Positions 1 through 64,000 of a stretch of DNA of 64,000 nucleotides are shown here, piece after piece. Within the stretch, counting starts at the first letter, position 1. Every line of letters begins with the position of its first letter. The position numbers and the translations under genes are program-made. The notes beneath the pieces are model-generated. The model had not been told where the DNA came from and did not search any database. It saw only the letters and a program-made list of their open reading frames with translations. Origin of the DNA: Botryllus schlosseri. Taxonomy: Eukaryota. Where the stretch lies: NCBI GenBank assembly GCA_051294905.1, contig CM119379.1, forward strand, positions 20,646,001 through 20,710,000. Direction: 5' to 3'.

Positions 1-403
1 AACATCGTGACGCTGATGGTAATCAACGTTTCTCGTCCGTCTTTATCTGATAAGATAGGGGTTCTTAAAGTGGGGTCTGTGAAAGGCAAACATTGAGTAA
101 CAAATATAAACTACGCTACATTGTCCTATATTTATAAGATATGTCCTTATTTTTGACTGCATTGACAGTGACAGGGGTTGGTCTGTATTGTTGACTTTTT
201 TATTCGCTACGTATCTCTTCAACTAGTCAATATCTCAATGAGGCACCATTGGCGAAAGTGATGACCCTATTTTTCTGTTATTTTAGTTATCATGTCGCTT
301 GAATTGATGAGTTAATTTTTGTGGAGAATTTCACAAATTTCGGGGCGATCCACGCGACTACTACTGGGGGTCCGCTCTGAAAAAAGTTCCTTACGGTTTG
401 CAG

Positions 404-625
404 ATGAAGACGGTTGGGAAAAAGTGTCGTCGCGCGGCAAGCAGGGGAAGAAGTCTTTGAAGGATCACGCTGTCGTCGATAATACGAAAACTGTGAAATC
501 TCTGTCTGATCAGACTCTCGCCGACACCGGTAGGTTCGAGCCTCAGGATCAGTCATCACCGACCCAGGCGAATAGAACGGCGAAACAACAGAATTATTCG
601 GGAATCGTCGTTGAACGGTTCATGG
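404..625 (+). CDS. SCAPER: SCAPER exon (DEDGWEKVSSRGK...VERFM), phase 1-1
   Basis: Acceptor tttgcag at 397-403, donor GTGAGT at 626; DGWExV motif. Confidence 0.85.
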
Positions 626-3600
626 GTGAGTTGAAGTTTTGTTCTGCGTACTCGAGTCTCATTGTTACAGGACGCGGTCGGCTGGTCTGTACTGGAGTAC
701 TTTAACGGAGCACTCTAGTAAGTTTTGCCTACTTGGACCAGGGTTGTAATGACTCGAGTCACGACTCATCTCAAGTTTTCGTTGACTCGACTTGAGTCGC
801 GTCATATCATCAATTTGTGTATTGACTCGACTTGTACTCGATTGATTGCGCACGACTCGACCAAGTCGTTTGGCTCGAGGCGTTCGATATGGTTTGTTCA
901 AGTCTCGTATCTCAGGACCGATAATTCAAGAATAGGCGATAGGCCCGTAAACTGTGTTTTGTCTGTTTGAATAATCATGTTTAGAGTGAGAATAGTATAG
1001 GGCGAGGCTTTCGAAATCACCCAAGAGTACTGAACAGTAAATACTATGACTTGGACTCGAGTCTTAACACTATGACTCGGACTCTACCCGTTGCTCCTAG
1101 ACTTGGTGGTGAATTGAAAATGACTCGACTTGGCTCGAGTCAAAACTATAAAAGTTAGATTTACTTATGACTTGGGACCTTGTGACTTGGTTACAACCCT
1201 TACTTGCACTTCTTCAGTAGCAATTATTTTGGAATACTTTTTCTAGTACAGTTTATTCGGCAAAACTGGATCTAGAATTCTTGACTTTCACTTACTTGGA
1301 AGTGCTACTACTACTGTTACTTGCGTGGATATTTACATCATTGCTTCTACTTCTTCTTGAGCGCCGACAATGAGTACTTTGACCATCTCGGATTGTTACC
1401 CACATTAGGTCGTTTCAAGACTGCAACAGCCTTTGTGGGACTTGGCATTTTCTTGAGGCGGTCAAATGTACAACGCCTGCATCGTAGGATGTGCCAGACC
1501 TGACCAGCACCGATTGGCCAATGGTCTTTTCGCTTGACATACCAATACATGGAATGCTTCGCTGTAACACGAGTGCTGCGCAGAAACTAGTTTTGCTTGT
1601 GAATAGTTGTAGAAGTGTCGCGCATAGAACTTTTTATCTCACATTGCGATTTCTTTGCTTTTCGTAGGAATGTACGGCAGCAATCCCTACCCCGTAACCA
1701 GTAAGAGTGCAACTGTCATCAGCAAAGGTATCATCGAAAGACCCGGAACCAGTAAGGGTAAAGACCTCACGCTGCAAACATTGGACGATGTCGAAGCGGA
1801 ATTCTTCAAAGCCGGTATTTGGAGATGCTAGAGATAGGTTTACTGTCGCGTGGTCAAGATTTTTTTTAGATGCATAGTTTCGATATGCGCTTGACCCGTT
1901 TTTGACTCTTCCCGGGCTATGTCGTTTCATTGCTGGGACAAAAAGTACATAACACTTCACCCAAGTTTTGTGTTTTCTTGTGGATAAATCTATCATGTTT
2001 TGGTCTTGTACATAGAAAATTTGCGAGTACAGCAACTCCGATAGTCTTTATCGGCCTTGGAAATCTGACTGATCCCGCTTCTATTGTTAAGATGACGCTG
2101 TCGGGTCCGAAGACGAAGACAACGGCGTCTTGGGATCCATGGACGTAAGTTATTTCAGCGTTACCACTTGAAAATGACCGTATTGTATCGCGTCAGATAT
2201 ACGTGCACGTACGGAAGATATTTACGAAAGTGTTTGTTCTGAACTTGATACATGTCACCTAACGTCCGGACTTGGAGAACTAGAGAATTCTAGCCGTCCT
2301 ATCAGACTATTTAAAATCTCATGCTAATGCAAAAGAACTCAGAATTGATATGAACAAAACTTGATCTTTGTTGTATTTCCGCTACGAATTCAGTAATTCT
2401 ATCCAATTAGAAAAATGGTGTAGCTATAATTCTGATCTAATTTGGAAAAGATGAAAATTTTCTTGTCCAACACGCAACCATCTCATTTTTCAGTCGGATT
2501 CTCAAGCTAATGCGGCGTTGCGGGAGCACGACGCGTCGATAGCGGCCGCGGAACAGGAGGAACAGCAATTGATGAAAGAGATCGAGGCGGAAGAGAACGC
2601 TCCGTGCGACACCGATTCCGAGACGACGATCGACGCGGACATGGTATTTCTTTTCTGCGTTACCCAGTTTGCCGCCGCGATTTTTTGAATTCGCAACAAT
2701 TCGTTCATGGCGGCGTACCTTATGAGGGCTAGTCTGTTTGATTATAGATTTTCACTGCCAATCGCTGGTTGATCATTGACTTTTCTCAGGCGGAGATCTG
2801 CGACATCGGTTGATCACCCCCGCAATTTAAACTAGAGTTTGCTCAGTACTTGAAGGATTCGATTTTGAGTAGGATATCAGGCTTCTAGTTGAGTATTCGA
2901 TGTCACTTGTTATAATTTTGTAAAGAGTATGAATGATGTGGAAATTCCAAACGTACACCTTTTATGCGACTACAAAAAATCGGGCAAGGTCTACACCGCA
3001 TTGAATATGATTTGATATTTTTTCCGGTCATACCTATTTCATTTCGCTCTGTGACAATGTGGAGGGATGATCACGAATTCACAAATATGCCATTTCCGCT
3101 AACAAGCGTAGCTTTGTACGACATTTTTTGTATGGTATGATACAACGACCGAGGTTTCAAGGCTTCCACGGTGGGAAAATAATATCGAAACTGGAATTAT
3201 CGTAGATAAATGAACTCTTAGTTGGAAAGGGGTTTGTAATTTCAGTACTTCAGCCCTAGTACCGACAAAGTCAGACACCTTCATTTGTGTCCAGGCGGGC
3301 TCTTCGAGCGCCAGCATTACTCCGCGGGACAGCCAGGACTGGAACGTGATCATGGCTCGGTTCGAATCCGAGCAGGAGCGACACAAGGGTTTGTCGTGGG
3401 GCGACATAACAGAAGAGGACGAAGTCAGGGAGCCGGGAAGGGCCGTTCAGATGCACGAGAAGCTGTCGTCGCCCTCCAGGAGAAGGTAGATCTTGATGGC
3501 ACGATCATATTCTGCGGCCGTGCTTTTCAACCTTTGGGTTGTACTCATTTGTGCGGATGACAAATGTGGTGTGGATGAAAATTGTGCATATGTTTTACTT

Positions 3601-6600
3601 TATCTGACGTGAAATCATTTAGATAAACCTAACAGAATATTAAATACAGTGGCTCCCTAACCTTTGTCGTTGCGATGCATTTGTAAATACAGTCTCACAG
3701 CAGGAGTGAATTATTATTTGCGCATGAGTATCAAGTAATCATAAATCGGGTTCGAAACCGGGTCTAAAGATCTAGCCATCGAGATACTAGAAGTCCTCTT
3801 ACAAAACCCAACAACTTATTTAATCGAAAAGGGCTTATGTGCACTAATCGACTTCGAAACAAGGAAAAATATTTGTCTTTACGAGACCCTCGATGGCCTA
3901 ATGCGGGGGGGGGGTTTGGAGCCTGAAATTGTGCCTAACTGGTCTGAAATTGCACTTGGTCATTTCATTTTGTGTACTAATTTTCGGTTGGTTTGTGCGC
4001 ATGGAAAAAGTTGAAAAGCACTGTACTATGGTATTATGCAAAGACGGTCAGCAATGAATTATTACTTTTTCTGAGTGCTAAAGAAAGATGTGTATTTACA
4101 CAAGTATTATTTCTGCTTACGTTTTCTGAAGCAAGACCGCTTGCTTTTTTGCGCTTTGAATGGAATCCGTATGCAGCAAGTGATGATAAAAAGGCCGAGT
4201 ATCATCTTCGGAAATGATAACAACACCTACAGCGATATTTATTCTGATGCTGCACGGTAGCTGTATTGCTACCGGTCTTTTTATATGTTTTTTTTTTTGT
4301 TGTGGCAAGTGATGAAAACAGGCCGAGTTTGATCCGCGGATGTGATGCGATCAGCACGAGCGATTCGGATTTTCTGATGCCGTCGTTTGAAATTCGATGG
4401 TATTTGCAAAGGGATAGGTAGTTCTGTCATATTGTGTGCCCGGTGCCTTTTTACACCAGCATTGCCTGTAATACGGAACTAGGCCAAAACAACTTTATCC
4501 TAATCAATGTCCAAAGAGTGAAAGGCTGGTAGTTTTGCCTAGAAGTGGAAGTCTTCTGAAAGTAGGCAAAATCTACTGTACCACCTTGATAAAAGTAGAA
4601 TTACGGTACTTCGTTACTGACCATACCACCTCTGGTTAAGATTCGCTGTAAAACGGCAAATACTCTTTGTTTTAAGCCGTGAAATTCACATTATCAGTTG
4701 TTTATTATTTGGTGGTCTTATTCTCTCACCGAAGGCCGAGGTTGATCAGTAGGCTCTCCAATTTCTTACTCTGGACTTGTTGTTTTTGTAGGACTCCCGC
4801 AGAGTCGAAAAGGAAAATGGAGGAAAAGCAACGTTCAGCCACTTTGCGTCGTCAGAAGATGGTCCGTGATAAGACGGAGAGAATCGGCTACCTGACCGTG
4901 CGCGTGGCCGATGTTAGAAGGCTTAAGGACGATCTCATCATGGGACGGACGGAACTCCTGAAAGAGCTTCATATGGTACTGACTTTGCCCTGGTTTTGAT
5001 TTTGTTGTAGACGTCATCAGTAATGAAGAACTTGCACTTTACCATGGTACTTGGTAGTTTTTACTTGTTTTACTCTAAATCGAATAGTTTTGTTTGTATA
5101 CTACTTCTACTGCGATGTTTTTTGATGCTGCATTAAATTTATCACTCCTTTATCAAGTTCAGCATTTTTTTATTGTCCCTGCCCTAAAATCGGTTATCAG
5201 TAACAAAGTACCTTATACCTTATCCCAGTACTCGAGTAAGTTTTATCCACTTTTTGCACTTACTCCGGTAGTCTTGTTCGTATGTTACAGGGATACTCAA
5301 CTCGGATACAAAAGTTTGAGATTTGGTTAGGTGCATTATAACTGTCGTGAAATAATTTACAGTCAAACAAATTTTTTAAGGTATAATTATATGCAATATA
5401 CGGTACAGTTGTATTCGCAAGACCAATAAGGAAACGTGTTTATTGTTCTGTTAGTCAAATCAATGTCAATGGATTTAGTTTTATTTATAAAAAAAGAAGG
5501 AAATACTGAGACAGATAGACCTTGATCCAACGCTCAAAAGGTCCGCCAGTTGAGTGTCCATGGTATACTGCACTATTTCAACAGTGTTTTGATGCTGAAA
5601 TAAATTCATCGCCCCCTTATCGACATATCTTTACCCCAGGAAAAACTACAGCGCGCTGAGCAGCAGCGCGCCTTGAAACTGATGAAGATCGTTCGCAAGG
5701 CGCAGGCCGAGGAGACCAAGGTCAACGAGATTCTGTTCATCAATGAGCTGCAGGAGCAGAACAAGCGGCACGATGTGCTAAGCAGGATTCTGGAGCACGA
5801 CGCCAGGCTGCAGGAGATCCAGCAGGAGAGGTCGAAGATGTTCGAGGTCAAGGCGGCCAAGGAGGAGAATGCCAAGGTAGTTAAATCAGTGTCACAGTGC
5901 TAGACCGTTTTGGTCATAGGGATTACGACACACTATACCTGGCCACTATGTTGGTCACTGGTCAGGAATGGAATACATCTGCTGTGGTCAGGTCATTTCG
6001 CCCACAAGTTCTCATTGCCGGAAATTCGTTTGCAGGAAAGGCGACGCCTAATCGAAAAGGAGCGGCAAGACCGACTCAGCGAATTGATCAACAAACGCAA
6101 GGAGCACGATTCCAGGATCGAGCAATTGAAGCAAGAGAGAGAAAAGGAGAGGGAGAAGCAGGCCAGAGAAAAAGAAAGGTGAGGTTCGCTGTAGACACTT
6201 TGTCTGGGATCCTGATCCCGGAAATCGTACACCGTGAAAGGATGTATGCGCTTTTTTCAACTGGAATGCAGGCCCTGTAGACAGTAACTTCTGCTAAAAT
6301 GGTGTATGGATGTTGATTTGCGGGCTTTGTTTCAGTTTGTGTTCTTGTCGCGAATTTATGTGCTGTGTTCTGAACGATTCGAGATTTTGGAATACGGCAG
6401 AGCTGGTAAATTGTCCCTGCTTACTCATGCATTGACATCGTCGCAATGTTTGGCAATCGATTCCTATTTATTATGCAGCTTTCATTTTGTACTGCTATTT
6501 CACAGGGATCGTAAAACAAGACTGTCTGCACTTAACGCGGCCCAGCAGGAAGCTGTCGAAGAATTGCAAAAGAAAATCCAGACCAAGGTACGAGAATTAT

Positions 6601-9600
6601 ATCCTGTTCCTTTATCCACCAACGTTTTTTTGGTGTCGGTAGATTGCGCTGATTACCATGGGCCGGTTTCTTCAACGTACAAGCTGTGTGGCAAATGATG
6701 ATATAAAGGCCGATTGTATCTTCGGATATGAAATCAAAAACCTGAAGCGAAATATCCTGATGCCACTTTGTTGTGTTATGTCCTTGACGGGACGTGGTCC
6801 TTAACAAAGTTCATTAGTACTCGCCGATAGGTGGGTTTTTTCAGCGTTAAAGCTGTGTGGCAAATGATGATATAAAGGCCGATTGTATCTTCGGATATGA
6901 AATCAAACACCTGAAGCGAAATATACTGATGCCACTTTACTCTCTTACGCCCTCAACAGGACGCGGTCGTTCACAAGCTTTTTTAGTACTCGCATGACTT
7001 ACTCTAGCTGTAGAACCTGTGTGGCTATGTTTTAAAGTATTATTTGAACAAATAGGTTTTTGAGACAGTGTGGTTATTTTTATATGACTGTCTAATGTGA
7101 GTGTGTGTGATGCAAATTAATTTCTGACATTGCCCGGAAGCGGTTTTGTTACAGGGGCCTCGTGATATTATACTGTTACACTAGGGTTACTTTATTTATA
7201 AGAGGACACTTTTTCAAAATTTTCAGACTTATAATACTGGAGTGAATTCCTGAATGAATGGTAAATTTCTCCCGACCTTGTGGTCGCTTGACTAAATAAA
7301 AGGTCATCTTTGCTGCTTGAATCCGGATTTACCAGCTTTCTATGAGATGTTTCGTTGGTTGACTAAAACAAATGTCATTTTCCTGGCTGAAGTCCCGAAA
7401 AACCCGTCAGTCCGTTACTTGGCCGCTGATTTCCTGTATCGCAGTCCAATTTCCACGTACATTTAACCAGGATTCTCAAAAAAAGAGGACATTGAGTTGT
7501 CCTCCGCGGACACTTTCAAAAAGGACGTATGGTAAACCTATGTTATACTAACACATTTCTAGACGCAGAATATCAGAGATCAGTAATTAGTAGCCTGAAA
7601 TTGTCAAATTTAACCAAGTTTGTTATCTACAGCATGACGAAAGTGAACGGCGTCACCAGGAGCAATTGGAGCAACGGAAAGAAAAAGCTTTGGAGCTGTC
7701 TCTTGGCCGATTTTCTCTGTCGTCAAGCGGCAACATGCAGCCAGGCGATTTACAGAACACCATCTCGGAAGGGGATAAGGCGACTAGGAACAACTCGGCA
7801 AGCGCTCAATTAGATCTGGCATCACTGCAGAGAGAGTAAGTCACTTTTCGTGGTGTTTCTAGCTATAGGAATCCTGTATATGTGGTTTTTTTTGCCAGGG
7901 AGGACCGGGACAATGGTAAAGGCGACGCGACGAGCCTCAATAAATCAATGGTATCCGAAAACACCATTATTTCCCCGCGAAACGTACCTTCTGCGGAAGA
8001 AAAGCGAGTACGTTTTCTAGCGATAGGGGGAATCTATACAGTTACACGAGCGCAACGCCCAGCGGGGGTCCAAGTTTTCATAGTTGATACTCAAGTAGAA
8101 GTAGATGTGACGTCGTAAATTTCTACCCGAGCACGAGTAAAAGTGCAGATTCCTGAGCAAGTGAAAAAGTGGGCATTCTAGGCCTAGTTTAGCCAAAAAT
8201 ACTAAATACGAAAGTACCTGTCACTGACACCATGGATTGTAAAATTGCTGCGTGGCTGCCTTTTTGTCTGTAACTCTGTTACGACTGTGCCGAGACTACT
8301 AACTTTTGTACGGTATGTAGTTTGTAAAGGAGACATGGTTTTCCGATGGATGTTCCATCACTTTTTGGAATGCAATTATCTTGACAACCGATACAGATAG
8401 CCCCTGTATCGTGGCCGCTGAGTATATTTTCGAAAGCTGCACCTGATTACATTGCCGTTTGTCATGTTGCATTACTCGCGGTGACATCTTTTGAGTTAAA
8501 AAGTAGGCAGCCTCAGGCATACTACTAGGAGTATGAACTATTTACTTAATGCATGTCTTTACCCTTACTTTCTTACTCTTTGGAATCGCTACTTCTAATC
8601 TACTCTAATAGTAATTCTGGCTACATTTACTTAGTTCGTGCTTGTGTTCCGTGTTCCCAGTGGCATTCGTTTGCAGCAAGTGATGATAAAAAGGCCGAGT
8701 ATTATCTTCGGATATGGTAACAACACCCATAGCGATATTTATTCTGATGCTGCTCAGTGGCTGTATTGTCGCATTAAGGCTAGCGATCCGATGAGGGTTG
8801 CTGACGTAGGTCTGCACTGTCTCCACTGTATAGATGCGTCTCCCCCGTTTTCAATTTCGGCATTTTGAAGTCTTATGCATGGGGACTGGAGTGGTGATCG
8901 ATGCTCCATTGCTCAGCTGTAACGTGTTACATGTCTACAGCCGGATAATTCTAGTTTTCGAATTGGACTAATCATAGCGGAATCCCGGTAATCCAATGCT
9001 AATCTGATTTGTGAATTATTTCTATGCTCCAATTTTTTTTTGATATAATGTGTGGTTTTCCTGAAAACGCTACAGAAGAACTATATAGTGCGGAACGAGC
9101 CAAGCTTGCTGTGCAGACATTTGCCATTCTCGTGCTTATGAGAGATTTGATATGAACTGAACTTTATTCAATTTCTTAGTTTTCGAGAATTTAGTAATTT
9201 TAATTCCTATCTGATACGGAAAAAACTGTGTAGCTATAATTCTAATTGTAATCCAAAATGAATAAAAACTGTAGCTATCATTCAATTCTAGGCTAATTTG
9301 GGAATAACTGTGTAGCTATATTCCTATTTCTACCGTTATGCTGGAGAATTCCCGAACGCATATAGACTGATGATAAAATGCCCTTGTTCGCACGCGGTGT
9401 TCGGCCTTCAACGTGCTGGTATTGATTTTCGTACACGGCAACACGGCACGGGAAAGGAAAATACCCTGTCAGTCCTTACGAGATTGCGAATCGCTGGATT
9501 AGCGGCGAAATGTTCGAGGTTATTTCCGTCGCCGTAACCATAGGGCGATAAACCCCCCTGAAAAATTTTGTTTGTCACAGGTTTTTCAAGTTTCCATTTA

Positions 9601-12600
9601 TCTCGTTGGTCACAAGTTCATTCGGCGTGTCGGCTTGACAGTTAATGAACTCGACACTTGGTGGTCCCTAATCCTAGTGTAGCCTACCTTGAAACGTCGC
9701 TCTGGCTGTAGCCTATCCCCGAACCTATCCCCAACCCCCAACCCGACCACATTAATACTTACGTACCGAGTGCGCCAGACTTGGCCAATTAGAAGATCAT
9801 CAGCTTTTCCAAATTAGATTAGAATTAACATCACAGCTACAAAGTTTTTTCCCGAATTAGAGTATTATTAGAATTATAACTACACAGTTTTTTCCAAGTT
9901 AGAATTATTGAGTTCGCGAAAACTTCAAGATTGAATCAACTTACGTTCATATCGAATCCTAGTTCTTTCATGAACACGAGAATAGCAAATGTCTGTACAC
10001 AGCAAGCTTGGCCCTTTTCGTGCTGTACAGTTCTGTAGTATTTACAGGAAAACCAGTAATTCGTTTAGAATTAGCATTAACGCATAGAAATATTTCACAA
10101 ATTAGATTATATTTAGATTATCGGCATTTCGCTCTAATCAGTCCAACTACACAACTGGAATGATGTAGTTGTCCCAAGTCGGCAAGTGCCGAATTCACCA
10201 AATGCCGTATATCAGAATTCACGCTCATATTCAGGGTAACATTTAGTTTCGGAAGTATTCATGCAATATAGATGCATCGCTTTCATAATAATATTAATAA
10301 GTATTTATTACATTTCTATTGCCAAATTCATCGAGTGGCGAATTCAACAAGTGCCGTATATCAATTCACGCTCATAATCAGGGAAATGTTCATTTTCCAA
10401 TATTTTTCTACTACATGGATGCATCACTTTCATAATAGCAATAATAGTTATTACATTTCTAATGCCGAATTCACCAAGTGCCGAATTGACTGGTAACTAT
10501 CTCGCGAGACTTGCACAACCACGGTGATACATCAATAGTCGATAGATAACACTCAATAGTGGCCTTGTTGCGTTCGCGAATCTAGCCGAACTCGTGTTTT
10601 CGAAGGCGGCGAAGGAAAAGGAAGCGCAGATAACGGAGAGGAAGAGAGCCATGAAGAAACGCGCGAAGAAGCTGAAGACTAGAATGACGACGAGGTGCGT
10701 TGCTATTGTCACGTCATGCGCGGTAATGCTATGCGTCGCGCGTTATCTGGCGTGATTTTTATCTATGGCGAGGTTTTCCCTGAATACAGTTTTAATTACC
10801 AATGGACTATGGCCGATCTGAATGGCTTGCGGTAGTTCAAATGCTGCTATGTATATTATATCAAGGGAAACGACTTTCTCGGTATTAGCTCCTGCACATG
10901 ATAATCGAGATCCTGCCGTAAAATCCGACACAGACCCGTTCAGCTTCAAACACGCCCGCTTTCAGTTTTGGGAAGATCTATAGGAAACCTTGCTCTGTAC
11001 TTCCTCGAAAACACGAACTAGTACGCTTCTATTCCGCAGAGGCCGCGAGTTTTTGAAAGCGCTGGACGAAAAATCGACTTCGATGTCCGCTTCAAAGAGC
11101 AAGTACGTTTCAATGTCCCGTTTTCTTTAGCCTTCTCGGTGAATCGCGAGCGCCGTGTGTTGCAGGGTGGCGCGTCTCGTGAAGGATATCGGCCGGAAAC
11201 TGACGTCACAGAAGGAGGCCAGCGGCCCGTGGCCCGCGAATCGTGCGGCCGCGCTAGACCGCTCTCTCGGAGAATTGATCAGACTGCTCGAAAAGAAGGT
11301 AGATTTTTATATCGGGTATTACATCACAAACTACAATACAGAGATAGATAATTTTAGTTGTAGTTCTAATTCTACTCTGCTGGCAACACAGCGCTAAACG
11401 CAGCGCGTGCGCGCGATGTGGCAAATGATGATATAAAGGCCGATTGCATCTTCGGATATGATATTACCAAACCGAAGCGAAACAACCTGATGCCGCACTT
11501 TCGCCATTTTAATGTGACAAGTATCACCGCGGTAATGGCTGGCAATGCCGTGTTTCCGAGATCGGTAATTCACGTGTTCTACGAGATATCTGAGCGTCAA
11601 AAGACTTGTGTATGTTCGTGCTGTGCTGATCGTATACTGAAAATAAATGGTTAGATTTCACGGAAACTCATCCTTAGAGTGTACTGGAATCATTCTTTAT
11701 TTATATGCGTGATATGATAGAATGGCGCGCCGTGGCGCCTGTCGAGATTTACCTCTTCCCAGAGGCGGTCAGTGACAAAAGTACTTGAGCCTTTCCGGAT
11801 TGCCGAAGTATGTTTTCCTGCGTGCGCTGCTTCAGGGGTTGTGTTTTAGGCCGCTACCACAGTTTTTGAGCAGAATAACTTACTTTTCGCGATATCGATT
11901 TTGAGAAGTAGAACGCTGTTTTGGGATAAGTCTGCAACACTTCAACGGGAGAAATTATCAAAGGAGCCGCGCGAAATAGCCGGCGGTAACTTGATATATT
12001 TTCAGAAGACTCTACCGATGTTATGTATCCATTAGTCACTTCGCGTCGGTCGCGTGAATACAACTTCGGAAGTAGCCAAGTCTTTTTTAAACTACGTACT
12101 CGGGGCATTTTGAGACCCTTGATATTCTACGTCCACTTGTAGTAGTCTTGACTTGTCTTGAAATTGCAAATTTCGATTGTAATTGAGTAACAATTTACGA
12201 CAGCAACGCTGACTACTTCGACAATGACCGCGTCTTGCGAATTACCGGTATTGCGTTGCATCCGATATCCTGTTATCTATAGACAGCCAAAAACATAAAG
12301 TCCACAGCCCCTATTTTAAATCTACTCTTTGAAACTAGTTACTTACTTCGAGTGGAAATATAAAATGAAATCAACTAGTTTCAAATAGTAGATTTAATGT
12401 AAATTCCTACTAAATTACGTGTAGAAGTAGCAATTTATGACACTTATTTCGAGTGGAAATATAAAATGAAAGTATCATAAATTGCTTCTTCTACTTGTAA
12501 TTTGGTAGGAATTTACGGCTTTACTTCTACTTGTAATTCAGTAGCGACGCTAACTACCCCCTGACGTGGTAGCGCTCACGTATGCGTTTTCCTATTTCGA

Positions 12601-15600
12601 AAGCGGACAGTTATTTCCATTTATCCCGTCCTCGTCAATCATATTTCGCGGCAACTGAAGGCCGCTGAAAAAAAATCGACCTTCGCGGAAGCCTTCTCGC
12701 GGAAATAAATCGTCTTTTAAGCCACGCGTCGAAGGGTATCGGATCCGGCGGTCTATGGTTACAAGCGCGGCGGTGTCGGGCGTTTGCCGGCGGCTTACCG
12801 CGCGAAAGTGAAAAATGCGGGCCGCCTGCCAATTAGCGAGCCCGCGTTATTTGTCTTTCCGAAGCGATTAGCGTAGTAATGAAAAAGCGCCCGCTCTATG
12901 CGTAATCTAGGTAAGATGAAATATTGTTAAATAATGGTCCGCGGTGCTTGTAACGAGTTGCGCGAATGTACGAAGCCGTTAAGGCCTGTAAGCGGAGTAC
13001 CTCATGACGGAGTTCTGATCATTGATCAATCAACTTGATAGTCGTTTGTTTTTAGTGCGTGTCCTTCCGGTAAGCCTCGTTTCAAGATCAAAACGCTACA
13101 TCTGACGACGGGTCTGTTACCAATGCGTTGTGTACGCATTACAATGTATTGGTAACGTTCGAGGGAGTGATTCACGAATATCGCATTGATTATTCCTGAT
13201 GCCGGAATGTGTATACAGATGAGTCTTTAGCCACGCAAAATTACATCATCTAAAAGCCAAGCAAACTATATTGTGAAGTTAGCCTCGTTAACATCCAACC
13301 TAGCTGTGTCTGATAATATTTTGTGATGATAAAATGGCGGTAAAACGGCGTGGAAAGTGACGTAACAGGCGTGCGCAATAACGGAACGCGTTAATAACGC
13401 CAAGCTAGAAGTCGTCGGAATTAATTTCGATTTAAGGTGGTATTATGCTATTATCGATAATATGACTAAATATCATTGACTTTGAAAAAACAACAAGCTA
13501 TTATTTTCATTGAACTTCCGTGAGCCGCTTGAGACCAGTCCACGGCGCCGAATTTACCGAACCTAGCCTCTCGGATGCGGGCGGTGGCGCTGTTAAGCTT
13601 CTTCGAATGAGTCTTGTTACAACAGGTTGGGTATAGCAATAAATTCAAGGTGTTATTGTAAGAGGGTCAGTTACCGATGTAATAAATCTCGTTCTCAACA
13701 TCTCGTCCTTTCGCGGCCTACGTATTCTCGAATTCGTCCTAATTGGATCGCTAACCGTTTTTTTTTCTCATGAGACTCTCCTGGTTGGCCGAAAATATCC
13801 GCTGGAAATAAGTAGCAATTTGCGGTGTGCTAAAGGGTAAGGTGAAGGTCAATACCTATACGCCGCGGCCTTCTTATCTGGCGTATATTAACGCGCAGCG
13901 CGGCCCGATAAAAGCGTCCATACGCGCGGTAGTTGGGTGTTCTCAAATTGCTGATGCTATCATCTTAGGCGCGTATGGTCATACGATACGGCGGCCTGTA
14001 ATTCATAACCTTGACATATCCGCGGTGTTAACTGTTAAGCCATTCTCAGTTTAAAGCAATGGTTTTATGCTACCGGTGTTCTTCTGATTCGGTATCGTGT
14101 TCCATCCGGTATTGAGCACGGCCATCGTCGTTAATGCGGTGTCAAGGCTATTCTTGCATACGCGATTTCGAGGTGACATTGGTTCTGTCGGTGCTGTTTT
14201 TCACTATTTTCCTGTTGATAAGACACGCTACCATCATTCGTAATTACCACGCGTGTATTTACCTGTGATTAGATAATGGAGGCGCGTTTTAAGCCGTAAA
14301 GTTTAGTCAAGTATGAATTTACGTACTGGTTTTTCCGTTTTTGGCATTGCGATTTTGCGATGTTGTTTGGTTAGGTGGCTTGGATTATAGAGTTATACCG
14401 CTCTGCGCACGTGCCGGCCGTACGCTTTCATATTGTCAATAATTTGGTCATCCAGGCCAAACGTAACGGCTGGATGGGCTGGCGATCTATTATCCCGTGC
14501 TTACCAAACACGGTGGACACTATGTTTCACCTTTCGCGCCCGCTGTGTCGGTACGCCACTTGAGTGGACAAGAGGGATTTGTGTTATCGCGATTCGCTTT
14601 GTCGCCAGGCGACGCAGATGTGAATTCAGCGCCGGTATACAAGCTAACCAACCGTTTATCAGCAGTTCAGCACGCCCGACTGCGCTTCGATGTGGGGCAT
14701 AATATAAAACACGGAATTGCAGTCAAACTACGAACAGCTACCCAACGATTCATGGCAAATCACCACCGAATACCGCGATATATTTCCCATTTATAATCCG
14801 GGGCGATAATGGCTCCAAAGCTGGGCAGTTATCGAGATATCGTATTATAGAATCTCAAAATTTTAAATTTTCCCCGATGCGGCTGTGTTCGGATTGGTTA
14901 CTTGTGCGAGGCCTCTTTTCGGGAATTCAATATGGGCTTTTTTATGTATACTGGAGTGATAATTCGGAATCGATAGCACATGGAGTTCAGTAGTTTAGTG
15001 GTTACAACAGCCGATTAGGGATCCGCATTATAAATTGGATGTACTGTTATTCGACGCATAAATCCGAAAAAGCGAACTACGAAATGACATCAACCGTCAA
15101 CGGTAGATATTTGCAACGCCTGCTTACTTGGATTTCTCGACGGCTTTGGCTCCAGAGTCCGTTAATATTATGAGCACGTGGGCTAAAGTTAGGGTTTGGG
15201 TAAGGTTAATTTTGGTGTTAGGGTCACACGCGCGAGTGTTGCATGTCCTACTGTCATTTTTCATTGTGCCGCATGCATAATGTCCTGCAACCCGCTCACA
15301 GACCCAATACCAATGTGGCCCTTGATTTTTGACCTTAAACCGCCGCGGCTCTATTTGTCTCGAGGCTTACGCCTGGCTTTTCATCCCTGGGGCGCGAAAT
15401 TTCTGTCACCCGATCCGACAAGCAAACCCCCTCCTCCCTAATCCAATCCGTCAATAATTAAATCCAGCCCGGCCTTTGTAGGCGTGCGGCGCGCGCGCGG
15501 CCCGACGAAAAATTCACCCCCGCAGGAACCCGCCTAATCAATCGGCAAACACGAAACGAGGTGCCGGAATTCCGCGGATTTGCGCACGTAATTGAGATTA

Positions 15601-18600
15601 TGTCATTTTGTAAACTCCGGCGGGGTCACGGGGGCGGCCGTGAAATCAGATACTGCCAACATCGTGTTCTGTTCGCGATAAACCCCCGGACCCGCTTTTG
15701 GATGTTGTAGGCCCCCACGCGGTATCTGTATGTTGATCTTAACGGGGTTTTCTGTGTAAGCAACCCGCGGTCTGCAACAACAAGGATCATTGTGTGGAAA
15801 ACTATCGTTTTTTAGGGGCTTGCGAGTGTGCTGGTCTTGGAGGGTGGCCGGTAGACGGTGATTTTTGCTAATTAGCTCCGTAGATTCACGATTTGACAGC
15901 GTCTGCCGGCTGTTTTTGGGTGCATTTTACATCTTCATGGACATCAGGTCTCATTTGCTCACTTCCCGAGCTGGAGAATAACGAATTCAGAATGTTGTGT
16001 ATGGAAAATAAAACTATTCGTGATTACAGGGCTGATTTGTCAAATATCAAATCGACCTGAGAAGTCGAACGCTTGGCTTCACCAGACTATTATGTACGCA
16101 AGTTAAGCTATTGTGTGATTGCGAGCAAAATTGACTTTCTGGCCTTACTGCAGCGGCGTGGCCGTATGCGAATAATCATCTATTATTACATTCCAAGATA
16201 ATATGACGACTGCAGTCGTTCCATCCACGGAGGGAAGTTCGTGGTCATGCGTATGGGTACAGGAAAAGCATCTTATACCCTCAACTTTTGGACATGACAG
16301 ATTTCGACTGGTCGAAGACACCCACAAATTTGACCTTTTTTTACGCATAGCTCGAACCGTGACGACTCCTCGAGCCTGCATTCGCGATTATGAGTCTCGC
16401 GTGATTACGGGGTCCGCGTAATCTGATTAAGACAGCTCACGTCCGGAACGCTTACGATCAAATAATGGCCGTCCTATTCTGACATGCGCAGACCGCGATC
16501 GTTCAACATTCAAAGCGGCCACGCGAGCTATTAATACGCGTGGCGAACGCACGGCCGCAGATCAGCGTCTTGTGAAATTACAAAACTAAAATGGATCACC
16601 CCGGCTTACTAAAAAGGTTGTTTGTTAACAATTCTCCGCGTCTAATGCCTGTTTTGCGATAGGCAAAGTATATCGTTAGGAAGATGAATTTCCGCGTAAC
16701 AATAGCCTGCCGCTTTGCGGCCAGCGTAGTCGTCAGATTTTGACTCAACCGCGGCGTCGAGGCCTAATAAGATTAGACACGGGGTGTTACTCGCGGTGGA
16801 ATCATTTTGTCATCATTTATCATCATCACGGACCCAAGTGGAACTAAATGCCCCGATATCGCGGCTAGGCGACCCCTATTTTCGGCTTACGATAACCCGG
16901 CCGGCCTTGATACTTAGCGGGCTAGCCCCGTGTCAAAGTCGAAGTGATCTCGTGCTTCTAAACCTGTCTTATTGCGTGAAGGCTGCGGGTGTAGAAAGCT
17001 TGCGATTTGGTGAACTTGATCGCGGATAATGTGACCACACGCGATAATTCCGGCGCTATCAAGCCGTGGGATGTGATGGGTTCGTCGTTCTCAAACGTGG
17101 TCGCCATTTTGTTTCTCTGCAATTCTTTCAAGTTGGCCGATCAGCTATGGAAGGCTTGGCCGCTTGACGTTTTTTGGGCTTAATGTATGGAATGATGTGA
17201 CCGTTTCGTGTGACATCTCCTACTTACGTACTAACTCGGATTTGCGTAAAACCTTCCCGTTTGTAATCGAGGAGAATAATATTTTACGAACACGATTTAT
17301 GCCGTGTCTATGGCGTGACTTGTAACTAAGTTATACTATGGTGTTGTGTGTTTTCCATTTCCATACTTGATAATCTCTTTCCATACCATAATTAGTGTTT
17401 CCCATACCATATCAACATTCTTCCGTACCGTATTTGATAAATTTCCATACTTTCTTATACTCCCGATGTAATGAATATCATGACACACGGGCGGCCTCGG
17501 ATGTTGACATATTGTACGAGATATACTTGAAATTGAACCAGCCCAGATGTCTAGAAAATTTACAGGAGCCAGTGCTAAAGAGTCTGTCCCGTAAATGCAT
17601 ACGCCACAGTAAATATTGTGATCGCATTTGCTTTAATACTAGTAATTGGAGGTCCGTAGATCATGGTGAAGAGATGCATTATTCCAATTGAACAAATTTC
17701 ACTAATCAGTTTGGTACCGACAAATGTAGTCAAGTATGGAAGTGTGTGATTATATTGTATGCCATATTTGAAATTTGACTCTCCCGTTTCCATATTCGAT
17801 GCCCAAATTTGGTGCCATACCGCACATCCATATCATGTCATGAGGCGTTTCTGACATCCGTTGTTTCATCAAGTAAACTTCGATGAGCAAAATGGCATTG
17901 GAAGTGTCCGGACTGCGCCAATTCCTTATAAATAAGGTAGCCCTGAAGTAATGCCCAACTTTTTACTGCAACCGAGTCCAATTTCTCGAATAAAATCGTT
18001 AATAACATGATAACTAGTCCTGATTGGCTCGATGTTGAAATGTGCGTATTTTGTACACGGTGATCGTATATGTACTGTCCGTTGACTACGAATGCCTTTC
18101 TATATTTGCCAGTAGCATTATACTGCTTATGGCACTAGAAATTTCGAAATATCTAGGCAAGATTTTGGCAGTATCGGTCAGATTTTCGACCTTTACGACT
18201 TCCAAGCGCCAGTTCACACGTACCTGCATTCATGCGTTCCTATTCACATTTCCAAGATTTGGATTTATGACTAGCTGTCAATTTTCGGGCTCAACTTGCA
18301 AGCGAATGTGCAAACAGTTTGTTTGCGTGGCTTTAGCGAGGCGTAATTGTTTTTATTCCCCGGTTTCCGGTCGCGCAATCCGGCTATCGCGGTGGCTCAG
18401 AAGTGACGTAATGCCTTTATTTATCCTCGCTGCGTGGACTTGAAGATATTGTTGACGAAACAAGCCCGGTGCCAGATCTTTTCAAAACATCGACTGGGTG
18501 GCTCATGTGCGAATATAATGAAGCCATTGCCGATCGGGGGTTGATTTACGCTGGTGTACACATATTTTGTTTGATTGCAATCTGTAGATCAGTTTTCCCT

Positions 18601-21600
18601 TGCCTGGCGCTAGATGTTATGTCTGCGTGCTGTGTGATGTAAACGCGCCGTTGTTGTTATACGCGGAGACGTAAGCACTGTACTTAACCATACCGATGCT
18701 GATGTGCTTCAAATGAGATACATTTCTGTATTGGTTTTGGTCTTTCGCAAACGACGCATGGTGGATTGGTGGTGGTGTGGTTCCGAATAGCCAATGTTAA
18801 CGTTTAGGGATCACGTGATTACTCTCGTAATGTAACAATCCCTGTCATCGCAGTATTCAAAATCAAACCAACAGCCAAATAGCCAATTGCAACCTGTTGA
18901 TAAATAGGCTCTAATTAGGGTTAGGGCTCGGCAAAATCGAGTACCTGAGTGATTCGAATCTGAATCACGTATTACCCTTCGAGTCGAGTATCCGAGCATC
19001 ACTCCTTTTGATATCACAACAGAATGTACTAAGTCAAAGTTCAAATATGTACCTTTTATGCCACCACATAGAACAAAATGTTTGTCATCCGTCACATTAA
19101 TTACCGATACTTTGGTGTTTTTTCGACCATACCGATTTCATTGAACTTCTTGACGATGTTGTGGGATGATCATGACTTCGGAAATGTGTTATTTCCAGTA
19201 ACGTTCGTAGCTTGTACTATGTCTCGTATGCTGCGACATGGCCAATCAAGGTTTCAAGTCTTCCGCAGTGGAAAATAGTATCAGAACTATACTTCTCGTT
19301 GGTAAATTAACTTTCAGTTGCGATTAGTGTATAATCTCAGTACTCGAAAAAATCGTCTTTTACTACTCGACTCGAATCATTAAAATTAATGCTCGATTCA
19401 GATTCGAGTACTCGAACCATTGTGCCCAGCCCTAGTTATAATTCGGGTCACCGACAACACGGCCTGCGATCTGAATTGAGATTTTGGAAGAAGACTTAGT
19501 AAAGCATTTTGAAATTATGGATTTGATTTCGGTTTCAAAATATTGCTGTTGTTCAAAGTAGGCTATTCTTCTGTCCCCAACATCACTGTTCCTGGGTAGC
19601 TGAAATGGCAACAGTATTCCATCGAGGGGAAATCAGCTTATATGAATGGGCAAACTTCCCTGACATTTCCGAGATGCTTAAAACGGCTTGGGGCTTCCCC
19701 ACAAGATCAAGCAACGCGAGGTGTACCTTGTCTCGCTAGCCCCAATATCGATTCCTTAGTCCATATAAGGCGTTGGTCAGATATCGTGCGTAGCTCGTAC
19801 TATAAAATAAAAGTGATGATCATGATACTTTTGTTGTATTTGTATTTCTTTAGTAAAATATTATTTCCTTTGTGGTAACTGTGTCGGTCGCCCATTTAGA
19901 GAACGCAGCTCTGTACAGACGTAAAGTTTTAAAAACATGGCTGCTAAACAGTGTGGCCTTGTTTGTCTCAATATTGCGGCCCGCGGCCTCTACGAAATTT
20001 GAAAAGTGGCCCGCGAGCCGTTTTGAGCTGGCTACCCCTGGGTAAGATATTAGGTTTAAGGCCGCCAAGCGCCGAATTCAGGATGACGAATTAACTGGTG
20101 ACCATTTTAAAAATCATCGGTATATTTAATTTGTAACTTTCATGGCTCATTTACCATCGCCGCTCCGTGTGCAGGACCAGGAGGTGAAGAACTCGTTTCG
20201 CGCGTGCGGTGGCTTTGAAACGTTGGAGAAAATTCTGGAGCTTACCCTCAACTCAAACCTCACGAGCTACAAAGGCGAGGCGGTGCCTATACTTCCGGAC
20301 AGGTGAACGCAAAATTCCTATAATAGCCGATGCGATTCCGCGGGGACGCGGGTCTATAACCGCAGACAGGGAGAAAAGCTCTTTCGTATATGAACCTAAC
20401 AAAAATATGTGCATGTAAATACATGGGTGGGAAATGGGTGTGTGTATTCAGCAGAATATCACCATAACGTAATACGCGAATGATGGCGTCCGCAGTTTCC
20501 GGTACCAATTACTGAATTACACCCATTACAATGGGTGAAAACGTGTCAGCTACACCTATCCTTATGGGGATATATCCGATGCGTGCAGTGGCTACTTCTG
20601 TTTGGGTGCGTGCCGCCTTTTTGCGCTTTCTTGGGGTGCTACAGAAGAACAGAACCCCTTGGACATTACTTGCATATGTTTAGTTCGCTGATTTTCACTC
20701 ATTGGAATTGTAGCAAAAATGGATTTGTTGTGTGTTCGTGTTTTATTGGATAATAATCAGTTTCTCAGGAAAAAAACTCTCGATTGATATTTGCGTTCGC
20801 GCGTTTTAAATATCAATTACACACACAGGTCGTACTGCCCATCGTCGGGTCGCGTGCAGATTTCTCTGCCAAAATAGGGGCACGTATCAAAAATGTTTTG
20901 AGAATACCTGCTTTGTCGGTGAGATTAGTCGGCAATATATTCCCTGGTCATATCTTTCGCACAGGGTTGAGCTGTGAATCATCCTTGTCATTTTTCCTTC
21001 AGGACAATCGCGAATGCGGCCGCGGCGTTGAAGACGGCCTGCGAGTTCAGCCACGACAACGTGCTGTACATGTTATACTCGTTTCGATTCACCGTGCTTA
21101 TCGACGTGCTGTCTCTTTTGTTAACGGTAAGCGGACTGTGTTTTGTGGGAATTGCTATTCCATGGGGCGGTACGCACAAACGGTTAATAACGAAGGACTG
21201 CTACTTTTTCGGGTTCTCAAGTACGTTTTTCCTATATGCTGAAGTCTTTAGAGATTGAATTTAGTCATTATAGATTTGAATTTATAGATTACGAACAGAG
21301 ATGACCAGGAACGAAGTACTTCGTCTTTTTCGAGTTATCTAGTAGATTTGGCCTGCTTCACTAGTTATTGAAGTTCTCGGGTTTTAAACTACTTATACGT
21401 CCACAGTTTCTGTGCTGAACTACTTTTTACAATCCGAGTTGTTATGTTTCTAGACAAGCTCCACTACTATTCCACCGTTTTCAGGCAAAACTACTTCCTA
21501 TTTACACCTGAGATCTTGTAAAGTAGAGAGTAGTTTTGGGATAAGTTTTATCACTTCCATAAGTAGAATACAGAATCTCGTAATACTTTTTCCGAAGCTT

Positions 21601-24600
21601 TTCGGCTGACTCTCATCAGGGGATACCGTCAGCAATAATGCGAGCATCCATAAACTATGTCTAACGACAATCAGTATTGCTTGCTAATTATGACGTCGCG
21701 CATAGTAAAATTAGAAATACGAGAGAGCTATAGCGCCTGACCGCCTGTATCATTGCAACTGAATATATTATTGCGAAGATTGTATCTATTTGCAGTGCCA
21801 TTAGTCAGTTTGCGTTGGTAGCACCAAATCGATTCTCGATTGTGGCATTGCATACTGTGGTTTTGATTAGGAACGGATGTGTCGTGTTGATCCTGTGTCG
21901 TGGTGTGTACTTTCGCGATGTAGAGCGGCCCCGACGCGCTAATTTCGATTTCTTATCCATACGCGTGACGCTGCATATTTCATGACATCCCCGTTATCGA
22001 GACAAGCCTTCACAGCGCCGCGACCCTGGACGCCTGATGTTTGTTTACCCCAGCGCAGCTACCTATATACGCGGATGTATCTCACTATTTCCGTGAAGAT
22101 AAATCGTCCGCGATACGGTCTGCTATGTCACCTTGACGGCTATGAATATTTTATGCGCCTTTCCGACCCCGGAATCCATTCCCGAGCCGTGTAGTTACAA
22201 ATGTGTGTGGTTGGACGGGTCACGTGACGACGACCGCGCGAAATTGTCGAGAGTTTTAGTGCCTGTAGTGTGGGTGCTAATGACGTGTGTTGGTTGCATG
22301 TAATTAAGTTGTTAATGGTGCTTGGATTTGACCGTTTATTCCGCGTTTATTTTCTGGCATGTCCATCAGGCATGGTTTACATTTTATTCTCAATCGCAAA
22401 ATGTAAGTGGTTGAAAACTTTCTATAAGTTAGAAACAGAAATTATCAAATTTTGAATGTCTATAATATAAATATGGCACATTGAGCTTGTGCCGGCTGTT
22501 TCCATTGGTTATTCGAATTTTCATGCTGGTGACGTCATATTTTGGGACATAAGATACTTGGATGTACATGACTTCCGTATATAATCATATTGACTAAACC
22601 CGAATATTTTCGGTTGACACTCGTCGGCGGTGATCGTCATTCGTCAACAACTATTTCGTGATGCGATTGCTGACGTACAATGTCCTTTACAATTACCGTA
22701 ATTTTCCGAATATAGTGCGCCCCCATGTATAATACGCACCCTTAAAATGACGTGTATATTCTAGGAAAAAGCCTGTACCCATGTATAGCACGCACCCTGG
22801 ATTCACAGTACATGAATAGTTGCGTTTTAGTACACGATGTTGTTCTGTTTTCCGATGTCACTGTCGAACAATCATGACATGATGATCGCTAATCATAATA
22901 CAATTGACGGCATTGTCTCTAAACGAAAGTAGATAGTAGCCCAAGCCTGTGAGGTCGGCGACGCGATAGTTCAGGCTAGCGACTCACGACATCTTGCGCA
23001 CGAGGCCTATTACAATTACAGATGCGATTGCTCAGGCCAACGGTTATGTCGGGCGCACCAGTCCTGTTGGAGATGCGACTGATTACGCAAGCGATTTTAT
23101 CTTGCGCACATGTGTATGCGATTGCTAAGGCCTGTCGTTGACGCGATAAATCAGCAAGGATTGCCGCGCACGCTTGGAGCAATCAGCGACCTAATTTCGC
23201 TCGCGTACAAACAGCAAACTGAAAGCAAGAGATCGCGTGCTGTGCAGACGACTCTCGTTAATTAGAAACTCGCTTTTCGTTAATTAGCAACACGCTTTTC
23301 TATTTGGCAGCGCGTCACACTAGCTATAATACGAATTACGGGGCCCAACGGCTACAGGTGATGCGCGATTTGAACAAACATGAAGAAAGGTGTAATTTCA
23401 AGTTTTTGATCTAGGGATTTTTTTTCAAGGCTTACTGTACCCATGTATAATACGCACCCCCCCTATTTTAGAGCAAAAATCGGTAAAATTTTGCGCATTA
23501 TACATGGAAAATTACGGTATCCACTGTAGTTGTTGACGTTTGCCCCTAACGAGTGTCGGCCGAAAGTATTCGGGTTTATTCCAATATGAATATATATTCA
23601 ATTGAATATTGAAGTTTTTGCGATTCCAAGAGTCTCTTTGACCTGAATTAGTGTGTGTAATTGTAGAAATACATCGTGGAATAGATCTTATTTTACAATA
23701 GAACGCCTCCTGACTGATACAGAGCTCACTGTGTTCTTTCGAGTTATCCTACGTCACAGCGCTGCAATTGTTGCTTCGTTTAATACCAGGAATATATGAA
23801 AGCTTAAAGACTTTTTGAACAAAATTGACGAATTTCGACAGTGCAATATCAATTTACCGGCATTTGGCAGTAAGCAGTGTAATAAATAGAGAATCTACCG
23901 GACAGCGGAGTCGCATTTTTTTCATAAGATACCCAGCAGTGAAAATCGAGTTGGCGGTTTCAACAGGAAATTGTGTCGCAGAAACGTCAATAGAACCACG
24001 CGTGACAGGTGTTTTACCAGCAGCAAATTTCCTATTTAAATTTGACTTCTTTGTGTTGAATTGCATACTTTCGTCGTCGCTAGATTCTGTCTTGATGTGA
24101 TTTCTGAAAGTTCACCGGTCCGCAAAATTTTATTCGTAATCTTACCGGTCCGCTAGCTCTAAAGTGGAAACCAGTAGTTCATTCGATCAGGCCTATGTTA
24201 CCGGTATTATACGAACATATTGGTAGTGTTTCGTGTGCTACTCTGAAGATTTGAACTCGATTCCAGCTAAACCTAGAGGGCGGCCTCTTCCAGCTCGATA
24301 CAGCCTAATCTACATCAGAAATTAGCGGATGACGAATCGCGAAATGTCATCTCGGCGGCCCGCATGAATATTGCATCGCCAGAAGCGTGCTTCGCCCGTG
24401 TCAATCATGGCCCGCATCGCGATAACGTCCCTCAAACCGGATCCGCGTCCGTGCGGGAATGTTATTTTCGTCGCATCTGACGCCGGCGCAGTCATAATCA
24501 CACGGCTCTGCCATGAATATTGCAGCGGGCGACCTAGCTTGACAAAACTGCTCGCCGAAATTGCGGATTACTAGCCTGATGGGCTTGCGATAGCGACAGA

Positions 24601-27600
24601 TGTGGTCAAAGTAATCGGCTTTGGTACTCAAGTAGAAATAGAGTCACGTCTTGTATTTTTACCAAGTTACAAGTGCTTCTCAGAGGCGCAGAACTCCAAT
24701 ATACAATTGAATAGTGTATTCAAAATGAAATGTACCCGGGCATTTTAGACTGACACTCGTCAGGGGTAATCGTCAGCAACTAATAGAGAGTTGGAAGCAA
24801 CATTGTATATCAACAATCGTATTACAAAATATGACGTCACCGGCATGAGATTTTGAATAATTGGGGTGAAGACAGCGCCTAAACTTAGTTTACTATGTTA
24901 TCAATCACAAACTATAGTCGAGTACTGTACGTAGTACCCGTCCGTCTGAAATGACCATCCTGACGCTAATATTAAGTTGCACATCAATAATATAAGACGT
25001 ATTATATCGGTGTTGCGCGCGTCCAATTAGTGAGATGTGTGTCGCCAATTAGCGAGATTCTGCTGTGCACGACGTAACGCGACGCGATCTCCCGCTGAGA
25101 TTTTCGCGAAATCAGGTCGCGCTCGGCAATCGTCGCTGGCCTGATTTATCGCGTCTGCAATAAGCCTAGTCCCGCTGGCTTGAAGAATCGAATCTGCAAT
25201 AGGCCCGGCGCGCCCTGTACCATCGCTGGCCTGCACAATCGCATCTGCAATGGGCCTTTTGCGAAAGATACCATCGCTGGCCTAACTATCGCGTCTCGGG
25301 CCTAGCGTCCTTTGCTATCTCTCGATGGCTTGGAGACAATGCCGTTTTCCAAATCGAAAAATTTGCTCTCCAGTAACTTCGCTTCTACGGGTTGGAATGA
25401 AGCCAGATTGCTTGTGCATCGTTTTTTCAGACAACCTAACAATTTCATGGGGTTAGCCAGTATAATTTGAAAAAAAAATATATTTTTATTAAATAAATCT
25501 ATTGGTTGGAATTGCACCAAAATTGGCGTGCAGCGATTTTTTGGGTAACCTAACAATTTATCTAGTAGCCAGTACAATTTGAAAAAAAAGTCATTTTTTA
25601 ATATCCCAAATGTTCATCTCATATCAAATCTGAGCTCCTGCTCATTAGGGCTGGGCACAATGATTCGAGTACCCGAAACTGAATCTAGTATCAATTTTAA
25701 TGATTCGAGACGACGTACTGTAATTATACGCTTCTCGCCACTGAAAGTTAATTTATCAACGAGAATTATAGTTTCGATACAAATTTTCACTGTTGAAGCC
25801 TTGAAACCTTGATTTGCGGTATCGTAGCATGCGAAACATATAGCACAAAGCTACGAAGGTTACCGGACCTAACACATTTCCGAAGTCATGATTATCCCAC
25901 GGCATTGTCACCAAGTGGAATGAAATCGGTATGGTCGAAATAATACCAAAGTATCATTCATGAGATTGATAACAGGCATTATATTCTTTGTGGTGGCATA
26001 AACGGTTCATATCTGAACTTTGACGTATTGTATTCTGTTATGACGTCATAATGAGCTGTACTCGATTACTCGACTCGAAGCATATTACGTGATTCAGAAT
26101 CGAATCACTCGGGTACTCGATTTTGCCCAGCCCCACTGCTCGTAAGGATCAAAATAGCAAATGTCTGCACATGCACTTTGCACACCCATGTTGGCCAGTT
26201 TTGCACGATTCAGTTCTGTAGCATTATCAGGGCGACCAGAAATAACCGTAAATTATAATCAGAGTACCGGCATTTAATTCTAATTAGGCAATTGGAATTA
26301 ACCTATAATAGGCAATAAGAATTAAGAATTATCTCGTTATCGAAGTGTCCCGGTAACCTCTGGAAGGCGATGCTTTGTTACGGCGATGTGCGCCTACCTT
26401 TCTGAAGCCTACATCGCTGGATTTGATCACTCTACTTCTACTTGTTACAGAAATCAATGCCGCACGACGGCAACGGCTCCGCTCCCCCCAAAAGCCCCGG
26501 CGTCGGTAGAAAATTTGGGGGCAACGCAAGCAGCAAGACCCCGGCGAACCCGGAAAGTATTTTCAACCCTTCCGCGTCCGCTCTGCTGGATGCCGTCGCC
26601 TTTGCTTTGCGTTTACTGACTTCACATCCGTTCATCCAATCGGAAGGGAATGCCGTGCAGATACGGTAAAGTTTTGTGAAAATTCGTAGACTTTAGCGCC
26701 AAATCGGCCGTCTTGTGACCTTCCGACCTTGTGTACTTTCAAATACCCAACCCATTTCCATTGTGCTTTGCATATACGCGGTTTCGTTGTCTTGTTTCGT
26801 GCGGCGTGCGATGTTTACGGAATTGTACGCTGCGGAATGAGGCTGTGCGAACTTTTCACGCCGATAACGATCGGATTAAGGCGAAAATTTCCAAATATTT
26901 GAATTGTTAGCACAATTTTGTTTGTTGGCGTTCGGCACTGCTTCGGTAACATAATTGACGTGTTGAAGGTAGGTAAATTTCAGGGCGGGAAATTACACGA
27001 AAAAACGTCGTCTCGTATGATGCTTAGAAGTAACGGCGTAAGCTGTTCACGTCGTAAATTTTTACTTCGGTACCATTGGATGCAGCTATTTTCAAGGAAG
27101 TAAAAACGTAACATTGTCTTAGTTTTTACTAAAAGAACGAAAACTGTGGGAAGCAATCTAAAAAAGCTGCTAGTTGCGCGGTTGGATTGCTTAAAAAGTT
27201 ACGATTGAAAAAAATTAGTGGCATCGTGTACGGCGCGGAATTTTACGCGTCTAATTTTAGGTGATTAGCGCCGTTGTTCTTCTTCCTTAAACATTCGCGT
27301 GCTGTCTCTGTCGAAATTCTTGAACCTGTGTAGACTATAACGACAGTGAACGAATATTCTTCTTACTGAATGTCCCTGTCGAAATCCCCGAACTTGCCTA
27401 TTTTCCGAGCGAGATTGTCTGGCGCGGGTCGCGAACTTTCGCTTACGGCATTTCCGCGACGCGCCGTCACTCTCCTGCGAAACGGGATTGTTTACGTCAC
27501 GGACGCGCCGCCTCTTCACAATGCCGCTGTTTTCAGCGACAACAAACAACTGACGAAGGCCGTCCGCGCAGCCTGCGCGGCGCAATCCAAGTCGGACGAT

Positions 27601-30600
27601 GTCGACGCGAAGAAAATGGCCGATAATTTCCTGAGCCGCGGTCTGGATGTAGTCAGGTGACTATTAGGGCTGAACGAATTGAATTCAATGACGGCATGAA
27701 TTATGGGGGAATTCGGATGTGCACCTTTTATGCGGTCACAAAGAAAACAATGACAAGCTCTACGCCACCTTGCAGATAATTTAGTATTTGTTCGACCATA
27801 CCTGTTTCGTTGCACTTGACAATGTTGCTTCACAGATTCCTTATCTCTGCTTACGTGCGTATTTTTGTACTTTGTACTACTACTCATCTTGGTTTCTAGG
27901 CTTCCACAGAGGAAAATAAACTATAATTTTGCTTGAAGACTTAACTCTTGGCGGTACGGAACGTGAATTTTCAGCACACAAAAATACCATATCTCACTAT
28001 ACTGGATTCGAACCGTCACAATTAACGCTCGAATCCTTTGCGTTCAGTTACGTTGTGAGCAGCGGGGTGGTGGACAAGCTGAGCGCGTATCTGGGCAGCG
28101 TGCGAGGCGAGATCGAAGCCAACGGGAACGCGGCCGCTTTTATCAAGAACGGGCTGCTGTTTCTGAACTCGGTCACGGAATTTCTGGCGCTCAGGTCGGT
28201 CGATGTTATATTATTCAATTGCAAAATGAACTGTGCGTCAGCAAAACCGTTAAAACGCAATTTTCGCACAAAACAGAAAATTTTATAATGTATATTTACT
28301 ACAGATTGGGGTGTTATTCCTGCTGCTTCAGTCTACTGTGTGTCTTGGCCTCCCCTGAGCCTATGAGACTGGCTCGTCGAACCACTGGTTTAGATGTATG
28401 GTATATCAATGAAGACTTTACCTACACAAGTGAATTCAATTTGCTGTAAGCATCTGATAAGTGCCAAGCATAACCGGCTGATTCAGCCGATCACTAGAGC
28501 ATTCAAAAGTTCAATTACATACCACAACTTGAGCCCAATACGAACGCGCAAAGCATAATGTCGCTGTTAAGCTCTATATTTGCATTAAATGACGATGGTT
28601 CCCTTCTGAAACGAGGAATTCGTTCGGCGCTTTCATAAGCGCCTTTGCTTGCTTAGCTTTCCCTCGTTGAAAACAAGGCATGTAGGCTACAGCGATTTCC
28701 TTAACAAAAACGTGGTCATGCTTAGGAAGTTTTTGTGAAGCAGCTGTTGTTAGTTCATCATGTATTTCGTAACTCAACATGCCCTGAATTAATCTTATTC
28801 ATTATCTGCCAACGCACCTACACAACGCTTTCTGAATCGCCGCCGGTATCAGACTCCTTGAAAACCTAATCAGCTGCTGCTGTCGCGTTCATTGAAACGT
28901 AGCCAATTAGCCAATCAAGAGCCGTGGTTTCGTGATTGCTAGTCTGCTATGGTCGGTGGCACGCCCGCTCTGCGGCAGCTACTTTCAAACGCTTTGCCCG
29001 AAATCTTAACGACTTCCCTGTGAGCTTCTTGCAGGGTTCTTGCTGGTTTTTATCAATAATCTATAAAATGAGACATTACAACGGAGCATTTTTGAGATTT
29101 TCCAAATTTTGGACAACCCTAATGCATACAATACATATAAATTGCAGACATCGAAAGGCCACTGGAAATAGCGAAGCCAGAACGCGCCGCACCAGCACAA
29201 GCAGCAATGCGTCGTCTGCTTCCACCGACAAGCCCCACAGAACCGCGACCGCCCCAGCCCACCCGGGCCCACACCCAACGTGGGACTCCGACCCCACCCA
29301 ACTGCTACTCACCCTGTACCACACGGAACTGATGGGCGTCGTGGGCGTGCTGTACGGCGTCCTGCTGCGAGGCGCGCCGGAAAGGCCGCTGCTGCTACGT
29401 AACAACTCAACGGTGGGTTTGGATGACGTGGCAGGATCGGAACCCCCTCGGGAAATCCCCGCTCACGTGCTGGGCATTGCGATGTCTGTCATGGTGGCGT
29501 TGAACGCGGTGGCCGAGCTAGATATCGATCTATTACAGGTATGGGGTGTGATGGATTTTCGACTTGTGTTATAGTAGTGTATGCAGCATAGTGTTATAGT
29601 AAAGGATTGTATACAATTAAATAATATATTCACATTGGAATACACCCGAGTATTTTATCCTATCATCTTCTAAGACTCAACAGGCCGTTACTAAAACCGA
29701 CAAATACAATACGAGAATTTGGTATGCTCGAATCCAATCAAAATATTTATCCGATGTCATAACAGATGGCCGGTTAATCCCTCGCGAAATTTTAATTAGC
29801 TTGAGCGCCGACTGTAACCTCTCGTGAATCATAGTTCGGACGCGAGTTAGAAAATTGCAGGTTATGATGCGGTGAATGGAAATTGAAAGGAAGGGTTGTG
29901 AGTCGATTGTTTGCTCTCCGCTGACTTAAATATGTTATCCGGATTGTTAGCTGCCTTTCTTTGTTTTGATAACGTCACATAATTCTGATGTACCTATTGC
30001 CCGGCTTCAGAAGTATACCAGGTTTCGCTCTTGATCGGGTGTTGCGCGGATTTAATGGCGGCCAGTCAAAGGGCGTTTCGCGACACGGCACGCGCCCTAA
30101 TTGGACTTAATCGATCGACCCCGGTTCGCGTGCCGTGTGACGTCATCAATTACGGCCCCCGTTTCCTTCGTTAACCCAGATCCGCGCGCCCGCCCCGGAT
30201 TTACGGGTGTGAATGGCGTTTGCAGACGCGATTACTTGTGGTAATGCGCGGGCGTCATTGCTAATTTTGGGGATGACGTTGCGGTGTTTCTTGTGAAGGG
30301 GAATTCCCGGCTCTCCGCTGATATTGACGAATCCTGAATCTTTTTCGGTTTGGAGTTTAGATTCGGAAGCGAAGGGTTATCACTCTTACCGGTGAATGCT
30401 AACCCCATCGTAGCCCCCCAAACCTAATGCGTTAAAATACATGCATGCCGAGAGCCTAATTCATCAAGTGCCGCGTGTCACAGGGGCGGGAAACTTCTCC
30501 GGTCGGGGAACATATATTACTCGGCGGGCCGGATTACAGAATCGATGCATTAGACATTAGTCGCGTGTTTATCCACCTATACAAGGAATAAACCGTATTT

Positions 30601-33600
30601 AATGGAAACTTTGCTCGCCAATGCATGTAGACCCGAACAGAACAACTAGTTTCATGGCCATCTTTCTCAGGCTGGCATACTTGAATTCATGCTGTGACAC
30701 ATTAAATTAGTCAATAATTTCGGATTAAAATTGCACTTTCATGGTAGAAACTCTCTCGCCCCGTGTATATCACATGCCACGGTCATAGTCAGCGAAATAT
30801 TCATCTTGAATTTATTATTGCAGTATTGATGCATCCGTTTCACAATAATAACAGTTTTTGCATTCCTAATGCCCAATTCACCAAGTGCTGAATTCAAGAT
30901 GATTTACTCATTGGCGACCCGTCGAAGCGAAGTGCTGCTTTTTTATAGTTCTCAAGTAGGCATAGTTCTCAAGTAGGCACAGGGTACTTGCAATGCACTA
31001 CGCCTTACCCCTCATTTCAGACGACTTCCGCTTCTATGCTCCACAGTTTTCATTTCTTATGCAAAACCAGGCCTGAAACCCATACTTTTGTGCTCAACTT
31101 GGTAATCGCCACTGATGCTATTTCGTATCGTGGCCCTATCCTATAATGAATCAGTTCCGTTCGAAAATTTATGCCAGCAGCAGTTTTCCAACATGTCCCT
31201 GTTTTTGTATGATTCACCCTTGTCGGCCGCTCCGCGTTGCACTGTATCCTGATGAGGAAGATCTGAAATCTCTCAAATGCCAAATCCCTCAATCTACTTC
31301 GATTGGTGCGTACTAGGGTTAGTTCGGATATCAACAATTTTTACCATCCGGATAACGGATATATCCGTATATTTGGAATTTAGCTAACCGGTTAACCGGA
31401 TAGTAACTGCTAAGTACGACAATCGATTTTACGAGATTTGCATGAAACACGGATCGCAAAATAACAACAGTGTTGTTGTATATCTACGTACACGTGCAGT
31501 ACGTGCGAATACGATAAAAATCACGCAAATTTAATGTTCAGTGCTTCTGCAATACCATCCTTATAAACCACATTGCATCAATTGTGGAATCCTGTAGATG
31601 GGACCGGGTTTTGTAACAAAGCGCCAACGTACAGTGAATGCTCTTTCTGCTTCCATAGAAATGGGCTGAATAGTAAGCAGCACTTCATAGAGATTCTCAA
31701 GGTTGGCAGGTCGCTTCCCAGAAGCTTCAAAGACTTTACATTTATTTAGGATCATTATTCTGTTTAGGTTTGAAGTACTGGAAGGACGAGTAGCTGATGC
31801 TGGAATTGCTAACGATTTTTGCTCGCTCTAATTCCTCCTTGAAAGATTCACGTGGTCAGGCGCGTAGTCAGCCTTAAAATAGGGGGTTGAAATAAAAGGG
31901 GGTCGATTTGTTTTCGAATGAAGTATCATCGGAAATCAATTGTGCATGCACATCATGTTTGCGAACATCTGAAGTCATTCGGTTTCGCGGTGTCACTCAT
32001 TAACCACAATCGCTAATCAGCATACACTTAACAGCATATAGTCTCCAAGCCATGAGAGTTTGGAGCCAACGCATGCTAGGCCCGGGACGCGATAGTTAGG
32101 CCAGCGATGATATATGTTTCGTACCAGGCCTATTGCAGATGCGATTGTGCAGGCCAGCAATGGTACAGTGTGCAGTGTGCACACTGCACAGGGCCTATTG
32201 CAGATGCGATTCTTCAAGCCAGCGGAATTAGGCTGTTGGAGACGCGATAAATAAGGCCAGCGACGATTGCCGAGCGCGGGGCAAACATTTCTCAGCGGGA
32301 GATCGAGTCGCGTTACATTGTGCACAGACTAATCACGCTAATTGACAACACGCTTCACGCTAATCGACCTCGCGCAACACTGATATAATAAGACGTATTG
32401 AAACTTATTATCCGGTTAACCGGTCGAATAATATCCGGATATCAGATAGAAAAAAAACTGCGGCTAACCGGTTAACCGTTATCCGGATAGTCCAACCCTA
32501 GTCCGTACCGCACCGTCGGCGTAGCAGGAAAAAAAGCCTCTTCATTTCATTTTCGCCCCTCGCTGTCGCAATTGGCACGAAAGCTGTCGATTTATCCGTC
32601 AGCGGCCACACTCATCCGGAGATTCTGTGAAAAGTTACGAATCTCACGCATCGAGTTGGTCTCACTTTATCCGGGCGCTCGCGGCTTTCACTACAGCATG
32701 GGATATACCTGTTTGCACCTCTTCGAACCCTAACCGACAAGATAGCGTAATGGTAAGCCTCCGACTTCTGGAGCGGTAGGTCGTGGATTAGATCCCCGGC
32801 CGGGTCACACCAAAGACCTAACTAACACTGGTATGCATGACTTCCCCGCTTGGCGCTCATGCATTACTGGGATAGCATGGAGGGGTGGTGCAAGACTTAG
32901 AAAGCCGTAATAAAGGCTATATCTCAGGGGTTGGGAAACTACGGCCCGCGGGCCGCATGCGGCCCGCAACACCGTTCTGTGCGGCCCGCGAGAGTCAATG
33001 GAAACTTCTTTTAAACATTGATAAAATGCGTACAAAAAATCGAATTAATGCAGGGACTTGATTAAACTTTTTCTTAGTATAATTGACCATGATAATTCTA
33101 AGACTGTGGTTCTCAAACTGGGTGGCGTGAAAGCATCTGAAAGGTGGGCGCGAAGCTGAGCTAAACGAAAAAATTTTTCTCGCTCCGCGCGATTTACTTC
33201 AAATTCATAATTCTTGCTCTGCATTTAGTCTGAATTTCATGTTTCAAAATATCTCATCCACAGTCGTAACCTTCCATGCCAGTGAACTATCCGTTAGGTC
33301 TGCTAGCATCGTGGTTGCATTTTGTACTGTGACGATAAGGGGGCGCGAAATCTTTCACCATCATAAGGGGGGGGGGGCGTGTGTCTTAAAAAAAATGAGA
33401 ACCACTGTTCTAGGGTAAACACTTCCTATATTCTTTTTTATGTTTAATTTCTGGCGCAACAGCCCGATCTCAAGACCCACGCAGTTTGAAACGTTTCAAC
33501 TGCTGAACATCACAGAAATCCTAAACGAGATTGACATAATTCGGATCACGAGTGTGATTTCAGATTGGCCACTCCAGTTTTAATTATTTCAGTGATGTGC

Positions 33601-36600
33601 TTATAAAAACGATTCGCGCGTGTTTTAGGTAGATTCGTTCTCTGTATGCGTAGAATCGGGGTAATAATATATTATATCTACACATAGAAGAAGCGTGTTT
33701 GAAGCTAACATGGTTATGATGCTGTCAGCATTGTGTGTCATGGAGCAGAACCAAAACTGGAATTAGTAAATCTATGAACAGATCGCTGCTCACAGATCTA
33801 AATTTCGATCCTGTTCTAAAAAGCGGGACAACCGACTTTCATCTCTATAGTTTTTACAAATTGGTTATAGAGGTCTACCAGCCTATGAAATCTCGCCACT
33901 ATGTTTCTGACGCGTGTACGATATCATCAACACAATATTTGGTTTGTTTTAAATAAGCACTTACATTATCTCCATGTCCTCGCTATGTAATCAAATACCA
34001 ATATTGCGTTTTGGTTTATAATCCCAATTCTATATAGTGCGGCCCGCAAATGGATTCAGATGTTGAATGCGGCCCGCGAGCTCAAAAGTTTGCCCACCCC
34101 TGCTATATCTGCACCTTCCATGTCCATCGGCATATGCACATCATGCACTCATGGTATGCATATGCAGAGATCGTGTGTATGTATATCATGAGCCGGTGTA
34201 TATGCCGCAAAAACATCACGGACAAAAATGAACTACGTCCTTTCCTTTCCTTCATATCACTGATTCTCCAGCCTTGTTTGTTGCAGCCAGAGATTTGGTG
34301 ATCGTAATGGATTACGAGGATTACCGTAATTTTCCGAATATAGTGCGCCCCCATGTATAATACGCACCCTTAAGATAACGTTTATATTATGGGAAAAAGC
34401 CTATACCCATGTTGTATATAGTACGCACCCTGCATTCGCAGTACATGAGTACATGAATTTGAATACTGAATAGTTGCGGTTTAGTATTCGATGTTGTTCC
34501 GTTTTGCTATGTCACTGTAGAACAATCATGACATAATCATCGCTAATCATAATACAATAACGTCATTGTCTCTAAACGAGGGTAGATAGTAGCCAAAGCC
34601 TGTGAGGTCGGCGACGCGATAGTTCAAGCTAGCGACACACGACAACTTGCGCACGAGGCCTATTACAATTACAGATGCCATTGCTCTGGCCAACGGTTAT
34701 GTCTGGCGCACCAGTCCTGTTGCAGATGCGACTGATTACGCAAGCGATTATATCTTGCGCACATGGCCTCTTGTGTATGCGATTGTTTAGGTCTGGCGTT
34801 GACGCGATGAATCAACAAGGATTGCCGCGCACGCTTGTAGCAATCAGCGACCTAATTTCACTCGCGTACGAAACGAACTGCAAACCAACTCAGCAAGAGA
34901 TCGAGTGCTTTGCAGACGACTCTCGTTAATTAGAAACACGCTTTTCGTTAATTGGCAACAAGCTTCTCTATTTGGCAGCGCGTTACACACTGTAATACGA
35001 ATTACGGGGCCCAAATGGCTAGAGGTGATGCGCGTTACAAACATGAAGAAAGGTGTGATTTCAAGTTTTTGATCGAGGGATTTTTTTTTTCAAGGCTTGC
35101 TGTACCCATGTATAATACAGATCACAGCTGTATTGCTGGTCTATAGCTCGTAGTGGGAGAATGACAAGGTCTTATGCAAATCACGTTCATGGATGTATGC
35201 AAAGCATTTCTTCTGTTTGGTAAGAATTTCGTGTTCATTTTGTCATATTCTTCTAAAGTTGAAGTGGGCACAAATCGTCATGTCACCATTCCATACTGAT
35301 TATTTGAATCTTCCGTCTGCCCCCACTACGGCATGTTAGCATAAGCCGTAGCTAAGTCGAGAAGGCTTCTTTGTCGCCATCTCAATGTTCTTCGAATATG
35401 TGTGCAAGGCTTACGAAACGAAATGATTGTAATCCTGCCAACTTTTCCGTGTAATCTTAATGCCAATCGATTACAGTGATGCCGTAATCGCCCCATGCCC
35501 GGTCGCTATTATGAAGGCCATGCCTGAAGCGTCCGCCATTTGGGCTTTGGCGGATTACTGTTACGCGGCGCGTGTGATTGACAGATTTGAAATATATCGC
35601 CAACACTGTGCCTTGTTTTTTCAACTCTGTGAGAGCAGTCGCTATTTTTGTATTTTTTTCGCACCGTTTCACGCGTTGAAAGATGGCGATAGATTACGGT
35701 CCTACCAAAATCGCATGGTAATCCTTAAATTCCGGCAATGACAGATCAATAACAGTAGCTTGCGAGTACGCTAAATGCAGTCAACTCTGTATACTGTAGT
35801 CGGGTAGGATTGCTAAGATGTTCGCTACCGATTTGGATAATGAAGCCTGGTCTCGTAACAGGTCGTAACTCGTCAAACCCCAGCCTATAGCGTCATCGAA
35901 ATTGTGACGTAACATCGGTACCCATTCAATAAATCCCTGCAGCAGTTCTGAATCACTTACTTCTGGAACGTGATTTGGCTTCACGAAGAGGTGTGACGGA
36001 GGCGATTCCGGCACTATTTGTGCCTACAGTGAAATCGCCATTCCAATTCCAGAAAATTAGCGACCGCGTCAAGGTCTCTCTCGGACTAAAAATTGGGTGC
36101 GTTGCGGTGGTTTTCCACTCGCAATCGTAGTGATTTATTACAATCCTTAGACGTTACATTGAATTGTCGAAATTTAACTATAATTTTATTTCAAATTTCT
36201 TCATGGATTTCTATTTTAATTGGTCTTTTACGACCTGCAGGCTACTATTCAACAGTTTCGTAGAACACTTACGGCATCGCGACGTCCAAAGTAAACCACG
36301 GACTCTGCGTTACGTTAGGATGCAGAAAAATACGTTTCAAACTTCGAAATCAATTCGAAATTTGATGTTTCATTTCTCCAATTACGGGACAAGCGTCCAA
36401 CGTTACAGTTGAGATGTTCGCGTGCTTGCCTGACGTGATCGTCGATGGCCAACTGGAAAACAAATGTTGCAAACTAGCGGTGCGTTACCGAAAGCCTAGC
36501 ATGAAAGTGGACCGTGCTACAAGTCGGCAAATAATTAATATCGTCCTGGTGCAAATGACCGTAGTAGTCGAAACCCCGTGATTATCAAAACAACTCCGGA

Positions 36601-39600
36601 CTCCGTGCGAGAAGGCGAAAGGTTAAGTCGCTTGTTGACTTTTGTTGCCTGCCAAAAACCTTGACAGACATCGAAAACTTGCTGACGGACAGCCCTCGAA
36701 GGCTACTTGCTGGCGTTCGAGTCTGTTTTCGTGAGTGGCCGTTTCCTCAATAGCGTGTCAGGCGACAACGCCAAAAACAACTATCGGCTATTTCACCCGA
36801 TGTAACTTGCTCACTCGTAAGTCGGGCAAAGTTTGTACATTTTATATATTATACCGGGAAGCATTGACCGGCACTCTGTTCGTCTTTGAACCGTGAGCGG
36901 CGAGCGACCAGTCATAGACGCAAATCAAGCAAACACTGCCCAGAAAGATAAACTGTGCCGACTTTTTGAGTGGCCGCGACGGGATGACACGGAATGGTCA
37001 AGTTAACGCGGTGACCCGTTGACGCTTGTCGGCGTTGAACCGCGAATCGGCCTTTGAAGACTACTGTGTAGGCTCAAAAGTTTCGACAGCCGGCAGCGAC
37101 AATTTCTTGGCGATTTCCGGTGTCAGTCCCTGTCCGGGCCTGCGCGGCTGCCCCAGCACCGCCTACGTGTCGCGCGTTGTCGAAACGCGAGTGGATCTGC
37201 GCATCCTGTGCTGACTTCGGATATTTTGTTATGTAATCTGCGTGAAACATGTGCTCGGGTTGCTGTGTTTGGCGATAGGTGTATTTGCATATTCAAGGTT
37301 AGCGGCGTTGTCTTTTGTAAGACTGGTGCTATGTGAGCTTAAAGCCAAAACTTTTTCACCGTGTGCGAGATCATAGTGTCCTACAACGGTGTGGACACAA
37401 GCAAATCTCACGGCTCACTGCGATTGGGCTACGCCATTCTTTCCGTATGGCCGCCGAGCGCGAAATTTGATGATAGGTAATTTGGTATCAATCGAAAGCT
37501 ACCGCGGTACGTGATTGCGAAAACTTGTGTACTCCGAAAAAGCAGATGCATTTGGTCACCGATCATGACCAACTCTGCATGATCGGAGCCAACTGACTAG
37601 GCACGTAGAACAAGCTATAGTATAGGACAACATCTACAATCCGCCCAAACGATTTATTTTAATAATTCGGACGCGCTTAAGAAATTTCGGCATCCTATTA
37701 TTGTGTGTATTGCATCGTCTGAAAAGTTCGATTGCAGCTAGGCGACTCAATTCTGACACGAGGTCGTGTTGTTGCGCATCTTACATTGGTAGGGTAGAAC
37801 TAAAGTATAGGACCGTGGTACAAAGCCGCAGGTGCGGGGGAAATTACCTCAAATAAATGGCCTCCATTACTGACAATATTTCATGATCCAATTCGTCGCA
37901 CCGCGTGATCGTCATCCCCTTTCGTAAAGAAACACTTTCACTCTTGAGACTTTTCATGTCACGTCCGAAAATCTCACCCTCGCCCACTCTCTCAATTATT
38001 CAGCGCCTTTTCACGCGCATTGCCGCTCGCACCAAGCAGCATTACTCAAGCGGCAATCATTCATCGAAATAAATTCACCGTCGCGGCCCGCGAGATCGCA
38101 ATCGCCGCCGAAGTCGCATTGATGAATATTTCAGACCGCGCGTTCACCCGCATTAGTCTGCCCGCGAAATTTATCTGGTCTGTCAACCGACGCAGGGCTG
38201 TACCCTGTGTTTGGCAACCGGTCGAATTGCCGGCGCTTGTAATGCGCGTATATTTTCGCGATGCAATAAATTCATTCCCTAATCATATTATGGGTTACGA
38301 GATGTTATCGGCGCGGCGCGCAGTAATTGTGGGTTGTAAATCTAAGCCGCCCGCTCATGCAAGATGCGGCGCCGTGTAATTTAGCGCATGTTCCCGCGCG
38401 ACACTACAGCAACAGCGAACGGGTAAATGGGATCAATGGTGGAAATATTTGGTTCCTTCTCTTCGATACTGGTTTTCAGTCAGTGTGCGTTTTCCTCGAT
38501 GCGTTATGCCGAATCTGGTGGCCGGAGGCCAGCTGTAGAGAACCTCACTATACGATTGAATATTTTCGGCTGACACTCGCCAGGGTGGCGTCATATTTGG
38601 TGATGCGACTGTTGACATACAAAGTTCTTGGCGATTACCCCTGACAAGTGTCAACCAAATATTTGGGTTTATTTCAATATGAATATATTATTAAATTGTA
38701 AATTGGGGTTTTGACATCAATTGAAACTACATGGCGTTTCATTAGGATGTGCGGGATTTTGTCGATGCTGTCCGCTGCTGGTAGGGTATTGGAAATCACG
38801 GTGTTTTGTGATCTGTTTTTCTTTATCGAATGCGGATCCTGCTACGGCATCTCGTATGCCCGAAACGCCCCACCTTGCCTTAATTTAGTAGCATACGCGG
38901 TGAAATAGCGTCATAATGCTCCAGGACAAGAATACTTCTGGCCGTTTTTGTTTATTTCCCGTTTCTCACCGGACGTGACTGGCCCTAAGTCATTTTGTCT
39001 CGCAAACCTTGTCGGTCCACCCGCGCTTGAACGGACATTTCGATTCGGATTTGAACTTGGAAATCTGAATTTGAGATTTCAGCCGGACTTCTGTTGTTTC
39101 CGTCTAGACATGGCACGAAAATTATTCCAACCTCATACAGAACATCAACTAATCCGCTTCTTTATTTTCGGCCGTTATTTGATCGCAATGAATCGCATAA
39201 AGCCAATTATATTTATAGACATATTTTTAAAGAAGCGCGGCAGCTGTATCTTACAACAAAGCCGCCCGTCATTTTGTCAATCGGGAAATTTTCTTTTGCA
39301 TATCCCGTCTCTGTGAATCATCCCGCCCTGGTAGCGACCTCCAACCGAACGAGATGACCTTGGATGAGAGTTGTTGCCAATGCCGGGATCTTCTATGCCA
39401 GATAACATCTCAGATTGCATCTCGTGTTTGCTTAGCATCCTTGTACGGATTCCCGCTTTTCGGTCGCGTAGCGCATTTGTTCAGCGGTGCCCGACCCGCG
39501 GAAATTCTAGACGGAGATACTAAAAACGATAGCGTGCCAATCATAACTTGGAAAAGAGTCGGGATGCGCGCTTGTTTGGATGCTTGCTTCGACTTGTTTG

Positions 39601-42600
39601 CTCAGTGATTTGATAAAAATCTACACGCTTGGGATGGTTTTGGAGATTACGATGTTTTCCCCCCGATTGTTTCAGCCCGCGCGCAATCTTGTTAGCGGTG
39701 ATGTCCGTGAAATTGTATGGGTTTGCTCCGACTGCGAATTTCAGCGTGATGCACCCTTTGACCCTCCTTTATCTTGGTTAAAAATGTCAGATTTTGATTA
39801 TTCCGAGCTTGATGAAAGCGTGTGTTTCTTGAAGTCGTGCTACTGGCCCTAAGAAACGACTGAAGTCTGAGAAAGGGGTCTCTTTCGACTGGTTTATATT
39901 GATCTGTACTTTGAGGTTTAGAGCATTGCACTTAGTAATGAATGCATGTACGGTATTTTATGATGATGAAATAGATGTCAAGTTGTTTGTGTCGTAGAGG
40001 AATTTCTTTGATCATATTATTCCCTAACAAATCCTTAACGGATGTGCGAGAACAGTACAAAAGCACCTGTGGTACGCTTCAAAACTATAGCAAGCTTGAG
40101 CGCTAGAGAGTCGCAATGATGTCTCGTGTAGAGTTCGGATATGGCCGACATTTTCGAGGGATCTTACACGATTCTGCGACGATGGCTTTATTTTATCACG
40201 GTGGTTCCCAGCCTTTTTCGTGAACGTTACATGTCTCGCTACCAAATCGCCTGGTCTTGATAAGCTATCTTGTCTTCACGGTTACACTATCTCGTTCATA
40301 TGAGACCACATTCGGGCCTGCTCATGTGACGGCCGACTTGCGACCCAATAGACATGAACCGACTTCGAAATTAGTGGTGTCACGAATTCATTGAGAATGG
40401 CCGTATCAGCATTGCACCGCAATTACTCCCTTTCTGCCCCCTGCTTTAGTATGTGACACTGTGCGGATCTGGGCAGTTAGATAATCCTAGGCGTCTTGTT
40501 GTAGCGTATAGCCGGTAAGCTTATTCTTGTCTAATTTGTTAAATGAAATTGCTACAGGAGACCTGTGCAGAGCGAAACGAATCACGCTTGCTGCACAGAC
40601 ATTTGCCATTGCCGTGCTCGCGTGAATCAACAGTGACTTGATATGAACTGAACAATGTTCAGTGAACATGATTTCATTTCCAATTTTTTTTCGCGAATTC
40701 AGTAATTCTAATTCAAATCTAATTTTGAAATACAGGAGAGGGCCTCTAATTGCATAATCTCACATCACGCGGGTATGATTCGTGCCAGTATCTCTTTTCA
40801 ATAATCATCACAATTCACTGTATAATTATCCGTGTTGCCGGTGCAGTTTGTTGATTTTAGCTGGCTTGAGTTCGATAGCATCGCTCGCGCCACGATCTTC
40901 CCTGACCCACCCGGCTTATCTCGCTCGACCCGAGATCGCCGATTACAGAATCCTCCGTTTTAATCGCGGCCGTATATCGGGGATAAATATTGTTAACTTT
41001 CCCATGTCGCGCCGCTTGTCATGTGTGGTAATCTGCTTACGGATTCCGTGTACAAACATGGTTTTACACGGAGAAATTGTGAAACTGCGCCGTGTGATGT
41101 ACGCGCCGGGCGAGGCGCGCGGCGCTTTTACCGCTGGGCTGACCTTGTAAAGTCCGGCGGTATCCGTGTAGCTGTTGTTTGTTGGAGACTTCGATGCGTC
41201 TCGCGGGATAAAGAAGGCGTATTTATGCGAGGAAACGTGTAAAAAAGCCGTCAGCGTCTTTGTAGCGTTGCTGCGTTAAAAAAACAGTGTTTCGCAGGTG
41301 GGTAAATACTATGCGGCTATGACGCACTGAGATAGAATGGCGGCCGTGTATACTAATTGGGGAAACTGAGCGTATATAGGAAAAGAGGTCTAACTTGACT
41401 GCGCGCTGACAAATATTTTCAATGTATCCGGGTCGTGATGTCATCTTTTTCATCTCTAGCTTGATATCTGATTCTGACTCTGGCTCGTTTTTTTATCAGT
41501 TTCAAAACCCCACATAATTGCGACACAATGATAAGAAAGGAAATTCTCGAAACGACTTTGATTAACTTTTAATCAGACGCTCACCTTGTCCTAGAACAGC
41601 CGGTCTTGACATCTTGTAACCTTGCGAACCCTTACGCTACTAAGCCATGGACGAAACCCAAAAGGTAGTGGCATGGCATGTGACGGTGGGCGATGTCAAT
41701 ATGTCGGATCAGGGCCCGGTATTCTCGATCGCTGTCATTCAGCATATTCTGCTTGTATTTTGACTTCGATTGTCGCGAGATACTATTTCGTAGTCCACTA
41801 TACGTCCTAATTGATTCTCCGCGCGAAACGGAAAATCTTCAGAAGCGCTATTACCTTAGCAACTGAAATTGTTGTGGCGCAAGTGAATGTCAGACGCACT
41901 TCGGTTGCCTGTCCTTGTTCCATCGTGTTGAATTGAAATTAACTAATCCGCCTTCCGTCAGAACACAATCAAAATTGCTCCTAACCTCCATATTGATGTT
42001 CTGTATCATTAAGAGTCTCTTCATATACTTGAAGAGTAGGTGTTCTCCCCTGTGAAGATTTGGGATTCGTATTTCAGATCTGGTTTGGTCCCGACGCACT
42101 TTTATCGCGTCCAAATCAATGTTCACAGAGATTTATTGACCAAATTTGATCAAATGAGATTGAAAAGATTCATCCCAAAGCGACATAAGCTGCGTTGGAC
42201 GCGCGCAGTCTACAATGATAAGCTAAACTTACCATTTATTACGGCGTTTGCTTTTCAGGAAAGTCTGGGCGCCGAAGGCGTGTCGCTGGAGTTCAGGCAT
42301 ATCTGCACGTACCTGTTGTGGTACTGCCAGCACGGAGATCGGGACGGCCTGCTGCACGAGGTCATTATTTGCGTGGGACATTTCGCGTTGCAGAATAAGA
42401 AGAATCAGGTCAGTTAGCGCGACGCCGCCAAATTATTGTAGCCCGTAAATCGTGATTGGTATGGAAATGATTTCGTGACTCGTGTTTCGGTGGCAGATTC
42501 TCGAAAAGTCCGTCTTCAAACGAGATTTCCAGTACAATATCCCAATCAATCTCGTTCCTAGCCTCGAACGAGTTTTTGTATCGTATTTGTTGTTGGTAAA

Positions 42601-45600
42601 TACGGCTGAGCAGAATCGAGTACACACTTGAAGAGATGAAATATGTACCTTTTATACCTTTTATGCAACCGCCAGGGAAAAAGCCTGTAACGCTTAATGA
42701 TGAAATATTTCCAATCTTCCAATCCGTGTGTTTTACAAACCCACGAACTGCCGTGGAATATATTCTGGAATACCACTCCTAATGAAATCAGGGACGCGTT
42801 TCATATCCTTTCCGAATCCGTTGAGGCCTGGAAACCCGAATTTCCGAGTCCAAATCGAAATTTGCGCAAAACCCTGCATTATGCATTATTTCCTTTAGCC
42901 TTACAGGGACCCGGTTTGAACCTTTCACCCCTTCCTTCCCTGCGCCGTACGAACCCCGCAGACCTTAACACACAAGTAGGTATTCATATTTGATGGGTTT
43001 TATAATGACCGGTCCGAGACTCTACTCCTAATGGGTTTCCGGCGTAATGCACCTTGCGGTGTGTTATTATGATTTGTCCGTTTGAAATTTGCAAGTGCCC
43101 ACCGAAATTGACGCTTTGCTCGTATTGTACGTCTGTTGCGGCTGAATAGATTTTTTCTAAAACCTTCAGGAATGCTACAAACCGTATTATGATATGTAGG
43201 CAGGCTGATTGTTTATACCGTTTTTCGGCCCTATTGTACAAGTCGCAATCCCGACACTGTGACAATTGCGTCGCCCTTTACTTCAACTTTCGCTGTCGTG
43301 CATGGTGACACGCGATGGTTTGCGTGTTGTCTGCCGCTCTGGAATTCCCGGCTCTGTGTTAATGCACAGTATATCTGGTTATGGCTGTTTGCGGTTGTAG
43401 TTTGATGTTTCAATTTTGTCGCGTCGTTGCCGCGGCGAGCCGTGCGTGAACTCTGATTTGTTGCTGGTAACTTGTTTGGCGGCGTACGGTTGAACTGGCG
43501 GTGCGTGCTCTGAAAAGTCGAGACGAGTGTTGTTTTGTACGCTGGCCTCAGTTTTCCAACTTTTTAATTCGACGTCATGCCGTGTGATTCTCCTGTGTCG
43601 CAGTTGAGGCCGGTCTACACGGTATGTCGGGGGTCGGCAACCCCCGGAACGCGTGCCATTTGTGCCACGCGAAATAATTTTTCGTGACACGCCAAATGAT
43701 GACCCATACGACATATCATAACCCGCAGGTCCCCGTTCGGCGTGGGTTAGATTTGATTAGGTCAGGAGGTATCGCTTATCGTTTTTTTTTTGCTGAAATA
43801 GTTGTAGCGCGATGGACGCGGTAAAATGAGAGAAATCACGAGCGTGATTACGAAGTTATTGCAGATTGCGGCCTCGCGAAGCCAGATTAATAGGCCTAAA
43901 TGCGTATTGTCTGCTGTCTGAAGATTCGCGCTTTCTATCTTAAATGATGCAAATGATGGACTTCGGTTGCCCTCCCGATTAACGCCTATACATTGTTTCA
44001 AGCAAGATTCTCATGGATTGTCAAATTCTACGTTAAGTAGGCTTACTTAATGTCATATTTTAGGTGATTTGACCTCTTTTCTTGAGAAATGTGAATGTTC
44101 ATCCCGGGGAAGCTCAAAAATGCCCAAATGTCCTCTTTTTACTCATTTCGAGTTCATTGCTTATAATTTCAACAAGGCTTTTATCCGAGACGTGGTATTT
44201 ATTTCTAAAAGATTACCATAGCACGCAACATCATCAAACTCAAACGTAACATTTCGGCTTTCGTTTTGCTCGCCAGCAAAAATGTAGTCGTTTGGAGTGC
44301 TGAAAATGTGGCCAAGTGTAACGTTAAGTGATTGAAGAACAAGCAAGTTGATAACTAGGTTGATTTATTGTTTCACGCCCACCTGTCGTAACGCACCAAG
44401 TATTCAATATTGAAACTTGACCGCATCTAAAAAAGGTCAATGTCGTATTCGGTGACGTGACAAGCGAACTCACTCGTTACGATTGTTATGCGCTTTATGG
44501 TCTGTTAATTTCGCTAGGATCTTTGCGGTCCGGTAATGAATAGCCGTCTGCTTTTGGCTATAGATTGCCGAAGCTTCGAAATTGAATGTTACCGACCATT
44601 CTATCTGCTTTCCTGCTAACTAGCCTCACAAATATTATATCGGTTAGTCATATGCGCTTATTTCGGTTACTATTTTGTTTATATACTAACGAGTGGATTT
44701 TTGATATGTGCAACTACAACCAGAACCAGAACTACTCACTTTTCAAACAGTTGACCGTCAGTTTGTACAAGTCTGTCGTATAGATTGTAGATCTAGAATT
44801 CTGATGATCAATCCGCATGTCCCGTTACACTATTACGTTGAGGCCCCGACACCCCGAATCATTGCTGCAATCCATCCGGCCTGGTATCGGCGCAACGCTA
44901 ATTATGTAGATGATATCTCGGGGTCGATTTCAAACGGGGTAATTGGAAATATCGAAGCACCACTTGAACGCAGACAAGTTTATCACCCGCTAACGAAAAG
45001 CGATGTGTTTCATCTAACGAGCTCCCGTGTGATTGATACCCCGTTCCGACTTTACCTTGCGTTCTTGCCTTGTGTTAACATTCGGCTATCACTTCGCGGG
45101 TTTTGGTTGATAATGTTCGGCGCGCTATTTTTTTCGTCCACTTAGTAAGAATGATGAATTATCAACACTGGAAGGTAACATTTTTATTTTGTTTGTGTTT
45201 GGGTATGCGCGCGCGCTTTTTTTACGACCATTGCTCATCGTAATCGGATTAGCGGGGTAATTGGCACCAGAATGCTTTTGTTCCGACCAGCGTTGATGCA
45301 TCGGGCCGTTATTTTCGTCGGGACGTTGATGGCTTTTTTTAGTTTTACGCGCTCAAATGGCGAAAATGGTCCAAATTTGTTGGTGTGGTCAGTGGGGGTC
45401 GGGTTGCAAGCCTGGTTACCCGTGCCTCGCCCGTAATTATAGTCGTTTTCGACATTTTCAGGAATTATACGGCGTTTACGATAGGCTAGTTGTTTTAGAT
45501 AGCCTCGCCGCGGGATATTAAAGCATTGTCTGTGTCTACCGCGTGACGTCATAACGCCGTGTCGTAGCTGCGCCTTGTTAACCCGGGATCCCTCGCCCTT

Positions 45601-48600
45601 TATGCTGGTTAAAATATCTTGGCGGGGTTTTTGTTTCCCGTCGGACTCGTTTTAAAAGTGATGGATGAGCCTGCGCGGGCGTAGGTGATGTGTTCGGCGT
45701 AAACAAACCGCACACTTTTCTTTAGCGAGGCGCAGATAACGGACATGCTCGCTGGGGATGCGCGACAAATTTCGAGGGCGCGACCTTGTTACGGAGGCCC
45801 GCGTAGCGATTTTGCAATAACAGAATCGGTGGCTACGCAGTACGCACTAGATGGCGGCATTGACTCATCGCTTGACAACGATCTAGTCGTACTGATATTA
45901 CTGCTGAGGTGTTATGATGTTATCTGTCTCTTGATTAAGATTTTAGCGCGATAAGGTGGTTTTCTCTCGTCTGAAAAGTACTTGGCCATGATGGTGTCAA
46001 CGTAGATCGTTACGTGATTTTTTTCTCTTATTATTAGGGCGATTTTTTTTACCAAAAAAGCGGAAGATTTTGACATTTTTTACCTTAAAAACTGAATTTT
46101 GACAAAATTTTGACCTCATGTATGTAAACTAAGTGTTTTCGCACATAATGTTAGAATAGTACTACTTGACTTCATTTCTCGTTGGGATTGTCTGTCCTTA
46201 CGAAGTAGTTTGGCCAGAAAAAAAAAAGTTTTTGACTTGAAAACTGACAAATTTTTACATGAAAAAACTTTATTGTAACGAGATTTGGACATATGAAAAA
46301 CTCCAGTAGTTACATCACGCATTATGGCAAAAATAATTGAAATTTGTTGTAGTACAACGAAAGATACTTTCCTACATTCTCGGGAAGAAAGTGTCTGTCC
46401 TTACTATGTAGCTCGCCAAGAATGGAGAAAGAACGTTCAACAGCAGCAGTTGTGGGCTGGCAACACTGAAGTTGTGCGTACACTGCTGGTGACACACCGT
46501 GTTGCTTCATTCTGACAATGGTGTCTGTCTACATCACAATTTTTCATCATGCGCTTCTTGATATGATAACCAATGCCCACGCAGTCTTGCTTCAGTTAGG
46601 ATATTGCGGTACCTTGAGCATATCACTATGTCAACCTACCGTATTTGTTTCATTTGACCGTTTATGATTCACAATTAGCAAAGAATGGGCCTTCTATAAC
46701 GGTAGGCCTATATACAGTAGGCTATAAGATGTTAAATGTCCAGATGTTAAAGTACATTGCCCAATGATAAGTTCACCGACAGTACAAACATCTACGATAC
46801 AAACGAAATGCAGGTTGCAAAAAAATTGACTTTGTAACCGACTTAACGTTATGATTTTGACTTATTTTGACATGTCAAAAAATCGCCCTAGTTATCATGT
46901 AGCATTTTCAGGAAAACCTGGAATTAGATTAGAATTTGATTATCGGCATTTAGCTCATATAAGTGCAATTGAACAACTACAATCATCTAGTAGTCCAAGT
47001 CTGCTGCTAATGACGGCGTACTGTGTGAATTTTTTAGAAAATCATTAGCGTTTATATTTTCACTATTGATATCGCCTTTGTCGGCATTTGCAACAGTTAA
47101 CTGCTGCCAGATCAACCGCGTCAAGTGCCACTGCCATCTGGCGCGGTAATTACGCGCTGGGGTCGCGGGTTCGATGCTGGAGCGCGACCACCTATCACCC
47201 AAACTCTCGCGATTGCGGTACCGCCTTGGAGTTGTCGCGTTCGCTCGTCGCTGGCGCGTTTCATCTCGAGTTCGGTTGAACTTGGTTTCGCGGGTTAAAG
47301 ACGGTGGTCGCACGCCGGCTACATACAGGCCCGGATTGTTTGGAGATTAGCGCGAAATATGTTATTGTTTGTACTGCGTGCCGCTAACGACCTCGCGTTA
47401 ACTCTGGCGGGATTGAGAACAATGCGCGCGCCGTGAGGATGTAGTGTCGAAAAATGCTGTGACATTCGTGCCTTTATCTGTGTTCTATTGTTGCTACTGT
47501 TCGATCTATGTTGAACGTGGCCGGTTTCGGTGGCTGGCGAATGAATTGCTTCTCCGCGACAGTGCATTTTTCTGTTGTTCACTTGCTGTACTTTGGCATG
47601 TTCAGAGAGCTTCTTGGAGGTACAGAACTTCACTATACAATTGAATATAACATTCAATTTGGCTCTTGTTGAAATAGTAGCAATTTGATGGAAGTAGTCG
47701 GCATTGCTATTGGATTACAAGTAGAAGAAAAAACTCGGAAACTGAATTGAGCTCTGCATTAGAAATAAATACAACGAAATGAAGTTGGGTTCATATCAAA
47801 TTAGGGTTCATTCACGCAAGGATGAGAATGGCAAATGTATGTAAAGTGGATTAGAAATGCGACGAAAATCAATTTCAGTACGAAAAAAGGTCAGAGTTCA
47901 TAATCTCAGTCTCAAGTATGAAAATGGCAAATGTCTGTTGTACACCGGGCGCGGCTCTTTGCGCACCATACAGTTCTCCTGTGGCATTTTCAGGACAACC
48001 AGAAATTAGATTAGATTAAAAATTTGAGCTAAGAAACATTTTTTTACCTAAAAAACGGAAGATTTTGACCTAAAAAATCAAACTTTTGACATTTTTGACC
48101 TAAAAAACTTGATTTTGACCACAATTTGACCTCACGTATGCGAATTAGGTGTTTTCGCAAATAATGTTGAAATTATACTACTTATCGTCATTTCTGGTTG
48201 GAACTGTCTGTCCTTACGAAGAATTTTGGCCTGAAAAACGTTTATGACTTGAAAACTGACAAATTTTTACATAAAAACACTTTATTTTAACGAAATCTGG
48301 ACCCATGAAGAATTCCAGTAGTTACATCACGTATTATGGTAGAAATAATTGAAATTTGTTGTAGCACACCGAAAGATACTTTCCTACATCCTCGGGTAGA
48401 AATTGTCTGTATTCACTAAGTAGCTTGCCAAGAATGGAGGAAGAACGTTCAACAGCGGCAGCTGTTGGCTGGCAACACTGAAGTTGTGCGTACACTGCTG
48501 GTGACACACCGCGTTGCTTCATTCTGACAATGTTGTCTACATCACAATTTTTCATCATGCGATTCTTGATATAAAAACCATGCAATGCCCAAGCGGTCTT

Positions 48601-51600
48601 GCTTCAGTTAGGATATTGTGGTATGTTGACGTATTTGTTTCATTTGACTGTTCATGATTCACAATGAGCATACGGGGGTCGTCTACAACGGTAGGCCTAT
48701 AAAGTAGGCTACAAGCTGTAAAATACCTAATGATAAGTTCACCGACAGTGCGAAATCTGCGAAGCAAACGAAATGCAGAAGTCAAAAAAATTTGGCCTTT
48801 GTAAACAATTTTGACAAAATTTTGACTTATTTTGGCATGCCAAAAAAATCTCCCTGGTAATTACAGTAACTGCCTTTTGCTGTAATTGGTCCGACTGGAC
48901 TTTTAGAATTACCTAGTATTCCGAGCCTGACGCCAGCATACTTTTGATTCGTGTCTGCACTGCATTCTTCACGGCGTGTTAGTCGAAGATAATCTGGCCG
49001 AACGCGATGGCAAATACATGCGTACATTGAGTTTTCGTTTAGCCGGGGCCTACGATACTTGGTATCGTAGGCCCCGGTGTAGCATTTCCAGGAAAACCAG
49101 AAATTAGAATAGATTATAATCATATTACCGGCATTTCGCTGTAATCAGTCGAATTAAACGGCTAGAATTAGCTAATCGTCCGAGTCTGGCAGCACGGCAC
49201 GCGCTTGACCCTTACAGCTGTAAATTGAAACCGAAAGCCGACCCGCCGTATCGGGTCGGGTTTGTTATGTTTTGCGTGACGTAACGAGAAAGTAACCAAC
49301 TCCTAGAAGCGCGCTTCCTGATTACGCGATATGCCTCTGCGCCCTTTTTTTAAATCTGTTAGGTCGAAACCGAATCCCGATTTGTTATCCCGTCGGCAAT
49401 GTGGGCTCGCCACGGTTGGATTGCGCGATTTCCTTCGGTAAATTTAACTTGGATACGATTCTTTGTTTGGCGTGTTTGCCGGCGCGTTTCTAGTATCGAA
49501 ATAACTAAGTAACGGCGATAAATAGCATCCGTTTGGAATTTGTGTGGCAAGAACAAGCGATTACGGTGCGATGAAGGTAGGCACCTGGACGGATTGGACG
49601 GATGCGTGCTTCGCGATATCCGCATGATGTCAGGAATGGAGCGATCGCTCTGTTCGTTGTAGGACTGTATGGTTGCGTTGTGTACTCTGTATATTGTATG
49701 CAAGAGCTTCTTAGCAGGTACAGAGCATCAATATACAATTTGAATAATATATAAACATTTCAAATAAACCCGAATATTTTTCGGCTGACACTCATCAGGG
49801 GTTATCGTCAGCAACTAGCAGAGAATTGGAAAGAACATTGTATATGTATATCAACAATCGTATGGTATCACAACACTAGTTGTTGATGATTATAGGTGAC
49901 GAGTGTCACCAAAAATATTTGGTGCTACAATTGTGCTGATACACAATGTTCTGTTCTCTACTAGTTTCTGATGATTGCCCTGATACTCCAGTAGAAGTAT
50001 ATGTAATTTTTACGAATGTACGTACAAGTTAAAGTAGCCATTTACAAGTATGCAGAAAGTTAGTATTGTAGGCTTAGTTTTGCCCATGAAAAACGAAAAA
50101 TGCGAAGTAGTCTAAAATATTGAAATGCTTTATTACTGGCCACCTCTGCGGACTCCATGGTAAAGTCAGTATCCGAACTATGATCTGGCTATGTAACACG
50201 GCGTTTTCTGTACTATCTCCACGCAGCACGCTCCTTCGATAATATTTGTTGGTGGGCTCTGGCATCTGCCTGCTCGCGAACCTCAATTTTCAAAGGTAGT
50301 CAGACTGATCTAAATCCCCTTTACCCTACATATCCAGTGTTGCCGTCGACATGGATCTCAAACTAAGCAGCTGAGGACTGAAAAAACACTTCTGCCCGCT
50401 CGTAATATCACCTGTTTAAGGCGTTGTTGGAAGCTGATGGCTAAAAAAACATCATCACTTTCACCCAGTCTTAATCACGGCTTCGTTGCCGAAAATAACG
50501 ACACAGACTATGGACAGATTGGACACGAGTTGATAATATGGACAGATCTGAAATATACGGATTACGGACCGTAAGGTTCTGTCACAGTTCTTCAAAATAA
50601 GGATGAATCTGTCATGAATCTTTAATTATAGTTCTGGCTTCGGATTTTACAAAGCGAGTAGTTCTAGTTGTAGTTGCGCACTCAAAAATATTTAGTTGAC
50701 GAACAACTTGAAAACAAGTATCGTCGTTTGTCGTGAATCGTGACACCTGTGTTCTGTTGTGTGATGTCCTTCCAGCCATTGCTAGCTCAAAGTCGTCACC
50801 ACTAACATTGGCGTAGCCATGGTGGGTTTTGGGGGGTTGAGACCCTCCCGTTTCATGTTCGTGTTCAGCTCATGTGGAAAGGAATAGTTGCTTCGGAATT
50901 GAATATAGATAGTTGTGTTTAGTTTATTAGTTGCGGTTTTTAGAGGTCGTTGTTTTCGGTTCTAGTTGCGAGTTTTGAGAATTGAGTGATTCTAGTTCTA
51001 GTTTTAGTTGCTTGTTTGGAAAAGTGACTTGTTCTATTTGCAGTGGCGAGTTTTGAAAATCGAGTTGTTCTAGTTGCGCATTTTGAAAGTCCAGTAGCTT
51101 GTACCAATGTTGTACATTGGACAAGTCTGACATTCAGCACACCTTATTCTCGTCGTAGTCACGAAGCCACTGAAGCGATCAATATCCACACGATAAAGCA
51201 CATCTGATGAATGGTTCGTATTGGTATTATCAGTGGATTTCCGAGATCTAGGCTACCTACCCGGCATTTAATCCGTCACCAGCTGTCCGATGCCACTATA
51301 TTATCCGGGCGTCTGGCTCAAATCAAGATAGAGCACTCTCGCCCGCGGTAAGCCGGTAATGAATTTTTGCGGGCGTCAATACCGGTATTCGCGCGTACTG
51401 GGTTACCAAATACGATTGACAATCCGAAAATCCCGTTTCCTGAATATTTTGAACAGCTGTGAACTGTCTCATTACTTCTCTCGGGTGAGCCCCGCGCGGG
51501 GTGACTCAGCAGCGCGGCTCGGGATAGTGTTTCTAAATATCTGGGATGGATTTGGCTTAAGCCCAATTATTTCCTGAAATACATCGCACTCGCACAAACT

Positions 51601-52974
51601 AGTTGAGCCGCCGCTTATTTGCTGAAGGTGAAATCCATTGATCTGGTACCCACGGGGGTTATTTTACCCCGGGAGTTCACACGGACGCGCGCTCGCCTTT
51701 GTCATTCGTAATCCGGGGTCAGGTTCTGCGGTAGGCTCGCGGCTTAGGGATTCCTTGAGGAATTCAAATTTGGGACCGCGCTTGTCGTCTCGCGAATCGG
51801 TTTTGTGATCTCGCGCGCGGTTCGGTTCTCGTAAATTCGCACCGAGTCTTCTGTGGTTCTGATGTCAAGTTTGGAGGGTGTTCTTGTGGGCGGTGTGTAT
51901 TTCGTGTGAGGTTCCGCCGCCGTAGATACTGGCCCGTTATAGCTGTTCAGTACAAGCCATCCGGGGTACAGAACTGTAGAATTACACAAAACAATACGGT
52001 ATCTTTATTTGTTAATTTATTCACTAAAAGATTTTCGACCTACTTTCATCAGGGTTACCAGTGAATTCGGGATATTTAATTCGTAACTCGGCGGCCCCTA
52101 ATCCGAATCCGAGCCTACCATAACTCTAACGTAACTACTAACCCTTAACCCGAATACATTAATACAACACAGCAAGTGCCGAATTCACCAGTTGCCATCC
52201 ATCCTTATTCAAGCGCATATTCAATGAAACGTGCATTTTCGAATTCATCGATATATTGATGTATGCCGCTTACGTAATATTAAGGGGTTTTTGTTTTTGA
52301 CATGTCAAAATTTTGTCAAAATTTTAGCGTTAGGCAAAAAAGTGTCAAAATTGTTTACAAAGTCAAAATATTTTCGCAACCTCCATTTTTTGTATCGTAG
52401 ATGTTTGCACTGTCGGTGAACTTAGCATTTGATATTTTACAGCTTGTAGCCTATTCTATAGGCCTACCGTTGCAGACGGTCCATTATCTGCTCATTGCGA
52501 ATCATAAATGGTCATATGAAACAAATAGGTTGAAGGCCAAACTACTTCGTAAGGAAGGACAGTTCCAATCACAAATGAAGAGAAGTAATACAATTCTAAC
52601 ATGATGTGCGAAAACGCCTAATTTGCATACATGAGGGCAAATTTTTGTCAAAATTTGAGGTAAAAAAATATCAAAATTTTCATTTTTTTAGGTCAGAAGC
52701 TTCCGTTTTTTGGGTAAAAAAAACCACCCGAGTAATAATAATAATTATAACGTCGAGTTCACCAAGCGCCTTTTCTCGACAGGAAATCGTCCATTCCGGA
52801 GCGATGCCGACCGTGCTACAGCAGCTTTGCGTTCTCCCGTTCGCCTACTTCAGCAACCCCAAGCTGTCGAGCGTGCTGTTCCCGACCCTGATCGCCTGCT
52901 GCCATCGCAACCCGGCCAATCTCGCGATGCTGGAGCAAGAAGCCAGCGGCTCGCTGTTGTCCGGTTACATCAAG
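404..52974 (+). CDS. SCAPER: SCAPER orthologue, partial spliced model of 22 exons; 5' exons and last exon not in window
   Basis: All 22 exons join in one frame through GT-AG introns. Motifs match vertebrate SCAPER as I recall it: DGWEKV, SWGDITEE..EPGRAVQMHEKLSSPSRR, KAQAEETKVNEILFINELQEQNKRHDVLS, RLSALNAAQQEAVEELQKKIQTKHDESERRH, ALDRSLGELIRLLEK, SYVVSSGVVDKL, LGAEGVSLEFRH, LLHEVIICVGHF, PTVLQQLCVLPFAYFSNPKLSSVLFPTLIACC. Confidence 0.97.
739..1201. mobile_element. hAT-type MITE
   Basis: TIR cagggttgtaa / ttacaaccct; 8-bp flanks acttggac / acttgcac (7/8); many internal gactcga/gacttg motifs. Confidence 0.8.
1668..1814 (+). CDS. SCAPER: SCAPER exon (GMYGSNPY...LDDVEAEFFKA), phase 1-1
   Basis: Pyrimidine tract plus tag acceptor, donor GTATTT; open frame with phases matching both neighbours. 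Confidence 0.7.
2092..2144 (+). CDS. SCAPER: SCAPER small exon (DDAVGSEDEDNGVLGSMD), phase 1-0
   Basis: AAG acceptor, donor GTAAGT at 2145; needed to reconcile phases of the flanking exons. Confidence 0.7.
2494..2643 (+). CDS. SCAPER: SCAPER exon (SDSQANAAL...EEQQLMKEIEAEEN...DADM), phase 0-0
   Basis: Acceptor catttttcag, donor GTATTT; EEQQLMKEIEAEEN resembles vertebrate EEEQLTREIEAEEN. Confidence 0.9.
3295..3485 (+). CDS. SCAPER: SCAPER exon (…DWNVIMARFE…SWGDI…MHEKLSSPSRR), phase 0-2
   Basis: Acceptor tgtgtccag, donor GTAGAT; highly conserved MHEKLSSPSR motif. Confidence 0.95.
4173..4253 (+). ncRNA. Box C/D sno/scaRNA, U2-antisense family, copy 1 (subfamily A)
   Basis: Terminal stem GCAGCA/TGCTGC, box C GTGATGA 4180-4186, box D CTGA 4244-4247; AAAAGGCCGAG complementary to U2 nt 8-18 and AGCGAT to U2 nt 1-6. 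Confidence 0.85.
4302..4383 (+). ncRNA. Box C/D sno/scaRNA, U2-antisense family, copy 2 (divergent, best D'/C')
   Basis: Stem GTGGCA/TGCCGT, box C 4309-4315, D' TTGA 4329-4332, C' GTGATG 4342-4347, box D 4374-4377; AGGCCGAG pairs U2 8-15 and GAGCGAT pairs U2 1-7. Confidence 0.82.
4792..4975 (+). CDS. SCAPER: SCAPER exon (RTPAESKRKMEEKQ…ELHM), phase 2-0
   Basis: Acceptor gtttttgtag, donor GTACTG; start of coiled coil. Confidence 0.92.
5640..5876 (+). CDS. SCAPER: SCAPER exon (EKLQRAEQQR…EENAK), phase 0-0
   Basis: Acceptor ttaccccag, donor GTAGTT; KVNEILFINELQEQNKRHDVLS. Confidence 0.96.
6036..6178 (+). CDS. SCAPER: SCAPER exon (ERRRLIEKERQDRL…EKER), phase 0-2
   Basis: Acceptor tttgcag, donor GTGAGG; charged coiled coil. 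Confidence 0.94.
6506..6587 (+). CDS. SCAPER: SCAPER exon (DRKTRLSALNAAQQEAVEELQKKIQTK), phase 2-0
   Basis: Acceptor atttcacag, donor GTACGA; near-identical to the vertebrate motif. Confidence 0.95.
6688..6766 (+). ncRNA. Box C/D sno/scaRNA, U2-antisense family, copy 3 (subfamily B)
   Basis: Stem GTGGCA/TGCCAC, box C ATGATGA 6695-6701, box D 6757-6760; AAAGGCCGA (6705-6713) pairs U2 9-17 and GAAGCGA (6744-6750) pairs U2 2-8. Confidence 0.85.
6857..6935 (+). ncRNA. Box C/D sno/scaRNA, U2-antisense family, copy 4 (subfamily B, tandem duplicate of copy 3)
   Basis: Stem GTGGCA/TGCCAC, box C 6864-6870, box D 6926-6929; same two antisense elements. Confidence 0.85.
7182..7540. mobile_element. hAT-type MITE (TAGGGTTAC end)
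   Basis: TIR tagggttac / ggtaaaccta; flanks tgttacac / tgttatac (7/8). Confidence 0.8.
7633..7835 (+). CDS. SCAPER: SCAPER exon (HDESERRHQEQLEQRKEKALELSLGR…LQRE), phase 0-2
   Basis: Acceptor ttatctacag, donor GTAAGT at 7836. Confidence 0.93.
7899..8007 (+). CDS. SCAPER: SCAPER exon (EDRDNGKG…SAEEKR), phase 2-0
   Basis: Acceptor tttttttgccag after a 63-nt intron, donor GTACGT; phases fit. Confidence 0.75.
8673..8753 (+). ncRNA. Box C/D sno/scaRNA, U2-antisense family, copy 5 (subfamily A)
   Basis: Stem GCAGCA/TGCTGC, box C 8680-8686, box D 8744-8747; AAAAGGCCGAG and AGCGAT. Confidence 0.85.
8935..10168. mobile_element. Foldback/MITE-like element with ~400-bp imperfect inverted arms
   Basis: About 8935-9330 is the reverse complement of about 9800-10168. 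Single arms recur near 2330-2460, 26140-26300, 40545-40730, 47680-48020 and 49060-49180. Confidence 0.75.
10180..10490 (+). repeat. Two tandem ~150-bp units of a dispersed repeat (caagtgccgaattcacc)
   Basis: Unit repeated twice; related copies at about 30790-30900 and 52050-52260. Confidence 0.7.
10606..10694 (+). CDS. SCAPER: SCAPER exon (AAKEKEAQITERKRAMKKRAKKLKTRMTT), phase 0-2
   Basis: AAG acceptor, donor GTGCGT; matches vertebrate KNKKKAKKIKARM. Confidence 0.9.
11040..11102 (+). CDS. SCAPER: SCAPER exon (RGREFLKALDEKSTSMSASKSK), phase 2-2
   Basis: Acceptor ctattccgcag, donor GTACGT. Confidence 0.8.
11166..11298 (+). CDS. SCAPER: SCAPER exon (VARLVKDI…WPANRAAALDRSLGELIRLLEKK), phase 2-0
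   Basis: Acceptor gttgcag after a 63-nt intron, donor GTAGAT. Confidence 0.93.
11418..11496 (+). ncRNA. Box C/D sno/scaRNA, U2-antisense family, copy 6 (subfamily B)
   Basis: Stem GTGGCA/TGCCGC, box C 11425-11431, box D 11487-11490; AAAGGCCGA and GAAGCGA. Confidence 0.83.
11759..12250. mobile_element. Fragment of an AGTA-rich hAT-like non-autonomous family
   Basis: End cagaggcggtcagtgacaaaagtact matches the reverse of ends at about 4607-4635 and 8212-8225; interior related to 21300-21590. Boundaries approximate. Confidence 0.45.
18922..19434. mobile_element. hAT-type MITE (TAGGGCT end)
   Basis: TIR tagggctcggca / tgcccagcccta; opposite-orientation homologue of 25646-26135. Confidence 0.8.
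20175..20302 (+). CDS. SCAPER: SCAPER exon (DQEVKNSFRACGGFETLEKIL…LPDR), phase 0-2
   Basis: Acceptor gtgtgcag, donor GTGAAC; resembles vertebrate FQAAGGLTALEHIL. Confidence 0.88.
21003..21126 (+). CDS. SCAPER: SCAPER exon (TIANAAAALKTAC…LIDVLSLLLT), phase 2-0
   Basis: Acceptor ttttccttcag, donor GTAAGC. Confidence 0.88.
21590..21627 (-). ncRNA. Minimal hammerhead motif, intact core, truncated stem I
   Basis: GGUAUCCC-CUGAUGA-GAGUCAGCC-GAAA-AGCU-UC/GGAAA; palindromic stem III AAGCUU. Confidence 0.55.
22490..23610. mobile_element. Hammerhead-bearing repeat (inverted pair of degenerate motifs at 22595-22636 - and 23541-23580 +) interrupted by a pogo MITE
   Basis: aaacccgaatattttcggttgacactcgtc versus aacgagtgtcggccgaaagtattcgggttt; homology to 24680-24885, 38540-38705 and 49700-49990. 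Confidence 0.7.
22696..23517. mobile_element. Pogo/Tc1-mariner-type MITE
   Basis: TIR ccgtaattttcc / ggaaaattacgg flanked by TA on both sides. Confidence 0.85.
24680..24885 (-). mobile_element. Hammerhead-bearing repeat copy with degenerate core
   Basis: AUUACCC-CUGACGA-GUGUCAGUC-UAAA-AUGC-CC-GGGUA; flanks homologous to the other copies. Confidence 0.7.
24985..25345 (-). repeat. Dispersed module with internal gcagatgcgatt…aggccagc subrepeats
   Basis: Reverse complement of 32040-32400; related to the interior of the pogo MITEs. Confidence 0.75.
25400..25600. repeat. Partial tandem duplication (aacctaacaattt…agccagta…aatttgaaaaaaaa); related sequence on the opposite strand near 59490-59760
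   Basis: Direct repeat visible at about 25432-25476 and 25547-25590. Confidence 0.55.
25646..26135. mobile_element. hAT-type MITE (TAGGGCT end)
   Basis: TIR tagggctgggca / tgcccagcccca; flanks ctgctcat / ctgctcgt (7/8). Fragments at about 3110-3260 and 58250-58400. Confidence 0.85.
26451..26665 (+). CDS. SCAPER: SCAPER exon (KSMPHDG…LLDAVAFAL…QIR), phase 0-2
   Basis: Acceptor cttgttacag, donor GTAAAG; phases fit. Confidence 0.82.
27537..27656 (+). CDS. SCAPER: SCAPER exon (DNKQLTKAV…FLSRGLDVVS), phase 2-2
   Basis: Acceptor gttttcag, donor GTGACT; aligns to vertebrate FNNRVQDLIS. Confidence 0.85.
28048..28194 (+). CDS. SCAPER: SCAPER exon (YVVSSGVVDKLSAYLGSVRGEIE…LALR), phase 2-2
   Basis: Acceptor gcgttcag, donor GTCGGT; conserved YVV..G..DKL…V.G motif. 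Confidence 0.92.
29148..29538 (+). CDS. SCAPER: SCAPER exon (…DPTQLLLTLYHTELMGVVGVLYGVLLRG…LNAVAELDIDLLQ), phase 2-0
   Basis: Acceptor aattgcag, donor GTATGG; resembles DPTGL…TDLAGVLHMLYCVLFHG. Confidence 0.92.
31314..32500 (-). mobile_element. Non-autonomous hAT element with transposase C-terminal relic and nested module
   Basis: TIR tagggttagt / tccaacccta; flanks gtgcgtac / gtccgtac (7/8). Minus frame 31561-31755 gives LLTIQPISMEAERAF…FVTK, like the hAT dimerisation domain. Confidence 0.82.
32738..32916 (+). mobile_element. tRNA-derived SINE
   Basis: A box tagcgtaatggt, degenerate B box ggattagatcc (32785-32795), followed by a non-tRNA body gggtcacaccaaagac…gcttggcgctca. Confidence 0.65.
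32925..34102. mobile_element. hAT/Charlie-like MITE
   Basis: TIR caggggttgggaaact / agtttgcccacccctg; perfect 8-bp TSD ctatatct; subterminal gcggcccgc repeats. Partial relative at about 19950-20040. Confidence 0.9.
33104..33407. mobile_element. hAT/Charlie-like MITE nested in 32925-34102
   Basis: TIR ctgtggttctca / tgagaaccactg; flanks ttctaaga / ttctaggg. Confidence 0.82.
34324..35118. mobile_element. Second copy of the pogo-type MITE, right end truncated
   Basis: Colinear with 22696-23517; the right TIR is absent. Confidence 0.8.
38540..38705. mobile_element. Hammerhead-bearing repeat, inverted pair of degenerate motifs
   Basis: Minus copy 38556-38585 (CUGGCGA…GAAA AUAU UC) and plus copy 38632-38680 (CUGACAA…). 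Confidence 0.7.
42259..42408 (+). CDS. SCAPER: SCAPER exon (ESLGAEGVSLEFRHI…LLHEVIICVGHFALQNKKNQ), phase 0-0
   Basis: Acceptor gcttttcag, donor GTCAGT; highly conserved. Confidence 0.96.
46035..46890 (-). mobile_element. Non-autonomous hAT element with dimerisation-domain relic (46322-46510)
   Basis: TIR tagggcgattttt / aaaaatcgcccta; ORF with QPTTAAVERSFSILG. Confidence 0.82.
48030..48856 (-). mobile_element. Second copy of the same hAT derivative (relic ORF 48334-48585)
   Basis: Colinear with 46035-46890; QPTAAAVERSSSILG. Confidence 0.8.
49700..49990. mobile_element. Hammerhead-bearing repeat, intact minus copy plus degenerate inverted plus copy (49875-49925)
   Basis: Direct homology to the other family members, including the A/T-rich tail tttatttcaatatgaatatattatt. 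Confidence 0.72.
49764..49806 (-). ncRNA. Minimal type I hammerhead ribozyme motif with intact core
   Basis: Minus strand reads AUAACCC-CUGAUGA-GUGUCAGCC-GAAA-AAUAU-UC/GGGUUUAU: conserved core, single G-C stem II, short stem III, stem I AACCC/GGGUU. Predicted cleavage between 49772 and 49771. Confidence 0.7.
50925..51110. repeat. Degenerate ~30-bp minisatellite (gttctagttgcgagttttgaaaatcgagtt)
   Basis: Several imperfect units; explains the repetitive minus-strand ORFs LDFQNAQLEQLDFQNSPL. Confidence 0.6.
52281..52731 (+). mobile_element. Internally deleted, inverted third copy of the same hAT derivative
   Basis: Both terminal regions homologous; transposase relic deleted; ends about 50 bp before a SCAPER acceptor. 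Confidence 0.75.
52783..52974 (+). CDS. SCAPER: SCAPER exon (EIVHSGAMPTVLQQLCVLPF…LLSGYIK), phase 0-0; probably penultimate
   Basis: Acceptor ttctcgacag, donor GTAATG; highly conserved. Confidence 0.96.
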
Positions 52975-54089
52975 GTAATGATCTGTTTGCCCTGTTGTGT
53001 GACTAATCGATTGGATATCGGGACATTGTTAACGGTAGTAATCGGAAATAGTATGGAGAATTGGTGAAACCGTATTTCGAGGCGTTGCGCGATTGCGCGT
53101 TGGCGATGGTGTCGGATTTTGTGGTACGGAAGTGATTTCACTGTCGACAATCCGGAATTATGCTTTACATCGTGACTGTGTAGACCCGAGCTCCGTTTTA
53201 GTTACTCTCGATTCTGCCCTTATAAACACAGCTCATAATTCATGACACCGATAGCCCCAACCGTTATCTCGCGTTAATAACGTAAACAACGAGACGACGA
53301 TTGCTTCAGTCTTTGGTGTACGTGTCGCGAACGCGCTGTTTTGCTTTTGTGGACTTCCGGTAGCGATGCTTTACCGATACGCGGGTATGCCAAAGTCCTT
53401 TTCTCAATAGCTTATGATGCTATTCCTCAAAGGGGCACTACATCCGCTCTAAATATGATGTAGTCTCAAATTGAAGATGAAATCGTGAAAAAAATTGTGA
53501 CAGCAGCCGTTTTCTTCGGAAAGCCGCCGTATGGTTCTAGCGAGTAGGGACAGATGATTTTTTTCGAGTACTACACGCCCATTTCCGCTAAGAGCTATAT
53601 CGAGAACGGGAATTCTAATTTCGATACATTTTACCCGCCTTGAAGTCTTGGAAGATTCACGCGCTTTCACAAAGTGCGATGAAATAGACATGGTCTTAAA
53701 AACACCAAATAATTTTCAGCTGGTGTAAAACTGGCATTATCTTTGTGGTCGCATAATAGGTGCGTATTCGAACTCTCCTCCACATTCGTTCAAATCTGTT
53801 GCGGATTACATGGGCGATGCGCATTTGAAATGCGTGGCGCCCTTTCGCGCTAATTGGGCGCTCGAATGCCGGGCTTTCGGTACCGTGAAGCGTAATGAGC
53901 GCTGCTGCACTGGTCAACTGCGCTCGCTGGTTAAGGCTCGGTAATCCCAAACAAACAATCTGCGGTCGTCATTAGTTGTGCTGTTGTGTCTTGTTCGGCG
54001 GCCTGGCACTGAGTCGCGTGTCGGTTGTGGTGTAGTGCATAGTTAGCCGTGGATTTGGATTTCAAAATGGGGTATCAGGATGTTATAAG

Positions 54090-54373
54090 GGTATCTTCGT
54101 TTTTATTATATACGCGAATCTACAATGGGAATTCGACATGGAGTTTCTAGTACTACAATGGCTACAATGGTCATTTACACCAGTCCAATATTCTTTCTTA
54201 TGATTACGTATCTGCCGACTGGTAGCACTGCCCACTTCTCGACTTCTACGCGGATCAGATGGCGAGGAGGAGCCTAGATAAACCTCCAACACTGGAGATG
54301 TGATTCTGGAGTCGGACTCGAACCCGTAACCTGTAGGCGTTGCAGCTGTGAATCGTATCACTACGCTATCTTG
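54090..54373 (-). mobile_element. tRNA-derived SINE
   Basis: Minus strand starts caagatagcgtagtg (A box) with a canonical B box GGTTCGAGTCC (54314-54324); 3' boundary approximate. Confidence 0.65.
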
Positions 54374-57300
54374 AAATAGATGACCCACGGCAGAGGCGCG
54401 GCAAACCGCAAACACTCTACCAACGCAGCTAAAATCGAATCAATACACAGTGTGACAGAAAGGGTCGATGGTTTGAATTTTCAAACAATTTTCAAAGGAT
54501 TTGTGTCGCTATCGGGCTTGGAGTAGAATTTTAAACTGATATAGAATGAATGAATGAAAGAATTCGAATTGGGTTCATGAATTGTGATTATCTTTTCTCG
54601 CAACTATACGAGGTACTACGTGGGCACAGTAGCACCCGCGATTGTGATACTATCACGATTCGAAATACGGTATCAAAGTGACGTAATTCGGCTAATGATT
54701 TTGTACGAAGACGCGACGACCTTGATGTATTGCCACGCAAATAATTTTGTTGCCCGAAACAGCGCGCTGTTGTCTAAACAGCCGGGCACGGTTTTAAAAT
54801 AGATGCTTCGGCGCGGCCGCGTGGGTTCCGAAAGTTTTGTCGCCGAAATTTCCGAGCTGCGGATTTCAGAGGGATCCCTATGCTATGGTCTATCACCAAG
54901 CTGCTTCGCATACCCTTCATTTAGTGTTGTGCATTAAATATGGTGAAATCCAATCCATGTAATTTTTCGGTACATAAGACGGAAATAGTCGGTTGACGTA
55001 TGCCACGTACATGGCTCCGAATTGAGATGACTGAATGAAGTTTATTAATTTTACAAAGTTCCTGCGCTGTCAATCTCGTTGGTTCTCAGCCTTTTTATTA
55101 CCGCGGACCAGCCTGAGGTTCTTCGATTTGGTTGCGTACCAACAAATTAACGAAAAACACAAATTAATTCTATATCTGTGTAGGGTTATTAAGATGGGTG
55201 AATTAGCAACGAACTTTAGATAGTTGTCAGCCGATGTTTTGAAGGAAATATGTCTAAAGATCGTTCTCTGCGTGAATGCCTTGTCGCGTCTAGCAAGTGC
55301 GACGATGAAGACATCGTGCCATGTAACGGGTTAAGCAGCCGCGGCAGCTGGAGCGTGAAGGTCCTGTGGAAATTTCAATGAATTGCAGCTCCGTTTCGGT
55401 GGCGTTCTGAAGAAAATGGCTGCTGCCAAATTTTTTTTTTCGTTTTGCCCTTCAATTTGAGACCACATCATTTTTTGAGTGCAGTGCCCCTTTAACATCA
55501 GGAAATATTACGTTTACGATTTGTGAAAACTGTAATATTACTTGAAAAGAAACGCATTCACTGCGCACCACGTACCACAGGTTAAGAATCGCTGGGCTCT
55601 GTCTGAAAATGCAATTTGTGCGCCGTGAATTTCATTCGTGGCTTGAGCAAGCTTATAAACTTTTACGATTCCGCGAATCATCTCGCTGCCGATAGCGTTA
55701 CGCGAATTTTGCGCAAAATCACAAATTTTTCTTCAATATATTGTTTGTCAGCGTGCGAGTTATTCTCCACGCCGCCGGACAATGATGAAAAAAAAACGGT
55801 CCGGTAAATTCTTATGTGCGTTGTTTTGATTAGCATCCGTTAGTGTCTAAGTGCAGTTCGCTGTAGACGCGTCCGATATTTTCGCGCTTGCGGTCTAATT
55901 TCGTTTATATCCCAGCAGATTTCTCGCTACTGCGTATGTTTCCGCGCTGTAACAACGCGCGTATGACATTCCTTTTCAGCCCATAGTGCGACCCACGCCC
56001 AACCGTAACTCAGTCGCAAGTGCAAGTCGCTCGCAAACCAAAACACGGCATCCGATTTTAAGTCTTCTTCGATTATTTACGCGTTTACGTGTAAATAAAA
56101 TAGGCGACGCGCTGCGTTTGTATTCGGTGGTAATTCACACGTTCTAATCGATGCTTATAATATCCCATTGTGTGTCCGTGGCTGTTTTATTGTGAGGGCG
56201 GTCAAAGTTGAATATACATCGCAAACATTTGTACATTGTACATTGTTTCCCGTTCCGATTATGGAGCTTTTCTCTCGTCGCTGTGCTATTATTGTGGCTT
56301 GTAAATAGTTTTTATCTCGCGGAGTATACTCGGCGTGTTCGTTATGCCATAACACCTTTCTTAAACGCGCAGCCCGCAGATATAAATCACGGACTGGATA
56401 TATCCTATAATCTGTCGTAAAGCGCGCCGTGGGTGGTATGATTTCAGCGCGTTGCTACAACCTTTAACTAACTGTATCTTGCGGTAATGCCGTGTAACGA
56501 GACGGAATAGGGAATCGGACGTTTTGGGATCAAAAATTTGCGCTGCCCGGCCTGTTATTTGGTGAGTATTTACAGTCGTTATCTGCTTAATGCGGGCGTA
56601 TCGCGAGAAAACTGGAATCTGGCGTCTCTGGCTCGGCTCACCTGCGCTGCAAGAGAAGTTATTAATCCTTGGTTAAACACGGGGAAAAGACGCTTTCGTA
56701 ATCTCGAGCCATCTCTGATCCCAAGTCAAACACCGAGTCGGTGCGAGCATCCAAAAACCTCCCGACTGTCTTCCAAAAATCGTGTTTGCCCGGCGGTCAA
56801 CTGTATAAACAAGGGCCGCGATCAGACGCCGATCAAATACATTTGTCAGCGGAGGTTTCGCCTCGCGTCGAGCTGTTTCCGAAATCCGCGCGGCCATTGT
56901 GGCGGGTATTTGTGAACGCGTCGGGCCTGGATATTATCTGGATTTTGCGGCGTTGCCGTTATCCCGACGCAGACTCGCGGGCGTCGCGCGTTTCTGGATG
57001 TTCTTTTCCGCTGCGCGAGCCCCGTTTCCTAGCCCGGCCGCCTTTAACCCTTTTGAAATCTGGTCATTTTTCGCGAAACTGACCATCACTTTTCAAATTC
57101 ATACCGTGACCTCAGCAAGACTTCAATCTGGGCTGTTTCATTTTAGAAGTGGGCGGACTATATCCCTCTACCGTTTCTGTCTTCGATCGACACCCCAAGG
57201 CATGTCTAGGATTTTTTATAAGACTAAATAAACAAACTTTTTCTCTAAAATATCTCTTTCTCTCTCTCATTTTTCAAGACTGACCCCCAAGATAGCGTCA

Positions 57301-60300
57301 GAGAGTCAAGAATTATGCATCAGTGCGTAGCCCCCGTTGCCTAGTTTCGAACAAGCCGTCAACCATGGCCGTAAACCGCGCGGCTCGCCAGATATCGAAA
57401 AATAAAAAATACATGAAAAATTTACATATGGGCGTGGTCAGTGAGTGGTCATAATGGTCAAGTTCAATATCAATACCGAATAGGAGCCCTACCGCCCAGT
57501 TAATGGCATGAAACAACGTGGTATACTTTCTCTTGTCGTATCCAACCATTTGCAGGCATAGTAAACCAGTTTATGACTCATATTCGGTCACGAACTTGGA
57601 TTTTAACTTGACTGTGTTCTTAAAATCACCGAAGCGTGACCACAATTAACAAACCCCCTCAGAATACATCCCACAACAAGGTTTGATGTTTGAAACGGTG
57701 AATAATTACACAGAATACCGTACAAGTATACTTGTGATGTTCTGGCAGAATTTCTGACTATATTTCCCACTCGGAAAATATCTGGAAATTTGGCATGCGT
57801 ATTTTCGGCGGAACTCCTCATGTAAGATCGACGGTACTCGAAAATTGTCATGTCTTATACCTTCAAATTACATATCATATAAATCAGAAGATTGCTAGCT
57901 TTTCGTACAGACCAATATGAGGCCTCTAGGACGTATACGAGCCAAGATATGACCAGATGAAGTTGGCTGAAGCCATCAGAGGCTGCAGATTTCAAAAGGG
58001 TTAAACGGGCCTGTCGCTTTGTGCGGTTTTGATTTGGGTCGCGATACACCTCAATGTAAACGCGGCGTTTGTTTGGCGGCGTATTGTTTGCGTGTGTTTG
58101 CCGTGGCTCGATTGGATTCTATGTCAATGTTGCGTGTCGAGAGGGTGGGGGAAAGGTCAAACCGATGGGGGACACATGGGATGTGTTGTCCCGGCCCAAA
58201 CAATTATCATATACTTATCGTGCATAGGGCTGGTCAGAATGATTCTAGTACTGAAAATACACTCACCTCAACACTGAGAGTTGATTTACCAACGAAGATT
58301 ATAGTTTCGATACGATATTCTCCACTGTGGAAGCCTTGAAAGCTCGATCTGTCGTATCACGGCATACGAGGCATGTAACACAAAGCTATACGCGCGCTAG
58401 TGGAAATGAAATCTGTGTGAAGGCGTGCTCAAGTCATGAAGTGCAATGAAACGAGCGCGGTCTAAAAATGCCGAGTTACCTTCAATGTGATGTCGAACTG
58501 GCATTATTTTATTTTTTTGTAGCATAAATTTTTGAATACCTGGTACATATAGCCTAATACTCGCGTATGTACTATGGTCTTTGCGGTAATGCGGCAGTAT
58601 AGTGAAAACGTTTGAAAACTTATTCAATCGCGCTCTCTGATCCTATACCTCCGAATTTGAAGTCAACAGCTTCAAGATGCGTTACCGATCTCGAGGTTTA
58701 AATCCTGACTTTGTATCATCTCCATATCCACGTTCAAAAGTATAGCTATATTTCGTCGAAAGGTCGTACGAAAATCCACGCCGCTTAGAATTCCGTATTC
58801 AAATACAAATATGAATCCGCCCTGATTCAGACGGTTGGTGTCTTAATCCAATTTGTGCTATGTCACAAATCCTATGCTCTGTTTCGACTGCATGTGAACA
58901 ATAACGCGAAGATCCGATCGTAATCCAGTCGGGCCCCACGCTAAACTCGGCAGACGCCGGGTTTGTTGAGATCGTGTTTATGCTGTTTACAGAAGTGTCC
59001 TTGCGGATTTTGTTACAAGCATGGGTATTGGTGGTCTTATATTACGCGTACGTAATGGACTAAAACAAATATTCGCTGAGATTTTTCGGATATATTATGT
59101 TTTGAGTATTCTCCCTGAATTCTGATGAATTGTTGCGTGGTAAACTTTGTGATGGCTAAAAAAAAGATCTCTGTAACGCTGAAAACAGGCGTGTTGGGTC
59201 GCTATTTCGGTACTCTCTGAATTCATCCGCTCGCTTTTTACACTATGGATTTTGAAAAGTAGAAAGCAGTTTGTGATGAGTTTGCGCGACTTTTACGCGG
59301 CAAATTTACACAGAACCTTGAGATATAGCCGCTGTATTACGTTACGTTACCTGACTATAATATAAAATATTATTTTCGATGGTCGTACGCCGTACCTATT
59401 TGTATAGTGTGGGAATGTGAGCAGGTTCAGTATTACTTTACACTAGGGTTGTTCAAAAATAACTTTTTCTCTAGATTCCAGGGATTCATTGATTAAATTG
59501 TCAGGTTGCCTAAAAATCGCTGCACGCCAAATTTGGCTCGATCTCAACTGGTAGATGCGAACGCACGGGAGTTTGAAAAGTTTGAATTCATTTAAAAAGT
59601 ATCAGAAAATTTCAAATTTTCACGTTCAACCCCATGGAATTGTTGAGTTGTCTACAAAAACGGTATAAAACAAATTTGATGCAATTCAAACCCTGGCCAG
59701 GCTAATTTTACGAATCCCAAATTTTAATCTGCAGTAACTTTGCTTCTAACGGTCGGAAGTGAACAAAAATTGTAGTCGTGCACCGAGCAATATCGGCTCG
59801 TGATTTGGTTCGATTACATCTATTTTTTTTTCATTTTATGCGTCCGTTAACGCTACTCGCTCGCAGCTGCGTTGTGGGTGCTTCATTCCAATTCGCATTC
59901 GCACGTATTCCATGATCCGGCGCCGCCTTGTCGGTATACCGCGTCACGATATGACCGCTGTATTTTCGATTCTAGTATATTGCGCGGCTGGCGGCTTGTT
60001 TCGTGTCGAGCGCGGACAATATTTGTACATTTCACGGGTCGCGAATTCCGTCTCTGATATACGTGCGTCGTGTATACAGCCAGGGGAGTTTTTGTTGTCG
60101 GTTTTATGCCTCAGGAATATCGTGGCATCACCCCTTGTTTATAATGTTGCGATGCTTCAATATGGCTTTGCGGTTTTCGGCCCTGCAGGCGCCTCCAACT
60201 TGCTGCGAGCTTACGCTTGTTGTTTCACAACTGTCGCTTGGCGGCTTTGGAGCACGCTGTGTCAACTGATAGGTCGTGTTGGCGGTAACAGGAAAGTGTT

Positions 60301-61702
60301 TTCTATAAATGTTTAGCGCCGTTGGCAATGATGCACAGTCGCGTGTGATTCCACTCTTTCTCGTAGGGTAGATTTAATTATGTCCTATCGTGCTGTAGGC
60401 GCGCTCCGTGACCATATCGGGAACTAGAGCTTTGGGCCTATTTTTGGCGTGGTATCTTCTTATAATTGAATGTGCTTCAACTTGGTAGTATACTATGTAA
60501 TGTTCAAATTCTAAACATTGAATGCAACTGCTCACACACGGGCGCGGCACACCCGGTCGATAAAACTGATGTTCATGACAGTGTTACACAACAGTCTGCG
60601 CCTGTAGACCAGTAAAATTTGAAACAGATTTGCGGAGCGGGAAACCTTCCAAAATCAAAATGAACCCAAAGTGTTGTCATTACGACAAATGCGTTCAACT
60701 CGTAAGCAAATTTTATAAAGTTCAATTTCCGAAACTTGGGAAACCCGCTAGCCTGATTTTGGTTGTTCGGTTGCTGCGAATTTGAGGCCGAACGTCACTA
60801 AATTGTGCTGTCGAAATTATGCGATTTCTGTTTAAAACGTCTTCTTAGCTTTCATATATAACCTATCTTCTAAGAGTTGACGACTATTTCCAGACAGTTT
60901 CGTACAACACTAGCTGCATTACGACACGATGCAGAAATATGCGTGCCAAACTGATAAATCTATATAAAACTGCATGCTTCATTTCTGGTATTAATGGTAA
61001 AGCGTCCAACATCTTGCGTTTTGCAATTGAGATATAGAACTGTCATATATTTGGCGGACTTGCAGTAAAGTTAAGACGGACAATTGAAAACTACTGAATT
61101 ATGGCATTATACCTGAGCAATGAACTGCATTCATTGTGCTTACGTCCTTCAGCTCACTGCTCAGTAATGCAGATGAGTACAGTCGGCTCCGCTTAATTCA
61201 GACCGTTTGGTTCCGCTCACTCTTGGCCAAAATAAGCAGAGAAACGGTTCTGTCCGAATTAAGCGGAAATCCAATTGTTCGTTACATGGTTGTTCGTGAA
61301 GGCGGACAGCGCATTAAAAACACTGTCACGTCGCGTATTTAATGAATTGCAACTGAAAGATGCTGCAGTAATTGGCACGGGTCGCATAAAGCGCACTACA
61401 GTTATGCCTTCAAGTTTGTTGCGGTGTACTGTTCTGCATTTCGATACCAAACGTTATAAGAATTACTGTAAATACTATTTACTGCATTACTGTAAAAAAC
61501 ACATATATAGGTTTGAAACAGTGCAGTAATTCTTCAAGAGCTGAATGACTATTTTCGCATGATAAAAATACTCCACAAAGCAATTTGAAATTGAAAGCAC
61601 GAAGTTTTTAGCTAGGCAAAAAACTCTTCTGTACCATTCTGTTCTACAAGACGGACGTTATTGTACCGAAGTAGCGACCATAATGCTGACAAGACCTTAT
61701 AT

Positions 61703-62490
61703 CAGTGGTTCTCAAACTGGGGGCGTGAAAGCATCTGAACGCAGGGCATGAAGCTGCGGTCAAATGAAAAAAAATTTGCGCTTTGCGCTATTTACCTTCG
61801 ATTCATAGTTATTGCTCTGTGTACACTCCGAATTTCATATTTGATCATTCTCTCATCAACAGTCATAACTAGGGCAAGTTTTTGCAACCTTTTTTTACAG
61901 AATGCCCAGAAGTTATGTGGTATGGCGTTTTAAGCTGTTTGGAGGAATCTTATATTGCAACTTTTCCCCATGTTTTGCATGCAACTTTTTGCAAGTTCTT
62001 TCGATTTTTCATGCAACCATCTTTTTACTGGAAATACTTGGCACTATATGTAAATAGAATGCTTGACTATTTCACTGTCGTTTAAATTGAGGTCCTTTGT
62101 GATTAGACATACATTCAGGCAGGACCGCCAAAAATTATATTTTCATTAGGTAAATTTTTTCAGGCTATTGATTTTGTTCGAGTCTTCAACACTGAGTTTT
62201 GCTGCAGTGCCTTGGATACTGATCGATTCGAGTATCTCATACCCTACTCATTTCAAGGAACTTGTTCATAAAAGCAAGTTTTTAGTGCAACTTTTATGAA
62301 AAATAAGTGCAATTTTCCACGTATTTGACTGGAACAAAAACTTGCCCTAGTCATGACCTTCCATGCCGTCAAACTATCCGTTGGGATTGCTAGCATTCTG
62401 TTGCATTTTGTGATATGGGGGAGGGGGGCGGGGGCGAAATTTTTCACTATCATAAAGGGGGGCGTGTCTAACAATGTTGGAGAACCACTG
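61703..62490. mobile_element. Longer member of the CAGTGGTTCTC MITE family
   Basis: TIR cagtggttctc / gagaaccactg; flanks ccttatat / tcttatat (7/8); ends homologous to 33104-33407. Confidence 0.85.
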
Positions 62491-64000
62491 TCTTATATGA
62501 TTTCATTGGCGATGGATCTTCATTGTTTCACTACAATCACTCATCATTCATCAAACAAACCAAGAACTGTTTGCCGATAAGAATTGCGACCCTGTGTCCG
62601 AATTAAGCGGGTTTTTTTACGCGCAATTTTTACTTTTGTTTCGTTCCCGAGTATTTCGGCCGAACAAAGTGGTTGTCCGGGTTATACGGTGTCCGAATGT
62701 AGCGGAATCGACTGTTTGTATATATAGTAATATGGAGATAGCCTTGTTCATTAAGTCCGCGGAATCCCTGGCGAAGCAACGCCCCTGCAACGACTCTAGA
62801 TGGGAACGGCTGAAAATTCGGTCCCAAACGGGAAACTCCCAACGCATACTGTTATCGGATGCGCGAAAAATGCGGATAACGCACGCAAGTTGCGCGTAAC
62901 GCCGTGCCGTTTGTTGTCTTTGACGATTTAAAATTTAACCACGCGCCGTTTCTCACCGCTCCGCAATCGCGCCGCATTAGCGCTGACGCACGGGTGCGTG
63001 ATTGCCGCGTTTATACCGATAACGTTATCCACAAGAGTTTAACTTGTCCGCTACCGGGCGCGTGCGAAAGTAAACAAACACGGCTCGAATTGCGTCGGCT
63101 TAGGGCCGCTATCTTCAGCGGCACGCTGCGTTTATGCGATTTGAGATTTATTTTTCGGGTCAAACCCGTGATTGGTTATTACGCTCGCGGTAATTTACGC
63201 TGATCCGTTATTTCATGCGTTTTCCCGCGCGTGTGTCAATCCTGACGTCCGACATATTCGATAAAGGCACGTCATTATGACTTGCGCTGGCTATTGGTGA
63301 AAAAACGTATCCGCGATCAGCCGGGAATGTTGATCTGTCTCGCGGAAACTGAACTAAAGTAATGAGCTACGCAAATCGAACTTGATTCTTGTTGAAATGT
63401 TGGTTTTGTATTCCCGCTTCTTTATAGTCTTCTGCGATTCGCTTGTGTTTTCAGGGTATTATCGATGAAGCCGACAACAATCGTACGCAGGAGGGCGTTG
63501 GTGCGAATGATCGAAAATCTGCAAGTAAGTCGGGTATCGGCACCTTTAAGGTCGGCTTACTTTGCGCTACTTTCGCGTAAATCACCGATACCTACCGGGG
63601 CGAATACAGTACACTTTAAGGGTTGTTATAATAAAATCTGTTTTCCAAATTTCACTGGCATACGCTGCGCAATAAATTTGCCCTAATTTCAACCGGTAGA
63701 AGCGAGCAAACTCAAGTTGGAATTTCAATGATTTTTGGAAGAAAAAAAAAATAGTATTTACGATGGCTGCGTAACTTGTCTATGTCCAATTGACCGTTGA
63801 CCAAGTAACTTGTTCCACTCGTGCTCGAACGTTGGGTAATGCTTTTACCGCGCGTTTTCAACGCGTCATCGGTCTGTGATTGAGTTTGGACAAAGTTATC
63901 ATCGCTAATTGATGAAAAAAAATGTTGACTCTGATAATTCTGATAGAGGGAGATGGCATTGGTTCAATATGTCACAACTACATCGATTGTAACTGCGTGA

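Follow-up and report, generated by a model that had tools for sequence, protein, structure and literature searches.

Six compact intronic box C/D RNAs in a tunicate SCAPER gene: probable guides for U2 snRNA and counterparts of vertebrate SNORD89

We analysed a 64,000-nucleotide stretch of the Botryllus schlosseri genome (contig CM119379.1, positions 20,646,001 to 20,710,000; hereafter the window). The stretch contains SCAPER exons that are collinear with Ciona SCAPER in alignment. The gene was identified by a phmmer search with its C-terminal exon, whose full-length matches carry Pfam SCAPER_N; Pfam searches with single exons and a protein-atlas search with exon B gave nothing useful for host identity. 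Spread over four SCAPER introns are six units of 79-83 nt, all of them on the plus strand and sense to the host gene (Table 1). Exon mapping confirms the four introns, and this placement is the one given in a preliminary description of the locus. Two of the introns carry two units each, and the distance from a unit to the 3' splice site that follows is 400-1800 nt; neither these distances nor the sharing of introns is the vertebrate optimum for splicing-coupled processing. An open reading frame that overlaps c6, a chance one, found no match when used as a search query.

Table 1. SCAPER exons and box C/D units in the window (positions counted from its first nucleotide; scores are from a covariance model built on the six units)
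Feature	Position	Strand	Remarks
SCAPER exon, 3' part	3337..3486	+	ends ...HEKLSSPSRRR; 66% identity to Ciona SCAPER residues 501-547; next intron holds c1 and c2
Unit c1 (type A)	4172..4254	+	box C at 4180, box D at 4244; 7-bp terminal stem; 101 bits
Unit c2 (divergent type A)	4302..4383	+	loop CGCG; 75 bits
SCAPER exon A	4793..4975	+	AG/GT-bounded; closes the intron carrying c1 and c2
SCAPER exon B	5640..5877	+	73% identity to Ciona SCAPER residues 609-687, E = 9e-35
SCAPER exon D	6507..6588	+	following intron (6589-7632) contains c3 and c4
Unit c3 (type B)	6688..6766	+	96.6 bits
Unit c4 (type B)	6857..6935	+	tandem duplicate of c3
SCAPER exon E	7633..7838	+	from exon mapping
Unit c5 (type A)	8673..8753	+	92.8% identity to c1; 103 bits
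SCAPER exon I	11167..11300	+	52% identity to Ciona SCAPER residues 891-934; c6 lies 117 nt downstream, in the next intron
Unit c6 (type B)	11417..11497	+	GGCCGA followed by UUGCA; 90.7 bits
SCAPER C-terminal exon	52783..53000 (bounds approximate)	+	64% identity to Ciona SCAPER XP_078484370.1

Each unit has the anatomy of a box C/D RNA, in line with the previous description. A 5'-proximal box C (RUGAUGA) and a 3'-proximal box D (CUGA), both in invariant columns, are brought together by a terminal stem, here of 6-7 bp. In the six-unit alignment 90.5% of the cells of this stem are paired, falling to 20-27% when the partner is shifted by one column, and two stem positions are altered on both sides with pairing kept, which is compensatory change. 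The internal motifs are looser: C' reads RUGA in five of the six copies, at a fixed position, and the sole invariant letter of D' is its last A. The best C'/D' motif is that of c2 (UUGA ... GUGAUGC). The central element is AUC-NNNN-GAU, interrupted by an A.A mismatch in c1. The mostly UUCG-capped hairpin reported earlier at this place is right as to the loop, which is UUCG in every copy except c2, but only 3 bp of its stem are conserved, which is weaker than the word "hairpin" implies. Folding the units one by one gives nothing distinctive (z-scores -2.6 to +0.7), which is usual for box C/D RNAs.

Conservation is concentrated in a few elements. The blocks AGGCCGA and AGCGA do not vary among the six units; 22 of 23 columns in the four core elements are invariant, whereas outside them this is true of 17 of 51 (Fisher p = 2e-7), and the spacers drift to 62-75% identity between subtypes, in keeping with the earlier contrast between constant blocks and drifting spacers. 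When run against the 64 kb window, a covariance model of the six units matched the same six alone (75-103 bits; next best 16.5 bits). The pair c3 and c4 arose by a 169-nt tandem duplication (6658-6824 and 6827-6993), within which the unit has remained identical at 77 of 79 positions compared with 65 of 88 in the co-duplicated flanks (p = 8e-6).

The 5' end of U2 snRNA is complementary to each of the two conserved blocks, in keeping with the preliminary description; the reference used here is the vertebrate U2 5' end, AUCGCUUCUCGGCCUUUU, as printed in PMC2064619 and bioRxiv 2021.08.01.454689, rather than that of the host species. In c1, AAAAGGCCGAG is complementary to U2 nt 8-18 and AGCGAU to nt 1-6; in c2, AGGCCGAG to nt 8-15 and GAGCGAU to nt 1-7; and in c3, AAAGGCCGA to nt 9-17 and GAAGCGA to nt 2-8. 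The first arm forms 8-11 Watson-Crick pairs in every copy (dG -14.9 to -18.9 kcal/mol, versus about -7 to -8 with shuffled targets), and the second arm forms 6-7. When the U2 18-mer was shuffled 200,000 times with its composition preserved, only 3 of the shuffled sequences had both cores in order. The two arms tile U2 nt 1-18 with no nucleotide claimed twice: where the first arm runs to C8 the second ends at U6 or U7, and where the first runs to U9 the second reaches C8, giving a two-arm clamp of 15-17 nt. The AGCGA core lies 6-10 nt from box D and is extended to the full GAAGCGA in c3, c4 and c6; its partner within U2 nt 1-8 abuts the first-arm duplex. What is new here, on the evidence of complementarity, is this predicted pairing of the second block with U2 nt 1-8, free of overlap with the first block and at a constant separation from it. 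The main texts of PMC6984369 and PMC11863803, which deal with vertebrate SNORD89, do not mention a second arm against the U2 5' end.

The same U2 segment is already known to be served by a guide of this kind. Gm11 and Gm12 are documented U2 modifications, as the preliminary description had noted, and U2 Gm12 is reported to be essential for splicing in vitro. Vertebrate SNORD89 has been shown to guide both: it directed U2 Gm12 in a yeast test, and its knockdown reduced Gm11 by 72% and Gm12 by 37% (PMC6984369, PMC11863803). The Rfam SNORD89 consensus (HBII-289; RF00578) contains AAAAGGCCGA and GAAGCGA, the blocks common to the units, and human and mouse SNORD89 primer/ASO sequences carry both blocks too. 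Like the units, SNORD89 is an intronic box C/D RNA in which the AAAGGCCGA antisense directly follows box C and precedes a degenerate D' (UUGC/UGCA), with a second conserved GAAGCGA further 3' and G11/G12 of U2 as predicted targets. A few shared letters have no complement in U2, namely the UUGCA that follows GGCCGA in c6 and the CCU that precedes GAAGCGA in c3 and c4. The preliminary description, which had proposed guides for U2 G11/G12, is supported but had missed this precedent.

The units also differ from SNORD89 in several respects. They are 79-83 nt long, against a model of 114 positions, and have a 9-nt linker where vertebrate SNORD89 has a long apical hairpin; they also differ in having six copies, two spacing classes and SCAPER as host, the human SNORD89 host being, as we assume, RNF149. 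The Rfam search proposed earlier gave no match in the 64 kb window at gathering thresholds, and the sub-threshold RF00578 scores (c6 21.3, c1 18.2, c3 17.9 and c4 16.9 bits against a gathering threshold of 41; c2 and c5 not listed), to a family whose consensus has the same blocks, are no better than generic matches of the units to unrelated C/D families. Since the Rfam scores are generic, the case for common descent rests on the guide elements and the few letters that the target does not constrain. Because the scores fall far under the SNORD89 threshold and the long vertebrate apical hairpin is absent, we regard the units, as judged from their sequence, as functional equivalents of vertebrate SNORD89 and probably its distant orthologues, and not as members of the family by the Rfam model. 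The guide is thus not a new class but, by analogy in function, a tunicate counterpart in compact form, present in six copies and with another host gene. Our literature search found no report of a tunicate SNORD89.

We conclude that the six units are probably intron-encoded box C/D guide RNAs for U2 G11/G12, equivalent to SNORD89 and likely orthologous to it at a distance. Their anatomy, pattern of conservation, complementarity and host gene are seen directly in the DNA; from these we infer expression, protein binding, methylation and the assignment of a G to each copy. The units would be released from the introns of the SCAPER pre-mRNA, and the usual box C/D proteins would assemble on the terminal C/D kink-turn. 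The stretch 3' of box C (AAAGGCCGA with or without its final G) would pair with U2 from nt 8 or 9 to nt 17 or 18, just upstream of the degenerate D', so that fibrillarin would 2'-O-methylate G12 and/or G11, the nucleotide in the fifth base pair. The stretch around the AGCGA core, away from box D in a second guide region that has no other use, would add accessory "extra base-pairing" with U2 nt 1-8, such that the two arms would clamp U2 nt 1-18 from either side of the C'/D' module.

Accessory pairing of this type has precedents. Methylation is stimulated when the second guide region contributes base pairs of its own, and unusual C'/D' motifs permit methylation at two adjacent sites. "Extra base-pairing" guides (van Nues et al., 2011; van Nues and Watkins, 2017) are single-guide snoRNAs that resemble the units in that their second guide region has a conserved element away from the D boxes and complementary to sequence directly flanking the methylation site; the AGCGA block likewise lies beside neither D nor D', and its complement is right next to the guide duplex. 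They differ in that their targets were rRNAs, whereas the units would address the capped 5' terminus of U2, with arms that abut without overlap and a junction that shifts between paralogues. The units also share with vertebrate Cajal body-specific box C/D scaRNAs the character of intronic guides for spliceosomal snRNA methylation, but lack the 20-40 nt GU/UG wobble stem that targets those RNAs to Cajal bodies from the apical hairpin: the apical element here is AUC-UUCG-GAU, and none of the six units has a GU repeat.

The units fall into two spacing classes that differ by one nucleotide, which is likewise new here. From GGCCGA to the invariant A there are five nucleotides in type A (c1, c2 and c5), as in human SNORD89, and four in type B (c3, c4 and c6). 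A 1-nt insertion after the hairpin compensates (5+17 versus 4+18), keeping the gap between the cores at 32 nt in all six units, so that both classes would still clamp U2 nt 1-18. Of the plausible D' registers, one or both put G11 or G12 at position +5, the measuring register being ambiguous because D' is degenerate and its last A alone invariant; under one register type B would act on C13, where no modification site is known. Reading D' as the four nucleotides that end at the invariant A, it is possible, though less likely than not, that labour is divided between type A acting on G11 and type B on G12.

We considered whether the units might be working U2 G11/G12 guides that arose independently of SNORD89, with a shared target dictating the shared blocks. 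That target constrains both blocks, RF00578 scores the units at the generic box C/D noise level, their length and host differ, and no such units were found in three other animal SCAPER loci, one of them covered in part. A separate origin is nonetheless unlikely: the two-arm layout recurs in the same order in both lineages, letters without complementarity to U2 are held in common, and tunicates are the sister group of vertebrates. Two readings would instead deny the units a role in methylation, and both are less probable still. The units could act on U2 by binding alone, chaperoning its 5' end or covering nt 1-18 so that U6 cannot pair there; the clamp exceeds what a methylation guide needs, D' is very degenerate, and there is precedent in Song et al., who found snoRNA-target contacts with low methylation and suggested modification-independent roles for some. 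The same antisense element of SNORD89, however, directs methylation in yeast and mammalian cells, and the units retain C' and the last A of D' at a fixed position, which makes such a binder improbable. Least likely of all, the copies might be decaying or unexpressed duplicates without function, a view in line with the multiple local duplications, the unusual splice-site distances and the two introns with paired units; it fits poorly with cores that stay invariant while spacers and flanks diverge, with compensatory changes in the terminal stem, with a core spacing maintained by compensating indels, and with an orientation that is sense in every case. The preferred reading remains that of SNORD89-equivalent guides for U2 G11/G12.

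The preliminary description had also suggested a search of SCAPER introns in related genomes. Three further animal SCAPER loci (GCA_041260155.1, GCA_032854445.2 and part of the locus of Branchiostoma belcheri) contain no such units, and Rfam at gathering thresholds found nothing there; a loose motif match in the first of these is due to chance. A contig from a close relative (L003, SRR25569784) ends in UGUGGCAUAUGAUGACAGA, about 190 nt past its homologue of exon D, and since this sequence falls at the position of c3, the contig probably ends within a truncated c3-like copy; a second close-relative contig (L006) ends 50 nt past its homologue of exon I. A pattern scan of metagenome contigs returned 55 loci whose model scores reach at most 21 bits and which lack terminal stems, and these are chance matches.

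We suggest that, if the units are true orthologues of SNORD89, a two-arm U2 guide predates vertebrates. The second arm, which would face the capped 5' end of U2, is conserved, and the extent of its complementarity changes together with that of the first. The RF00578 model misses the units, which is relevant to the annotation of invertebrate chordate genomes. Paralogues that differ by one nucleotide in spacing offer a natural test of how a guide chooses between two adjacent sites; if the division between the classes is true, it would be a natural dissection of what a single vertebrate SNORD89 does in methylating two adjacent nucleotides, and comparative evidence of a requirement for the 5'-terminal accessory arm.

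The six units, found by reading window positions 3900-11800 and aligning the candidates (c1-c6), are 79-83 nt long and all on the + strand, confirming the preliminary description of ~80-nt units with terminal stem, box C and box D. In every unit a terminal stem of 6-7 bp leads into a 3-nt bulge and GAUGA, which together make up box C (RUGAUGA), and box D (CUGA) immediately adjoins the second stem strand; as sequence, these ends have the layout of a box C/D kink-turn. In all, 91.7% of terminal-stem cells are paired, against 20-27% with the partner shifted by one column, and pairing is preserved through both-side changes at two positions. The central hairpin stood in part: the element AUC-NNNN-GAU has a UUCG loop in five units (CGCG in c2), but just three pairs are conserved, with an A.A mismatch in c1. 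Judged by boxes C and D and the terminal stem, the units pass the sequence tests for box C/D RNAs, with a degenerate D' box.

Two blocks, AGGCCGA in the stretch after box C (arm 1) and AGCGA in the stretch nearer box D (arm 2), are unchanged in 6/6 units while, as had been described, the spacers drift, identity falling to 62-75% between subtypes; by spacing, c1, c2 and c5 form type A and c3, c4 and c6 form type B. Box C, both blocks and box D together have 22/23 invariant columns, compared with 17/51 of the remaining non-stem columns (Fisher p = 2e-7). Units c3 and c4 originated by a tandem duplication of 169 nt, and are identical at 77/79 positions within the unit versus 65/88 in the co-duplicated flanks (p = 8e-6), a difference caused either by purifying selection or by unit-limited gene conversion. 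A covariance model built from c1-c6 scores these units at 75-103 bits and the rest of the 64 kb window at no more than 16.5 bits. We rejected TGATGATAAAATGGCGGT (window 13324-13341) as a seventh copy; it resembles box C and the start of arm 1 but has neither arm 2 nor box D nor stem after it.

Predicted U2 pairing of the units, and positions of units and SCAPER exons in the window. Register 1 and register 2 give the putative D' box and the U2 nucleotide at the fifth paired position.
Feature	Position	Strand	Basis	Arm 1 : U2 nt	Arm 2 : U2 nt	Register 1	Register 2	Ciona SCAPER residues
c1 (type A)	4172-4254	+	reading + alignment	AAAAGGCCGAG : 8-18	AGCGAU : 1-6	AUCA, G11	UAUC, G12	
c2 (type A)	4302-4383	+	reading + alignment	AGGCCGAG : 8-15	GAGCGAU : 1-7, one G.U	UUGA, G11	UUUG, G12	
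c3 (type B)	6688-6766	+	reading + alignment	AAAGGCCGA : 9-17	GAAGCGA : 2-8	UGUA, G12	UUGU, C13	
c4 (type B)	6857-6935	+	reading + alignment	AAAGGCCGA : 9-17	GAAGCGA : 2-8	UGUA, G12	UUGU, C13	
c5 (type A)	8673-8753	+	reading + alignment	AAAAGGCCGAG : 8-18	AGCGAU : 1-6	AUUA, G11	UAUU, G12	
c6 (type B)	11417-11497	+	reading + alignment	AAAGGCCGA : 9-17	GAAGCGA : 2-8	UGCA, G12	UUGC, C13	
Exon	ends at 3486	+	alignment					501-547
Exon B	5640-5877	+	alignment, 73% identity					609-687
Exon I	11167-11300	+	alignment					891-934

The proposal that both blocks are antisense to the U2 5' end was borne out, as all six units pair in both arms with U2 as printed in PMC2064619 and bioRxiv 2021.08.01.454689, a vertebrate sequence that may differ from this species' U2. 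Arm 1/U2 duplexes have energies of -14.9 to -18.9 kcal/mol, whereas shuffled targets give about -7 to -8, and both blocks occur in order in 3/200,000 shuffles of the U2 18-mer. No U2 nucleotide is claimed by both arms, C8 pairing alternatively with arm 1 or arm 2. The distance between the blocks is 32 nt in every unit, preserved via compensating indels, the hairpin being preceded by 5 nt and followed by 17 nt in type A, and by 4 and 18 nt respectively in type B.

These features point to a guide of known kind, the vertebrate SNORD89 (RF00578). The former orphan SNORD89 was assigned to U2 Gm12 with confirmation in a yeast system (Deryusheva et al., PMC6984369); it forms chimeras with the U2 5' end, its knockdown lowers Gm11 by 72% and Gm12 by 37%, and its guide adjoins a divergent D' box, UUGC (Song et al., PMC11863803). 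The SNORD89 consensus, ...AAUGAUGA..AAAAGGCCGAAUUGCA.....cugaAGCGaac...CUGA, contains both blocks in identical order, and the human and mouse primers and ASOs contain AAAAGGCCGAAUUGCAGUGU and CCUGAAGCGA (Song et al., PMC11863803), to be compared with GGCCGA-UUGCA in c6 and CCUGAAGCGAA in c3 and c4. Prediction of the units as U2 G11/G12 guides is therefore supported by the U2 pairing and by the presence of both blocks in an RNA shown to affect Gm11 and Gm12. Rfam at gathering thresholds gave zero matches in the window, and a permissive scan gave solely sub-threshold box C/D matches, among them SNORD89 at 21.3 bits for c6, 18.2 for c1, 17.9 for c3 and 16.9 for c4 (c2 and c5 unlisted), scores that unrelated C/D families equal or exceed. 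Because the threshold is failed widely, and because the units have no counterpart of the vertebrate model's apical hairpin of ~35 nt, we do not call the units SNORD89 members, but functional equivalents and probable distant orthologues sharing both guide elements. The label scaRNA is likewise unsupported, since the units lack the GU/UG wobble stem by which intronic box C/D scaRNAs of vertebrates are directed to Cajal bodies.

Which G would be methylated depends on the D' box, and because it is degenerate we tried two registers, one with D' as the four nucleotides ending at an invariant A (register 1) and the other one nucleotide upstream, as in Song et al. (register 2). We favour register 1 because its D' terminates at the invariant A, because c2 then gives UUGA, separated by 9 nt of linker from a near-canonical C' (GUGAUGC), and because its predicted sites, G11 and G12, are both known modifications, as the preliminary description had held; register 2 would direct type B to C13, which has no known modification. 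Human SNORD89 has type A spacing, reaching G11 by register 1 and G12 by register 2, which fits its double effect. With unusual C'/D' motifs a single snoRNA can methylate two neighbouring nucleotides, which in one case required extra base-pairing (van Nues and Watkins). That tunicate paralogues have split G11 and G12 between types A and B is a tentative reading of the spacing, and a rather unlikely one. Arm 2 lies 6-10 nt from box D and the fifth position 5' of box D is unpaired, and it therefore cannot itself measure the methylation site. Arm 2 matches what van Nues et al. termed extra base-pairing, in which snoRNAs with a single guide carry conserved elements in their second guide region that complement site-flanking sequence and boost methylation up to five-fold; the available main texts of PMC6984369 and PMC11863803 leave arm 2 unmentioned.

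The host was correctly named as SCAPER. The units lie among + strand exons with AG/GT boundaries, and Pfam on these single exons yielded no gene name; a full-library search with the C-terminal exon (52.6-53.06 kb) returned full-length proteins that bear the name S phase cyclin A-associated protein in the ER and contain Pfam SCAPER_N; Ciona XP_078484370.1 matched best (64% identity), with Phallusia next. Because the flanking exons are collinear with Ciona SCAPER, the units can be placed in four introns of SCAPER (c1+c2, c3+c4, c5 and c6), all sense to the gene, and the genome is probably that of a tunicate. Ciona SCAPER, compared with window 7680-10660, matches Pfam SCAPER_N and not zf-met, which is present in three non-tunicate SCAPERs; loss of this zinc finger may be common to tunicate SCAPERs. 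The c5 intron also holds a 53-nt inverted repeat (9218-9270 and 9843-9895, 79% complementary, arms 572 nt apart) within what by eye is a larger imperfect palindrome (about 9060-10040), possibly a foldback or MITE-like insertion, and a ~147-nt unit in 2-3 tandem copies (10173-10490, 74-86% identical) lies directly 5' of the next SCAPER exon.

SCAPER hosting looks lineage-specific, since no such unit occurs in SCAPER of two further animals (GCA_041260155.1, GCA_032854445.2) or in part of the SCAPER locus of the amphioxus Branchiostoma belcheri. A contig of a close relative (Logan run SRR25569784), with exon B 83% identical, stops in UGUGGCAUAUGAUGACAGA (1427-1445), ~190 nt past the homologue of SCAPER exon D; because this is the c3 position, a c3-like copy is probably present there, interrupted by the contig end. 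The break falls exactly where a box C/D-like unit starts, as expected if the unit is multi-copy in that species too. Metagenome pattern-scan matches were chance matches, none genuine.

The six units are thus confirmed, and their interpretation as U2 guides is supported. They would extend the SNORD89-type guide to tunicates, in compact form, in six copies and in a new host gene, SCAPER; also of interest are the conserved and co-varying accessory arm complementary to the 5' terminus of U2 and the one-nucleotide spacing dimorphism among units.

What the first reader, a model, noticed from the sequence alone, without database searches (positions are those of the whole stretch)
4309..6720. A one-nucleotide indel may retarget paralogues from U2 G11 to U2 G12
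Seen: copy 2 reads GGCCGAG-T-TTGA(D')-hairpin-GTGATG(C'). By the established fifth-nucleotide-upstream rule the target is G11, and copies 1 and 5 have the same spacing. Copies 3, 4 and 6 are one nt shorter between guide and hairpin (GGCCGA-T-TGYA), which shifts the predicted target to G12. Both positions are methylated in human U2. Inference: subfunctionalisation by a single indel. Caveat: D' is degenerate (ATCA, ATTA, TGTA, TGCA) in five of six copies, so their register is inferred from alignment.
Basis: inference. Interest (0 to 1): 0.72.

Follow-up and report, generated by a model that had tools for sequence, protein, structure and literature searches.

The report
Two spacing classes of U2-guide snoRNAs
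Six small guide RNAs in the introns of an ascidian SCAPER gene are relatives of vertebrate SNORD89, the guide for ribose methylation of G11/G12 in U2 spliceosomal RNA. They fall into two classes that differ by one nucleotide in guide-to-box spacing, which could aim them at G11 and G12 respectively, but this is not proven.

Summary
Six intronic box C/D RNAs lie on the + strand. In c1, c2 and c5 the stretch from GGCC to an invariant mini-hairpin is 12 nt (GGCCGAG-U-NNNA). In c3, c4 and c6 it is 11 nt (GGCCGA-U-NNNA).

These are short, sub-threshold homologues of vertebrate SNORD89 and plant SnoR113, the known U2 Gm12 guides. Knocking down mouse Snord89 lowers both Gm11 and Gm12.

For the retargeting idea:
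- In both classes the duplex with U2 starts at position 2.
- In yeast, a 1-nt insertion between guide and D' shifts the methylated site by one.
- Cores are 85-97% identical within classes, against about 55% for flanks.

Against it:
- Five of the six D' boxes are degenerate and none begins with C, a condition linked to two-site methylation.
- The class difference is a single inherited event.
- Styela clava SCAPER holds three homologues, none with the extra G and one a further nucleotide shorter.
- No methylation data exist for this species.

The scan's other notes cover this same stretch, not other DNA.

The parts
4173..4253 (+). c1, class A box C/D RNA. C box 4180-4186, antisense GGCCGAG 4193-4199, U 4200, D' AUCA 4201-4204, hairpin 4205-4212, bulge+C' 4213-4221, accessory AGCGAU 4231-4236, D box 4244-4247.
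   Evidence: (101.5 bits to model R1)
4302..4383 (+). c2, class A and the most divergent copy. It is the only copy with a near-canonical D' (UUGA 4329-4332) and C' (GUGAUGC). Antisense GGCCGAG 4321-4327, hairpin UCCGCGGA 4333-4340, accessory AGCGAU 4359-4364, D box 4374-4377.
   Evidence: (74.3 bits)
6688..6766 (+). c3, class B. C box 6695-6701, antisense GGCCGA 6708-6713, U 6714, D' UGUA 6715-6718, hairpin 6719-6726, accessory GAAGCGA 6744-6750, D box 6757-6760.
   Evidence: (SNORD89 17.9 bits)
6857..6935 (+). c4, class B, a tandem twin of c3 with 2 differences in 79 nt. Antisense 6877-6882, D' UGUA 6884-6887, accessory 6913-6919, D box 6926-6929.
8673..8753 (+). c5, class A. Antisense GGCCGAG 8693-8699, D' AUUA 8701-8704, hairpin 8705-8712, C' UGGUAA (8717 reads A in another individual, giving UGAUAA), accessory AGCGAU 8731-8736, D box 8744-8747.
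   Evidence: (101.7 bits)
11418..11496 (+). c6, class B. Antisense GGCCGA 11438-11443, D' UGCA 11445-11448, hairpin 11449-11456, accessory GAAGCGA 11474-11480, D box 11487-11490. Its best Rfam family is SNORD89.
   Evidence: (21.3 bits, E 0.025 for that short stretch)
4790..7786 (+). SCAPER host exons between the copies: 4790-4974, 5639-5874, 6034-6176, about 6504-6585, 7631-7786. They are joined by GT..AG junctions in an RNA contig.
   Evidence: joints, record 2 of X1; exons match Ciona, Phallusia and Styela SCAPER; Pfam SCAPER_N on those proteins

Best explanation
The six elements are intron-encoded box C/D guide RNAs of the SNORD89/SnoR113 kind. They bring fibrillarin to the G11-G12 step of stem I of U2 snRNA. 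Each holds U2 with a split antisense. A short element upstream of D' pairs with U2 8-14 (class A, GGCCGAG) or 9-14 (class B, GGCCGA). A second element upstream of box D pairs with U2 1-6 (AGCGAU, class A) or 2-8 (GAAGCGA, class B). The internal C'/D' motif is a K-turn whose C stem is the invariant UC-NNNN-GA mini-hairpin, so D' is the four bases ending in the invariant A before that hairpin. Because class A has one more base (a G that pairs with C8) between GGCC and D', the nucleotide opposite guide position 5 is G11 in class A and G12 in class B. The two classes are therefore inferred to prefer neighbouring sites that vertebrates apparently serve with one imprecise SNORD89. Shown: the anatomy, the homology, the conservation and the register arithmetic. 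Inferred: that methylation occurs, and that the classes differ in site.
For: 1. Family. The Rfam SNORD89 consensus reads AAAAGGCCGAAUUGCa ... cugaAGCGaa ... CUGA, the same blocks as class B. Published SNORD89 primers and ASOs give the same strings. SNORD89 guided U2 Gm12 in a yeast test (PMC6984369). Arabidopsis SnoR113 is assigned to U2 G13 (PMC8053127), which I take as the counterpart of human G12 from my own recollection that Arabidopsis U2 is 1 nt longer at its 5' end; its Rfam consensus carries AAAAAGGCCGG.
2. Frame. The invariant columns are the C box, GGCCGA, the U before D', the A ending D', UC..GA of the hairpin, UG of C', AGCGA and the D box. The bulge between hairpin and the C' G is 3 nt in all six copies. 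c2 forms a textbook K-turn (UUGA with GUGAUGC).
3. Pairing. In both classes the duplex starts at guide position 2 and position 1 is U. In yeast, U is the preferred last guide base, and a U inserted between guide and D' moved methylation by one nucleotide (PMC5389607).
4. Selection. Core identity is 94-97.5% (c1/c5, c3/c4) and 85-89% (c6 against c3/c4), while flanks are about 55%. The terminal stem covaries. A seventh copy on contig C15 has lost every box.
5. Balance. Guide plus accessory duplex energies are about -14.5 and -9 kcal/mol in class A and about -12 and -12.7 kcal/mol in class B, so the two halves trade off.
6. Cross-species. Styela clava SCAPER introns hold three homologues with GGCCGA-U-UUAA and GAAGCGAU.
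7. RNA. Contigs of a run that also holds spliced SCAPER exons cover c1-c2, c3 and c5, and raw RNA reads pile up only over c3-c4.
Against: - Only c2 has a GA in D'. None of the six has the 5' C that, in yeast, fixes the measured site, and boxes lacking it gave two-site methylation.
- Mouse Snord89, with class-B-like spacing, affects Gm11 even more than Gm12, so a class-B guide may already serve both sites.
- The antisense next to D' is only 6-7 bp here, because this species' U2 has C15 and A17 in the loop.
- The class difference is one event. In the tree class A is not clearly monophyletic, and c2 sits on a long branch.
- Styela S1 is 1 nt shorter again and would point at C13.
- MFE folds prefer other pairings of the D' region.
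- No Nm map of U2 exists for any ascidian that I could find.
- The expression evidence is weak and gives no RNA ends.
Confidence: 0.42

Rival explanations
1. Same family and same target region, but the 1-nt difference does not separate functions. With degenerate D' boxes each copy methylates G12, and directly or indirectly G11, as mouse Snord89 appears to. The indel is tolerated because the split antisense re-partitions around it. The six copies then provide dosage or redundancy, not two specificities.
For: Mouse Snord89 knock-down lowers Gm11 by 72% and Gm12 by 37%, and the authors propose that the poor D' gives flexibility. Yeast D' boxes without a 5' C give two sites. All six copies lack that C. 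Styela has a second, different 1-nt variant at the same junction (S1), which suggests that length drift there is tolerated. Total pairing energy is kept about equal between classes.
Against: The extra base in class A is a G that pairs with C8, and in both classes the duplex begins exactly at position 2. Spacing is invariant within each class despite 6-30% divergence elsewhere. c2 has a good UUGA box, which leaves little room for sliding.
Confidence: 0.33
2. The register is one base further 5', with D' read at the position of vertebrate UUGC. Class A, which has the same length as the vertebrate consensus, would then target G12, and class B would target C13.
For: Infernal aligns class A to the SNORD89 consensus without a gap across GGCCGA(A/G)U..CA, and gives class B a 1-nt deletion there. 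The published vertebrate D' is UUGC.
Against: In c2 this register would make D' UUUG and ignore the adjacent UUGA. The A that ends the box abuts the hairpin in all six copies. C13 is not a known Nm site in human U2 or, as its counterpart, in Arabidopsis U2. Counted from the antisense end, vertebrate GGCCGA-A-UUGC, Styela GGCCGA-U-UUAA and class B GGCCGA-U-UGYA share one spacing.
Confidence: 0.05
3. Only some copies are active guides (c2 at least). The copies with strongly degenerate C'/D' act without methylating, as U2 5'-end chaperones or binding partners, or are kept for another reason such as ends of sno-lncRNA-like species.
For: Five of the six D' boxes lack GA. Novel snoRNA-target contacts in eCLIP often lack methylation. 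RNA read depth covers the spacer between c3 and c4 and stops after c4.
Against: Divergent C'/D' motifs are active in yeast (PMC3116282 abstract). The guide core, the U, the A and the C' UG are invariant in all copies. SNORD89 itself, with a UUGC D', is active.
Confidence: 0.08
4. The relevant target, at least for class A, is not U2 but 28S rRNA. A CUCGGCCUG stretch at about 28S 1305-1313 pairs with 9 bp of c2, 8 bp of c1 and c5, and 7 bp of class B.
For: Scan of one rDNA unit (L140) with the guides, with positions from Rfam and sequence context. The duplex is longer and more stable than with U2 for class A (-17.8 to -20.9 against -14.5 kcal/mol).
Against: By my reading, the site lies in the loop of a GC-rich hairpin that looks like a variable expansion segment. 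One such 7-mer per rDNA unit is about what chance gives. Nothing adjacent matches the second antisense as the 13-14 contiguous U2 bases do. Homologues in vertebrates and plants are validated or assigned U2 guides.
Confidence: 0.04

Closest known systems
Vertebrate SNORD89 (HBII-289; Rfam RF00578), proposed for reannotation as a scaRNA
   Same: Box C/D RNA with D'-side antisense AAA(A)GGCCGA to the 5' strand of U2 stem I. The conserved second element (CU)GAAGCGA(A) lies a few bases upstream of box D. D' is degenerate and placed one base after GGCCGA (class B). The assigned target is U2 Gm12, and Gm11 is also affected on knock-down.
   Different: The copies here are 79-82 nt against a 114-position model, and score 17.9-21.3 bits against a gathering score of 41. 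The internal region is replaced by an 8-nt mini-hairpin K-turn. There are six copies in one host gene (SCAPER). Class A has an extra G, and its second element is shifted to AGCGAU. The antisense next to D' pairs with only 6-7 bp of this species' U2.
Plant SnoR113 (Rfam RF01420), assigned guide for Arabidopsis U2 Gm13
   Same: Same 5' part, UGGC-AUGAUGA-UAAAAAGGCCG. The target is the second G of CGGCC in U2.
   Different: Only the 5' third aligns (14.7-18.7 bits against a gathering score of 47). Table 3 of PMC8053127 lists U2 G13 but not the preceding G.
Yeast snR13, snR48 and U18: one guide, two neighbouring Nm sites through unusual C'/D' motifs (van Nues and Watkins, PMC5389607)
   Same: Non-consensus D' without a 5' C. 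Extra base-pairing from the other half of the snoRNA. The site is sensitive to 1-nt changes at the guide/D' junction.
   Different: In yeast, two structural isoforms of one RNA give two sites on rRNA. Here, two fixed spacing classes of paralogues are proposed to give two sites on an snRNA.
Extra base-pairing in box C/D snoRNAs (van Nues et al. 2011, PMC3116282)
   Same: A conserved second element is complementary to sequence adjacent to the methylation site.
   Different: Here the two elements tile 13 contiguous U2 bases, or 13 of 14 with U7 left unpaired in class A, and the junction between them moves with the class.

Membership tests
Box C/D snoRNA/scaRNA | C box RUGAUGA near the 5' end and D box CUGA near the 3' end | tested here: met
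   GUGAUGA or AUGAUGA, and CUGA, in all six copies.
Box C/D snoRNA/scaRNA | Terminal stem joining the two ends | tested here: met
   6 bp, 100% of cells paired, two pairs with changes on both sides. Slid controls pair 17-65%.
Box C/D snoRNA/scaRNA | Internal C'/D' motif able to form a K-turn or K-loop | tested here: inconclusive
   c2 meets the consensus (UUGA with GUGAUGC). The other five keep only the G-A pair, the 3-nt bulge and the hairpin. MFE folds propose other pairings.
Box C/D snoRNA/scaRNA | Antisense of about 10 or more bp ending next to D or D' | tested here: not met
   Only 7 bp (class A) or 6 bp (class B) are contiguous with this genome's U2. A further 6-7 bp come from the second element.
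Box C/D snoRNA/scaRNA | Stable RNA of about 80 nt bound by fibrillarin, NOP56, NOP58 and SNU13 | not testable with these tools
   There are only contigs and sparse reads over the copies, and no RNA ends.
SNORD89 (RF00578) | Score at or above Rfam's gathering threshold (41 bits) | tested here: not met
   c3 17.9, c1 18.2, c6 21.3 and Styela S3 19.1 bits. Nothing better exists elsewhere in the genome.
SNORD89 (RF00578) | D'-side antisense AAAGGCCGA to U2 stem I | tested here: met
   Invariant A.A.AGGCCGA in all six copies, which matches the consensus.
SNORD89 (RF00578) | Conserved GAAGCGA element upstream of box D | tested here: met
   Class B has GAAGCGA, Styela has GAAGCGAU, and class A keeps AGCGAU. 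Human and mouse strings come from published oligonucleotides.
SNORD89 (RF00578) | One base between GGCCGA and a 4-nt degenerate D', placing G12 at position 5 | tested here: met
   Met by class B and by Styela S2 and S3. Not met by class A (one base more) or by Styela S1 (one base fewer).
SNORD89 (RF00578) | Directs 2'-O-methylation of U2 G12 (and G11) | not testable with these tools
   This needs an Nm map or a reconstitution assay.
SnoR113 (RF01420) | Score at or above the gathering threshold (47 bits) | tested here: not met
   14.7-18.7 bits, and only the 5' part aligns.

The most novel reading that the evidence does not exclude
In one ascidian lineage, a single imprecise guide that serves two neighbouring U2 sites (as mammalian SNORD89 seems to) has been replaced by two dedicated classes of paralogues. 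Each class would be fixed in register by a 1-nt change at the guide/D' junction, with a matching re-partition of a split antisense that tiles U2 nucleotides 1-14. A third register in Styela (S1) hints that such junction indels are a general way in which snRNA guides explore adjacent sites.
Probability: 0.3. Interest if true: 0.65.

Novelty: new variant of a known kind. Interest (0 to 1): 0.5.

Why it matters
Gm12 of U2 is needed for splicing in vitro, and together Gm11 and Gm12 tune splice-site use. How two adjacent guanosines are specified was reopened in 2025, when one snoRNA with a poor D' box was found to affect both. This locus offers natural variants of that guide. They keep the same K-turn frame and the same target but differ by one base in spacing, and they are small enough to test side by side in the established yeast assay. 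If the classes prove site-specific, they show paralogues dividing an ancestral two-site activity through a single indel plus a compensating shift in extra base-pairing. If not, they show how much junction slippage a degenerate C'/D' motif tolerates. The work also extends SNORD89 outside vertebrates, and shows that its SCAPER host is shared by this species and Styela clava, while the Clavelina SCAPER gene holds no copy.

Tried and rejected
- Rfam at gathering thresholds found nothing in the window. Family hits appear only below threshold.
- RF00578 over the whole genome gave one 24-bit hit on C5. It has no boxes or guide and is chance.
- A metagenome pattern scan (AAGGCCGA N3-7 ATCTTCGGA) gave 120 loci, none with a C box upstream. 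All are chance.
- The candidate C boxes at 9368 and 13324 from the loose pattern search are not snoRNAs.
- Pfam on single host exons and the protein atlas were uninformative.
- The search for homologous proteins with single exons gave nothing, or one short Logan contig (L143) without a copy.
- The Ciona and Phallusia SCAPER loci could not be fetched. P0001's contig had no DNA.
- The Clavelina SCAPER locus (L141) has no copy.
- Rfam rRNA models failed on the genome tool. I located rDNA with an 18S primer pattern instead.
- No supplementary files were held for the two SNORD89 papers, so I never saw a full vertebrate SNORD89 sequence and could not place its C' box.
- The Drosophila scaRNA paper and the S2-cell Nm preprint say nothing on U2 G11/G12.


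Full report
**What is there**

The window holds six homologous elements of 79-82 nt on the + strand: c1 4173-4253, c2 4302-4383, c3 6688-6766, c4 6857-6935, c5 8673-8753 and c6 11418-11496. A covariance model built from them (R1) finds these six at 74-102 bits and nothing else in the window above 17 bits. In the whole 495-Mb genome it finds only one more, a 43.6-bit copy on contig C15. That copy has lost the C box, guide, hairpin, second element and D box, which makes it a useful picture of neutral decay.

Each intact copy has:
- a 6-bp terminal stem with two compensatory pairs;
- a C box (G/A)UGAUGA;
- an A-rich spacer ending in GGCCGA;
- an 8-nt mini-hairpin, UC-UUCG-GA (UC-CGCG-GA in c2);
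- a C'-like UGA;
- an AGCGA element;
- a D box CUGA.

The copies lie in introns of a gene whose exons are spliced in an RNA contig. Those exons match SCAPER of Ciona, Phallusia, Clavelina and Styela. They are 79-95% identical in protein to those of Styela clava, so the window comes from an ascidian fairly close to Styela.

**The observation**

From the first G of GGCC to the hairpin there are 12 nt in c1, c2 and c5 (GGCCGAG-U-AUCA/UUGA/AUUA). There are 11 nt in c3, c4 and c6 (GGCCGA-U-UGUA/UGUA/UGCA).

The genome has two canonical U2 genes, both starting AUCGCUUCUCGGCCCUAUGG. With the four bases before the hairpin taken as D', the fifth base upstream pairs with G11 in class A and with G12 in class B. 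Human U2 carries Gm11 and Gm12 (PMC7960923).

**What family it is**

Nothing reaches Rfam's gathering scores. The best or near-best sub-threshold family is SNORD89: 21.3 bits for c6, where it ranks first, 17.9 for c3 and 18.2 for c1.

The printed SNORD89 consensus shows why. It reads AAAAGGCCGAAUUGCa near the 5' end and cugaAGCGaa shortly before CUGA, the same blocks as class B. Published human and mouse primers and antisense oligonucleotides give the same strings. Plant SnoR113 shares the 5' part.

What is known about these relatives:
- SNORD89 was an orphan until it was shown in a yeast system to guide U2 Gm12 (PMC6984369).
- Arabidopsis SnoR113 is assigned to U2 G13 (PMC8053127). I take this as the counterpart of human G12, from my own recollection that Arabidopsis U2 is one base longer at its 5' end.
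- In 2025, knock-down of mouse Snord89 was reported to lower Gm11 by 72% and Gm12 by 37%. Its D' was given as UUGC, and the authors suggested that this poor box allows flexibility in the targeted nucleotide (PMC11863803).

The ascidian RNAs are therefore short homologues of a known U2 G11/G12 guide. They fail the formal Rfam test mainly because the roughly 40-nt internal part of the vertebrate RNA is replaced by the mini-hairpin.

**Is the D' register sound?**

The invariant columns of the six-copy alignment are the C box, GGCCGA, the U that follows the antisense, the A directly before the hairpin, UC and GA of the hairpin, UG of C', AGCGA and the D box. Between the hairpin and the C' G there are always three bases: AAU, UGU or UAU.

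Read with the standard K-turn scheme (established structural knowledge, not a tool result):
- the hairpin is the C stem;
- the three bases are the bulge;
- the invariant G and the invariant A make the first sheared pair;
- the base before that A would make the second.

c2 fits this in full (UUGA with GUGAUGC). The other five keep the frame but not the second G-A pair.

Two further regularities fit a working guide. The base between antisense and D' is U in all six copies and in the three Styela copies. U is the preferred last guide base in yeast (PMC5389607). In both classes the duplex with U2 begins exactly at guide position 2. The extra base of class A is therefore not arbitrary. It is the G that pairs with C8, which is what is needed to keep positions 2-4 paired if G11 sits at position 5.

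**Precedent, for and against**

In an artificial yeast snoRNA, a U inserted between guide and D' moved methylation by one nucleotide.

The same study found that the 5' end of D', and especially its C, sets the measured site. Boxes lacking that C (snR13, U18, snR48) give two neighbouring sites, helped by extra base-pairing. None of the six D' boxes here starts with C, and all copies have extra base-pairing. The literature therefore supports a clean one-base shift and an imprecise two-site outcome about equally.

**The split antisense**

Class A pairs GGCCGAG with U2 8-14 and AGCGAU with U2 1-6. Class B pairs GGCCGA with 9-14 and GAAGCGA with 2-8. Duplex energies trade off: about -14.5 and -9 kcal/mol in class A, and about -12 and -12.7 in class B.

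Because this species' U2 loop reads CUAU rather than UUUU, the A-run before GGCC adds almost nothing. The D'-side duplex is only 6-7 bp, shorter than usual for a guide, so the second element is probably needed. Extra base-pairing of this kind is known to stimulate methylation (PMC3116282). A sister note of the scan (s1-236795) had pointed to this split, and I confirm it.

**Selection**

Within classes the cores are 94-97.5% identical (c1/c5, c3/c4) or 85-89% identical (c6 against c3/c4), while 120-nt flanks sit near 55%, the background for such alignments. c2 is only 57-71% identical to the others overall, yet keeps every functional block. Both classes are therefore maintained.

In another individual's RNA contig, c5 position 8717 reads A, giving C' UGAUAA as in c1.

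**Expression**

One run holds spliced SCAPER exons as contigs, so it is RNA. It also holds contigs over c1-c2 (depth 4.3), c3 (29.1) and c5 (9.1, starting at 8674), against 9.7 for the exons. In two raw-read RNA runs, depth of 2-6 is confined to 6612-6925 (c3, spacer, c4), where exons have under 0.7.

No read ends were resolved. Most reads fit only in part, and only one call was allowed, so this is weak support for expression of both classes.

**Other species**

I fetched whole SCAPER loci of Clavelina lepadiformis (L141) and Styela clava (L142). Clavelina has no copy.

Styela has three copies in SCAPER introns, all on the sense strand (46-54 bits):
- S2 and S3 read AAAAGGCCGA-U-UUAA ... GAAGCGAU ... 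CUGA.
- S1 reads GGCCG-U-UUAA and is one base shorter.

Their cores are 82-95% identical against about 52-58% for most flanks; the exception is the 81% upstream flank of S2/S3. Only c5 and S3 sit in the same intron. In a tree, the Styela copies form one clade and the six copies here the other (96/94). This means either independent expansion or homogenisation within each genome. c2 is a long branch, and class A is not clearly monophyletic.

Three points follow:
- Counted from the end of the antisense, vertebrate GGCCGA-A-UUGC, Styela GGCCGA-U-UUAA and class B GGCCGA-U-UGYA share one spacing. That spacing is the one tied experimentally to G12, so class B looks like the conserved state.
- The extra G of class A is not seen in Styela SCAPER, so it is probably a change in this lineage.
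- Styela S1 shows a second, independent 1-nt change at the same junction. By the same rule it would point at C13, which is not a known Nm site. That weakens a strict reading in which spacing alone sets a useful new target.

Infernal's alignment, by contrast, gives class A the vertebrate length and class B a deletion. Because the region after D' is not homologous, I give this less weight and keep it as a minor rival.

**Other targets**

One rDNA unit (L140; 18S 59-1882, 28S 2643-6368) has a CUCGGCCUG at about 28S 1305-1313. It pairs with 9 bp of c2, 8 bp of c1 and c5, and 7 bp of class B. By my reading it lies in the loop of a GC-rich hairpin that looks like a variable expansion segment. It lacks a neighbouring match to the second element, and one such 7-mer per rDNA unit is expected by chance. 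I keep it as a low-probability rival.

**Verdict**

The anatomy is real and the family is identified. The one-base spacing difference is conserved within two maintained classes. That it moves the preferred site from G12 to G11 is mechanistically reasonable and now has literature behind it. It is not shown, and an imprecise-register reading is nearly as likely. I put the site-splitting reading at about 0.4 and the same-sites reading at about 0.33, with the rest spread over minor rivals.

This is a new variant of a known kind. Its main value is as a ready-made set of natural constructs for a question reopened in 2025.

Noticed in passing
window 8717 (c5, C' box): The reference reads G (UGGUAA), but an RNA contig of another run reads A (UGAUAA, as in c1 and in the C15 pseudogene). 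This is a polymorphism at the second K-turn pair position.
   Followed up: partly
L014:1501-1581 (G000:C15:11023631-11023711): A seventh, decayed class-A-like copy outside SCAPER. The C box, GGCCGAG, hairpin, AGCGAU and D box are all mutated, while the 3' flank still resembles those of c1 and c5.
   Followed up: partly
window 6612-6935 and 4194-4362: RNA read depth covers c3, the 90-nt spacer and c4, then stops after c4. An RNA contig likewise spans the c1-c2 spacer. These could be snoRNA-ended RNAs (sno-lncRNA-like) from introns that hold two copies, but no ends were resolved.
   Followed up: no
window 7083-7553: An intronic repeat with very high depth in contig runs (over 2,700 in X1, over 900 in X11), with many partial and chimeric reads. 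It is probably an abundant dispersed repeat.
   Followed up: no
L003-L006 (G000:C14, four loci) and L007: U2-like genes (88-100 bits to RF00004) whose 3' two thirds match canonical U2. Their first 45 nt or so (stem I with G11/G12, and the branch-point GUAGUA) are replaced by AU-rich, copy-specific sequence. L007 is a 64-nt U2 5' fragment with loop UUUAU instead of CUAU.
   Followed up: no
window 4182-4206 (c1), 6700-6720 (c3) and equivalents: MFE folds pair the 3' part of the C box and spacer with the D' region in a 7-bp helix that encloses the guide (GAUGAUA with UAUCAUC in c1 and, with one G-U pair, UAUUAUC in c5; GAUAUAA with UUGUAUC in c3 and c4; c2 and c6 fold differently). The register differs between classes. 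It may be coincidence in AU-rich sequence, or a pre-assembly fold.
   Followed up: no
L142:17349-18047 and L141:12093-12272 against window 5640-5873: The exon that is continuous here is split by an intron in Styela and Clavelina. In Styela that intron hosts copy S1, so intron loss or gain accompanies snoRNA turnover in this gene.
   Followed up: partly
L140:3947-3955 (28S about 1305-1313): CUCGGCCUG in what looks like the loop of a variable 28S hairpin is complementary to the class A guide (9 bp with c2).
   Followed up: partly

What the first reader, a model, noticed from the sequence alone, without database searches (positions are those of the whole stretch)
6705..6750. Split, compensating antisense: two separate segments tile U2 nt 1-18, with a movable junction
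Seen: in copies 3, 4 and 6, AAAGGCCGA pairs U2 9-17 and GAAGCGA pairs U2 2-8, giving gap-free coverage of 16 nt. In copies 1 and 5, AAAAGGCCGAG pairs 8-18 and AGCGAU pairs 1-6; copy 2 pairs 8-15 and 1-7. The G that pairs U2 C8 therefore sits in segment 1 in one subfamily and in segment 2 in the other. Segment 2 lies outside the +5 position of box D, so it cannot guide methylation by the normal rule. Inference: it is an auxiliary pairing element that helps open U2 stem-loop I or clamps the 5' end, which pairs with U6 in helix II. A chaperone role for U2 is possible.
Basis: partly seen in the sequence, partly recalled or inferred. Interest (0 to 1): 0.82.

Follow-up and report, generated by a model that had tools for sequence, protein, structure and literature searches.

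The report
Accessory U2-pairing element in SNORD89-like RNAs
Six small intronic guide RNAs in a sea-squirt gene carry, besides the known guide for methylating U2 spliceosomal RNA, a second conserved stretch that pairs with the very first bases of U2; this is a new example of a known kind of helper pairing, shared from sea squirts to humans.

Summary
Six + strand box C/D RNAs lie in introns of a tunicate SCAPER gene. Each has a first segment just after box C that is antisense to U2 nt 8/9-15/18. Each also has a second segment, 27-31 nt further on and 5-9 nt before box D, that is antisense to U2 nt 1/2-6/8.

The family is the short tunicate counterpart of vertebrate SNORD89, the published guide for U2 Gm12 (and Gm11). 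It stays below Rfam's threshold.

Its core AGCGA is invariant in all six copies and in three copies in Styela clava SCAPER, whose interiors are otherwise unalignable. In two of the Styela copies the two segments tile U2 1-18 without a gap. The Rfam SNORD89 consensus and a printed human SNORD89 carry the same CCUGAAGCGAA block.

Its distance to box D varies, so it is not a canonical guide. It fits the known class of "extra base-pairing / accessory guide" (van Nues 2011; van Nues and Watkins 2016).

The likely mechanism is a toehold on the single-stranded U2 leader that helps segment 1 invade stem-loop I. The "movable junction" is real but rests on a single lineage event. It may be a by-product of a one-base register shift from G12 to G11. 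Verdict: new member of a known kind, moderate interest.

The parts
4172..4255 (+). Copy c1, box C/D RNA. C box 4180-4186. Segment 1 AAAAGGCCGAG at 4189-4199 (U2 8-18). Segment 2 AGCGAT at 4231-4236 (U2 1-6). D box 4244-4247.
   Evidence: covariance model 90.5 bits
4301..4385 (+). Copy c2. C box 4309-4315. Segment 1 AGGCCGAG at 4320-4327 (U2 8-15). Segment 2 (G)AGCGAT at 4358-4364 (U2 1-6 plus G.U at U7). D box 4374-4377. Internal loop CGCG instead of TTCG.
   Evidence: 70 bits
6687..6768 (+). Copy c3, the copy of the finding. C box 6695-6701. Segment 1 AAAGGCCGA at 6705-6713 (U2 9-17). Degenerate D' TTGT/TGTA. Mini-hairpin ATC-TTCG-GAT. C'-like TGAAAT. Segment 2 GAAGCGA at 6744-6750 (U2 2-8). 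D box 6757-6760.
   Evidence: 97.2 bits; RNA-seq reads over 6612-6925
6856..6937 (+). Copy c4, tandem duplicate of c3 in the same intron. Segment 1 at 6874-6882, segment 2 at 6913-6919, D box 6926-6929.
8672..8755 (+). Copy c5, of the c1 type. Segment 1 at 8689-8699 (U2 8-18), segment 2 at 8731-8736 (U2 1-6), D box 8744-8747.
11417..11498 (+). Copy c6, of the c3 type, with D' TTGC as in mammals. Segment 1 at 11435-11443, segment 2 at 11474-11480, D box 11487-11490. Best Rfam match is SNORD89, 21.3 bits (gathering score 41).
4790..8008 (+). Host-gene exons of SCAPER that flank the copies: 4790-4974, 5639-5874, 6034-6176, 6504-6585, 7631-7835, 7899-8008+.
   Evidence: GT..AG joints in RNA contigs; SCAPER identity

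Best explanation
The six RNAs are intron-encoded box C/D guide RNAs. They are the short tunicate equivalent of vertebrate SNORD89.

Segment 1 lies between box C and a degenerate D' box. It is the methylation guide for U2 G12, and possibly G11 in one subfamily.

Segment 2 lies in the otherwise unused box-D spacer. It is an accessory guide, or 'extra base-pairing' element. It pairs with the single-stranded 5' leader of U2 (core AGCGA with U2 nt 2-6). The U2 strand then runs on directly into the segment 1 duplex. The D'-C' module is looped out on the guide-RNA side.

Inferred mechanism. Segment 2 binds first and at no cost, as a toehold. This raises the local concentration and the net affinity, so that segment 1 can invade U2 stem-loop I, which contains G11 and G12. 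It also holds the substrate in register next to a weak D' box. The expected result is more efficient, and perhaps dual-site, 2'-O-methylation.

What is shown: the sequence complementarity, the conservation and the energetics.
What is inferred: pairing in vivo and an effect on methylation.
For: Anatomy of a real box C/D RNA:
- C box, D box and a terminal stem with three pairs that keep pairing through compensatory changes.
- Sense-strand intronic position in SCAPER.
- RNA-seq reads over c3/c4, while the neighbouring intron bins are empty.

Identity of segment 1:
- Rfam's SNORD89 consensus reads AAAAGGCCGAAUUGC after box C, and c6 aligns to it.
- SNORD89 guides U2 Gm12 in a yeast test (PMC6984369).
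- Its knock-down lowers Gm11 and Gm12, through a D' box UUGC (PMC11863803).
- A chicken orthologue was assigned to U2-G12 in 2009.

Conservation of segment 2:
- AGCGA is invariant in all six copies inside a variable spacer.
- Styela clava SCAPER holds three copies with GAAGCGAU, which pairs U2 1-8. In two of them it abuts AAAAGGCCGA (U2 9-18), giving 18 nt without a gap. Their interiors are otherwise unrelated.
- Shuffle P is 0.0001-0.0002 in Styela and 0.004-0.013 in the window copies.
- The Rfam SNORD89 consensus has cugaAGCGaac before box D.
- The human sequence printed in PMC9256700 has CCTGAAGCGAA, identical over 11 nt to c3/c4.

Not a canonical guide: the distance to box D is 5-9 nt in tunicates and 9 nt in human, and positions 1-6 upstream of D are not conserved.

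No conserved intramolecular partner.

Energetics:
- U2 nt 1-6 are unpaired and stem-loop I spans nt 7-26.
- With the boxes removed, net binding is -12 to -14 kcal/mol for six of the nine copies (c1, c3, c4, c5, St1, St2). It falls to -5 to -8 when AGCGA is complemented. Segment 2 alone gives -6 to -8 without opening the stem.
- In full-length cofolds the two-segment pairing is the minimum-energy structure for c1-c5. It vanishes when segment 2 is mutated.

Precedent:
- Conserved extra base-pairing of 4-11 bp next to the target site, often in the second guide region of single-guide snoRNAs and not adjacent to D/D', stimulates methylation up to five-fold (PMC3116282).
- With an unusual D' box, it is needed for methylating two adjacent nucleotides in snR13 (PMC5389607).
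Against: - No experiment or crosslink data for segment 2 was available here. Pairing in vivo is inferred.
- The U2 sequence of this organism was not seen; the mammalian 5' end was used.
- The energy model treats naked RNA, not the snoRNP. Crystal-structure work cited in PMC8162545 suggests that only about 10 bp fit in one guide channel, so the geometry of a second helix is unproven.
- c2 and c6 do not show the energetic benefit in the simple model.
- c1 and c5 have only 6 nt of segment 2 and leave U7 unpaired.
- Conservation of a U2-complementary word could in principle reflect common descent from one continuous antisense sequence rather than present function.
- Rfam's SNORD89 structure pairs part of this element within the vertebrate RNA.
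Confidence: 0.65

Rival explanations
1. Segment 2 is conserved for a reason other than pairing with U2. Candidates are a protein-binding or Cajal-body targeting element, an intramolecular helix of the guide RNA, or recognition of some other RNA that carries UCGCU(UC).
For: - Rfam's consensus structure for vertebrate SNORD89 pairs 'cuga' and part of AGCG with an upstream strand.
- In c6, CCGAAG is a perfect complement of the RNA's own CUUCGG. In c3/c4, CCUGAAG pairs with the same stretch with one bulge (read from the sequences).
- Isolated 5-6-mers complementary to U2 occur by chance.
Against: - RNAalifold finds no conserved partner for it across the tunicate copies.
- The self-complement is absent from c1, c2, c5 and Styela.
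- The conserved word is complementary to the U2 bases that directly abut the guide footprint. The probability of that for an arbitrary conserved 5-8-mer is about 1e-2 to 1e-4.
- Positions next to box D are not conserved, so there is no canonical second target.
Confidence: 0.15
2. The main role of the two-segment pairing is not methylation. The RNP would act as a clamp or chaperone for the U2 5' end. It would hold stem-loop I open or mask the helix II strand during snRNP maturation.
For: - 16-18 nt of gap-free coverage of the whole U2 5' end is more than a methylation guide needs.
- A Styela copy keeps segment 2 intact while segment 1 has decayed to 6 nt.
- NOLC1 chimeras of SNORD89 map throughout U2 (PMC11863803).
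Against: - SNORD89 loss directly lowers Gm11/Gm12.
- The guide works in yeast on a U2 fragment.
- Accessory guides are already known to act through methylation efficiency.
- Nothing here tests a methylation-independent effect.
Confidence: 0.1
3. Segment 2 is a neutral relic or a chance match without present function.
For: - Per-copy shuffle P is only 0.004-0.013 in the window.
- The copies are paralogues, so they are not independent.
Against: - It is invariant while its flanks have diverged.
- It is retained in Styela copies with unrelated interiors, and in vertebrates.
Confidence: 0.07

Closest known systems
Vertebrate SNORD89 (HBII-289; Rfam RF00578), guide for U2 Gm12/Gm11
   Same: - Box C followed by (A)AAAGGCCGA, antisense to U2 9-18.
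- A degenerate D' box of the UUGC type; c6 has UUGC exactly.
- The block CCUGAAGCGAA in the box-D spacer.
- Intronic location.

   Different: - About 80 nt long instead of about 114 nt, without the long internal hairpin.
- One base fewer between guide and UUGY in c3/c4/c6.
- Hosted in SCAPER in several copies; the human gene is single and lies at 2q11.2.
- Best score 21.3 bits against a gathering score of 41. The one Styela copy tested does not hit the model at all.
Extra base-pairing / accessory guides of box C/D snoRNAs (van Nues et al. 2011; van Nues and Watkins 2016; e.g. yeast snR75, snR13, human U16)
   Same: - A conserved element that is neither a box nor a guide.
- 5-8 nt, within the published range of 4-11 bp.
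- Complementary to the target right next to the guide duplex.
- Placed in the second guide region of a single-guide RNA, and not in register with box D.
- In snR13 it is combined with an unusual D' box and methylation of two adjacent nucleotides, as reported for SNORD89 at G11/G12.

   Different: - The target is a spliceosomal snRNA, not rRNA.
- The accessory pairing reaches the very first nucleotide of the target, next to the cap.
- The guide has to displace a stable target hairpin.
- SNORD89 was not among the RNAs listed in those papers.
Auxiliary antisense elements proposed for vertebrate SNORD53, SNORD92 and Xenopus tropicalis SNORD88 (Deryusheva, Talross and Gall 2021)
   Same: The idea that a second antisense element helps the modification made by another element, or lets the substrate slide between registers.
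   Different: SNORD89 is not mentioned there. No U2 5' end example is given.

Membership tests
Box C/D snoRNA/scaRNA | C box RUGAUGA near the 5' end and D box CUGA near the 3' end | tested here: met
   All six copies; coordinates, scan
Box C/D snoRNA/scaRNA | Terminal stem that brings C and D together | tested here: met
   6-bp stem; 3 pairs with changes on both sides that keep pairing
Box C/D snoRNA/scaRNA | Made as a stable RNA from the sense strand of a host intron | tested here: inconclusive
   Sense-strand intronic position is shown by spliced RNA contigs. RNA-seq reads cover c3/c4, and an RNA-library contig spans c1-c2, while nearby intron bins are empty. Precise ends and small-RNA libraries were not examined.
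Box C/D snoRNA/scaRNA | Bound by fibrillarin, Nop56, Nop58 and Snu13 | not testable with these tools
   -
SNORD89 (RF00578) | Reaches the family's curated covariance-model score | tested here: not met
   No hit at gathering score. Best is c6 with 21.3 bits against 41. The one Styela copy tested (St1) gives no SNORD89 hit at E up to 10.
SNORD89 (RF00578) | D'-side guide AAAAGGCCGA that places U2 G12 five bases from a degenerate D' box | tested here: met
   The guide is identical. The register fits G12 if D' is read as UGUA/UGCA in c3/c4/c6. c1/c2/c5 have CCGAG, and the five-base rule then gives G12 or G11, depending on where D' is read.
SNORD89 (RF00578) | Conserved 3' element (C)CUGAAGCGAA in the D spacer | tested here: met
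   Rfam consensus, human sequence, c3/c4/c6 and Styela. Only AGCGAU is kept in c1/c2/c5.
SNORD89 (RF00578) | Actually directs Gm12/Gm11 in U2 | not testable with these tools
   Published for vertebrate SNORD89 only
Accessory guide / extra base-pairing element | A conserved element outside the boxes and the methylation guide | tested here: met
   AGCGA is invariant in 9 tunicate copies and in the vertebrate consensus, while the flanks vary
Accessory guide / extra base-pairing element | Complementary to the target immediately beside the guide duplex | tested here: met
   The footprints abut, or leave one base (U7), on U2 1-18
Accessory guide / extra base-pairing element | Not positioned to guide methylation itself | tested here: met
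   5-9 nt from box D at variable register. The fifth base upstream of D faces no U2 nucleotide.
Accessory guide / extra base-pairing element | Its pairing stimulates methylation at the neighbouring site | not testable with these tools
   Only a naked-RNA energy model: about 6-8 kcal/mol of added net binding

The most novel reading that the evidence does not exclude
The two-segment design may be more than an efficiency aid. Two readings remain open.

1. It sets the register. A one-base insertion (G) at the 3' end of segment 1, together with loss of the matching G in segment 2, would have split the tunicate family into a G12-guiding type (c3/c4/c6) and a G11-guiding type (c1/c2/c5). The accessory helix would act as the fixed anchor against which the guide slides. 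In mammals the same design would then explain how a single SNORD89 serves both G11 and G12.

2. A stronger version: the RNP also works as a methylation-independent clamp on the U2 5' end during snRNP maturation.
Probability: 0.2. Interest if true: 0.7.

Novelty: new member of a known kind. Interest (0 to 1): 0.45.

Why it matters
Gm12 of U2 is needed for splicing in vitro. SNORD89 loss changes exon inclusion. How a guide with a very poor D' box reaches two adjacent bases buried in U2 stem-loop I is unexplained.

A conserved accessory helix on the free 5' leader gives a concrete mechanism that is cheap to test. It also explains the so far unassigned conserved 3' element of SNORD89.

It extends the accessory-guide principle from rRNA to a spliceosomal snRNA. 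It also gives tunicate genomes an annotation that Rfam misses.

Tried and rejected
- Rfam at gathering scores: no family in the window.
- One scan of JGI metagenome contigs with a C box/segment 1/D box pattern: 46 hits. On inspection all looked bacterial or chance, and no relative was found.
- A close relative's DNA run (organism B) was about 99% identical over c1-c3, so it carried no comparative information.
- SCAPER loci of Clavelina, an amphioxus, Nematostella and one further animal hold no copy, by regex or by covariance model. SCAPER hosting is therefore not general.
- Ciona and Phallusia SCAPER loci could not be fetched.
- Supplements of the two key SNORD89 papers are not held. I could not see whether a figure already draws the second pairing. 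The searchable text of four SNORD89 and accessory-guide papers does not mention it.
- Segment 2 as a canonical box-D guide, including for cap-proximal Am1/Um2: rejected, because its register to box D varies from 5 to 9 nt.
- A third U2-complementary word (AUCUU to U2 23-27; UUGAUC in c2): judged to be chance, because the words are short and the topology is wrong.
- A conserved intramolecular partner for segment 2: not found.
Full report
**What is there.**
A scan of the window for box C/D anatomy found six + strand candidates that share one design. The scan looked for RTGATGA, then CTGA 40-140 nt on, and a terminal stem. The copies are:
- c1 4172-4255
- c2 4301-4385
- c3 6687-6768
- c4 6856-6937
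- c5 8672-8755
- c6 11417-11498

A covariance model built from them finds no seventh copy in the 64 kb. The terminal stem keeps pairing through compensatory changes at three of its six pairs.

Spliced RNA contigs define + strand exons at 4790-4974, 5639-5874, 6034-6176, 6504-6585, 7631-7835 and 7899 onward. All copies therefore lie in introns, in the sense orientation.

RNA-seq reads cover c3/c4, and one RNA-library contig spans c1-c2, while the adjoining intron bins are empty. This is modest evidence for stable RNAs.

The host is SCAPER. The nearest proteins are from ascidians. The exons are 77-95% identical to those of Styela clava, apart from a weaker match for exon 7899. The organism is therefore a tunicate.

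**The observation.**
The mammalian U2 5' end served as reference (printed in bioRxiv 10.1101/2021.08.01.454689).

| Copies | Segment 1 | U2 nt | Segment 2 | U2 nt |
|---|---|---|---|---|
| c3, c4, c6 | AAAGGCCGA | 9-17 | GAAGCGA | 2-8 |
| c1, c5 | AAAAGGCCGAG | 8-18 | AGCGAU | 1-6 |
| c2 | AGGCCGAG | 8-15 | AGCGAU (plus G.U at U7) | 1-6 |

Coordinates 6705-6750 run from the start of segment 1 to the end of segment 2 of c3.

Segment 2 ends 6-9 nt before box D. The fifth base upstream of D therefore faces no U2 nucleotide.

Shuffles of each interior give P = 0.004-0.013 for a match of that length to the part of U2 left free by segment 1. Short 5-6-mers against U2 do turn up by chance, so this alone is not decisive.

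**What the family is.**
Rfam reports nothing at gathering scores. In E-value mode the best match of c6 is SNORD89, at 21.3 bits against a gathering score of 41.

The alignment is informative because it prints the vertebrate consensus. After box C it reads AAAAGGCCGAAUUGC. Before box D it reads cugaAGCGaac...CUGA.

The literature on SNORD89:
- It was an orphan. A chicken orthologue was assigned to U2-G12 in 2009 (PMC2653536).
- It was shown to guide U2 Gm12 in a yeast assay (PMC6984369).
- Its knock-down lowers both Gm11 and Gm12. The guide is attributed to a degenerate D' box UUGC (PMC11863803).

c6 has CCGA-UUGC and c3/c4 have CCGA-UUGU. Segment 1 is thus the known methylation guide. The tunicate RNAs are short SNORD89-like guides that fail the formal Rfam membership test.

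**Is segment 2 conserved?**

Within the window, AGCGA is the only invariant block in an otherwise variable spacer.

I fetched SCAPER loci of other animals. Styela clava (L048) has three + strand copies: 16634-16714, 18746-18826 and a weaker one at 13529-13607.
- Their D'-C' interiors cannot be aligned with the window copies. They lack the ATC-TTCG-GAT mini-hairpin.
- All three nevertheless carry GAAGCGAU, five bases before box D.
- In the first two copies, AAAAGGCCGA plus GAAGCGAU tile U2 1-18 without a gap. Shuffle P is 0.0001.
- In the third copy, segment 1 has decayed to AGGCCG while segment 2 is intact.

The copies sit in different SCAPER introns in the two species. The family therefore turns over within the host gene while keeping both segments.

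The human SNORD89 sequence printed in PMC9256700 has AAAAGGCCGA-A-TTGC, and CCTGAAGCGAA nine bases before CTGA. That 11-nt block is identical to c3/c4, and it again gives gap-free coverage of U2 2-18.

Segment 2 is therefore conserved from tunicates to mammals. The hypothesis survives its own test.

SCAPER loci of Clavelina, an amphioxus, Nematostella and one more animal have no copy.

**Why it is not a second methylation guide.**
- Its distance to box D is 5 nt in Styela, 6 in c3/c4/c6, 7 in c1/c5, 9 in c2 and 9 in human.
- The bases next to box D are not conserved.
- No conserved intramolecular partner appears in RNAalifold.
- c6, and c3/c4 with one bulge, could pair CC(U)GAAG with their own CUUCGG. 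This is absent from the other copies.

**How it probably works.**
The published U2 structure and ViennaRNA agree on two points. U2 nt 1-6 are single-stranded. Nt 7-26 form stem-loop I, which contains G11 and G12 and is worth -8.2 kcal/mol.

The invariant core of segment 2 pairs exactly with the free leader, nt 2-6.

In cofolds of full-length copies with U2 1-30, the two-segment pairing is the minimum-energy state for c1-c5. The D'-C' part is looped out. Complementing AGCGA abolishes binding.

With boxes and terminal stem removed, to mimic protein-bound boxes:
- Net binding is -12 to -14 kcal/mol for six of the nine copies.
- It is -5 to -8 without the segment 2 core.
- It is -6 to -8 for segment 2 alone, with the stem-loop still closed.

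This fits a toehold. The leader is captured first, and segment 1 then invades the stem.

All this is a naked-RNA model. c2 and c6 behave less cleanly. The geometry inside the snoRNP is not established.

**Comparison with what is known.**
Conserved 'extra base-pairing' next to the methylation site was described for 24 yeast and 18 human snoRNAs (PMC3116282). Its features there are:
- length of 4-11 bp;
- often placed in the second guide region of single-guide snoRNAs;
- not adjacent to D/D';
- stimulates methylation up to five-fold.

In snR13, an unusual D' box together with the accessory guide is required to methylate two adjacent nucleotides (PMC5389607). This is a close parallel to SNORD89 with its UUGC D' box and the G11/G12 pair.

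Deryusheva et al. 2021 mention auxiliary antisense elements for other vertebrate snoRNAs, but not for SNORD89.

I found no text that assigns the SNORD89 3' element to the U2 leader. Figures and supplements could not be checked.

The finding is therefore a new member of a known kind. Three points are new relative to what I could find in the searchable literature:
- the target is an snRNA;
- the pairing reaches nucleotide 1;
- the guide must open a target hairpin.

**The 'movable junction'.**
The state with CCGA in segment 1 and GAAGCGA in segment 2 is shared by c3/c4/c6, Styela and vertebrates. It is probably ancestral.

c1, c2 and c5 form one derived group. They share G in the C box purine position, CCGAG and AGCGAU. 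In this group segment 1 gained a G that pairs C8, and segment 2 lost its G and A.

That is one evolutionary event. Compensation is therefore plausible but not demonstrable statistically.

An alternative links it to another note of this scan (s1-236818). Suppose D' is read as the four bases just before UCUUCGG: UGUA, UGCA, AUCA, AUUA, UUGA. The five-base rule then gives G12 for c3/c4/c6 and G11 for c1/c2/c5. The inserted G would be a register shift that happens to pair with C8, and the redundant G of segment 2 then drifted. This is inference only.

**Verdict.**
The interpretation as an auxiliary pairing element is supported by comparative and thermodynamic evidence. A chaperone role beyond methylation is untested.

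Earlier notes of this scan on the same window (s1-236785, s1-236818) describe the family and the indel. A follow-up report that overlaps this stretch exists but was withheld.

Noticed in passing
window 4189-4203, 6705-6720, 8689-8703, 11435-11450: The two subfamilies differ by one base between the guide and the internal TCTTCGG anchor (CCGAG-T-ATCA against CCGA-T-TGTA). Read with a common anchor, the five-base rule gives U2 G11 for c1/c2/c5 and G12 for c3/c4/c6. This may be subfunctionalisation of paralogues.
   Followed up: partly
window 6718-6727 and the equivalent places in c1, c4, c5, c6; 4332-4341 in c2: A conserved mini-hairpin ATC-TTCG-GAT (loop CGCG in c2) lies between the degenerate D' box and a C'-like TGAxxx. 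It is absent from the Styela copies, whose interiors are unrelated.
   Followed up: partly
window 11470-11477 against 11452-11457 (c6); 6741-6747 against 6721-6726 (c3): In c6, CCGAAG is a perfect complement of the RNA's own CTTCGG. In c3/c4, CCTGAAG pairs with it with one bulge. This could mask segment 2 within the RNA. It is not conserved in the other copies.
   Followed up: partly
L048:13529-13607 (Styela clava SCAPER): A third Styela copy has a decayed segment 1 (AGGCCG only) but an intact GAAGCGAT. It lies in an intron that splits what is a single exon (5639-5874) in the window.
   Followed up: partly
window 4172-4385 and 6687-6937: Two guide RNA copies share one intron, twice. c3/c4 is a tandem duplication with a period of 169 bp. 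The copies occupy different SCAPER introns than in Styela, which indicates turnover within the host gene.
   Followed up: partly
window 7083-7553 and 8025-8181: These stretches of the SCAPER introns are high-copy repeats. Summed contig depth is 100-3000, with many loose ends and variants in every run.
   Followed up: no
window 6739, 6786, 6826-6849: RNA-seq reads over c3/c4 carry consistent differences (6739 A>C makes c3 look like c4). This points to an allele or a further near-identical copy elsewhere in the genome.
   Followed up: no
Rfam RF01420 snoR113 consensus: A plant snoRNA family has the same AAAAAGGCCG just after box C. A U2 G12-type guide may be far older than chordates. Its 3' half was not visible in the output.
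   Followed up: no
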